Source of the DNA: Nemertoderma westbladi
Lineage: Eukaryota > Animalia > Xenacoelomorpha
Assembly (NCBI GenBank): GCA_032718475.1
Contig: JAUCBJ010005200.1
Span: 1 to 34,752, forward strand
Length of the DNA stretch: 34,752 nucleotides
Direction of reading: 5' to 3'
Below are positions 1 to 34,752 of the stretch, in pieces. How positions within the stretch are numbered: the first letter of the stretch is position 1; each line of letters starts with the position of its first letter. The notes under the pieces are model-generated. The model made no database searches. It was not told the DNA's origin and was given only the letters and a program-made list of their open reading frames with translations. A program made the translations under genes and the position numbers.

Positions 1-3000
1 CTATATCATAAGCACAACTACTATCTCATGCACACAACTTATGTCTCGTGCGTCACTACTTACTCTCGACTTATATCCCGTGCGCACAACTTACTATCCC
101 GTGCGCACAACTTACTATCCCGTGCGCACAACTTACTATCCCGTGCGCACAACTTACTATCCCGTGCGCACAACTTACTCCCGTGCGCACAACTTACGAT
201 CCGTGCGCACAACTTACTATCCCGTGCGCACAACTTACTATCCCGTGCGCACAACTTACTATCCCGTGCGCACAACTTACTATCCCCTCCGTGCGCACAA
301 CTCTACCTATCCCGTGCGCACAACTTACTATCCCGTGCGCACAACTTACTATCCCGTGCGCACAACTTACTATCCCGTGCGCCAACTTACTATCCCGTGC
401 GCACAACTTACTATCCGTGCGCACAACTTACTATCCCGTGCGCACAACTTACTCCCGTGCGCACAACTTACTATCCCCGTGCGCACAACTTACTATCCGT
501 GCGCACACTTACTATCCCGTGCGCACAACTTACTATCCCGTGCGCACAACTTACTATCCCGTGCGCACAACTTACTATCCCGTGCGCACAACTTACTATC
601 CCGTGCGCACAACTTACTATCTCGTGTTCACAACTTACTATATCATAAGCACAACTTACTATCTCATGCACACAACTTATGTCTCGTGCGTACTACTTAC
701 TATCCCGTGCGCACAACTTACTATCTCGTGTTCACAACTTACTATATCATAAGCACAACTTACTATCTCATGCACACAACTTATGTCTCGTGCGTACTAC
801 TTACTATCCCGTGCGCACAACTTACTATATCATAAGGCACAACTTACTATCTCATGCACACAACTTATGTCTCGTGCGTACTACTTACTATCCCGTGCGC
901 ACAACTTACTATCTCGTGTTCACAACTTACTATATCATAAGCACAACTTACTATCTCATGCACACAACTTATGTCTCGTGCGTACTACTTACTATCCCGT
1001 GCGCACAACTTACTATCTCGTGTTCACAACTTACTATATCATAAGCACAACTTACTATCTCATGCACACAACTTATGTCTCGTGCGTACTACTTACTATC
1101 CCGTGCGCACAACTTACTATCCCGTGCGCACAACTTACTATCCCGTGCGCACAACTTACTATCCCGTGCGCACAACTTACTATCCCGTGCGCACAACTTA
1201 CTATCTCGTGTTCACAACTTACTATATCATAAGCACAACTTACTATCTCATGCACACAACTTATGTCTCGTGCGTACTACTTACTATCCCGTGCGCACAA
1301 CTTACTATCTCGTGTTCACAACTTACTATATCATAAGCACAACTTACTATCTCATGCACACAACTTATGTCTCGTGCGTACTACTTACTATCCCGTGCGC
1401 ACAACTTACTATATCATAAGCACAACTTACTATCTCATGCACACAACTTATGTCTCGTGCGTACTACTTACTATCCCGTGCGCACAACTTACTATCCCGT
1501 GCGCACAACTTACTATCCCGTGCGCACAACTTACTATCTCGTGTTCACAACTTACTATATCATAAGCACAACTTACTATCTCATGCACACAACTTATGTC
1601 TCGTGCGTACTACTTACTATCCCGTGCGCACAACTTACTATCTCGTGTTCACAACTTACTATATCATAAGCACAACTTACTATCTCATGCACACAACTTA
1701 TGTCTCGTGCGTACTACTTACTATCCCGTGCGCACAACTTACTATCTCATGCACACAACTTATGTCTCGTGCGTACTACTTACTATCCCGTGCGCACAAC
1801 TTACTATCTCGTGTTCACAACTTACTATATCATAAGCACAACTTACTATCTCATGCACACAACTTATGTCTCGTGCGTACTACTTACTATCCCGTGCGCA
1901 CAACTTACTATCTCGTGTTCACAACTTACTATATCATAAGCACAACTTACTATCTCATGCACACAACTTATGTCTCGTGCGTACTACTTACTATCCCGTG
2001 CGCACAACTTACTATCTCGTGTTCACAACTTACTATATCATAAGCACAACTTACTATCTCATGCACACAACTTATGTCTCGTGCGTACTACTTACTATCC
2101 CGTGCGCACAACTTACTATCTCGTGTTCACAACTTACTATATCATAAGCACAACTTACTATCTCGTGCACACAACTTATGTCTCGTGCGTACTACTTACT
2201 ATCCCGTGCGCACAACTTACTATCTCATGCACACAACTTATGTCTCGTGCGTACTACTTACTATCCCGTGCGCACAACTTACTATCTCATGCACACAACT
2301 TATGTCTCGTGCGTACTACTTACTATCCCGTGCGCACAACTTACTATCTCGTGTTCACAACTTACTATATCATAAGCACAACTTACTATCTCATGCACAC
2401 AACTTATGTCTCGTGCGTACTACTTACTATCCCGTGCGCACAACTTACTATCTCGTGTTCACAACTTACTATATCATAAGCACAACTTACTATCTCATGC
2501 ACACAACTTATGTCTCGTGCGTACTACTTACTATCCCGTGCGCACAACTTACTATCTCGTGCACACAACTTATGTCTCGTGCGTACTACTTACTATCCCG
2601 TGCGCACAACTTACTATCTCGTGTTCACAACTTACTATATCATAAGCACAACTTACTATCTCATGCACACAACTTATGTCTCGTGCGTACTACTTACTAT
2701 CCCGTGCGCACAACTTACTATCTCGTGTTCACAACTTACTATATCATAAGCACAACTTACTATCTCATGCACACAACTTATGTCTCGTGCGTACTACTTA
2801 CTATCCCGTGCGCACAACTTACTATCTCGTGCACACAACTTATGTCTCGTGCGTACTACTTACTATCCCGTGCGCACAACTTACTATCTCGTGTTCACAA
2901 CTTACTATCCCGTGCGCACAACTTACTATCTCGTGTTCACAACTTACTATATCATAAGCACAACTTACTATCTCATGCACACAACTTATGTCTCGTGCGT

Positions 3001-6000
3001 ACTACTTACTATCCCGTGCGCACAACTTACTATCCCGTGCGCACAACTTACTATCTCATGCGCACAACTTACTATCTCATGCACACAACTTATGTCTCGT
3101 GCGTACTACTTACTATCCCGTGCGCACAACTTACTATCTCATGCGCACAACTTACTATCTCATGCACACAACTTATGTCTCGTGCGTACTACTTACTATC
3201 CCGTGCGCACAACTTACTATCCCGTGCGCACAACTTACTATCTCGTGTTCACAACTTACTATATCATAAGCACAACTTACTATCTCATGCACACAACTTA
3301 TGTCTCGTGCGTACTACTTACTATCCCGTGCGCACAACTTACTATCTCGTGCACACAACTTATGTCTCGTGCGTACTACTTACTATCTCATGCACACAAC
3401 TTATGTCTCGTGCGTACTACTTACTATCTCATGCGCACAACTTACTATCTCATGCACACAACTTATGTCTCGTGCGTACTACTTACTATCCCGTGCGCAC
3501 AACTTACTATCTCGTGTTCACAACTTACTATATCATAAGCACAACTTACTATCTCGTGCACACAACTTATGTCTCGTGCGTACTACTTACTATCCCGTGC
3601 GCACAACTTACTATCTCATGCACACAACTTATGTCTCGTGCGTACTACTTACTATCCCGTGCGCACAACTTACTATCTCATGCACACAACTTATGTCTCG
3701 TGCGTACTACTTACTATCCCGTGCGCACAACTTACTATCTCGTGTTCACAACTTACTATATCATAAGCACAACTTACTATCTCATGCACACAACTTATGT
3801 CTCGTGCGTACTACTTACTATCCCGTGCGCACAACTTACTATCTCGTGTTCACAACTTACTATATCATAAGCACAACTTACTATCTCATGCACACAACTT
3901 ATGTCTCGTGCGTACTACTTACTATCCCGTGCGCACAACTTACTATCTCGTGTTCACAACTTACTATATCATAAGCACAACTTACTATCTCGTGCACACA
4001 ACTTATGTCTCGTGCGTACTACTTACTATCCCGTGCGCACAACTTACTATCTCGTGTTCACAACTTACTATCCCGTGCGCACAACTTACTATCTCGTGTT
4101 CACAACTTACTATATCATAAGCACAACTTACTATCTCATGCACACAACTTATGTCTCGTGCGTACTACTTACTATCCCGTGCGCACAACTTACTATCCCG
4201 TGCGCACAACTTACTATCTCATGCGCACAACTTACTATCTCATGCACACAACTTATGTCTCGTGCGTACTACTTACTATCCCGTGCGCACAACTTACTAT
4301 CTCATGCGCACAACTTACTATCTCATGCACACAACTTATGTCTCGTGCGTACTACTTACTATCCCGTGCGCACAACTTACTATCTCGTGTTCACAACTTA
4401 CTATATCATAAGCACAACTTACTATCTCATGCACACAACTTATGTCTCGTGCGTACTACTTACTATCCCGTGCGCACAACTTACTATCTCGTGTTCACAA
4501 CTTACTATATCATAAGCACAACTTACTATCTCGTGCACACAACTTATGTCTCGTGCGTACTACTTACTATCCCGTGCGCACAACTTACTATCTCGTGTTC
4601 ACAACTTACTATATCATAAGCACAACTTACTATCTCGTGCACACAACTTATGTCTCGTGCGTACTACTTACTATCCCGTGCGCACAACTTACTATCTCGT
4701 GTTCACAACTTACTATATCATAAGCACAACTTACTATCTCGTGCACACAACTTATGTCTCGTGCGTACTACTTACTATCCCGTGCGCACAACTTACTATC
4801 TCGTGTTCACAACTTACTATATCATAAGCACAACTTACTATCTCGTGCACACAACTTATGTCTCGTGCGTACTACTTACTATCCCGTGCGCACAACTTAC
4901 TATCTCGTGTTCACAACTTACTATATCATAAGCACAACTTACTATCTCGTGCACACAACTTATGTCTCGTGCGTACTACTTACTATCCCGTGCGCACAAC
5001 TTACTATCTCGTGTTCACAACTTACTATATCATAAGCACAACTTACTATCTCATGCACACAACTTATGTCTCGTGCGTACTACTTACTATCCCGTGCGCA
5101 CAACTTACTATCTCGTGCACACAACTTATGTCTCGTGCGTACTACTTACTATCCCGTGCGCACAACTTACTATCTCGTGTTCACAACTTACTATATCATA
5201 AGCACAACTTACTATCTCATGCACACAACTTATGTCTCGTGCGTACTACTTACTATCCCGTGCGCACAACTTACTATCTCGTGTTCACAACTTACTATAT
5301 CATAAGCACAACTTACTATCTCGTGCACACAACTTATGTCTCGTGCGTACTACTTACTATCCCGTGCGCACAACTTACTATCTCGTGTTCACAACTTACT
5401 ATATCATAAGCACAACTTACTATCTCGTGCACACAACTTATGTCTCGTGCGTACTACTTACTATCCCGTGCGCACAACTTACTATCTCGTGTTCACAACT
5501 TACTATATCATAAGCACAACTTACTATCTCGTGCACACAACTTATGTCTCGTGCGTACTACTTACTATCCCGTGCGCACAACTTACTATCTCGTGTTCAC
5601 AACTTACTATATCATAAGCACAACTTACTATCTCGTGCACACAACTTATGTCTCGTGCGTACTACTTACTATCCCGTGCGCACAACTTACTATCTCGTGT
5701 TCACAACTTACTATATCATAAGCACAACTTACTATCTCGTGCACACAACTTATGTCTCGTGCGTACTACTTACTATCCCGTGCGCACAACTTACTATCTC
5801 GTGTTCACAACTTACTATATCATAAGCACAACTTACTATCTCGTGCACACAACTTATGTCTCGTGCGTACTACTTACTATCCCGTGCGCACAACTTACTA
5901 TCTCGTGTTCACAACTTACTATATCATAAGCACAACTTACTATCTCGTGCACACAACTTATGTCTCGTGCGTACTACTTACTATCCCGTGCGCACAACTT

Positions 6001-9000
6001 ACTATCTCGTGTTCACAACTTACTATATCATAAGCACAACTTACTATCTCGTGCACACAACTTATGTCTCGTGCGTACTACTTACTATCCCGTGCGCACA
6101 ACTTACTATCTCGTGCGCACAACTTACTATCTCGTGTTCACAACTTACTATATCATAAGCACAACTTACTATCTCGTGCACACAACTTATGTCTCGTGCG
6201 TACTACTTACTATCCCGTGCGCACAACTTACTATCTCGTGTTCACAACTTACTATATCATAAGCACAACTTACTATCTCGTGCACACAACTTATGTCTCG
6301 TGCGTACTACTTACTATCCCGTGCGCACAACTTACTATCTCGTGTTCACAACTTACTATATCATAAGCACAACTTACTATCTCGTGCACACAACTTATGT
6401 CTCGTGCGTACTACTTACTATCCCGTGCGCACAACTTACTATCTCGTGTTCACAACTTACTATATCATAAGCACAACTTACTATCTCGTGCACACAACTT
6501 ATGTCTCGTGCGTACTACTTACTATCCCGTGCGCACAACTTACTATCTCGTGTTCACAACTTACTATATCATAAGCACAACTTACTATCTCATGCACACA
6601 ACTTATGTCTCGTGCGTACTACTTACTATCCCGTGCGCACAACTTACTATCTCGTGTTCACAACTTACTATATCATAAGCACAACTTACTATCTCATGCG
6701 CACAACTTATGTCTCGTGCGTACTACTTACTATCCCGTGCGCACAACTTACTATCTCGTGTTCACAACTTACTATATCATAAGCACAACTTACTATCTCG
6801 TGTTCACAACTTACTATATCATAAGCACAACTTACTATCTCGTGTTCACAACTTACTATATCATAAGCACAACTTACTATCCCGTGCGCACAACTTACTA
6901 TCTCGTGTTCACAACTTACTATATCATAAGCACAACTTACTATCTCGTGCACACAACTTATGTCTCGTGCGTACTACTTACTATCCCGTGCGCACAACTT
7001 ACTATCTCGTGTTCACAACTTACTATATCATAAGCACAACTTACTATCTCGTGCACACAACTTATGTCTCGTGCGTACTACTTACTATCCCGTGCGCACA
7101 ACTTACTATCTCGTGTTCACAACTTACTATATCATAAGCACAACTTACTATCTCGTGCACACAACTTATGTCTCGTGCGTACTACTTACTATCCCGTGCG
7201 CACAACTTACTATCTCGTGTTCACAACTTACTATATCATAAGCACAACTTACTATCTCGTGTTCACAACTTACTATATCATAAGCACAACTTACTATCTC
7301 GTGTTCACAACTTACTATATCATAAGCACAACTTACTATCTCATGCGCACAACTTATGTCTCGTGCGTACTACTTACTATCCCGTGCGCACAACTTATGT
7401 CTCGTGCGTACTACTTACTATCTCGTGCACACAACTTATGTCTCGTGCGTACTACTTACTATCCCGTGCGCACAACTTACTATCTCGTGTTCACAACTTA
7501 CTATATCATAAGCACAACTTACTATCTCGTGCACACAACTTATGTCTCGTGCGTACTACTTACTATCCCGTGCGCACAACTTACTATCTCGTGTTCACAA
7601 CTTACTATATCATAAGCACAACTTACTATCTCGTGTTCACAACTTACTATATCATAAGCACAACTTACTATCTCGTGTTCACAACTTACTATATCATAAG
7701 CACAACTTACTATCTCATGCGCACAACTTATGTCTCGTGCGTACTACTTACTATCTCGTGTTCACAACTTACTATATCATAAGCACAACTTATGTCTCGT
7801 GCGTACTACTTACTATCCCGTGCGCACAACTTACTATCTCGTGTTCACAACTTACTATATCATAAGCACAACTTACTATCTCGTGCACACAACTTATGTC
7901 TCGTGCGTACTACTTACTATCCCGTGCGCACAACTTACTATCTCGTGTTCACAACTTACTATATCATAAGCACAACTTACTATCTCGTGTTCACAACTTA
8001 CTATATCATAAGCACAACTTACTATCTCGTGTTCACAACTTACTATATCATAAGCACAACTTACTATCTCGTGTTCACAACTTACTATATCATAAGCACA
8101 ACTTACTATCTCGTGTTCACAACTTACTATATCATAAGCACAACTTACTATCTCATGCGCACAACTTATGTCTCGTGCGTACTACTTACTATCCCGTGCG
8201 CACAACTTACTATCTCGTGTTCACAACTTACTATATCATAAGCACAACTTACTATCTCGTGCACACAACTTATGTCTCGTGCGTACTACTTACTATCCCG
8301 TGCGCACAACTTACTATCTCGTGTTCACAACTTACTATATCATAAGCACAACTTACTATCTCGTGCACACAACTTATGTCTCGTGCGTACTACTTACTAT
8401 CCCGTGCGCACAACTTACTATCTCGTGTTCACAACTTACTATATCATAAGCACAACTTACTATCTCATGCACACAACTTATGTCTCGTGCGTACTACTTA
8501 CTATCCCGTGCGCACAACTTACTATCCCGTGCGCACAACTTACTATCTCGTGTTCACAACTTACTATATCATAAGCACAACTTACTATCCCGTGCGCACA
8601 ACTTACTATCTCGTGCGCACAACTTACTATCTCGTGCGCACAACTTACTATCTCATACGCACAACTTATACTATCTCATACGCACAACTTACTATGCACA
8701 CAACATCCCATGCGCACAACTTACTATCTCGTGCACACAACTTATGTCTCGTGCGTACTACTTACTATCCCGTGCGCACAACTTACTATCTCGTGTTCAC
8801 AACTTACTATATCATAAGCACAACTTACTATCCCGTGCGCACAACTTACTATCTCGTGCGCACAACTTACTATCTCGTGCGCACAACTTACTATCTCATA
8901 CGCACAACTTATACTATCTCATACGCACAACTTACTATGCACACAACATCCCATGCGCACAACTTACTATCTCGTGCACACAACTTATGTCTCGTGCGTA

Positions 9001-12000
9001 CTACTTACTATCCCGTGCGCACAACTTACTATCTCGTGTTCACAACTTACTATATCATAAGCACAACTTACTATCCCGTGCGCACAACTTACTATCTCGT
9101 GCGCACAACTTACTATCTCGTGCGCACAACTTACTATCTCATACGCACAACTTATACTATCTCATACGCACAACTTACTATGCACACAACATCCCATGCG
9201 CTCAACTAAATATCTCGTGCGTACTACTTACTATCCCGTGCGCACAACTTACTATCTCGTGTTCACAACTTACTATATCATAAGCACAACTTACTATCCC
9301 GTGCGCACAACTTACTATCTCGTGCGCACAACTTACTATCTCGTGCGCACAACTTACTATCTCATACGCACAACTTATACTATCTCATACGCACAACTTA
9401 CTATGCACACAACATCCCATGCGCACAACTTACTATCTCGTGCACACAACTTATGTCTCGTGCGTACTACTTACTATCCCGTGCGCACAACTTACTATCC
9501 CGTGCGCACAACTTACTATCTCGTGTTCACAACTTACTATATCATAAGCACAACTTACTATCTCGTGCACACAACTTATGTCTCGTGCGTACTACTTACT
9601 ATCCCGTGCGCACAACTTACTATCCCGTGCGCACAACTTACTATCTCGTGTTCACAACTTACTATATCATAAGCACAACTTACTATCCCGTGCGCACAAC
9701 TTACTATCTCGTGCGCACAACTTACTATCTCGTGCGCACAACTTACTATCTCATACGCACAACTTATACTATCTCATACGCACAACTTACTATGCACACA
9801 ACATCCCATGCGCACAACTTACTATCTCGTGCACACAACTTATGTCTCGTGCGTACTACTTACTATCCCGTGCGCACAACTTACTATCTCGTGTTCACAA
9901 CTTACTATATCATAAGCACAACTTACTATCTCATGCACACAACTTATGTCTCGTGCGCACAACTTACTATCTCGTGCACACAACTTACTATCCCGTGCGC
10001 ACAACTTACTATCTCGTGTTCACAACTTACTATATCATAAGCACAACTTACTATCCCGTGCGCACAACTTACTATCTCGTGCGCACAACTTACTATCTCG
10101 TGCGCACAACTTACTATCTCATACGCACAACTTATACTATCTCATACGCACAACTTACTATGCACACAACATCCCATGCGCACAACTTACTATCTCGTGC
10201 ACACAACTTATGTCTCGTGCGTACTACTTACTATCCCGTGCGCACAACTTACTATCTCGTGTTCACAACTTACTATATCATAAGCACAACTTACTATCTC
10301 ATGCACACAACTTATGTCTCGTGCGTACTACTTACTATCCCGTGCGCACAACTTACTATCTCGTGTTCACAACTTACTATATCATAAGCACAACTTACTA
10401 TCTCGTGCACACAACTTATGTCTCGTGCGTACTACTTACTATCCCGTGCGCACAACTTACTATCTCGTGTTCACAACTTACTATATCATAAGCACAACTT
10501 ACTATCTCGTGCACACAACTTATGTCTCGTGCGTACTACTTACTATCCCGTGCGCACAACTTACTATCTCGTGTTCACAACTTACTATATCATAAGCACA
10601 ACTTACTATCTCGTGCACACAACTTATGTCTCGTGCGTACTACTTACTATCCCGTGCGCACAACTTACTATCTCGTGTTCACAACTTACTATATCATAAG
10701 CACAACTTACTATCTCATGCACACAACTTATGTCTCGTGCGCACAACTTACTATCTCGTGCACACAACTTATGTCTCGTGCGTACTACTTACTATCCCGT
10801 GCGCACAACTTACTATCTCGTGTTCACAACTTACTATATCATAAGCACAACTTACTATCTCGTGCACACAACTTATGTCTCGTGCGTACTACTTACTATC
10901 CCGTGCGCACAACTTACTATCTCATACGCACAACTTATACTATCTCATACGCACAACTTACTATGCACACAACATCCCATGCGCACAACTTACTATCTCG
11001 TGCACACAACTTATGTCTCGTGCGTACTACTTACTATCCCGTGCGCACAACTTACTATCTCGTGTTCACAACTTACTATATCATAAGCACAACTTACTAT
11101 CTCATGCACACAACTTATGTCTCGTGCGCACAACTTACTATCTCGTGCACACAACTTATGTCTCGTGCGTACTACTTACTATCCCGTGCGCACAACTTAC
11201 TATCTCGTGTTCACAACTTACTATATCATAAGCACAACTTACTATCTCGTGCACACAACTTATGTCTCGTGCGTACTACTTACTATCCCGTGCGCACAAC
11301 TTACTATCTCATACGCACAACTTATACTATCTCATACGCACAACTTACTATGCACACAACATCCCATGCGCACAACTTACTATCTCGTGCACACAACTTA
11401 TGTCTCGTGCGTACTACTTACTATCCCGTGCGCACAACTTACTATCTCGTGTTCACAACTTACTATATCATAAGCACAACTTACTATCTCATGCACACAA
11501 CTTATGTCTCGTGCGCACAACTTACTATCTCGTGCACACAACTTATGTCTCGTGCGTACTACTTACTATCCCGTGCGCACAACTTACTATCTCGTGTTCA
11601 CAACTTACTATATCATAAGCACAACTTACTATCTCGTGCACACAACTTATGTCTCGTGCGTACTACTTACTATCCCGTGCGCACAACTTACTATCTCGTG
11701 TTCACAACTTACTATATCATAAGCACAACTTACTATCTCATGCACACAACTTATGTCTCGTGCGCACAACTTACTATCTCGTGCACACAACTTATGTCTC
11801 GTGCGTACTACTTACTATCCCGTGCGCACAACTTACTATCTCGTGTTCACAACTTACTATATCATAAGCACAACTTACTATCTCGTGCACACAACTTATG
11901 TCTCGTGCGTACTACTTACTATCCCGTGCGCACAACTTACTATCTCGTGTTCACAACTTACTATATCATAAGCACAACTTACTATCTCGTGCACACAACT

Positions 12001-15000
12001 TATGTCTCGTGCGTACTACTTACTATCCCGTGCGCACAACTTACTATCTCGTGTTCACAACTTACTATATCATAAGCACAACTTACTATCTCGTGCACAC
12101 AACTTATGTCTCGTGCGTACTACTTACTATCCCGTGCGCACAACTTACTATCTCGTGTTCACAACTTACTATATCATAAGCACAACTTACTATCTCGTGC
12201 ACACAACTTATGTCTCGTGCGTACTACTTACTATCCCGTGCGCACAACTTACTATCTCGTGTTCACAACTTACTATATCATAAGCACAACTTACTATCTC
12301 GTGCACACAACTTATGTCTCGTGCGTACTACTTACTATCCCGTGCGCACAACTTACTATCTCGTGTTCACAACTTACTATATCATAAGCACAACTTACTA
12401 TCTCGTGCACACAACTTATGTCTCGTGCGTACTACTTACTATCCCGTGCGCACAACTTACTATCTCGTGTTCACAACTTACTATATCATAAGCACAACTT
12501 ACTATCTCGTGCACACAACTTATGTCTCGTGCGTACTACTTACTATCCCGTGCGCACAACTTACTATCTCGTGTTCACAACTTACTATATCATAAGCACA
12601 ACTTACTATCTCGTGCACACAACTTATGTCTCGTGCGTACTACTTACTATCCCGTGCGCACAACTTACTATCTCGTGTTCACAACTTACTATATCATAAG
12701 CACAACTTACTATCTCGTGCGCACAACTTATGTCTCGTGCGTACTACTTACTATCCCGTGCGCACAACTTACTATCTCGTGTTCACAACTTACTATATCA
12801 TAAGCACAACTTACTATCTCATGCACACAACTTATGTCTCGTGCGTACTACTTACTATCCCGTGCGCACAACTTACTATCTCGTGTTCACAACTTACTAT
12901 ATCATAAGCACAACTTACTATCTCATGCACACAACTTATGTCTCGTGCGTACTACTTACTATCCCGTGCGCACAACTTATGTCTCGTGCGTACTACTTAC
13001 TATCCCGTGCGCACAACTTACTATCTCGTGTTCACAACTTACTATATCATAAGCACAACTTACTATCCCGTGCGCACAACTTATGTCTCGTGCGTACTAC
13101 TTACTATCCCGTGCGCACAACTTACTATCTCATGCACACAACTTATGTCTCGTGCGTACTACTTACTATCCCGTGCGCACAACTTACTATCTCGTGTTCA
13201 CAACTTACTATATCATAAGCACAACTTACTATCCCGTGCGCACAACTTATGTCTCGTGCGTACTACTTACTATCCCGTGCGCACAACTTACTATCTCATG
13301 CACACAACTTATGTCTCGTGCGTACTACTTACTATCCCGTGCGCACAACTTACTATCTCGTGTTCACAACTTACTATATCATAAGCACAACTTACTATCC
13401 CGTGCGCACAACTTATGTCTCGTGCGTACTACTTACTATCCCGTGCGCACAACTTACTATCTCGTGTTCACAACTTACTATATCATAAGCACAACTTACT
13501 ATCTCGTGCGCACAACTTATGTCTCGTGCGTACTACTTACTATCCCGTGCGCACAACTTACTATCTCGTGTTCACAACTTACTATATCATAAGCACAACT
13601 TACTATCTCGTGCGCACAACTTATGTCTCGTGCGTACTACTTACTATCCCGTGCGCACAACTTACTATCTCGTGTTCACAACTTACTATATCATAAGCAC
13701 AACTTACTATCTCGTGCGCACAACTTATGTCTCGTGCGTACTACTTACTATCCCGTGCGCACAACTTACTATCTCGTGTTCACAACTTACTATATCATAA
13801 GCACAACTTACTATCTCGTGCGCACAACTTATGTCTCGTGCGTACTACTTACTATCCCGTGCGCACAACTTACTATCTCGTGTTCACAACTTACTATATC
13901 ATAAGCACAACTTACTATCTCATGCACACAACTTATGTCTCGTGCGTACTACTTACTATCCCGTGCGCACAACTTACTATCTCATGCACACAACTTATGT
14001 CTCGTGCGTACTACTTACTATCCCGTGCGCACAACTTACTATCTCGTGTTCACAACTTACTATATCATAAGCACAACTTACTATCTCGTGCACACAACTT
14101 ATGTCTCGTGCGTACTACTTACTATCCCGTGCGCACAACTTACTATCTCATGCACACAACTTATGTCTCGTGCGTACTACTTACTATCCCGTGCGCACAA
14201 CTTACTATCTCGTGTTCACAACTTACTATATCATAAGCACAACTTACTATCTCGTGCGCACAACTTATGTCTCGTGCGTACTACTTACTATCCCGTGCGC
14301 ACAACTTACTATCTCGTGTTCACAACTTACTATATCATAAGCACAACTTACTATCTCGTGCGCACAACTTATGTCTCGTGCGTACTACTTACTATCCCGT
14401 GCGCACAACTTACTATCTCGTGTTCACAACTTACTATATCATAAGCACAACTTACTATCTCGTGCACACAACTTATGTCTCGTGCGTACTACTTACTATC
14501 CCGTGCGCACAACTTACTATCTCGTGTTCACAACTTACTATATCATAAGCACAACTTACTATCTCGTGCACACAACTTATGTCTCGTGCGTACTACTTAC
14601 TATCCCGTGCGCACAACTTACTATCTCGTGTTCACAACTTACTATATCATAAGCACAACTTACTATCCCGTGCGCACAACTTATGTCTCGTGCGTACTAC
14701 TTACTATCCCGTGCGCACAACTTACTATCTCATGCACACAACTTATGTCTCGTGCGTACTACTTACTATCCCGTGCGCACAACTTACTATCTCGTGTTCA
14801 CAACTTACTATATCATAAGCACAACTTACTATCTCATGCACACAACTTATGTCTCGTGCGTACTACTTACTATCCCGTGCGCACAACTTACTATCTCGTG
14901 TTCACAACTTACTATATCATAAGCACAACTTACTATCTCATGCACACAACTTATGTCTCGTGCGTACTACTTACTATCCCGTGCGCACAACTTACTATCT

Positions 15001-18000
15001 CGTGTTCACAACTTACTATATCATAAGCACAACTTACTATCTCGTGCACACAACTTATGTCTCGTGCGTACTACTTACTATCCCGTGCGCACAACTTACT
15101 ATCTCGTGCACACAACTTATGTCTCGTGCGCACAACTTACTATCTCGTGCGCACAACTTACTATCTCGTGTTCACAACTTACTATATCATAAGCACAACT
15201 TACTATCTCATGCACACAACTTATGTCTCGTGCGTACTACTTACTATCCCGTGCGCACAACTTACTATCTCGTGTTCACAACTTACTATATCATAAGCAC
15301 AACTTACTATCTCGTGCACACAACTTATGTCTCGTGCGTACTACTTACTATCCCGTGCGCACAACTTACTATCTCGTGCACACAACTTATGTCTCGTGCG
15401 CACAACTTACTATCTCGTGCGCACAACTTACTATCTCGTGTTCACAACTTACTATATCATAAGCACAACTTACTATCTCATGCACACAACTTATGTCTCG
15501 TGCGTACTACTTACTATCTCGTGTTCACAACTTACTATATCATAAGCACAACTTACTATCTCATGCACACAACTTATGTCTCGTGCGTACTACTTACTAT
15601 CCCGTGCGCACAACTTACTATCTCGTGTTCACAACTTACTATATCATAAGCACAACTTACTATCTCGTGCACACAACTTATGTCTCGTGCGTACTACTTA
15701 CTATCTCGTGTTCACAACTTACTATATCATAAGCACAACTTACTATCTCGTGCGCACAACTTACTATCTCGTGTTCACAACTTACTATATCATAAGCACA
15801 ACTTACTATCTCATGCACACAACTTATGTCTCGTGCGTACTACTTACTATCTCGTGTTCACAACTTACTATATCATAAGCACAACTTACTATCTCATGCA
15901 CACAACTTATGTCTCGTGCGTACTACTTACTATCCCGTGCGCACAACTTACTATCTCGTGTTCACAACTTACTATATCATAAGCACAACTTACTATCTCG
16001 TGCGCACAACTTACTATCTCGTGCACACAACTTATGTCTCGTGCGTACTACTTACTATCCCGTGCGCACAACTTACTATCTCGTGTTCACAACTTACTAT
16101 ATCATAAGCACAACTTACTATCTCATGCACACAACTTATGTCTCGTGCGTACTACTTACTATCCCGTGCGCACAACTTACTATCTCGTGTTCACAACTTA
16201 CTATATCATAAGCACAACTTACTATCTCGTGCACACAACTTATGTCTCGTGCGTACTACTTACTATCCCGTGCGCACAACTTACTATCTCGTGCACACAA
16301 CTTATGTCTCGTGCGCACAACTTACTATCTCGTGCGCACAACTTACTATCTCGTGTTCACAACTTACTATATCATAAGCACAACTTACTATCTCATGCAC
16401 ACAACTTATGTCTCGTGCGTACTACTTACTATCTCGTGTTCACAACTTACTATATCATAAGCACAACTTACTATCTCATGCACACAACTTATGTCTCGTG
16501 CGTACTACTTACTATCCCGTGCGCACAACTTACTATCTCGTGTTCACAACTTACTATATCATAAGCACAACTTACTATCTCGTGCACACAACTTATGTCT
16601 CGTGCGTACTACTTACTATCCCGTGCGCACAACTTACTATCTCGTGTTCACAACTTACTATATCATAAGCACAACTTACTATCTCATGCACACAACTTAT
16701 GTCTCGTGCGTACTACTTACTATCCCGTGCGCACAACTTACTATCTCGTGTTCACAACTTACTATATCATAAGCACAACTTACTATCTCGTGCACACAAC
16801 TTATGTCTCGTGCGTACTACTTACTATCCCGTGCGCACAACTTACTATCTCGTGCACACAACTTATGTCTCGTGCGCACAACTTACTATCTCGTGCGCAC
16901 AACTTACTATCTCGTGTTCACAACTTACTATATCATAAGCACAACTTACTATCTCATGCACACAACTTATGTCTCGTGCGTACTACTTACTATCCCGTGC
17001 GCACAACTTACTATCTCGTGTTCACAACTTACTATATCATAAGCACAACTTACTATCTCGTGCACACAACTTATGTCTCGTGCGTACTACTTACTATCCC
17101 GTGCGCACAACTTACTATCTCGTGCACACAACTTATGTCTCGTGCGCACAACTTACTATCTCGTGCGCACAACTTACTATCTCGTGTTCACAACTTACTA
17201 TATCATAAGCACAACTTACTATCTCATGCACACAACTTATGTCTCGTGCGTACTACTTACTATCTCGTGTTCACAACTTACTATATCATAAGCACAACTT
17301 ACTATCTCATGCACACAACTTATGTCTCGTGCGTACTACTTACTATCCCGTGCGCACAACTTACTATCTCGTGTTCACAACTTACTATATCATAAGCACA
17401 ACTTACTATCTCGTGCACACAACTTATGTCTCGTGCGTACTACTTACTATCCCGTGCGCACAACTTACTATCTCGTGCACACAACTTATGTCTCGTGCGC
17501 ACAACTTACTATCTCGTGCGCACAACTTACTATCTCGTGTTCACAACTTACTATATCATAAGCACAACTTACTATCTCATGCACACAACTTATGTCTCGT
17601 GCGTACTACTTACTATCCCGTGCGCACAACTTACTATCTCGTGTTCACAACTTACTATATCATAAGCACAACTTACTATCTCATGCACACAACTTATGTC
17701 TCGTGCGTACTACTTACTATCCCGTGCGCACAACTTACTATCTCGTGTTCACAACTTACTATATCATAAGCACAACTTACTATCTCGTGCACACAACTTA
17801 TGTCTCGTGCGTACTACTTACTATCCCGTGCGCACAACTTACTATCTCGTGCACACAACTTATGTCTCGTGCGCACAACTTACTATCTCGTGCGCACAAC
17901 TTACTATCTCGTGCACACAACTTATGTCTCGTGCGCACAACTTACTATCTCGTGCGCACAACTTACTATCTCGTGCACACAACTTATGTCTCGTGCGCAC

Positions 18001-21000
18001 AACTTACTATCTCGTGCGCACAACTTACTATCTCGTGTTCACAACTTACTATATCATAAGCACAACTTACTATCTCGTGCACACAACTTATGTCTCGTGC
18101 GCACAACTTACTATCTCGTGCGCACAACTTACTATCTCGTGCACACAACTTATGTCTCGTGCGCACAACTTACTATCTCGTGCGCACAACTTACTATCTC
18201 GTGTTCACAACTTACTATATCATAAGCACAACTTACTATCTCGTGCGCACAACTTACTATCTCGTGTTCACAACTTACTATATCATAAGCACAACTTACT
18301 ATCTCATGCACACAACTTACTATCTCGTGCGTACTACTTACTATCCCGTGCGCACAACTTACTATCTCGTGTTCACAACTTACTATATCATAAGCACAAC
18401 TTATGTCTCGTGCGTACTACTTACTATCCCGTGCGCACAACTTACTATCTCGTGTTCACAACTTACTATATCATAAGCACAACTTACTATATCATAAGCA
18501 CAACTTACTATCTCGTGCACACAACTTATGTCTCGTGCGTACTACTTACTATCTCGTGCGCACAACTTACTATCTCGTGTTCACAACTTACTATATCATA
18601 AGCACAACTTACTATCTCATGCACACAACTTATGTCTCGTGCGTACTACTTACTATCCCGTGCGCACAACTTACTATCTCGTGTTCACAACTTACTATAT
18701 CATAAGCACAACTTACTATCTCATGCACACAACTTATGTCTCGTGCGTACTACTTACTATCCCGTGCGCACAACTTACTATCTCGTGTTCACAACTTACT
18801 ATATCATAAGCACAACTTACTATCTCATGCACACAACTTATGTCTCGTGCGTACTACTTACTATCCCGTGCGCACAACTTACTATCTCGTGTTCACAACT
18901 TACTATATCATAAGCACAACTTACTATATCATAAGCACAACTTACTATCTCGTGCACACAACTTATGTCTCGTGCGTACTACTTACTATCCCGTGCGCAC
19001 AACTTACTATCTCGTGCACACAACTTATGTCTCGTGCGCACAACTTACTATCTCGTGCGCACAACTTACTATCTCGTGTTCACAACTTACTATATCATAA
19101 GCACAACTTACTATCTCATGCACACAACTTATGTCTCGTGCGTACTACTTACTATCCCGTGCGCACAACTTACTATCTCGTGTTCACAACTTACTATATC
19201 ATAAGCACAACTTACTATCTCATGCACACAACTTATGTCTCGTGCGTACTACTTACTATCCCGTGCGCACAACTTACTATCTCGTGTTCACAACTTACTA
19301 TATCATAAGCACAACTTACTATCTCATGCACACAACTTATGTCTCGTGCGTACTACTTACTATCCCGTGCGCACAACTTACTATCTCGTGTTCACAACTT
19401 ACTATATCATAAGCACAACTTACTATATCATAAGCACAACTTACTATCTCGTGCACACAACTTATGTCTCGTGCGTACTACTTACTATCCCGTGCGCACA
19501 ACTTACTATCTCGTGCACACAACTTATGTCTCGTGCGCACAACTTACTATCTCGTGCGCACAACTTACTATCTCGTGTTCACAACTTACTATATCATAAG
19601 CACAACTTACTATCTCATGCACACAACTTATGTCTCGTGCGTACTACTTACTATCCCGTGCGCACAACTTACTATCTCGTGTTCACAACTTACTATATCA
19701 TAAGCACAACTTACTATCTCATGCACACAACTTATGTCTCGTGCGTACTACTTACTATCCCGTGCGCACAACTTACTATCTCGTGTTCACAACTTACTAT
19801 ATCATAAGCACAACTTACTATCTCATGCACACAACTTATGTCTCGTGCGTACTACTTACTATCCCGTGCGCACAACTTACTATCTCGTGTTCACAACTTA
19901 CTATATCATAAGCACAACTTACTATCTCATGCACACAACTTATGTCTCGTGCGTACTACTTACTATCCCGTGCGCACAACTTACTATCTCGTGTTCACAA
20001 CTTACTATATCATAAGCACAACTTACTATCTCATGCACACAACTTATGTCTCGTGCGTACTACTTACTATCCCGTGCGCACAACTTACTATCTCGTGTTC
20101 ACAACTTACTATATCATAAGCACAACTTACTATCTCGTGTTCACAACTTACTATATCATAAGCACAACTTACTATGCACACAACATCCCATGCGCACAAC
20201 TTACTATCTCATGCACACAACTTATGTCTCGTGCGTACTACTTACTATCCCGTGCGCACAACTTACTATCTCGTGTTCACAACTTACTATATCATAAGCA
20301 CAACTTACTATCTCATGTTCACAACTTACTATATCATAAGCACAACTTACTATGCACACAACATCCCATGCGCACAACTTACTATCTCATGCACACAACT
20401 TATGTCTCGTGCGTACTACTTACTATCCCGTGCGCACAACTTACTATCTCGTGTTCACAACTTACTATATCATAAGCACAACTTACTATCTCGTGCACAC
20501 AACTTATGTCTCGTGCGTACTACTTACTATCCCGTGCGCACAACTTACTATCTCGTGTTCACAACTTACTATATCATAAGCACAACTTACTATCTCGTGC
20601 ACACAACTTATGTCTCGTGCGTACTACTTACTATCCCGTGCGCACAACTTACTATCTCGTGTTCACAACTTACTATATCATAAGCACAACTTACTATCCC
20701 GTGCGCACAACTTACTATCTCGTGTTCACAACTTACTATATCATAAGCACAACTTACTATCTCGTGCACACAACTTATGTCTCGTGCGTACTACTTACTA
20801 TCCCGTGCGCACAACTTACTATCTCGTGTTCACAACTTACTATATCATAAGCACAACTTACTATCCCGTGCGCACAACTTACTATCTCGTGTTCACAACT
20901 TACTATATCATAAGCACAACTTACTATCTCATGCACACAACTTATGTCTCGTGCGTACTACTTACTATCCCGTGCGCACAACTTACTATCTCGTGTTCAC

Positions 21001-24000
21001 AACTTACTATATCATAAGCACAACTTACTATCTCGTGCACACAACTTATGTCTCGTGCGTACTACTTACTATCCCGTGCGCACAACTTACTATCTCGTGT
21101 TCACAACTTACTATATCATAAGCACAACTTACTATCTCGTGCACACAACTTATGTCTCGTGCGTACTACTTACTATCCCGTGCGCACAACTTACTATCTC
21201 GTGCGCACAACTTACTATCTCGTGCGCACAACTTACTATCTCGTGTTCACAACTTACTATATCATAAGCACAACTTACTATCTCGTGCACACAACTTACT
21301 ATCCCGTGCGCACAACTTACTATCTCGTGCACACAACTTATGTCTCGTGCGTACTACTTACTATCCCGTGCGCACAACTTACTATCTCGTGCGCACAACT
21401 TACTATCTCGTGCGCACAACTTACTATCTCGTGTTCACAACTTACTATATCATAAGCACAACTTACTATCTCGTGCACACAACTTATGTCTCGTGCGTAC
21501 TACTTACTATCCCGTGCGCACAACTTACTATCTCGTGTTCACAACTTACTATATCATAAGCACAACTTACTATCTCGTGTTCACAACTTACTATATCATA
21601 AGCACAACTTACTATCTCATGCACACAACTTATGTCTCGTGCGTACTACTTACTATCCCGTGCGCACAACTTACTATCTCGTGTTCACAACTTACTATAT
21701 CATAAGCACAACTTACTATCTCGTGTTCACAACTTACTATATCATAAGCACAACTTACTATCTCATGCACACAACTTATGTCTCGTGCGTACTACTTACT
21801 ATCCCGTGCGCACAACTTACTATCTCGTGCGCACAACTTACTATCTCGTGCGCACAACTTACTATCTCATACGCACAACTTATACTATCTCATACGCACA
21901 ACTTATACTATCTCATACGCACAACTTACTATGCACACAACATCCCATGCGCACAACTTACTATCTCGTGCACACAACTTATGTCTCGTGCGTACTACTT
22001 ACTATCCCGTGCGCACAACTTACTATCTCGTGTTCACAACTTACTATATCATAAGCACAACTTACTATCTCGTGCACACAACTTATGTCTCGTGCGTACT
22101 ACTTACTATCCCGTGCGCACAACTTACTATCTCGTGCGCACAACTTACTATCTCGTGTTCACAACTTACTATATCATAAGCACAACTTACTATCTCGTGC
22201 ACACAACTTATGTCTCGTGCGTACTACTTACTATCCCGTGCGCACAACTTACTATCTCGTGCGCACAACTTACTATCTCGTGCGCACAACTTACTATCTC
22301 ATACGCACAACTTATAATATCTCATACGCACAACTTATACTATCTCATACGCACAACTTACTATGCACACAACATCCCATGCGCACAACTTACTATCTCG
22401 TGCACACAACTTATGTCTCGTGCGTACTACTTACTATCCCGTGCGCACAACTTACTATCTCGTGTTCACAACTTACTATATCATAAGCACAACTTACTAT
22501 CTCGTGCACACAACTTATGTCTCGTGCGTACTACTTACTATCCCGTGCGCACAACTTACTATCTCGTGCGCACAACTTACTATCTCGTGTTCACAACTTA
22601 CTATATCATAAGCACAACTTACTATCTCGTGCACACAACTTATGTCTCGTGCGTACTACTTACTATCCCGTGCGCACAACTTACTATCTCGTGCACACAA
22701 CTTATGTCTCGTGCGCACAACTTACTATCTCGTGTTCACAACTTACTATATCATAAGCACAACTTACTATCCCGTGCGCACAACTTACTATCTCGTGCAC
22801 ACAACTTATGTCTCGTGCGCACAACTTACTATCTCGTGTTCACAACTTACTATATCATAAGCACAACTTACTATCTCATGCACACAACTTATGTCTCGTG
22901 CGTACTACTTACTATCCCGTGCGCACAACTTACTATCTCGTGTTCACAACTTACTATATCATAAGCACAACTTACTATCTCATGCACACAACTTATGTCT
23001 CGTGCGTACTACTTACTATCCCGTGCGCACAACTTACTATCTCGTGTTCACAACTTACTATATCATAAGCACAACTTACTATCTCATGCACACAACTTAT
23101 GTCTCGTGCGTACTACTTACTATCCCGTGCGCACAACTTACTATCTCGTGTTCACAACTTACTATATCATAAGCACAACTTACTATCTCATGCACACAAC
23201 TTATGTCTCGTGCGCACAACTTACTATCTCGTGCGCACAACTTACTATCTCATACGCACAACTTATACTATCTCATACGCACAACTTACTATGCACACAA
23301 CATCCCATGCGCACAACTTACTATCTCGTGCACACAACTTATGTCTCGTGCGTACTACTTACTATCCCGTGCGCACAACTTACTATCCCGTGCGCACAAC
23401 TTACTATCTCGTGTTCACAACTTACTATATCATAAGCACAACTTACTATCTCATGCACACAACTTACTATCTCATACGCACAACTTATACTATCTCATAC
23501 GCACAACTTATACTATCTCATACGCACAACTTACTATGCACACAACATCCCATGCGCACAACTTACTATCTCGTGCACACAACTTATGTCTCGTGCGTAC
23601 TACTTACTATCCCGTGCGCACAACTTACTATCTCGTGCGCACAACTTACTATCTCGTGCGCACAACTTACTATCTCATACGCACAACTTATACTATCTCA
23701 TACGCACAACTTATACTATCTCATACGCACAACTTACTATGCACACAACATCCCATGCGCACAACTTACTATCTCGTGCACACAACTTATGTCTCGTGCG
23801 TACTACTTACTATCCCGTGCGCACAACTTACTATCTCGTGTTCACAACTTACTATATCATAAGCACAACTTACTATCTCATGCACACAACTTATGTCTCG
23901 TGCGTACTACTTACTATCCCGTGCGCACAACTTACTATCTCGTGTTCACAACTTACTATATCATAAGCACAACTTACTATCTCGTGCACACAACTTATGT

Positions 24001-25082
24001 CTCGTGCGTACTACTTACTATCCCGTGCGCACAACTTACTATCTCGTGCGCACAACTTACTATCTCGTGCGCACAACTTACTATCTCATACGCACAACTT
24101 ATACTATCTCATACGCACAACTTACTATGCACACAACATCCCATGCGCACAACTTACTATCTCGTGCACACAACTTATGTCTCGTGCGTACTACTTACTA
24201 TCCCGTGCGCACAACTTACTATCTCGTGTTCACAACTTACTATATCATAAGCACAACTTACTATCTCATGCACACAACTTATGTCTCGTGCGTACTACTT
24301 ACTATCCCGTGCGCACAACTTACTATCTCGTGCGCACAACTTACTATCTCGTGCGCACAACTTACTATCTCATACGCACAACTTATACTATCTCATACGC
24401 ACAACTTATACTATCTCATACGCACAACTTACTATGCACACAACATCCCATGCGCACAACTTACTATCTCGTGCACACAACTTATGTCTCGTGCGTACTA
24501 CTTACTATCCCGTGCGCACAACTTACTATCTCGTGTTCACAACTTACTATATCATAAGCACAACTTACTATCTCATGCACACAACTTATGTCTCGTGCGT
24601 ACTACTTACTATCCCGTGCGCACAACTTACTATCTCGTGTTCACAACTTACTATATCATAAGCACAACTTACTATCTCATGCACACAACTTATGTCTCGT
24701 GCGTACTACTTACTATCCCGTGCGCACAACTTACTATCTCGTGCGCACAACTTACTATCTCATACGCACAACTTATACTATCTCATACGCACAACTTACT
24801 ATGCACACAACATCCCATGCGCACAACTTACTATCTCGTGCACACAACTTATGTCTCGTGCGTACTACTTACTATCCCGTGCGCACAACTTACTATCTCG
24901 TGTTCACAACTTACTATATCATAAGCACAACTTACTATCTCATGCACACAACTTATGTCTCGTGCGCACTACTTACTATCTCGTGCGCACAAATTACTAT
25001 CTCGTGCGCACAACTTACTATGCACACAACATTTTATATATCTAATGCGCACTACTTACTATCTCGTGCGCACAACTTACTA
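1..25082. repeat. Satellite array: ~21-bp monomers (about 1200 by length) arranged mainly as a 104-bp five-monomer higher-order repeat
   Basis: Recurrent HOR CACAACTTATGTCTCGTGCG(20)+TACTACTTACTATCCCGTGCG(21)+CACAACTTACTATCTCGTGTT(21)+CACAACTTACTATATCATAAG(21)+CACAACTTACTATCTCRTGCA(21)=104 bp. ORF starts recur every 104 bp (e.g. 5232, 5336, 5440, 5544). The array runs off the left window edge and degenerates at ~24960-25082. Confidence 0.98.
73..620. repeat. Sub-domain of plain 21-bp monomer (CCCGTGCGCACAACTTACTAT)n without HOR structure, with scattered 1-4 bp indels
   Basis: About 26 consecutive copies of one monomer type; indels e.g. near 180, 198, 285, 382, 416, 452, 477, 497. Confidence 0.9.
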
Positions 25083-26222
25083 ACTCATTCACTATTTCAA
25101 TATATAGGATGGGGTTTCGTTTGGGGGGTATTGTCTACTTCTAATGTAAACGGATGTGATTTACGATAATGAGTTAAAGGGGATGGATGCGAGCTAAGCA
25201 AACGCTATGAAGTGTGATTCGCTAGATTAATGACGGTATGGACTTACCGGTACTTTACGATTAGATGCGTAGAATACCCAAACAAACATCCTTACCTTGT
25301 TTCGTATCCGTAGCGCCTTGCTTATGGTATCGGTAATATTGGATAGGGACTTCAAACTACACACACTCACTCAGGATAAATATAGTTTTATATAGTTTTA
25401 GCACCAGAAATGCTTCATTACTTTCCCAACGAAAGCTCCGGATCTCCGGAATGTTTGGCGTCCGGAATGTCCGGTGTCCGATGTAATGATCGGGATTTCA
25501 TAACTTAATACTTAGATCATGTAATAATAATTTTGAACTGCAATGCAATAACTCATTAACTAATAGAAGATACTTCTAAATAAATAATAAATACAAATAA
25601 TAATACAATATACACCACCACTCGGGGTAAATGGTTACGGCTCAGTAAAATATACATATAGATGAACATAAATAATGTATTATATATAATTAGTAAAATG
25701 TGATTAATAAAATATTGATAATTAATTGTTATGGAAAGGCCGATAAGCCGGATAGAGTAGGACAAAAGAGGGCAGACCAAGGCGTGGTAACGGTTGGAGC
25801 ACTATTGGAGCACGGATCCCTGTATAGTATAATGTGATCTATTATTTAATTAATTTCAGAGATTATAAGAGGAATATTTAACTTATTCTAGAACAGTTTT
25901 TTTCTTTCAATCTACGGTATTTTCTTTGCCAAATTTAAATTTATTTTTCATTTTATTTCCTGATATTTGTTGATTCCATGACATAAATAAATATATTTCT
26001 TTTAAATAATGTTGTAAACTTATCAGCGTGTCAGCATAATGTCAGCGCAGTAGTGAAATTGAAATTGAATTGTGCGAATCAGTAGCAGTTAGTTGCGCAC
26101 ATTGACCGCAATTGAAATATGTGATGTTCAGCGAAATTGGTCGCAAATGAAATAAATATTTGTTTATTGCTTTTGTTAGAAAACACCGACACTGTAACCC
26201 GCTCCTTTCCCTTAATGTTTTA

Positions 26223-27372
26223 ATCTCGATTGCTTCAAAGCTATAACAGAATTTGAATCCCATCAGGGATCCTGTTGAGAGACTGTTACGTGGGAACCAA
26301 AATGGTTTCCGTAAATGTCGTGGGAGCTTGGAGCCCATTTTGGTACTTAGTTGAAGAGTTATCAAAAAAGAAAGACAGGCATCTAGCTGTTATCTTTGTT
26401 GACTTCTTCAAGGCCTTTGATTCAGTCTCTCGCTCACGTATGTTCAGCATACTTTCATTATATGGGATTCCTGATGAAATTATAGCAGCAATCAGATCAG
26501 TATACGATGGTTCGACAACATTTGTGACTACTGTTGATGGTAACACAGATCAATTCGACGTCTTATGGGGATTCCTCCAGGGTGACACATTTGCACCGTT
26601 CTTATTCGTAATTGTGGTTGGTTGTGTTCTACGCATGTCCTACCTTAGACCATCTTAATAGAGAAGGGGAGGGGTGATGGTAACACACCCTACTGGCACA
26701 AGAAGTAGAGGAAATACAGCAAAGGACCATACTGCTCTAGACTTTGCTGATGACGTAGGGGTACTGTCCGAATTACTAGAGGGACCCCAAAGGATCCTCT
26801 GCTCATTGGATCAGGTTTATTCTAGTGTTGGTCCTTTTGTACACTCCAAGAAGACTAGAATTATGACAAGGAAAGTTTACAGCCCTCAAGAAATGTCTGA
26901 TCTTCAGGGCATAGTCTGTCCATGGTATGGTCATGGCATGGTATTGTCTGTCCACAAGTTGGAAGTCCCGTAGAATATAACGGAACCTACTTGTATCAAT
27001 AACGATGAACACATCTCCAATCACACTATACAACCTTGGAGGTGTTTCACTGTAGTCTTAACTTGCTTGACACTTGAACGGAACCGCCTCCGCTTTGCAG
27101 GACATTGCTTTCGCCGTGAGGACCAGCCAGTGAATAATCTTGTGCTTTGGCAAGCTCATGGATTGAATTTGAATGGGGACAGCCCATGACTTTCTTTAGA
27201 CGCATCTTAAAGGACACCGGCCTTAAAGATGCGGATGATCTAGCAAATGTAATGGGTGATAGGGAGTTGTGGCGGCGCAATTTTGTCGACAAGCCGGGGC
27301 AGCATTCTCAATATATATGTAATATATATACTGCAGCTGCAATGCAGCATGCCGATAGAATAGCAGTAGTAG
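26223..27372 (+). mobile_element. 5'-truncated, degraded non-LTR retrotransposon (LINE, RTE-like), copy 1: RT fragment, C-terminus and TAG-rich tail
   Basis: RT motifs FVDFFKAFDSV and GFLQGDTFAPFLF (ORF 26275-26658) and LDFADDVG (FADD at 26743-26754); C-terminal RLRFAGHCFRR-coding DNA at ~27084-27116; frameshifts and stops; decayed tail TAGAATAGCAGTAGTAG at 27356-27372; colinear with the minus-strand copy. Only a weak TSD candidate (GTTTTAA 26217-26223 / 27376-27382). Clade assigned from motif recall only. Confidence 0.88.
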
Positions 27373-27868
27373 GAAGTTTTAAACCCACTAAACACATATT
27401 TGGTGTTTTGGGTTATTTTGCGCCATACTCAGATGTGTCATCATGATTCAAGGATGGCGTAATAATTGCATACTTAATTACTTGTGTTAGTGTCGGAGTG
27501 AACAAGGGTAATTAATAAGGCTAAGCATGAAACGGTACATAGCAATGAGACAGGAGAGGAAAACTGGGTTCTATTCCCATCTCGGCAAATTAGTATCTTG
27601 CCTCAATGTTCAATTATTAGTTTTAGAGAAAGGAGCAGATTGCAGTGACACGTTATTCTAACCAAAATAATAAACTAAAATCAATAGAACATGTTACAAT
27701 TTTATTTTTGAGAATAATCAGCTGTTAGATATTCCCCTGGAGAGGGATCTATATTGAAGGTATCTGCCCGACTCGGAACTCCAAACCGAAACCCCCCTCC
27801 CCCTACCGATTTGATAATAATACAGTATAAGTGAAAGTAATTAAGTTAAGGTACCTAAAAACTATAAC

Positions 27869-27880
27869 ATGTTAAACAAT
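27869..27880. other. Left target-site duplication of the 411-bp-unit insertion (ATGTTAAACAAT)
   Basis: Identical 12-mer at 27869-27880 and 30245-30256, abutting both ends of element-derived sequence. Confidence 0.85.
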
Positions 27881-27928
27881 TATTATAGGAAGGGATCTAG
27901 GGGTCTTAACCTCGAATGATAAGTTTAT
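27880..27928 (-). repeat. 49-bp inverted fragment of the 411-bp unit at the 5' end of the insertion
   Basis: TTATTATAGGAAGGGATCTAGGGGTCTTAACCTCGAATGATAAGTTTAT is the exact reverse complement of 28082-28130. Confidence 0.95.
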
Positions 27929-27945
27929 CGAAACGCGTACGTGGT
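27928..27945 (+). ncRNA. 3' half of a hammerhead ribozyme (truncated first copy)
   Basis: TCGAAACGCGTACGTGGT is present, but the CTGATGA and stem I 5' arm are replaced by the inverted segment. Confidence 0.8.
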
Positions 27946-28250
27946 TTGGAGGGATATGAGATATTAATTTCAAGAAAAATTACGCGATTCCTAAATTTGT
28001 ACACTACCCGGTTAAAAAGTACGCATTTGATGGGATTAGTCCTACAATTGCGCCAATAAAAGATAAGTTATTTTCGGTAAAATAAACTTATCATTCGAGG
28101 TTAAGACCCCTAGATCCCTTCCTATAATAAATGTATAATAACAAACACCTCGAAGAATACAGCTTGCCAACACATTGTTACTACCAATAATCAAAAATCA
28201 GGGGCTAATAAAATGGCAGCTGGCTTTGAAATTAATACGCCATATCTCAA

Positions 28251-28313
28251 GAACCTGTGGCCTAGTGGTTGTAGTCTCGGCTTCCACCTCGAGGTCCCCG
28301 GTTCGAATCCGAC
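28251..28313 (+). promoter_or_regulatory. tRNA-derived head with internal RNA Pol III promoter, copy 1
   Basis: A box TGGCCTAGTGG at 28258-28268 and B box GGTTCGAATCC at 28300-28310 with tRNA-like spacing; anticodon-like arm CTCGG-CTTCCAC-CTCGAG; no 3' acceptor strand. Confidence 0.88.
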
Positions 28314-28356
28314 ACCACGCTGATGAGACCCAGTAAGGTCGAAACGCGTACGTGGT
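28314..28356 (+). ncRNA. Minimal type I hammerhead ribozyme, copy 1 (predicted cleavage after A28350, GUA triplet)
   Basis: Stem I ACCACG/CGTGGT; core CTGATGA 28320-28326; stem II GACC-cagtaa-GGTC; GAAA 28341-28344; stem III reduced to palindrome ACGCGT 28344-28349; cleavage base A28350. Confidence 0.93.
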
Positions 28357-28661
28357 TTGGAGGGATATGAGATATTAATTTCAAGAAAAATTACGCGATT
28401 CCTAAATTTGTACACTACCCGGTTAAAAAGTACGCATTTGATGGGATTAGTCCTACAATTGCGCCAATAAAAGATAAGTTATTTTCGGTAAAATAAACTT
28501 ATCATTCGAGGTTAAGACCCCTAGATCCCTTCCTATAATAAATGTATAATAACAAACACCTCGAAAAATACAGCTTGCCAACACATTGTTACTACCAATA
28601 ATCAAAAATCAGGGGCTAATAAAATGGCAGCTGGCTTTGAAATTAATACGCCATATCTCAA

Positions 28662-28724
28662 GAACCTGTGGCCTAGTGGTTGTAGTCTCGGCTTCCACCT
28701 CGAGGTCCCCGGTTCGAATCCGAC
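28662..28724 (+). promoter_or_regulatory. tRNA-derived Pol III head, copy 2
   Basis: Identical to 28251-28313, shifted by 411. Confidence 0.88.
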
Positions 28725-28767
28725 ACCACGCTGATGAGACCCAGTAAGGTCGAAACGCGTACGTGGT
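28725..28767 (+). ncRNA. Minimal type I hammerhead ribozyme, copy 2 (cleavage after 28761)
   Basis: ACCACG CTGATGA GACC CAGTAA GGTC GAAA CGCG TA CGTGGT. Confidence 0.93.
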
Positions 28768-29072
28768 TTGGAGGGATATGAGATATTAATTTCAAGAAAA
28801 ATTACGCGATTCCTAAATTTGTACACTACCCGGTTAAAAAGTACGCATTTGATGGGATTAGTCCTACAATTGCGCCAATAAAAGATAAGTTATTTTCGGT
28901 AAAATAAACTTATCATTCGAGGTTAAGACCCCTAGATCCCTTCCTATAATAAATGTATAATAACAAACACCTCGAAAAATACAGCTTGCCAACACATTGT
29001 TACTACCAATAATCAAAAATCAGGGGCTAATAAAATGGCAGCTGGCTTTGAAATTAATACGCCATATCTCAA

Positions 29073-29135
29073 GAACCTGTGGCCTAGTGGTTGTAGTCTC
29101 GGCTTCCACCTCGAGGTCCCCGGTTCGAATCCGAC
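29073..29135 (+). promoter_or_regulatory. tRNA-derived Pol III head, copy 3
   Basis: Identical A and B boxes, shifted by 822. Confidence 0.88.
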
Positions 29136-29178
29136 ACCACGCTGATGAGACCCAGTAAGGTCGAAACGCGTACGTGGT
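29136..29178 (+). ncRNA. Minimal type I hammerhead ribozyme, copy 3 (cleavage after 29172)
   Basis: Same sequence as copy 1. Confidence 0.93.
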
Positions 29179-29483
29179 TTGGAGGGATATGAGATATTAA
29201 TTTCAAGAAAAATTACGCGATTCCTAAATTTGTACACTACCCGGTTAAAAAGTACGCATTTGATGGGATTAGTCCTACAATTGCGCCAATAAAAGATAAG
29301 TTATTTTCGGTAAAATAAACTTATCATTCGAGGTTAAGACCCCTAGATCCCTTCCTATAATAAATGTATAATAACAAACACCTCGAAAAATACAGCTTGC
29401 CAACACATTGTTACTACCAATAATCAAAAATCAGGGGCTAATAAAATGGCAGCTGGCTTTGAAATTAATACGCCATATCTCAA

Positions 29484-29546
29484 GAACCTGTGGCCTTGTG
29501 GTTGTAGTCTCGGCTTCCACCTCGAGGTCCCCGGTTCGAATCCGAC
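29484..29546 (+). promoter_or_regulatory. tRNA-derived Pol III head, copy 4, with an A-box point mutation
   Basis: A box reads TGGCCTTGTGG (A>T at 29497); B box intact. Confidence 0.8.
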
Positions 29547-29589
29547 ACCACGCTGATGAGACCCAGTAAGGTCGAAACGCGTACGTGGT
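29547..29589 (+). ncRNA. Minimal type I hammerhead ribozyme, copy 4 (cleavage after 29583)
   Basis: Same sequence as copy 1. Confidence 0.93.
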
Positions 29590-29894
29590 TTGGAGGGATA
29601 TGAGATATTAATTTCAAGAAAAATTACGCGATTCCTAAATTTGTACACTACCCGGTTAAAAAGTACGCATTTGATGGGATTAGTCCTACAATTGCGCCAA
29701 TAAAAGATAAGTTATTTTCGGTAAAATAAACTTATCATTCGAGGTTAAGACCCCTAGATCCCTTCCTATAATAAATGTATAATAACAAACACCTCGAAAA
29801 ATACAGCTTGCCAACACATTGTTACTACCAATAATCAAAAATCAGGGGCTAATAAAATGGCAGCTGGCTTTGAAATTAATACGCCATATCTCAA

Positions 29895-29957
29895 GAACCT
29901 GTGGCCTAGTGGTTGTAGTCTCGGCTTCCACCTCGAGGTCCCCGGTTCGAATCCGAC
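29895..29957 (+). promoter_or_regulatory. tRNA-derived Pol III head, copy 5
   Basis: Identical A and B boxes, shifted by 1644. Confidence 0.88.
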
Positions 29958-30000
29958 ACCACGCTGATGAGACCCAGTAAGGTCGAAACGCGTACGTGGT
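29958..30000 (+). ncRNA. Minimal type I hammerhead ribozyme, copy 5 (cleavage after 29994)
   Basis: Same sequence as copy 1. Confidence 0.93.
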
Positions 30001-30244
30001 TTGGAGGGATATGAGATATTAATTTCAAGAAAAATTACGCGATTCCTAAATTTGTACACTACCCGGTTAAAAAGTACGCATTTGATGGGATTAGTCCTAC
30101 AATTGCGCCAATAAAAGATAAGTTATTTTCGGTAAAATAAACTTATCATTCGAGGTTAAGACCCCTAGATCCCTTCCTATAATAAATGTATAATAACAAA
30201 CACCTCGAAAAATACAGCTTGCCAACACATTGTTACTACCAATA

Positions 30245-30256
30245 ATGTTAAACAAT
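30245..30256. other. Right target-site duplication of the 411-bp-unit insertion (ATGTTAAACAAT)
   Basis: The unit sequence (...CCAATAAT, normally followed by CAAAAATC) stops at 30246 and runs into the 12-mer also found at 27869-27880, with a 2-nt overlap. Confidence 0.85.
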
Positions 30257-30787
30257 GGAATAATTCTGAGAGAGTTCTAATTTTCTATTTTAAGTAAGAA
30301 TTAAATTAATGCCTGGCAGCATGGAAACATGGCGAGGATTGGAGGATGTGATGATGTGAATGGAATGGACAGTTTCACTAAAGTATAATAGTGGGGATGA
30401 TGTAGTGGGGATGATTTATACGGAGTTTCTATTGCTGTGTACCTATCAGCTGCCCTTCAGAGAGGGGGAAATCTGTGGCAGGATGTTTGAAGTCCGGCTG
30501 ATGTTCCTATACTACATACAGTTATATAGGCAGGATGGGTATTCAATCCCATTATATTCAGCACGTGCGCATCTATCTGTAACAGTCAGGCTCAGGATTC
30601 ATTTCATACGGTACATTTTTATTTTCCTATCATTCTGTTCGCAATGAAACTAAATTAAAAGTATAAAAGTGACAAGGACGTGCGAATAATCTTCATTAAT
30701 TAATCCTGAGGGCGGCTCATATTTCAATATTTTTGGAGAGAGAGAGCCGAGCGGTGAGCGCCCAGACTGACTGAGTATAGGCGTATG

Positions 30788-30846
30788 AGGCGGGGGGGGG
30801 GGGGGCTGGGGGCTGGGGGCTGGGGGGTGGGGCTACAGCCCCCCAG
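30788..30846 (+). repeat. G-rich low-complexity tract (poly-G, (GGGGGCT)n) ending in hairpin GGGGCT-AC-AGCCCC; G-quadruplex-capable
   Basis: At least five runs of four or more G with 1-2 nt spacers. Possibly the end of a small non-autonomous element (unverified). Confidence 0.7.
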
Positions 30847-31031
30847 TGGCGAAAAATCAAAGAGGGGGGCGAAAATCAGAGTGGGGCGGGAATTCCAAGA
30901 AGGGAGAATTGGGCGATAAAATATAATCAAGGAAGAATGAGAGGGAGAGAGTGAAAAATAAAATCGAAATCCAAAGTAAAAACAACAATTCAACACAAAT
31001 TTATTTAATGAAATATGTTGCTACTATAGAA

Positions 31032-32751
31032 CTACTACTACTAGGATCGGCATGCTGCATTGCCGCTGCATTTTTAAGAATGCTGTGCCGGCTTGTCGAC
31101 AAAATTGCGCCGCCACAACTCCCTATCACCCATGACATTTGCTAGATCATCCGCATCTTCAAGGCCTTTAAGATGCGTCCCAAGAAAGTCATGGGCTGTC
31201 TACCATGCTTATTCACTCCATGAGGCTGCCAAAGTACAAGATTATGTACTGGCTGGTCCTCACGGCGAAAGCAATGTCCTGCAAAGCGGAGGCGATTTTG
31301 TTCTAGTGTCAAGCTTGGGGGAACCAATGAGACACCTCCAATGTTATATAGTGCCTGGATGGAGATGTGTGCATTGTACTTGACACAATGAACCCGGCGT
31401 AGCATTCTTGTGAATGTGCCATCCAGAGATTTGGTGTCCTCAGCAGTTAGAGCCCAGCATGGACTCCCATAGAGGAGTACTGGAACTACTGCTGCTCTAA
31501 ATAATCGGACCTTAAGTTTCCGAATAATTCTCGGTGACTTCCAAATCCTGGAAAGCCTATTCAAGGTTGCCCATGCCTTTCCCTTACGTATTCGAAGGTC
31601 CTCACCTGACTTCCGGATCCATGATCCCAGGTAACAGAAGTCGTCCACATGCTCAAGCATACCATCCTTTTAGCTTATGCTCATCCGATCAGAGACTTGC
31701 TGAGGACTTTCAAAGTTAACTGTCAAAATTTTGGTCTTTCTGGCGTTAATAAAAAGACCAACACTAGAAGCAGCATGTTCTAATTAACTGAGGAGCCGTT
31801 GGGTTTCCTCTAGTGATTCTGAGAGTACTCCTAAGTCTTCAGCAAAGTCTAGTTCAGTTAGGTACTTGGCAGGATTTCCTCGACTTCTGGAGCCAGTAGG
31901 TGGAGGACAATTATGAACAAGAATGGTGCAAGTGTGTCTCCATGGAGGACGCCCCATAACACTTCAAATGGTTCTGTGTCACCATCAACAGTAGACACAA
32001 ATGTTGTCGAACCATCGTATACTGATCTGATTGCTGCAATAATTTCATCAGGAATCCCATATAATGAAAGTATGCTGAACATACGTGAGCGGGAGACTGA
32101 ATCAAAGGCCTTGAAGAAGTCAACAAAGATAACAGCCAGATGCATGTCTTTCTTTTTTGATAACTCTTCAATTATCCTTCTAAGTGCCAAAATGGGCTCC
32201 ATGGTCCCACGACCTTTACGGAACCCATTCTGATTTCCACGGAGCAGTCTCTCAATGGGATCCCTGATGCGATTTAATATAATTCTATTGTATAGCTTTG
32301 CAGCAATCGAGATCAATGAGATTCCCCGAAAAGAACCATAGAGTGTTAGGTTGCCCTTCTTGGGAACTGGCACCAACTTATTTGTTTTAATTTCTTGTGG
32401 GACTCTTGTTGTTCGGTACATGTCTACTATGATAGGATTGAGCGATGAGATATGATGGGCTTTAAACACTCAGGTATTTTAAAGACCTCAGGGGGAACAC
32501 CATCTTCTCCACTGGCACGATTGGTCTTAATGCTCTTTGCAGCAACCTTCACTTCTGCAAAGGAGATATCGCCAATGGGAATATCTGGGAGTACAGACTC
32601 AGACACTTTTACTTCTATAAAGTTATCAGCAATACCCTGTCATTATTGAGGAGCTTTTCAAAGTGGGCCTTCCAACCATTGAGGCGATCGGCTGGTGATT
32701 CAGCCTTAACCTTGGTGGTTGGTTGGCTTTTCCGCCCAGTAAGAATATATA
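31032..32751 (-). mobile_element. 5'-truncated non-LTR retrotransposon (LINE, RTE-like), copy 2, with (TAG)4 tail and 10-bp TSD
   Basis: Tail (CTA)4 on + at 31032-31043; TACTATAGAA duplicated at 31022-31031 and 32752-32761; RT-coding fragments in between. Confidence 0.92.
31142..32745 (-). pseudogene. Fragmented ORF2 reverse transcriptase of LINE copy 2
   Basis: LVPVPKKGNL-FRGISLISIAAKLY-NQNGFRKGRGT-FVDFFKAFDSV-GVLHGDTLAPFLF (ORF 31858-32469); catalytic motif degraded to DFAED (31835-31849); VDDFCYLGSW, LLYGSPCWAL and RLRFAGHCFRR (ORF 31142-31660); several frameshifts and a deletion near 31903; no endonuclease domain retained. Confidence 0.9.
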
Positions 32752-33313
32752 TACTATAGAAACCAGAATCATAGTAGTCACTTACACGTACATTATATGA
32801 TAAATTACAAGCGAGAACAAGATAATATAAGTATCCTGGCAATATTTACAAAAAAACTTGAGAATTGGGCAATGATGCTGGCGCCTGGTTGCTTGCAGCC
32901 CATAAAACAGGCAGCAGCAGCATGATTAATGTTGTTTACCCAAACTGGAAGTAATTGCAGTATTTACTACTTTGAACACTTGCAGTATTGCATTAATACA
33001 GAACATACAATAACTGTAATAAGATTAATAAAAATAGTTCCTGATGTACCGGTGCGTACAAACGCAAACACAATTGTCTAAGATAACATATTTAGATTAA
33101 TATTTACTTACGTTACAGATATACATATAATTTACTTAAATTGTTAAACAATCACAGTAGGTATATACTACCGGTAGTTATTTTTTTCACAGTTATAATG
33201 TTAAACAATCGCAGTTTAATCTCCATGTACAGTTTACCAGTGCCGGATTAACTTTACCAGCGCAGTTTACCTATCGTATCGTTTATGTAACTGTTATGAT
33301 TCTATTATTATAT

Positions 33314-34453
33314 TGTTCGTGTTTCAGTGGATCCTTCGTGTCGCCTCCGGGTTCGTGTTTCAGTGGATCCTTCGTGTCGCCTCCGGTGTTCGTGTTTCAG
33401 TGGATCCTTCGTGTCGCCTCCGGTGTTCGTGTTTCAGTGGATCCTTCGGTCGCCTCCGGTTCGTGTTTCAGTGGATCCCTTGGGTCGCCTCCGGTGTTCG
33501 TGTTTCAGTGGATCCCTTGGGTCGCCTCCGGTGTTCGTGTTTCAGTGGATCCCTTCGGGTCGCCTCCGGTGTTCGTATTTCAGTGGATCCCTTGGGTCGC
33601 CTCTGGTGTTCGTGTTTCAGTGGATCCCTCGGTTCGCCTCCGGTGTTCGTGTTTCAGTGGATCCTTCGGGTCGCCTCCGGTGTTCGTGTTTCAGTGGATC
33701 CCTTGGGTCGCCTCCGGTGTTCGTGTTTCAGTGGATCCTTCGGGTCGCCTCTGGTGTTCGTGTTTCAGTGGATCCCTTCGGGTCGCCTCCGGTGTTCGTG
33801 TTTCAGTGGATCCCTTGGGTCGCCTCCGGTGTTCGTGTTTCAGTGGATCCTTCGGGTCGCCTCCTGGTGTTCGTGTTTCAGTGGATCCTTCGGGTCGCCT
33901 CCGGTGTTCGTGTTTCAGTGGATCCCTTGGGTCGCCTCCGGTGTTCGTGTTTCAGTGGATCCTTCGGGTCGCCTCCGGTGTTCGTGTTTCAGTGGATCCC
34001 TTGGGTCGCCTCCGGTGTTCGTGTTTCAGTGGATCCCTTCGGGTCGCCTCCGGTGTTCGTGTTTCAGTGGATCCTTCGGGTCGCCTCCGGTGTTCGTGTT
34101 TCAGTGGATCCCTTCGGGTCGCCTCCGGTGTTCGTGTTTCAGTGGATCCTTCGGGTCGCCTCTGGTGTTCGTGTTTCAGTGGATCCCTTGGGTCGCCTCC
34201 GGTGTTCGTGTTTCAGTGGATCCCTTGGGTCGCCTCCGGTGTTCGTGTTTCAGTGGATCCTTCGGGTCGCCTCCTGGTGTTCGTGTTTCAGTGGATCCCT
34301 TCGGGTCGCCTCCGGTGTTCGTGTTTCAGTGGATCCTTCGGGTCGCCTCCGGTGTTCGTGTTTCAGTGGATCCCTTCGGGTCGCCTCCGGTGTTCGTGTT
34401 TCAGTGGATCCCTTGGGTCGCCTCCGGTGTTCGTGTTTCAGTGGATCCTTCGT
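33314..34453. repeat. 37-bp GC-rich minisatellite, ~31 copies: GTTCGTGTTTCAGTGGATCC(TTCG/CTTG/CTTCG)GGTCGCCTCCGGT
   Basis: Period 37 (e.g. 33388 to 33425) with 35-38 bp variants; one GGATCC per unit; sharp borders with AT-rich flanks. Confidence 0.97.
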
Positions 34454-34752
34454 TAGTTAATTAGTTTTCTTATAGAGTTGTCAATATTTATGACTCCTAG
34501 CGGTGGTCATACAAACTAATGAATTGTGGTTGAGCTGTTAATGCAACTTTAATGAATGATATAGTAATAAGCTGTTCAGAAATGGAAAAAATGAGAAAAC
34601 GCGTCACCGGGGGTTGAACCAGTGCTATTCGTAAGTTTCGGTCTATCAGGCCTCTAATAGGTTTAGACACCACTATATCATTCTTTAAATTATAATAAAA
34701 TAAAAACTTCTGGGCTCTTTCCTCCGATTATATTATAATCAAGTTAATTAGG

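Follow-up and report, generated by a model that had tools for sequence, protein, structure and literature searches.

Positions 27881-30244 of the window, the stretch of 34,752 nucleotides of DNA analysed here, hold a polymorphic insertion with a target-site duplication, which is missing from other individuals. The insert is two-armed, a short inverted arm standing head-to-head with a direct array of 411-bp units; their number, 5.64, is that counted in the assembly. Most likely, a single round of retrotransposition gave the arm and the 5.64 units together: priming would have taken place on each of the two nicked strands, and a putative Penelope-like reverse transcriptase would have used a repeat RNA, either circular or multimeric, as its template. 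It is only the anatomy of the insert that points to an enzyme of the Penelope-like kind. The features of the locus are collected in Table 1.

Table 1. Features of the insertion and its neighbourhood (window positions).
Feature	Position	Strand	Evidence and remarks
LINE-type RVT_1 remnant	26257-26658	+	28 bits
Left target-site duplication copy, ATGTTAAACAAT	27869..27880		Exact match; single copy in empty-allele contigs
Inverted arm; copies unit phases 144-190 in reverse complement and stands head-to-head with array	27881..27927 (+/-1)	-	Unit comparison; blastn
Direct array, 5.64 units x 411 bp, phase 400 to phase 250-252	27928..30246	+	TRF; unit comparison; blastn
Partial ribozyme, 3' part only, without CUGAUGA box	27928-27960	+	Sequence reading
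A>G, private to unit 1	28155	+	Unit comparison
A-box-like motif, TGGCCTAGTGG	28258-28268	+	Pattern match; just upstream of ribozyme; repeats each 411 bp
B-box-like motif, GGTTCGAATCC	28300-28310	+	Pattern match; likewise just upstream of ribozyme; repeats each 411 bp
First complete type I hammerhead (predicted), cut after 28350	28304..28371	+	Hammerhead_HH9 match; motifs read directly
Identical hammerheads (predicted)	28715-28782, 29126-29193, 29537-29604, 29948-30015	+	Cuts after 28761, 29172, 29583, 29994
A>T, private to unit 4	29497	+	Unit comparison; breaks the A-box match of unit 4
Right target-site duplication copy, ATGTTAAACAAT	30245..30256		Exact match; empty-allele contigs
LINE-type RVT_1 remnant	31858-32469	-	66.6 bits

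The two exact copies of ATGTTAAACAAT that flank the insert had been pointed out in the original prediction and are as described there. Of the 12-bp duplication claimed, the exact 12-mer stands, but the length becomes 10-12 bp once the junction overlaps are counted: one nucleotide on the left, where the last base of the duplication copy (27880) could equally be counted as the start of the inverted arm, and two on the right, where the last two nucleotides of the array (AT) overlap the duplication copy. Locally, a match at any one site has a probability of 0.26, and the chance of agreement for a given pair of 12-mers is therefore about 1e-7; at the same spacing, none of 44,512 pairs in local non-satellite DNA match. 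Allowing at most one mismatch, the 12-mer occurs four times in the window, against 0.48 expected, and four or more matches were found in none of 100 shuffles. The other two matches, at 33198 (exact) and 33141 (one mismatch), lie inside an unrelated local 57-bp duplication. The third exact 12-mer, at 33198, was rejected as a related site, sharing no further similarity with the target site.

The empty allele, predicted as 27868 continuing through a single ATGTTAAACAAT, was found in contigs of two public DNA runs, from two samples and two studies: record 2 of run X1 (704 nt, depth 12) and record 9 of run X2 (718 nt, depth 17). Both contigs cover 27693-27868 and then continue from 30245 onward, with one 12-mer and zero extra letters at the join. 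Both differ from the window flank at 30304 and 30348 and thus belong to another haplotype; between filled and empty alleles, the flanks show 2-3 differences per ~700 nt.

The direct array is composed of units only (blastn), with a GC content of 40.1%. TRF reports a period of 411, 5.6 copies, 99% matches and 0 indels, and the 2319/411 = 5.64 near-identical units claimed beforehand were recovered. The unit comparison gives two substitutions in 2319 nt, which, judged from the sequence, indicates that the insertion is young. Relative to the reference unit, the five full units in cut-site phase show 1, 0, 0, 1 and 0 differences, and the final 252 nt of the array are identical to it. At about 5-6 positions, all units agree on a letter that nearly all contig depth of the family in runs X1 and X2 replaces by another, most clearly at 28027/30082, 28299/29943, 28363/30007, 29828 and 29883; this fits a single source. 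The unit variant with T at 29497 apparently also exists elsewhere in both runs, on a soft reading; if it was inherited, a heterogeneous linear multimer would fit better than a single circle. The zero contig depth over 28704-29405 is not a finding, the aligner having put multi-copy contigs on the outer units.

The direct array starts 12 nt ahead of the ribozyme cut, at phase 400, and ends at phase 250-252. Its ends are thus off the cut site and circularly permuted, as had been anticipated. Neither a poly(A) stretch, an A-run nor a microsatellite is present at the array end, where the sequence closes with CTACCAATA followed by AT; the earlier statement that a poly(A) or simple-repeat tail is absent was correct.

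All element-derived sequence between the 12-mers had been taken for array. This holds for 27928-30246, but the first 47-49 nt are an inverted copy that had been overlooked, the range in length arising as 27880 and 27928 also fit (phases 143/144-190/191). The reverse complement of the arm is exact to all six copies of that phase, and blastn stretches the match to 57 nt at 96.5%. The arm and the array start are not contiguous in phase (143/144 versus 400), and snap-back hairpin priming was rejected as the origin of the arm for this reason, the arm spanning phases 143/144-191. In our reading, the arm is a short cDNA for which the nick in the top strand supplied the primer: with RNA phases 191-199, the final 9 nt of this primer pair at 7 of 9 positions, which ranks first among the 411 phases. 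At this single locus, the inverted arm starts at phase 190/191 and the direct arm at 250-252, 60 nt apart, so that phases 192-251 (60 nt) are extra at the right end only. The inverted arm points to priming on both DNA strands and is the most informative detail of the locus. The earlier reading as a target-primed insertion agrees with the junctions: they carry short overlaps, as target-primed reverse transcription would be expected to leave.

A joint of opposite strands at 27921/30027 was considered as a sign of other inversions and rejected, as it stems from deletion-variant contigs mapped onto the inverted arm of the window. Loose contig ends in X5 fall at phases 201 and 244, near both start points; these are single contigs among the rows listed (18 of 737) and were not counted.

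Each complete unit is predicted to contain a dimer-type hammerhead ribozyme. The Hammerhead_HH9 model matches 5/5 complete units with 26.2 bits (E 9.6e-05 on 201 nt), a score below the Rfam gathering score of 52, and in each of them the CUGAUGA and GAAAC motifs, both helix I and helix II, and the GUA cut triplet can be read directly. The cut, between GCGTA and CGTGG, is at 27939/40 and repeats each 411 nt. Helix III is formed by the palindrome ACGCGU only, in which ACG meets CGU without a loop, leaving no helix III hairpin, and the ribozyme is assigned to the dimer type on this account. Co-folding of a dimer gives -54.3 kcal/mol versus 2 x -23.0 kcal/mol, a gain of 8.3 kcal/mol, with a 6-bp intermolecular ACGCGU helix. 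Minimal hammerheads of the dimer type are reported for Penelope-like elements and amphibian retrozymes in the available text of PMC7761336. Ribozyme pattern scans of metagenome contigs and genome contigs gave 0 matches, and the 26-nt ribozyme core string was not found in the literature searched.

The unit also contains box-like motifs, found with consensus patterns for the A and B boxes of pol III type-2 promoters. It has a single T4, at phase 132, as a possible pol III stop. The B box is matched in 5/5 units (0.03 expected) and the A box in 4/5 (0.54 expected). The tRNA head proposed earlier was not borne out: ARAGORN finds 0 genes and the Rfam tRNA model has no match at E<=10, so that only A-box- and B-box-like motifs are left. 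The monomer RNA has a minimum free energy of -102.4 kcal/mol (z -2.85), with 1/100 shuffles folding equally well; folded as a circle, it has a z of -2.70 and 57% of its bases are paired. A 441-nt contig of X4, a run of organism B whose kind was guessed to be RNA, matches 29747-30187 with six differences. It was rejected as evidence for a circle or for expression: 441 nt is 411 + 30, the length of a closed cycle at a word size of 31, and a tandem gives an equal length.

Stop-to-stop frames in the unit reach 95 aa at most. A Penelope-like open reading frame (telomerase-like reverse transcriptase plus GIY-YIG) is absent from both unit and window, the frames of at least 80 aa in the 25-34.7 kb region including only LINE-type RVT_1; the unit is therefore at most a non-autonomous passenger. 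Between the unit and the LINE remnants of the window, blastn detects no shared 3' tail.

In the proposed mechanism, the target would be nicked at two staggered positions 12 bp apart, both at 5'-AT^G. The bottom-strand 3' end would start a cDNA in the loop of a local stem-loop, at RNA phase 250-252, where no more than 2 nt overlap, and this long cDNA would run for 5.64 unit lengths, across five intact cut sites and part of a sixth ribozyme. The top-strand 3' end would anneal at phases 191-199 and give a 48-nt cDNA in the opposite direction; the two cDNAs would then join at the 1-nt overlap, and gap filling would duplicate the 12 bp. The array crosses the cuts and ends 12 nt before a cut on one side and at phase 250-252 on the other, therefore the template was not a cleaved linear monomer. 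It may have been a 411-nt RNA circle or an uncleaved multimeric transcript. More speculatively, the locus could be regarded as a before-and-after pair in which the whole array was written at once: a Penelope-type enzyme, with both strands primed, would have gone more than five times round a 411-nt circle, making the short arm by annealing and the long arm from a structure-defined internal site. We put this version forward tentatively and consider it doubtful.

The insert closely resembles the metazoan non-LTR retrozymes of Cervera and de la Pena (2020), which the available text of PMC7229834 describes as low-GC tandems of 150-450 bp, from dimers to multimers, with a type I hammerhead per unit, no LTR, PBS or PPT, expression of linear and circular monomer RNA, strong self-pairing of the monomer RNA, and a target duplication that exceeds the 4 bp known from plant retrozymes. 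[quoted passage not shown] In contrast to the retrozymes as described in the available parts of PMC7229834 and PMC7761336, both the before and the after state of one insertion are seen here, and there is an inverted 5' arm; the present unit also differs in having A-box- and B-box-like motifs. In the retrozyme model, as far as these sources present it, circRNA is copied to tandem cDNA and then integrated (PMC7229834; PMC7761336 Figure 2), and Penelope-like elements are named as candidate helper (PMC7229834; PMC7761336).

Penelope-like elements themselves form partial-tandem insertions whose 5' end frequently carries a 5'-truncated copy in inverted orientation, and they have a one-sided tail, according to the available portion of PMC8557442. 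Whole inserts with the tandem-plus-inverted shape have 8-10-bp duplications, and pLTR sequences alone can mobilise foreign sequence in trans (PMC3846280, in the text available). In purified form, a Penelope-like protein cuts both strands and extends them, prefers AT-rich DNA, initiates reverse transcription internally, within a stem-loop and at a position lacking homology with the target, and is described with multi-copy unprocessed RNA as template (PMC11167929). The present insert is similar in its multiple and partial tandem, in the inverted 5'-truncated copy placed head-to-head at the 5' end, in having extra sequence at one end only, in its AT-rich target and short duplication (10-12 versus 8-10 bp), and in its minimal, dimer-requiring hammerhead; an internal stem-loop start without target homology, as we infer it here, would be a further likeness. 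Unlike autonomous Penelope-like elements, unit and window lack the reverse transcriptase and GIY-YIG frame. Against the Penelope-type reading stand this missing frame, the distance of 60 nt between the start points, versus 30-40 nt for the Penelope tail, given as 30-40 bp at one end, between two fixed reverse transcription start sites, in the accessible text of PMC8557442, and the reverse-transcriptase remnants nearby, which are LINE-type only.

A short non-coding repeat with pol III-like promoter motifs and a hammerhead also recalls the SINE-like elements Sm-alpha and Sj-alpha of schistosomes, for which a tRNA-related pol III promoter region, a hammerhead and a high copy number are given in the available text of PMC2770079. 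Compared by description, the present unit differs in that no tRNA fold is detectable and the ribozyme sequence is another. It is also unlike a tRNA-derived SINE in having neither a LINE-related 3' tail (within the window) nor a poly(A) or simple-repeat end.

L1 5' inversions by twin priming combine a 5' segment in inverted orientation with an intact duplication, short junction overlaps and a second primer that anneals internally, and the present insert is like them in each of these features. If a LINE enzyme had carried out a one-step target-primed insertion by classical twin priming, with no Penelope-like element involved, the inverted 5' piece, duplication and overlaps would be its signature. 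Also in favour of this, top-strand priming appears guided by annealing, and RVT_1 remnants flank the site. We nevertheless consider this rather unlikely: the poly(A) or simple-repeat tail is missing, the target is not of L1 type, the inferred nicks being AT^G and not of the TTTT/AA type, the unit shares no 3' tail with the LINE remnants of the window, and the tandem-plus-inverted shape with a minimal dimeric hammerhead is a stated hallmark of Penelope-like elements. A further difference from L1 lies in the template, a repeat or a circle, on which the inverted piece has no definable place upstream or downstream relative to the direct part.

Whether the insert arrived at full length is a separate question. 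An array of at least two units can expand by whole units and keep its non-integer remainder, the units carry nothing that dates them separately, and the contigs of the runs give no unit count; a shorter insert (of 1.64 units and the inverted arm, say) might have grown to 5.64 by unequal crossing-over or replication slippage. Such growth is unlikely, given that the insert is still polymorphic, that each of the two changes in 2319 nt is private to one unit, and that the allele flanks differ at 2-3 of about 700 nt, several rounds of expansion in a short time being needed; published families, from dimers to 62-mers, are read as multimeric on arrival in the available text of PMC7229834. Circular or tandem DNA captured at a staggered double-strand break, for instance from a rolling-circle-amplified extrachromosomal circle, would likewise be expected to show permuted ends, no tail and a copy number that is not an integer. 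However, two-sided target priming predicts the precise 12-bp duplication, the 1-2-nt overlaps and a short head-to-head arm that starts where the free 3' end finds its best complement, and the unit has promoter-like boxes and a ribozyme and belongs to a class documented as RNA-borne (in the parts available of PMC7229834 and PMC7761336), making capture at the DNA level highly improbable.

The rolling-circle or multimer idea is itself already published as the retrozyme model, in which the integration of tandem cDNA is a model drawn from genome anatomy, to judge from the available text of PMC7229834 and PMC7761336. The block is a clean, young, polymorphic example of a known retrozyme-type insertion, and the existing retrozyme picture is supported, not changed. 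Being young and still polymorphic, it gives this model a concrete test object: its boundaries are exact, its empty allele is known, and it has an inverted arm besides the direct one. From the junctions, the DNA ends that served as primers and their places on the RNA can be read, and genotyping of the locus in a population would address whether arrays arrive as multimers. The two-strand reading also connects non-coding ribozyme repeats with an in vitro result, the priming on two strands by a Penelope-like enzyme (PMC11167929). If the circle reading is true, a satellite seed, in the form of a whole multi-copy ribozyme array, would enter a chromosome in a single step.

The insertion is bounded on both sides by exact copies of the 12-mer ATGTTAAACAAT, as had been predicted. 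Single sites of the local non-satellite DNA match with a probability of 0.26, which puts the chance of a match between two given 12-mers at about 1e-7; none of the 44,512 pairs taken from this DNA at the same spacing matched. Allowing up to one mismatch, the motif occurs four times in the window, against 0.48 expected (at least four in 0 of 100 shuffles). The other two occurrences, at 33198-33209 (exact) and 33141-33152 (one mismatch), are 57 bp apart and sit within a local 57-bp duplication (TGTTAAACAATCRCAGT...) unrelated to the insertion; beyond the 12-mer, no similarity was found between them and the insertion site, and they could reflect chance or a small common motif.

The original prediction of near-identical units in a non-integer copy number also held, with two substitutions in 2319 nt over 5.6 copies. 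With unit boundaries set at the ribozyme cut, the mismatches of the five full units to the reference unit number 1, 0, 0, 1 and 0, and the last 252 nt are identical to it. Neither poly(A) nor a simple repeat is present at either end, again as predicted. What had been overlooked is that the array is preceded, from the left 12-mer onwards, by a stretch in the opposite orientation. One more base fits at either end of this inverted arm (27880 and 27928); blastn reports the arm as 57 nt at 96.5% identity, with seven of nine further positions matching into the 12-mer. The insert is thus two-armed, head-to-head. The inverted arm measures 47-49 nt, with its outer end at phase 190/191 of the unit (phase 1 being the first base 3' of the ribozyme cut), and the direct arm 2317-2319 nt, running from phase 400 on the inner side to phase 250-252 on the outer. 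The junctions overlap by 1 nt (left duplication and inverted arm), 1 nt (inverted arm and array) and 2 nt (array and right duplication). Apart from the two arms, blastn found no copies of the unit in the window.

Features of the insertion and of the neighbouring sequence
Feature	Position	Strand	Evidence
LINE-type RVT_1 remnant	26257-26658	+	28 bits
Target-site duplication, left copy ATGTTAAACAAT	27869-27880		exact match
Inverted arm	27881-27927	-	exact reverse complement of unit phases 144-190, against all 6 copies of those phases
Direct array, 411-bp period, 5.6 copies	27928-30246	+	Tandem Repeats Finder: 99% matches, no indels; copies as assembled
Substitution A>G, unit 1	28155		unit-by-unit comparison
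Substitution A>T, unit 4	29497		unit-by-unit comparison
Target-site duplication, right copy ATGTTAAACAAT	30245-30256		exact match
LINE-type RVT_1 remnant	31858-32469	-	66.6 bits

Seven public sequencing runs were found with the whole region, and the contigs of four were aligned to 27300-30800. In two of these, X1 and X2, which are separate samples from separate studies of one coded organism, position 27868 is joined straight to 30245, with a single 12-mer and no element sequence, which is the empty allele that the original prediction implied. In the X1 contig (704 nt, depth 12), letters 529-704 correspond to 27693-27868 and letters 1-528 to 30245-30772; in the X2 contig (718 nt, depth 17), letters 1-176 correspond to 27693-27868, followed from letter 177 by 30245-30779. 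Both deviate from the flank in the window at 30304 and 30348, placing the empty site on a different haplotype, and the X2 contig additionally has a difference at 27797 and two small deletions. It is formally possible that these contigs derive from a near-identical paralogue; either way, they give the pre-insertion sequence.

The ribozyme-repeat family is very abundant, with a summed contig depth of 1e5 compared to about 12-17 for the single-copy flank. At some five to six positions, all units of the array carry one letter, whereas almost the entire contig depth of the family in X1 and X2 has another, which fits one source for all units. In these two runs, contigs of other family copies lack internal stretches of the unit, some of about 50-110 nt and others of about 330-500 nt (window 27995-28558; for example, 27995 joined to 28048 and 28071 to 28554), so the family has length variants. 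A further run, X4, from a differently labelled organism, contains one 441-nt contig on 29747-30187, with six differences from the window. Its length is one unit plus 30; a 411-nt sequence closed on itself, whether as circle or as tandem, would give such a length at a word size of 31.

Most of the window is occupied by a 25-kb satellite at 69-25086 (21-bp unit, about 1190 copies, 77% matches; higher-order period of 104 bp, 88% matches), and a second one lies at 33314-34452 (37-bp unit, about 31 copies, 93% matches; higher-order periods of 75 and 112 bp). In the left flank, 27300-27416 and 27534-27767 belong to other high-copy repeats (summed contig depth between 5e3 and 1e5, where single-copy sequence has about 12-17), with numerous contigs branching off at 27356/27358, 27628 and 27727. 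One LINE-type retrotransposon is represented by two decayed copies, at 26257-27446 (+) and 31078-32469 (-), which lie tail-to-tail around the insertion site; they have a weak DUF6451 match and share a 41-nt stretch that is 85% alike (27332-27372 and 31070-31032). The ribozyme array is inserted among older repeats. The reverse-transcriptase remnants near it are of LINE type only; no 3' tail common to the LINE-type copies and the ribozyme unit was found in the window, and the window contains no Penelope-like ORF.

The unit has a GC content of 40.1%, and T4 occurs once on its + strand, at phase 132. Folding of the monomer RNA gives -102.4 kcal/mol (z -2.85, equalled by one of 100 shuffles) and, as a circle, -97.1 kcal/mol (z -2.70, 57% paired). 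The predicted tRNA head was not borne out: ARAGORN found no tRNA genes and the Rfam tRNA model had no hit at E<=10, leaving only A- and B-box-like motifs just upstream of the ribozyme. These promoter-like matches, to pol III consensus patterns, occur in 5/5 units for the B-box (0.03 expected) and 4/5 for the A-box (0.54 expected), the A-box of the fifth unit being broken by the change at 29497. The Rfam hammerhead HH9 matches all five complete units at 26.2 bits, below its gathering score of 52 (E = 0.0047 in 9.7 kb, 9.6e-05 in 201 nt). By direct inspection, it is a type I hammerhead, with helix I CCACG / CGUGG, extended further, a CUGAUGA box, helix II GACC-CAGUAA-GGUC, GAAAC and, following GUA, the cut. 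Helix III is ACG/CGU alone, without a loop, and is thus unable to close inside a single motif; ACGCGU is palindromic, and two 87-nt ribozyme segments are predicted to cofold through an intermolecular ACGCGU helix at -54.3 kcal/mol, compared to 2 x -23.0. By this modelling, the ribozyme is of the minimal dimer-dependent hammerhead type, which PMC7761336 describes from Penelope-like elements as well as from amphibian repeats.

The empty site reads ...CTATAAC/ATGTTAAACAAT/GGAATAA..., and 12 duplicated base pairs imply that the bottom strand was nicked at the left slash and the top strand at the right one, in both cases at 5'-AT^G. The long arm would be primed by the 3' end of the bottom strand (...TTTAACAT), beginning at RNA phase 250-252. 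Pairing there is limited to the terminal 2 nt, and over 9 nt as many as 32 of the 411 phases are equally or more complementary, so this start is not explained by annealing; in the predicted fold it falls in the loop of a local stem-loop (phases ~221-283). The short inverted arm would be primed by the 3' end of the top strand (...TAAACAAT), the last 9 nt of which pair at 7/9 positions with phases 191-199, the unique best among the 411 phases; from sequence complementarity, this start looks annealing-guided. Simple snap-back priming of the inverted arm was rejected, its phase not being contiguous with the array start. At this single locus, template AAUA directly precedes copying in both arms (phases 187-190 and 247-250); AATAA occurs six times in the unit.

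Target-primed insertion, as originally proposed, is supported by the empty allele, while the rolling-circle part of that proposal, already the textbook model for the retrozyme class, is unproven here. Five intact cut sites lie within the long arm, which stops 12 nt past a sixth, in helix II; RNA cleaved at those sites is therefore excluded as its template. The sequence is compatible with an RNA circle and with an uncleaved linear multimer alike. The circle is the published model for retrozymes, in which primed circRNA gives tandem cDNA that integrates (PMC7229834; PMC7761336, Figure 2). The multimer is favoured by in vitro work on purified Penelope-like protein, for which ribozyme cleavage is dispensable and a multi-copy transcript is envisaged as template (PMC11167929). 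Units with T at 29497 seemingly exist elsewhere in X1 and X2, which, if inherited, would favour a heterogeneous multimer, softly given their ambiguous contig placement. As to timing, the array may have been laid down in one step or grown later from a shorter insert. The insert is young, being still polymorphic with two private changes in 2319 nt, and the flanks of the two alleles differ at 2-3 of ~700 nt; this youth argues for, but does not prove, one step.

According to PMC7229834, animal type I hammerheads occur in tandem repeats of 150-450 bp, low in GC and without LTR, PBS or PPT, with duplications of >4 bp "when present", arrays from dimers to 62-mers, and RNAs both linear and circular. 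PMC7229834 and PMC7761336 propose LINEs or Penelope-like elements as helpers, favouring the latter, and a 2026 preprint argues on phylogenetic grounds that vertebrate non-LTR retrozymes originated from Penelope pLTRs. In combining pol III boxes with a hammerhead, the unit resembles the schistosome SINE-like elements Sm-alpha and Sj-alpha (PMC2770079). Penelope-like insertions take the form of partial tandems (PMC8557442); often, their 5' end bears a 5'-truncated copy in inverted orientation, and one of the ends a tail of 30-40 bp. For whole tandem-plus-inverted inserts, PMC3846280 gives duplications of 8-10 bp; in the same source, pLTR sequences are sufficient to mobilise foreign sequence in trans. 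Purified Penelope-like protein cleaves and extends both DNA strands in vitro (PMC11167929). The two-armed anatomy is reproduced here in a non-coding repeat, although the segment found only at the right end, phases 192-251, is 60 nt rather than 30-40. Judging solely from this anatomy, we infer that the acting enzyme was of Penelope type. The locus is a genotypable before-and-after example linking ribozyme repeats to Penelope-type two-strand priming.

What the first reader, a model, noticed from the sequence alone, without database searches (positions are those of the whole stretch)
27928..30246. 411-bp tandem unit = tRNA-derived Pol III promoter fused to a hammerhead ribozyme (candidate new SINE-retrozyme family)
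Seen: every unit has A box TGGCCTAGTGG and B box GGTTCGAATCC, followed 3 nt later by a complete hammerhead (ACCACG-CTGATGA-GACC cagtaa GGTC-GAAA-CGCG-TA-CGTGGT), with no credible ORF. Known: tandem non-coding repeats carrying type I hammerheads are non-LTR retrozymes (newt satellite 2, Dolichopoda pDo500, Schistosoma SM-alpha, the last also tRNA/Pol III-related), and some give circular RNAs. Inference: this is a self-transcribing, self-processing, viroid-like retroelement giving 411-nt monomers cut at 28350/28761/29172/29583/29994. I do not recognise the family; novelty is unverified.
Basis: partly seen in the sequence, partly recalled or inferred. Interest (0 to 1): 0.92.

Follow-up and report, generated by a model that had tools for sequence, protein, structure and literature searches.

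The report
Freshly inserted self-cutting RNA repeat
This is a recent insertion of about six near-identical copies of an abundant non-coding repeat that carries a tRNA-like promoter in front of a hammerhead self-cutting RNA motif, a design already known from blood flukes, and its ends suggest it was likely copied round and round from one small RNA ring by a Penelope-type reverse transcriptase.

Summary
Observation confirmed. The array has 5.6 copies of a 411-bp unit with two mismatches in all; five copies hold a tRNA-like A/B-box head and a canonical type I hammerhead, with no coding frame. This is a non-LTR retrozyme of the Schistosoma SM-alpha design (Pol III promoter directly before the ribozyme, in tandem), so not a new kind. 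Contigs in two public runs leave the window's sequence exactly at the duplication's end, so the insertion is likely polymorphic; depth suggests roughly 2-4 x 10^4 family copies. Best model: Pol III read-through, cleavage as a paired hammerhead (helix III is only 2 bp), a 411-nt circle, rolling-circle reverse transcription by a Penelope-like element. Transcription, cleavage, circles and the partner element are all untested; a T4 run could stop Pol III inside the unit. This scan noted both the promoter design and the two-armed insertion before, on other DNA.

The parts
27869..27880 (.). Left copy of the 12-bp target-site duplication (ATGTTAAACAAT)
   Evidence: contigs of X1 and X3 stop matching exactly at 27880 and run on with other sequence (table 8)
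27880..27928 (-). 49-nt inverted arm: reverse complement of unit positions 143-191, head-to-head with the array; first base shared with the duplication, last with the forward arm
   Evidence: its start is the best match on the unit to the duplication (8 of 12 nt, 1 of 411 positions)
27928..30246 (+). Forward arm: 5.6 tandem copies of the 411-bp unit, from unit position 400 to 250-252; no poly(A) tail
28251..28315 (+). tRNA-like head with A box (28258-28268) and B box (28300-28310); repeats every 411 bp; predicted type 2 Pol III promoter, not a foldable tRNA
   Evidence: tRNA profile HMM E 2.9e-4; pattern test; ARAGORN none; covariance model E 0.64
28314..28356 (+). Type I hammerhead: helix I 6 bp (plus predicted 4-5 bp extension using the end of the B box), helix II 4 bp, helix III 2 bp inside a 6-nt palindrome; predicted cut after 28350; further copies at 28725, 29136, 29547, 29958
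28351..28761 (+). Predicted 411-nt monomer/circle, cut to cut (also 27940-28350, 28762-29172, 29173-29583, 29584-29994); 40% GC; long arm pairs unit ~9-35 with ~283-310
   Evidence: (circular MFE -97.1 kcal/mol, z -2.6, 0 of 60 shuffles as stable)
28482..28485 (+). The only run of four or more T on the + strand of the unit (positions 132-135; repeats every 411 bp): possible Pol III terminator that must be read through
30245..30256 (.). Right copy of the 12-bp target-site duplication

Best explanation
The array is a block of 5.6 near-identical non-coding units, each with a tRNA-like head directly before a type I hammerhead motif, bounded by a 12-bp duplication and a short inverted arm; it is likely one recent retrotransposition of an SM-alpha-type non-LTR retrozyme, copied from a single circular RNA by a Penelope-like reverse transcriptase. 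Steps: (1) inferred: Pol III starts near 28251 from the internal A/B boxes and reads through the single T4 run into the next unit; (2) predicted: neighbouring hammerheads cut after 28350, 28761 etc., most likely paired through the palindromic helix III, releasing 411-nt monomers with the promoter at their 3' end; (3) inferred from coral, mussel and axolotl retrozymes: a host RtcB-type ligase closes the ring; (4) inferred from the junctions: an endonuclease makes a staggered cut 12 nt apart in AT-rich DNA, one end primes at unit position ~250 and the enzyme rolls 5.6 times round the ring, the other end anneals at unit position ~191 and makes the 49-nt inverted arm; (5) follows from the layout: because the product is a tandem, every copy again has a promoter upstream of a complete cut-to-cut unit.
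For: Shown in sequence: duplication at both junctions (a common string of 12 nt or more arose in 2 of 19,589 random flank pairs); inverted arm starting at the best target match of 411 positions; no tail; 3' end mid-unit, 250 nt from the cut site; 2 mismatches in 2319 bp, each in one copy only. All copies share four letters (28027, 28184, 28239, 28299) that are under 0.6% of depth in run X1, as a single template would give. In 2 of 4 runs laid (X1, X3; two studies) a single-copy-depth contig (718 and 704 nt) matches 27693-27880 and continues for 530 and 516 nt with sequence that is not the element. Depth over the unit is 20,000-38,000 times the flank in X1 and X3 (rough). Internal deletions and diverged copies exist in the family (tables 5 and 8). 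Helix sizes 6/4/2 with a palindromic loop match the canonical metazoan hammerhead said to work as a dimer (PMC4209133 passages). Circle fold is more stable than 60 of 60 shuffles with helices I and II formed. Inverted 5' copies, head-to-head arms and 8-10 bp duplications are described for Penelope elements (PMC3846280 passages; PMC8557442 passages). No 3'-end similarity with the two neighbouring LINE fragments.
Against: No Penelope element was found: there is none in the window and no genome is held. Duplications with 5' inversion also arise by twin priming in L1 (PMC2246262 passages), so the footprint is not unique to Penelope. The forward priming site has only 2 nt of microhomology, not above chance (37 of 411 positions). 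The 12-mer is AT-rich and occurs a third time at 33198. The T4 run could end most Pol III transcripts at about 235 nt, and scarcity of T runs on + is not significant (P 0.58). The four shared letters may mark a subfamily common in the window's own individual, which X1 and X3 need not be. What follows 27880 in X1 and X3 was not seen. Li et al. favour local amplification for tandem retrozymes and found cleavage in only 1 of 9 dimers tested. Rfam scores below threshold.
Confidence: 0.62

Rival explanations
1. A monomer or dimer was retrotransposed here (same duplication and inversion) and grew to 5.6 copies afterwards by unequal crossing-over or slippage, as a local minisatellite; no rolling circle is needed.
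For: Model proposed in bioRxiv 10.64898/2026.07.22.740005 (Discussion). The locus lies 2.8 kb from a 25-kb satellite. Shared letters in all copies fit this too.
Against: Each of the 2 mutations is in one copy only; the site appears to lack the element altogether in X1 and X3, which leaves little time for expansion.
Confidence: 0.15
2. Same RNA cycle, but mobilised by a LINE (AP-endonuclease type) through target-primed reverse transcription with twin priming: a tail-less, hammerhead-bearing SINE.
For: 12-bp duplication and 5' inversion are also L1-type products; LINE-type RT fragments flank the locus on both sides.
Against: No poly(A) or short-repeat tail; 3' end mid-unit; local alignment of the unit with the last 300 nt of both flanking LINEs scored 16-21, within shuffled scores (mean 18, max 24-27).
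Confidence: 0.12
3. The unit is the terminal repeat (pLTR) of an autonomous Penelope-like element, seen here as a truncated tandem; the tRNA-like boxes are a passenger and transcription is by read-through from other promoters.
For: 24 of 57 Xenopus retrozyme families match Repbase elements, 21 of those 22 being PLEs; a review states that retrozymes do not seem to carry promoters (PMC7761336 passages); T4 inside the unit.
Against: The hammerhead has canonical helix sizes, not the long helix II and short helix I described for Schistosoma PLE minimal hammerheads; a tRNA profile aligns over 62 nt with correct box spacing; no listed A- or B-box core difference in the family majority among the 40 rows shown (15 rows not shown).
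Confidence: 0.09
4. The copy number or homogeneity is an assembly artefact.
For: Near-identical tandem copies can be collapsed or expanded; no read spanning the array was seen.
Against: Two private substitutions, coherent junctions, and tandem-type joints in public contigs. The unit and its junctions would remain real.
Confidence: 0.02

Closest known systems
Schistosoma SM-alpha / Sj-alpha SINE-like hammerhead retroposons (review passages PMC6765202; PMC2770079; the 1998 primary paper was not held)
   Same: Promoter followed by a hammerhead, tandem copies, apparently Pol III-transcribed, promoter left at the 3' end of the cut monomer, tRNA-related head, tens of thousands of copies.
   Different: Sequence homology not tested. 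SM-alpha is linked to tRNA-Gln-TTG-like sequence; here the anticodon position reads TCC (sequence). A duplication plus inverted arm was not mentioned in the passages seen.
Metazoan non-LTR retrozymes of coral, mussel and axolotl (PMC7229834, parts 2-4 of 6 and passages)
   Same: Tandem 150-450 bp units with a type I hammerhead, GC under 50%, no coding frame, duplications longer than 4 bp, self-paired predicted circle; rolling-circle reverse transcription by a PLE proposed.
   Different: Those are described as lacking promoters (PMC7761336), whereas this unit has A/B boxes; circles and cleavage were shown there and not here.
Penelope-like elements and their pLTR-derived non-autonomous forms (PMC3846280, PMC8557442, PMC4209133 passages; bioRxiv 10.64898/2026.07.22.740005 parts 1-3 of 5)
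   Same: Tandem plus inverted 5' copy, head-to-head arms, duplications of 8-10 bp, type I hammerhead.
   Different: No RT or GIY-YIG frame; canonical rather than minimal hammerhead; tRNA-like rather than TATA/Inr-type promoter; no homology test to a host PLE was possible.
Cassandra, Helenus and Ajax (small-RNA-promoter TRIMs; PMC10886601 abstract start and passages)
   Same: Non-autonomous retroelements that captured a Pol III-type promoter and can form tandem arrays.
   Different: They are LTR-type elements; the paper mentions hammerheads only in a reference.

Membership tests
Metazoan non-LTR retrozyme | Tandem unit of 150-450 bp, GC under 50% | tested here: met
   411 bp, 5.6 copies; 40% GC
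Metazoan non-LTR retrozyme | Type I hammerhead in each unit | tested here: met
   5 of 5 complete units; descriptor 0 of 20,000 shuffles; Rfam HH9 E 6.7e-5 but below gathering score
Metazoan non-LTR retrozyme | No protein-coding frame | tested here: met
   Longest stop-to-stop frame 95 aa; 3 unit frames scanned, 0 above a Pfam cut-off, one hit at E 0.0096 below cut-off
Metazoan non-LTR retrozyme | Target-site duplication longer than 4 bp when present | tested here: met
   12 bp at both junctions
Metazoan non-LTR retrozyme | Self-cleavage, and linear plus circular monomer RNA in vivo | not testable with these tools
   Fold prediction only
SM-alpha-type Pol III hammerhead retroposon | tRNA-like internal promoter directly 5' of the hammerhead, in tandem | tested here: met
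SM-alpha-type Pol III hammerhead retroposon | Transcription by Pol III | not testable with these tools
   One T4 run per unit is a possible obstacle
SM-alpha-type Pol III hammerhead retroposon | Sequence homology to SM-alpha (family membership proper) | not tested
   No SM-alpha sequence or repeat library was available from the tools
Classical tRNA-derived SINE | tRNA-like head at the 5' end and an A-rich or LINE-shared 3' tail | tested here: not met
   Head lies at the 3' end of the cut unit; no tail; no similarity to the flanking LINE ends
Autonomous Penelope-like element (pLTR) | RT plus GIY-YIG frame adjoining the repeat | tested here: not met
   Both junctions lead through the duplication into unrelated flank; nearby RT fragments are 1.3-1.6 kb away. 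Tested for this locus only
Autonomous Penelope-like element (pLTR) | Tandem plus inverted 5'-truncated copy, flanked by a duplication | tested here: met
   against PMC3846280 passages; not unique to PLEs
Autonomous Penelope-like element (pLTR) | Homology of the unit to a host PLE terminus | not testable with these tools
   No genome held
Viroid-like replicating RNA | Ribozyme in both polarities | tested here: not met
   No hammerhead core on the minus strand of the unit; other ribozyme classes covered only by Rfam

The most novel reading that the evidence does not exclude
Pol III-promoter retrozymes are not a blood-fluke oddity but a widespread, unclassified class of 'Penelope SINEs': tRNA-headed, self-cutting RNA rings that are copied by rolling-circle, twin-primed reverse transcription. 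This family would be an active, tens-of-thousands-copy example with polymorphic insertions, naming both the polymerase that makes animal retrozyme circles and the footprint of the enzyme that reinserts them.
Probability: 0.4. Interest if true: 0.65.

Novelty: new member of a known kind. Interest (0 to 1): 0.42.

Why it matters
Two steps of the animal retrozyme cycle are stated as open in the papers read: what transcribes them (a review says they seem to lack promoters) and what reinserts them (PLEs proposed from co-occurrence and Xenopus homology). This locus offers a candidate internal promoter and an almost unmutated, probably polymorphic insertion whose junctions record the priming sites, so both steps become testable in one young family. 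The parts themselves are known.

Tried and rejected
No RNA holder listed for the unit (12 runs listed, 7 hold part of it, 0 on record as RNA). Run X4 (RNA is a guess, another organism label) has one 441-nt contig that is a full turn of the unit plus 30 nt; tandem DNA would give the same, so it is not used as evidence. Whole-genome work was impossible. Functional tRNA rejected: ARAGORN 0, Rfam tRNA no hit at E 10, own covariance model E 0.64; the profiles were built from 29 of 52 phage and bacterial tRNAs (short variable arm) found in fetched loci. Covariation could not be tested: no set of diverged full-length copies was obtained. T-run depletion as a sign of Pol III selection: not significant (T runs P 0.58; A-run excess P 0.03). 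Co-folding two hammerheads did not print the double-hammerhead structure, so only the palindrome duplex energy is cited. Rfam microRNA and sRNA hits at E 0.16-5 are chance. Three papers were not held.

Full report
OBSERVATION. The array is real: 27928-30246, period 411, 5.6 copies, with 2 mismatches in 2319 positions, each private to one copy. Five units hold an A box, a B box and, 3 nt later, a 43-nt type I hammerhead; predicted cuts fall after 28350, 28761, 29172, 29583 and 29994. The fourth A box has one substitution. A structural descriptor for type I hammerheads hits these five places only and 0 of 20,000 shuffled units. Rfam gives HH9 at 26.2 bits, E 6.7e-5, under its gathering score. 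The A+B box pattern (consensus recalled) gives 4 matches and none in 100 shuffles. A profile from 29 tRNAs aligns over 62 nt at E 2.9e-4, while ARAGORN, Rfam and a structure-aware model do not call a tRNA: tRNA-derived sequence whose stems have decayed. No unit frame exceeds 95 aa or reaches a Pfam cut-off.

The element runs 27880-30246 and is bounded by a 12-bp direct repeat (27869-27880 and 30245-30256); random 30-nt flank pairs share 12 nt or more in 2 of 19,589 draws, though the 12-mer also occurs at 33198. The left 49 nt are the reverse complement of unit positions 143-191, so both outer ends are element 3' ends and the arms meet head-to-head with one shared base. The inverted arm starts where the unit best matches the duplication: 8 of 12 nt, reached by 1 of 411 positions (2, 1, 1 and 3 of 411 for primer lengths 8, 10, 12, 14). 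The forward arm ends at unit position 250-252, in an A-rich stretch predicted unpaired, with only 2 nt of microhomology (37 of 411, not significant) and no tail.

FAMILY EVIDENCE. No genome is held. Of 12 runs listed, 7 in 5 studies hold part of the unit, 4 with half the words or more. Four runs were laid on 27500-28370. Median summed depth over the unit is 20,000-38,000 times the flank depth in X1 and X3; the tool warns that this is no copy number, so it is read only as 'of the order of 10^4'. In both runs a contig of single-copy depth matches 27693-27880 and then continues for 530 and 516 nt with sequence that is not the element: these samples likely lack the insertion. Their continuation was not seen. 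Four positions where every copy of this array agrees are under 0.6% of depth in X1, as expected from one template, though a subfamily private to the window's individual would look the same. The host is probably an animal (inference from hammerhead type, LINEs and satellites); it was not identified.

RNA ANATOMY. Helix I is 6 bp, helix II 4 bp, helix III 2 bp with a 2-nt loop inside a perfect 6-nt palindrome. In the predicted 411-nt circle helices I and II form with probability 0.76-1.0 and helix III with 0; the palindrome pairs with a second copy at -9.5 kcal/mol. This is the canonical metazoan layout described as active in dimers, not the minimal form described for Schistosoma PLEs (PMC4209133 passages). 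The circle folds at -97.1 kcal/mol, z -2.6, with 0 of 60 shuffles as stable (linear z -2.85). The hammerhead alone is no more stable than shuffles (z -0.58). The + strand has one T4 run per unit and the minus strand seven runs of four or more; the first is a possible Pol III stop about 235 nt after the start (Pol III ending at T4 is recalled knowledge), and the asymmetry is weak statistically. There is no minus-strand hammerhead.

MECHANISM. Shown: layout, duplication, inversion, homogeneity, abundance. Inferred: Pol III initiation and read-through; paired-hammerhead cleavage; ligation to a ring (RtcB circularises axolotl and mussel monomers in vitro, PMC7229834); a staggered cut, rolling-circle copying from one end and second priming from the other. 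The tandem product restores a promoter upstream of each complete unit, the logic given for SM-alpha (PMC6765202 passages). A Penelope-like partner is preferred because inverted 5' copies, head-to-head arms and 8-10 bp duplications are typical of them, retrozymes co-occur and share termini with them, and the unit shares nothing with the flanking LINE ends. It is not shown: L1 twin priming gives a similar footprint, and post-insertion expansion is the model favoured by Li et al., who also saw cleavage in only 1 of 9 dimers.

COMPARISON AND NOVELTY. It meets every testable feature of a non-LTR retrozyme and works like SM-alpha; membership of SM-alpha by descent was not tested. It is not a classical tailed SINE, not an autonomous PLE at this locus, and not viroid-like by the two-polarity test. 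Searches for the promoter-plus-hammerhead design returned only Schistosoma material and unrelated papers; searches for retrozyme insertion junctions returned no junction-level study, within a library that lacks most subscription papers and without Repbase or Dfam. This scan's earlier notes describe a tRNA-promoter retrozyme (e1-9924037) and two-armed insertions with a 13-bp duplication (e1-8669225) in other genomes; I had formed the same reading before seeing them, did not check them, and do not count them as support. No look-alike sequence was on record.

PAPERS SEEN. bioRxiv 10.64898/2026.07.22.740005: parts 1-3 of 5, supplements not seen, and they may list related families. PMC7229834: passages and parts 2-4 of 6. 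Passages only: PMC6765202, PMC2770079, PMC8557442, PMC4209133, PMC5680766, PMC7761336, PMC10886601, PMC3846280, PMC8969392, PMC2246262. The 1998 SM-alpha paper was not held; it is cited through the review.

VERDICT. A real, young, probably active family; a new member of a known kind with an unusually clean insertion record. Interest 0.42.

Noticed in passing
window 69-25086: A 25-kb satellite with a 21-bp unit (about 1,190 copies, higher-order period 104) and strong strand skew; the retrozyme sits 2.8 kb from its edge.
   Followed up: no
window 33314-34452: A 37-bp GC-rich minisatellite, 30.7 copies, giving spurious 386-431 aa open frames.
   Followed up: no
window 26220-27372 (+) and 31032-32650 (-): Two decayed, related LINE-type reverse transcriptase fragments (76-88% alike) face each other across the array and end in short TAG-type repeats; RVT_1 E 2e-6 and 3e-18. 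Clade not determined.
   Followed up: partly
window 27628-27727: A fragment of another very abundant repeat, about 80-85% like its relatives, depth up to about 9,000 times the flank in X1; unclassified.
   Followed up: no
run X5 against X1 and X3: Under the same organism label, the unit is about 24-fold rarer relative to the neighbouring repeat in X5 (ratio 0.14 against 3.3-3.5) and shows other variants: a recent burst in some populations, a different species, or a library effect.
   Followed up: no
window 28190-28219 (unit ~251-280): Depth dips in X1, X3 and X5 right where this insertion ends, in an A-rich stretch predicted unpaired: possibly a preferred priming site, or just a variable spot.
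   Followed up: partly
window 28309-28313 with 28357-28361: The last bases of the B box region are predicted to extend hammerhead helix I, so promoter and ribozyme overlap.
   Followed up: partly
L009:1001-1050 and L020:1001-1049: Phage contigs with a hammerhead core and a perfect helix II directly after a tRNA-Gln gene (L009) or a T-arm-like 3' end (L020); tRNA-linked phage hammerheads are recalled as known.
   Followed up: no

Follow-up and report, generated by a model that had tools for sequence, protein, structure and literature searches.

Within a 34,752-nt stretch of Nemertoderma westbladi DNA (contig JAUCBJ010005200.1; "the window" below means this whole stretch), we uncovered a tandem array of a hammerhead retroelement in which a long-range stem encloses a tRNA-like Pol III promoter head and the adjacent type-I hammerhead ribozyme. 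The complementarity is real and unlikely to have arisen by chance. Under our preferred reading, to which we give roughly even chances, the stem is a helix in the plus-strand RNA of a tRNA-headed hammerhead retroelement and is predicted to serve as a coaxial outer extension of helix I of the ribozyme. The element itself follows the Sm-alpha-like, animal non-LTR retrozyme design and so adds one more family to an established type. The features on which the argument rests are collected in Table 1.

Table 1. Features of the element and of its insertion, in window coordinates (X7, a sequencing run with a diverged relative of the unit)
Feature	Position	Strand	Evidence or remark
5′ arm, 12-bp outer helix	28226..28237	+	exact reverse complement of 28373-28384; mean pair probability 0.97
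5′ arm, 6-bp inner helix	28241..28246	+	pair probability 1.00; same letters in the diverged X7 relative
3′ arm, 6-bp inner helix	28364..28369	+	13 nt past the cleavage site; same letters in X7
3′ arm, 12-bp outer helix	28373..28384	+	complementarity and predicted fold
Type-I hammerhead	28308..28362	+	core read directly; Rfam Hammerhead_HH9
Helix I	28308-28319 with 28351-28362	+	11 bp, one bulge; CCACG at 28315 with CGUGG at 28351
Core CUGAUGA	28320-28326	+	CTGATGAG at 28320
Helix II	28327-28340	+	4 bp, folds
GAAA	28341-28344	+	CGAAAC at 28340
Helix III, palindrome ACGCGU	28344-28349	+	pairs in trans in the cofold
Predicted cut GUA/C	28348-28351	+	between 28350 and 28351
tRNA-like head	28251..28304	+	predicted imperfect hairpin branching from a three-way junction
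A box	28258-28268	+	perfect match to the consensus TRGCNNAGTGG
B box	28300-28310	+	perfect match to the consensus GGTTCGANTCC
T4 run	28482..28485	+	the unit's + strand has no other T4; candidate weak terminator for Pol III
Direct array, 5.64 units of 411 nt	27929..30246	+	begins at monomer position 400, finishes at 252
Inverted 5′-truncated unit fragment	27881..27928	-	abuts the array 5′ end; BLAST monomer 143-199 vs 27928-27872
Left TSD copy, 12 bp	27869..27880	+	same 12-mer as 30245-30256
Right TSD copy	30245..30256	+	first 2 nt overlap the array end
Canonical 3′ ends of genomic copies	28594..28602	+	28602 = monomer 252; A/T-rich tract, predicted hairpin tip

A predicted helix of the plus-strand RNA

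The stem is built of two helices, an outer one of 12 bp and an inner one of 6 bp (CATATC with GATATG), each formed by exact reverse complements and separated from the other by a 3x3 internal loop, as an earlier note on this DNA had described; in the loop CGC faces AGA. Its arms are identical across the units of the array, and the window holds five copies of the 5′ arm and six of the 3′ arm. Such a stem is rare: upon dinucleotide-preserving shuffling of the monomer the longest perfect Watson-Crick stem usually measured 7-9 bp, with a mode of 8 bp, and reached 12 bp in one of 300 shuffles, a statistic that leaves the adjoining 6-bp helix uncounted. An intermolecular duplex of the whole monomer with itself was discarded as a helix statistic, since it pairs the molecules over their full length and all 200 shuffles scored better. 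For the linear monomer (28351-28761) the MFE fold (-102.4 kcal/mol, z -2.85, one of 100 shuffles equally stable) includes the stem, as does that of the circular monomer (-97.1 kcal/mol, z -2.95), which only one of 200 shuffles equaled in the comparison that the earlier note had proposed as a check; the stem is also present in the centroid folds. In the linear monomer, the circular monomer and the local piece 28220-28390 alike, the pairs of the 12-bp helix have a mean probability of 0.97 and those of the 6-bp helix one of 1.00. The duplex of the two arms has an energy of -17.1 kcal/mol, and the unpairing of an arm, when forced, costs 16-17 kcal/mol. By comparison, the complementary strand of the circular monomer is ordinary in this respect (z -1.19; 21 of 200 shuffles equally stable). 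Thus, the rarity among shuffles, the energy of the arms, the presence in both MFE and centroid folds and the plus-strand z-score together confirm the stem, predicted to be strong in the plus-strand RNA, and show that composition does not account for it. In the predicted fold of the cleaved monomer, positions 14-34 pair with 287-307, which is the very pairing of 28364-28384 with 28637-28657 that had been put forward for it.

Ribozyme, promoter head and transcription

The unit was initially described as a tRNA-headed hammerhead repeat, and it does combine A and B boxes with a hammerhead core. The core, which starts nine bases after the B box, has the conserved CUGAUGA ... GAAA together with the U-H cleavage dinucleotide. 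The Rfam model Hammerhead_HH9 matches all five full ribozymes with 26.2 bits (E 0.0047; E 0.0002 in a one-unit search), which is short of its gathering score of 52, with a five-column gap in helix III; the low score stems from helix III being almost absent. Helices I and II fold; helix III in cis is reduced to 2 bp around a 2-nt loop, and in trans it has 6 bp. Unable to close on itself, the ACGCGU palindrome pairs two ribozyme domains in the cofold with a gain of 8.3 kcal/mol. Since helix III is just this 6-nt palindrome, we propose that the ribozymes probably cut at GUA/C as paired ribozymes.

Type-2 Pol III promoters have an A box of the form TRGCNNAGTGG and a B box of the form GGTTCGANTCC. 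The pattern AGTGG, a spacer of 25-45 nt and GGTTCGANTCC occurs four times, in each case inside an array unit, and is absent from all of 100 shuffles; the A box of one array unit has a point change. In the head ARAGORN reports no tRNA gene and Rfam returns no tRNA match at E values up to 10, and the tRNA-like stretch is predicted to fold as a hairpin with the loop CUUCCAC, not as a cloverleaf. The "tRNA head" is a promoter relic only.

The 5′ arms of the stem (28226-28246) are situated 12-32 nt upstream of the A box, in line with the earlier claim that they precede the predicted Pol III start. As the 12-bp arm lies 21-32 nt upstream of that box, a transcript initiated at the putative start site of the unit's own Pol III promoter would be without at least the 12-bp 5′ arm. 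A further element bearing on transcription, which the earlier reading of the element left out of account, is the single T4 run that each unit contains. Pol III transcripts may terminate there without reaching the second ribozyme, in which case multimers would need read-through or another polymerase. The run is located in the 5′ strand of a strong 13-bp hairpin in the unit body (28468-28510), and a non-significant Rfam miRNA-precursor match to this segment (E 1.1) merely reflects the hairpin.

The stem as a predicted extension of helix I

The predicted fold has a three-way junction at which the stem and helix I meet the tRNA-like hairpin. Its 3′ strand is gap-free, with helix I (28351-28362) running straight into the stem (28363-28385), and the tRNA-like hairpin (28251-28304) branches off on the other strand, between the stem and helix I. 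Helix I and the stem together constitute an interrupted helix of ~30 bp, by which nucleotides 1-35 of the cleaved monomer are tied to nucleotides 286-379. The stem is, hence, predicted to be a coaxial outer extension of helix I rather than a separate clamp. This bears on the proposal in the earlier note that the stem joins the ends of the cleaved monomer, which turned out to be overstated: helix I persists in the fold when the stem is forbidden, so that in the prediction it is helix I, not the stem, that juxtaposes the ends. A weaker form of the proposal, wherein the stem reinforces helix I and thereby helps to hold the ends to each other, is plausible. Formation of the stem in multimers, cleaved monomers and circles, which had likewise been suggested, is possible, with pair probabilities of 0.97-1.00.

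Within a multimer, the tRNA-like part and the ribozyme are enclosed by the stem in a local domain of 159 nt. This observation favors an explanation in which the stem is functional and has a main role other than end-joining, be it the insulation of the ribozyme domain (thereby maintaining the register of helix I in multimers), the marking of the template for the reverse transcriptase, or the provision of a double-stranded target for small-RNA silencing. The predicted pairing of two domains via ACGCGU with its 8.3 kcal/mol also speaks for such a role and fits the paired amphibian ribozymes described in PMC7229834. We consider it unlikely that one of these is the main role of the stem; the ends of genomic copies that bear on it are taken up below. 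Our preferred reading remains that of a helix which extends and reinforces helix I.

A TSD-flanked multimeric insertion

The array, whose units differ from one another at 0-1 positions and have a GC fraction of 0.40, is a retrotransposed, TSD-flanked multimeric insertion. Of ~4,670 random pairs of 56-nt flank windows, none shared 12 or more letters. At the inversion junction, 7 of 9 letters of the left TSD copy agree with the unit, and the inverted piece measures 48-57 nt; this resemblance is what microhomology-primed second-strand synthesis would give.

To see how other copies end, we turned to contigs of public sequencing runs (X1, X3, X4, X5 and X7) that were placed on the unit. In X1 and X3, 14-18 contigs per run end at 28602 or at its equivalent 28191 and continue into unrelated sequence (agreement 0.41-0.46), and a second contig stop is seen at 28594 (monomer 244), the tract 28594-28602 being equivalent to 28183-28191. 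The 3′ end of the window array, monomer position 252, is the same as that of these genomic copies. A TSD-flanked copy that spans over five units and has its 3′ end at an internal position common to many genomic copies fits a multimeric or circular RNA template. The tract 28594-28602, which is A/U-rich and at a predicted hairpin tip, has the look of a constant site inside the unit from which reverse transcription begins. At the neighboring position 28192, A replaces C in ~66% of the depth, and there is apparently a subfamily with a longer A run near this site.

We also considered a classical tRNA-derived SINE, which would begin at its tRNA head, terminate in a poly(A) or simple-repeat tail and be scattered as single copies, and rejected it: the cDNA end is at monomer 252 in an A/T-rich tract and the insertion is a 5.6-unit multimer. 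Moreover, unlike in a classical SINE, the 59 nt between the cDNA end and the head are kept in every unit.

A different set of ends coincides with the stem itself. Five contigs from X1 and one from X5, all diverged copies, begin at 28386, which is the base of the stem's 3′ arm and the first base of an A5 run; these starts could be due to stalling of the reverse transcriptase at the helix or to a subfamily breakpoint. For a main role other than end-joining, the five X1 starts are a weak point in favor, being what a stalled reverse transcriptase would leave at a site that also has the A5 run, and the canonical cDNA start at monomer 252 falls 35 nt 5′ of the stem's 5′ arm. Against giving these ends more weight, they are the best-supported ends listed and hence provide no enrichment statistic.

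The reverse-transcriptase remnants within the window are all LINE-type and flank the array on both sides. One decayed fragment at 31858-32469 on the minus strand matches RVT_1 with E 3e-18 and has LINE-1 ORF2p and R2 as its best solved relatives; a second at 26257-26658 on the plus strand matches RVT_1 with E 2e-6, which is under the cut-off. Neither fragment has any sequence in common with the 411-nt unit. The window further contains two satellites, namely a 25-kb one at 69-25086, with a 21-bp unit in ~1,190 copies (also a 104-bp period) and a recurring 16-bp variant block, and one at 33314-34452, with a 37-bp unit in ~31 copies that is GC-rich and has a strong T-over-A skew.

The mode of insertion also bears on whether the arms might be a feature of the DNA, either as terminal inverted repeats bounding a small DNA transposon, or as a cruciform or recombination site in a satellite. 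Formally, they do amount to a 21-nt imperfect inverted repeat around a 117-bp core. However, no direct repeat stands beside the arms (the flanks are GGCT and GAAA), the unit in whose interior the arms lie came in by retrotransposition as a multimer with flanking TSDs, and among the contig pieces listed no copy is bounded exactly by the two arms, all of which renders a DNA-level origin of the stem very improbable.

Variation within the family and in a diverged relative

The unit family is very abundant in one organism, with 3,840 contigs aligned in X1 and 1,510 in X3. Thirteen sites are variable (at least 1% in X1 or X3), and none falls in the 36 arm positions as against 1.1 expected, an absence that says little because there is hardly any variation anywhere in the unit. 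Seven of these sites are unpaired and six paired, with four of the six paired-site changes breaking the pair; thus, they show no bias towards unpaired positions. Among the variants of this near invariant family no compensatory change was seen in the stem. A broader count, in which none of the 35 variable places listed lies in the arms versus 3.1 expected (nominal P ~0.04), was rejected as evidence, since it mixes runs and omits the arm differences of X7, which are outside the aligned part. The window array represents a minority subfamily that differs from the majority at 28184 (= 28595), 28239 (the middle of the internal loop), 28299, 28363 and 28438. At 28363 the family majority has A and not G, whereby the G-U flanking the inner helix becomes A-U, a one-sided change that keeps the pair.

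More divergence is offered by three contigs of a relative from X7, a sediment metagenome. Relative to the window, this sequence has 3 differences in the 80 nt of the ribozyme stretch (28294-28373) and ~10 in the tRNA-like 28259-28293, with both arms of the inner 6-bp helix unchanged. In a hand alignment, one contig has 2 and another 5 differences from the window among the 12 positions of the outer 5′ arm, the changes falling at 28226, 28227, 28232, 28234 and 28237, a comparison that concerns the 5′ arm alone as the 3′ partner falls in an unaligned 162-nt part of the contig. Judging from these sequences, the inner helix behaves like the ribozyme in X7, whereas conservation of sequence does not extend to the outer 5′ arm. 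The X7 relative also keeps, with 4 differences, a 37-nt patch of the unit body (28117-28153), the next 162 nt up to the ribozyme stretch being unaligned; the RNA may thus have another region under constraint in this patch.

These patterns are most pertinent to the possibility that the inverted repeat arose by historical accident in a single master copy, perhaps as a remnant of the acquisition of the tRNA and ribozyme module, and that a young and homogeneous family then copied it thousands of times without any selected role. Such an accident could account for a family so near to invariant (3,194 of the 3,840 X1 contigs are at least 95% alike to the unit stretch), for variable sites without a structural bias and for an outer 5′ arm whose sequence is not conserved in X7; furthermore, 28386 is the first base of several contigs and others break off near 28383, just outside the 3′ arm, which hints at a module boundary. 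It would, however, have to produce 12 perfect pairs of the kind seen in one of 300 shuffles, even before the adjoining 6 bp and the gap-free run into helix I are counted, and to explain why the unusual stability is found in the plus strand and not in the minus strand and why X7 keeps the inner helix on both sides despite the divergence around its 5′ arm. We therefore regard the accident as doubtful, while granting it serious weight, and retain the extension of helix I as the preferred reading of the stem.

Searches beyond the family recovered no further members. A degenerate pattern of B box plus hammerhead yielded four loci in metagenome contigs, none matching the unit by BLAST, and these were set aside as chance-looking matches, two of them at bacterial-type tRNA genes; the same pattern had no loci in viral contigs, and a pattern of helix I plus core had none in either genome or viral contigs. 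None of the runs listed as carrying the unit is recorded as RNA. The single X4 contig, of 441 nt, has a self-overlap (411 + 30) that a tandem and a circle would explain equally well, in RNA or DNA alike.

A proposed cycle and its implications

Based on the preferred reading, we propose the following cycle for the element. The units would be transcribed as multimers, either through Pol III read-through of the T4 run or through read-through from outside. The stem would close each domain of tRNA-like part and ribozyme into a three-way junction co-transcriptionally, whereupon the ribozymes would cut at GUA/C, probably in pairs. In the excised 411-nt monomer, helix I and the stem would then keep the ends, one with a 5′-OH and the other with a 2′,3′-cyclic phosphate, docked, and a tRNA-type ligase could close these docked ends into a circle. 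Finally, a borrowed reverse transcriptase would copy the circle or the multimer, starting in the A/U-rich loop at monomer 252.

A more far-reaching and quite improbable reading is that the three-way junction is purpose-built. It would act as a Pol III promoter when in DNA, and when in RNA as a pre-tRNA mimic that hands the ribozyme-cut ends to the tRNA-splicing ligase, with this module being common to a wider, undescribed class of tRNA-headed animal tandem retroelements, some of which would be ribozyme-less.

The polymerase that transcribes animal retrozymes and the way in which cut ends are presented for circularization are still unsettled. An abundant retrozyme-type family with a built-in Pol III promoter would be a handy system for arm-swap tests of cleavage and ligation, and its strong helix is formable only in multimeric, cleaved or circular RNA. 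Likewise, the TSD-flanked 5.6-unit insertion and the reused internal cDNA start furnish a clean example of the copying of a multimeric or circular template. The element leaves the known picture unchanged and extends the schistosome design to another animal.

Comparison with known systems

The closest parallel in overall design is seen in the hammerhead retroposons Sm-alpha and Sj-alpha of Schistosoma, which were reportedly described by Ferbeyre et al. in 1998. They are presented as SINE-like elements with a tRNA-derived Pol III promoter and a type-I hammerhead (PMC6765202, PMC2770079), Sm-alpha being reported to derive from tRNA-Gln-TTG (PMC2770079). As in these elements, A and B boxes are found directly upstream of the hammerhead in each tandem unit, a likeness that pertains to their design as described. 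Unlike Sm-alpha, the head here has a CUUCCAC loop and no tRNA score, and helix III is just a 6-nt palindrome. The Pol III promoter of the schistosome elements is said to be at the 3′ end of the cleaved monomer, such that propagation takes a minimum of two units in tandem (PMC6765202). A closing stem around the head and the ribozyme finds no mention in the descriptions of Sm-alpha (PMC6765202, PMC2770079) or of retrozymes (PMC7229834) that we drew upon.

The animal non-LTR retrozymes (Cervera and de la Pena 2020) are described as having units of 170-400 nt and a TSD of >4 bp, with circRNAs that are highly self-paired and ligated by RtcB, not by the ribozyme (PMC7229834). The present element resembles them, as so described, in its tandem units with one type-I hammerhead each, its GC below 50% (0.40), its TSD (12 bp), the absence of LTR, PBS or PPT from the unit and a predicted circle that is highly self-paired while leaving the ribozyme free to fold. 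It differs from them in that its unit of 411 nt is just above the range given and in that the circular RNA, shown for those families, is predicted here. A further difference is its internal tRNA-type Pol III promoter, a feature not described for the animal non-LTR retrozyme families in PMC7229834; in the text of that paper "Pol III" has no occurrences, and "tRNA" appears only for tRNA processing and tRNA ligases, with no tRNA-like head. The model offered for retrozymes involves read-through transcription, with a multimeric or circular template being proposed (PMC7761336).

With respect to the ribozyme, the satellite hammerheads of newt and axolotl are described as acting as dimers (PMC7229834, PMC7761336), and their transcripts are attributed to Pol II (PMC6765202). 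Like those ribozymes, the hammerhead here has a helix III too weak for a single ribozyme, and its two-ribozyme form is predicted. Unlike the element here, the amphibian satellites, in the accounts cited, are Pol II-attributed and without a tRNA-like head.

In the structure of its insertion, the array recalls the Penelope-like elements, for which head-to-tail partial tandems with an inverted 5′-truncated copy at the 5′ end have been described (Craig et al. 2021, PMC8557442). Here too a partial tandem has an inverted 5′ copy directly at its 5′ end, going by the arrangement as given for those insertions. Unlike in the Penelope-like elements, there is no Penelope reverse transcriptase in the window, and the nearby fragments are LINE-type. 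L1-type twin priming also yields a 5′ inversion with a TSD.

Finally, in hammerhead viroids and plant LTR retrozymes the ends of the cut monomer are held in a paired region and closed by tRNA ligase (PMC7761336). The ribozyme-cut monomer ends of the present element are predicted to be in a paired region likewise, to the extent that those systems are described there. However, while viroids and plant LTR retrozymes usually mask the ribozyme in their stable fold, the stable fold here has the active helices I and II.

Follow-up and report, generated by a model that had tools for sequence, protein, structure and literature searches.

Tandem array and hammerhead motif

The window, by which the whole analysed stretch of 34,752 nucleotides is meant, contains a tandem array of 5.6 copies of a 411-nt non-coding unit with a GC content of 40.1% (Table 1). 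Five hammerhead copies follow one another in a row in this array, and the spacing of 411 nt from unit to unit is found five times. The units are almost identical, as only two differences occur in all 5.6 of them, at positions 28155 and 29497, and neither lies inside the ribozyme. A 95-aa stop-to-stop frame on the minus strand of the unit matched no Pfam family at E <= 1. The array ends at unit position ...CCAATAAT. The start of the array was also considered as a possible ribozyme cut site, but this was rejected, since the start lies 12 nt upstream of the cut.

Table 1. Position, strand and basis of the features described in the text
Feature	Position	Strand	Basis or remark
Non-LTR reverse transcriptase remnant, stop-ridden	26257-27300	+	RVT_1
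Left copy of 12-bp direct repeat ATGTTAAACAAT, candidate target-site duplication	27869-27880		Abuts inverted fragment
Inverted unit fragment at 5' end of array	27881-27928	-	Reverse complement of 28082-28129
Tandem array of 411-nt non-coding unit, 5.6 copies	27928-30246	+	TRF: period 411, 99% matches
ACGCGT in truncated first unit	27933-27938	+	Sequence
tRNA-derived module, in every unit	28258-28310	+	A box and B box
Pol III-type A box TGGCCTAGTGG	28258-28268	+	Pattern match, exact
Pol III-type B box GGTTCGAATCC	28300-28310	+	Pattern match, exact
Hammerhead copy 1, type I, complete	28314-28356	+	Predicted cut between 28350 and 28351
Helix III palindrome ACGCGT, copies 1-5	28344-28349, 28755-28760, 29166-29171, 29577-29582, 29988-29993	+	
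TTTT, sole run of at least four T in unit	28482-28485	+	About 130 nt after cut site
Hammerhead copy 2	28725-28767	+	Predicted cut between 28761 and 28762
Hammerhead copy 3	29136-29178	+	Predicted cut between 29172 and 29173
Hammerhead copy 4	29547-29589	+	Predicted cut between 29583 and 29584
Hammerhead copy 5	29958-30000	+	Predicted cut between 29994 and 29995
Right copy of 12-bp direct repeat ATGTTAAACAAT	30245-30256		First two letters are the last two of the array
Non-LTR reverse transcriptase remnant, stop-ridden	31078-32640	-	RVT_1

The class against which the motif was tested is the type I hammerhead ribozyme (Rfam clan CL00010). Read directly from the window, positions 28341-28350 are GAA-ACGCGT-A, that is, G12, A13 and A14, followed by a palindrome and by A17, and the ACGCGT at 28344-28349 is its own reverse complement. 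An earlier, sequence-only reading had described GAA, palindrome and A at this place; this is confirmed, and the letters lie inside a complete hammerhead that is identical in five copies. The first copy has the layout ACCACG / CUGAUGA / GACC-CAGUAA-GGUC / GAA / ACGCGU / A / CGUGGU, with the predicted cut directly before CGUGGU. Helix I comprises 6 bp (ACCACG/CGUGGU) and can be extended beyond a C bulge by UCCGA/UUGGA, to 11 bp. Helix II has 4 bp (GACC/GGUC) and a 6-nt loop, CAGUAA. Within one copy, helix III amounts to an A-U and a C-G pair around a 2-nt loop and nothing more. The core, consisting of C3 U4 G5 A6 N7 G8 A9, G12 A13 A14, the pair A15.1-U16.1 and H17 (here an A), is complete in all five units.

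Counting both strands, the word CTGATGA occurs eight times in the window. Five of these occurrences (28320, 28731, 29142, 29553 and 29964) belong to the whole motif and have identical flanks, while the remaining three are located in the reverse transcriptase remnants and have no hammerhead context. The whole motif is far beyond chance. Rfam in E-value mode recognised Hammerhead_HH9 in each of the five units over the full model length (26.2 bits, E = 0.0012); in gathering mode the whole window gave no match, the score of 26.2 bits standing against a gathering score of 52 for Hammerhead_HH9. This shortfall arises where the alignment has a gap of five columns in helix III and where loop 1 is shortened. 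Palindromy taken alone is weak evidence, and by our own arithmetic a 4-nt insert is self-complementary by chance in 1 of 16 cases when A15.1 and U16.1 are fixed by the core. Since all five ribozyme copies are identical, they provide no covariation. The usual loop-loop contacts are uncertain, because in the fold a single bulged C is all that is left of loop 1 of helix I.

Two further features of the motif were observed. A second 6-nt palindrome, CGTACG, is present at 28347-28352 and in every unit, where it overlaps ACGCGT and spans the cut site. It could offer a competing, unproductive pairing between copies, although the cofold minimum still pairs ACGCGU with ACGCGU. In the truncated first unit (27928-27945), GAA-ACGCGT-A-CGTGGT is kept, whereas CUGAUGA and helix II are missing. 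This remainder could take part in a double hammerhead solely as a substrate strand for the first full copy.

Minimal hammerheads of Penelope-like elements were reportedly treated by Lunse (2017), and the double hammerhead of ASBVd is said to have been treated by Forster (1988). Most metazoan hammerheads are described as type I motifs with a helix I of 6 bp, a helix II of 4 bp and a helix III of 1-2 bp, the last being capped by a palindromic loop of 2-4 nt, an arrangement that impedes cleavage of the monomer and lets a tandem pair form the active dimer (PMC4209133). The rationale given for this arrangement is that multimers are cleaved and monomer circles are spared (Cervera & de la Pena 2014, PMC4209133). 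A double-hammerhead model for a short helix III is likewise presented in PMC6765202, PMC6466107 and section 15 of PMC7229834, and reviews apply it to Penelope-like elements and ASBVd as well (PMC6765202, PMC6466107, PMC7761336). Judged by its letters, the motif in the window has the architecture published as the 'canonical metazoan type I hammerhead' (PMC4209133), which is shared by non-LTR retrozymes, newt satellite 2 and Penelope-like elements. Thus, the sequence-only reading assigned the motif to a class of dimer-cleaving hammerheads whose published description it matches (PMC4209133), and the two-strand folding minimum, described below, is indeed a double hammerhead.

The closest likeness is with the non-LTR retrozymes of axolotl and newt (HHR_Amex1 and satellite 2). 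These are also tandem non-coding units of a few hundred nucleotides with low GC, each with one type I hammerhead, that form very abundant families (PMC7229834). Their helix III, one pair with a palindromic tetraloop, is equivalent to two pairs with a 2-nt loop. A model in which efficient cleavage depends on dimers is accepted for them (PMC7229834). Further retrozyme traits found here are the single type I hammerhead per unit, a GC content under 45-50% and the lack of an ORF, although the unit of 411 nt is slightly above the 170-400 nt quoted for metazoan retrozymes (PMC7229834). Similarly, Penelope-like minimal hammerheads, which are found in pseudo-LTRs, share the short palindromic helix III, the tandem layout and the dimer model; however, their minimal motifs have a helix II of 7-8 bp and a helix I of 4-5 bp, and often no helix III, as against 4 and 6 bp for helices II and I here (PMC4209133). 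A Penelope-like ORF is absent from the array, and the neighbouring reverse transcriptase remnants match RVT_1 only. ASBVd resembles the present element in its helix III of 2-3 pairs, its active double hammerheads in multimers and its spared monomer circles (PMC6765202, PMC6466107, PMC4209133). In contrast to the type I genomic DNA repeat described here, it is a plant RNA replicon of type III topology with no DNA copy. The trait common to the dimer class of satellite 2, ASBVd and Penelope-like elements, a palindromic loop above a helix III of 0-2 pairs, is found in ACGCGU.

Insertion structure and genomic surroundings

The surroundings of the array are of eukaryotic, animal type. A satellite with a 21-nt unit (25 kb, 69-25086, TRF) occupies 72% of the window, with higher-order periods of about 104 nt, and variant blocks of 16 nt recur within it. 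Another tandem repeat, with a 37-nt unit, lies at 33314-34452 (TRF; about 31 copies with 93% matches); it has higher orders of 75 and 112 nt and is open in three plus-strand frames, which is expected of a repeat. A literal text search of the literature found no match to the ribozyme letters or to the 21-nt satellite unit. The two reverse transcriptase remnants derive from the same reverse transcriptase and are mutually inverted (RVT_1, E = 3.3e-18 and 2.1e-06). They bracket a stretch of about 3.7 kb in which the hammerhead array is contained, and their 3' ends (about 27283-27360 and about 31040-31110) are mutually reverse-complementary.

The array is flanked by a direct repeat, ATGTTAAACAAT, which is the longest word common to both 61-nt flanks; a common word of 12 nt was reached in 7 of 5000 flank shuffles. 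The inverted fragment at the 5' end of the array reaches 27872 when two mismatches are allowed, so that arms of 57 nt and 96% complementarity are obtained (27872-27928 and 28082-28138). The fragment, with a length of 48-57 nt, thereby forms a fold-back with the first unit. Penelope-like elements are described as inserting in partial tandem, and an inverted, 5'-truncated copy frequently adjoins them at the 5' end (PMC8557442). A layout of this type, with head-to-tail copies and an adjacent inverted 5' piece 48-57 nt long, is present in the window. With its flanking direct repeat and near-identical units, the array looks like a single insertion of a multimer. Further, its letters deviate from the majority in the genome at 28027, 28184, 28239, 28299 and 28363, in part also at 28192. 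These deviating letters are common to all units, and thus the array derives from one variant template.

Simple twin priming of the LINE type was considered as the origin of the inverted stub and rejected. The stub corresponds to unit positions 28082-28129/38 and the direct part begins from 28339, about 200 nt apart when counted around the unit. By our own reasoning, this geometry would fit twin priming only with a deletion or a second template.

For the anatomy of the family as a whole, the analysis used only contigs from public runs. Two DNA runs of organism A had 3662 and 1426 contigs that aligned to the unit. The summed word depth over the unit was 4-8e5, whereas the left flank, which is single-copy, reached 17 and 12. 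Such depth is not to be equated with copy number, but it does show that this family is extremely abundant in the source organism. Contigs with an unrelated continuation end repeatedly at two places: behind 28191 (at least 14 contigs in run X1 and at least 14-16 in run X3) and behind 28129-28138 (at least 20-21 in X1 and at least 3-12 in X3, depending on the register used for the unit). These recurrent ends are the same as the two outer ends of the insertion in the window, of which the left one is inverted. They constitute a lead and no census. The 53-60 nt between about 28131-28138 and 28191 could correspond to what has been described as the 'tail' in insertions of Penelope-like elements.

Folding and interpretation of the palindromic helix III

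Folding was carried out for two separate strands, for a longer transcript with two ribozymes and for the circular unit, with energies that ignore Mg and tertiary contacts. For two strands of 43, 68 or 96 nt, the minimum-energy fold is the classical double hammerhead in all three cases. In this trans structure helix II is formed within each strand, helix I is formed between the strands and a single 6-bp helix III arises from ACGCGU paired with ACGCGU. The double hammerhead lies 8.3 kcal/mol below two monomers. When the palindrome is barred from pairing, the dimer energy rises from -44.3 to -38.2 kcal/mol, a cost of 6.1 kcal/mol. The ensemble free energy of dimerisation is -6.4 kcal/mol, and the modelled Kd in trans is about 3e-5 M. 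At such a Kd, free monomers would seldom meet, and thus pairing in cis within a multimer would be favoured.

In the monomer, the minimum-energy fold has no helix III. Hairpin loops of less than 3 nt are disallowed by the nearest-neighbour model, and closing CGCG by a lone A-U pair comes at a cost of +5.2 kcal/mol. The earlier claim that two pairs closing a 2-nt loop cannot fold in a monomer therefore holds within this model. In the folds, helix III is seen only between two copies or as this single costly pair. In a two-ribozyme transcript of 581 nt, the enforced double hammerhead ties with the free minimum at -151.0 kcal/mol; the six helix III pairs have an ensemble probability of 0.10-0.11, compared with 0.84 for the local helix I. 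The circular 411-nt monomer folds at -97.1 kcal/mol (z = -2.9 against 100 shuffles) with helices I and II formed, helix I continuing into a long stem and helix III absent. In the model, the sole barrier to self-cutting of the circle is this missing helix III. Folding thus supports the feasibility of the dimer, which is accessible in energetic terms.

Together with the motif and its class, these folds argue that the 411-nt retrozyme-type repeat probably carries a canonical metazoan type I hammerhead with ACGCGT as its helix III, and that cutting would take place mainly as a double hammerhead. We infer the following course for such an element. Neighbouring copies in a multimeric transcript would pair their ACGCGU strands into a 6-bp helix III, with the strands of helix I swapped between them. 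Each copy would then cut after GUA, between 28350 and 28351 in the first copy and at the equivalent positions in the others, and 411-nt monomers with 5'-OH and cyclic-phosphate ends would be released. A host ligase of the RtcB type would likely close these monomers into circles. As the circle would have only a single hammerhead, in which helix III is unable to form, it would be largely spared. Finally, the circle or a multimer would likely be reverse-transcribed and inserted by a Penelope-like (or LINE) enzyme, giving rise to arrays.

Alternatively, the monomer may cut adequately by itself, with the long helix I and loop contacts holding the core, the A15.1-U16.1 pair sufficing for helix III and the palindrome being incidental. 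The chance of 1 in 16 for a palindromic insert leaves room for such a coincidence, and helix I is indeed long and stable, as its 11 bp and one bulge run on into a stem of the unit of about 35 bp. In addition, the hammerheads of invertebrate retrozymes are described as mostly efficient monomers (PMC7761336), and the axolotl motif, which has one pair and a palindromic tetraloop, still cleaves 6% in 1 h as a monomer, its dimeric constructs cleaving far more (PMC7229834 section 15). However, the monomer-active invertebrate motifs have two pairs with a tetraloop, and not one pair (PMC7229834 section 15), and in the present motif the lone A-U pair would have to close CGCG at the cost given above. 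A short palindromic helix III is, moreover, a recurrent trait in descriptions of the dimer class (PMC6765202, PMC6466107, PMC4209133). On this evidence, adequate cutting by the monomer is unlikely, and a motif that cuts mainly as a double hammerhead remains the preferred reading.

The same evidence bears on two statements of the sequence-only reading. Its prediction that the ribozyme would work only as a dimer stands in so far as the dimer is feasible and the architecture is that of the dimer class; the word 'only' goes too far, given the 6% per hour of the axolotl monomer and the share of about 10% that the dimer has in the cis ensemble. Its proposal that the palindrome would explain the tandem layout does not hold. 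Coral and mussel retrozymes have monomer-active hammerheads and are tandem too (PMC7761336), and the palindrome does not account for the layout because any element needs two cut sites for the release of a unit. Overall, that reading applied the accepted model for a known class, which is plausible here and was somewhat overstated. Both the dimer model and a palindromic helix III were already established for animal hammerheads, and in this respect the locus adds an example and no principle. It is nevertheless a clean specimen: all five ribozymes are identical and intact, the ends of the array are sharp, a direct repeat flanks it and an inverted stub lies at its 5' end.

A second alternative concerns whether the array is processed as RNA at all. 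The units could be a silent satellite of young DNA copies whose processing as RNA has ceased or never took place, with the intact ribozyme resulting from recent amplification and not from selection. In the two DNA runs of organism A, no substitution reaches 1% within 28314-28356. The copies of the genome vary little anywhere, however. In run X1 a substitution of at least 1% is present at 16 of the 411 unit positions, so that 1.7 would be expected in the 43 nt of the ribozyme against the 0 observed, and the excess of conservation over the rest of the unit is not significant. Further, one diverged copy in run X5 is changed within the core, at 28322 (G>T) and 28342 (A>C). These observations, like the near-identity of the units in the array, would be expected of silent copies. 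Against this, by far most members of a very abundant family have all 13 core letters, the three helices and the cut-site triplet intact, and every studied family of such architecture is transcribed and processed according to PMC7229834. A silent satellite is therefore considered quite improbable.

tRNA-derived module and possible promoter

Each unit has a tRNA-derived module directly before the ribozyme. The segments 28258-28268 and 28300-28310 are, by their consensus sequences, pol III-type A and B boxes. The pattern AGTGG-N25-50-GGTTCGANNCC has four matches in the window compared with 0.00 expected (100 shuffles), and the remaining unit fails the pattern because 29497 A>T mutates the A box of the fourth unit. 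Only at a threshold of 80% does ARAGORN report a pseudo-tRNA (28255-28321), whose anticodon loop has 8 nt. An intact tRNA gene was rejected, since neither ARAGORN at default settings nor Rfam found a tRNA in the unit, and what is left is a relic. The 3' (acceptor) side of this relic is helix I of the ribozyme, and the boxes lie 40-90 nt before the cut site. The single TTTT of the unit is, by its letters, a possible pol III stop, in which case multimers would need read-through. If the internal boxes drive transcription, TTTT would halt pol III before the second ribozyme.

This module sets the element apart from the retrozymes, which section 9 of a review says seem to lack promoters (PMC7761336). 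In contrast, it is shared with the SINE-like Sm-alpha and Sj-alpha elements of schistosomes (Ferbeyre 1998; Laha 2000; via PMC6765202, PMC8490949), in which a type I hammerhead comes immediately after a pol III-type promoter. Section 11 of PMC6765202 describes the Sm-alpha elements as transcribed by pol III and cleaved in cis or in trans. In both cases, the promoter would be left at the 3' end of the released unit after cleavage, and the elements are tandem, non-coding and abundant (PMC6765202). Sm-alpha is about 335 nt long as against 411 nt here, and the comparison is one of published descriptions (PMC6765202, PMC8490949).

It is very improbable that the unit is a trans-acting element in the style of Sm-alpha, transcribed singly from the A and B boxes to TTTT as an RNA of about 245 nt with one ribozyme, the transcripts pairing through the palindrome and cutting each other with no 411-nt circles formed: although both boxes are exact, the TTTT is suitably placed and the schistosome elements set a precedent (PMC6765202 section 11), the modelled trans Kd of about 30 uM is high for a cellular RNA, the tRNA-like part is recognised by ARAGORN only at its 80% threshold and by Rfam not at all, and a contig from a run guessed to be RNA closes as a 411-nt cycle and reads across the unit boundary, where tandem DNA would look alike. 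This contig, from run X4 of organism B, is 441 nt long (411 + 30), closes on itself and carries the majority letters of the organism A family. A circle, a tandem repeat or carry-over could each have produced it. As it fits a circle and a tandem repeat equally, nothing is drawn from it here.

A more far-reaching reading is proposed tentatively, as less likely than not. The element may be a retrozyme with its own promoter, in which a tRNA-derived A/B-box module is fused to a dimer-obligate hammerhead and the relic acceptor side has become helix I. It would then be a SINE/retrozyme hybrid of the Sm-alpha type, possibly outside schistosomes. A Penelope-type enzyme, priming at two fixed points of the unit (about 28131-28138 and 28191), may have copied a single RNA circle into a ready multimer that was inserted as the array. 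The ends that the array shares with other copies of the family bear on how, and by which enzyme, non-LTR retrozymes insert, and the tRNA-type boxes before the ribozyme bear on what transcribes retrozymes. The main interest of the locus lies in its promoter-like tRNA relic and its clean insertion ends.

A scan for relatives with the pattern GGTTCGA..CTGATGAG..CGAAA, which was too loose, returned at least 120 metagenome loci and nine viral loci. Among the matches listed, none of the 129 was related to the unit, and blastn gave just one match of 27 nt (L022). In three of the viral and metagenome loci, L123 (501-549, minus strand), L053 (501-550, minus strand) and L046 (397-453, plus strand), a tRNA-like T-loop word precedes a hammerhead-like motif by no more than 20 nt. 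These motifs are seemingly genuine hammerheads with a GNRA-capped helix II. A layout of tRNA followed by hammerhead is also seen in non-animal DNA, in sequence that is unrelated to the 411-nt element.
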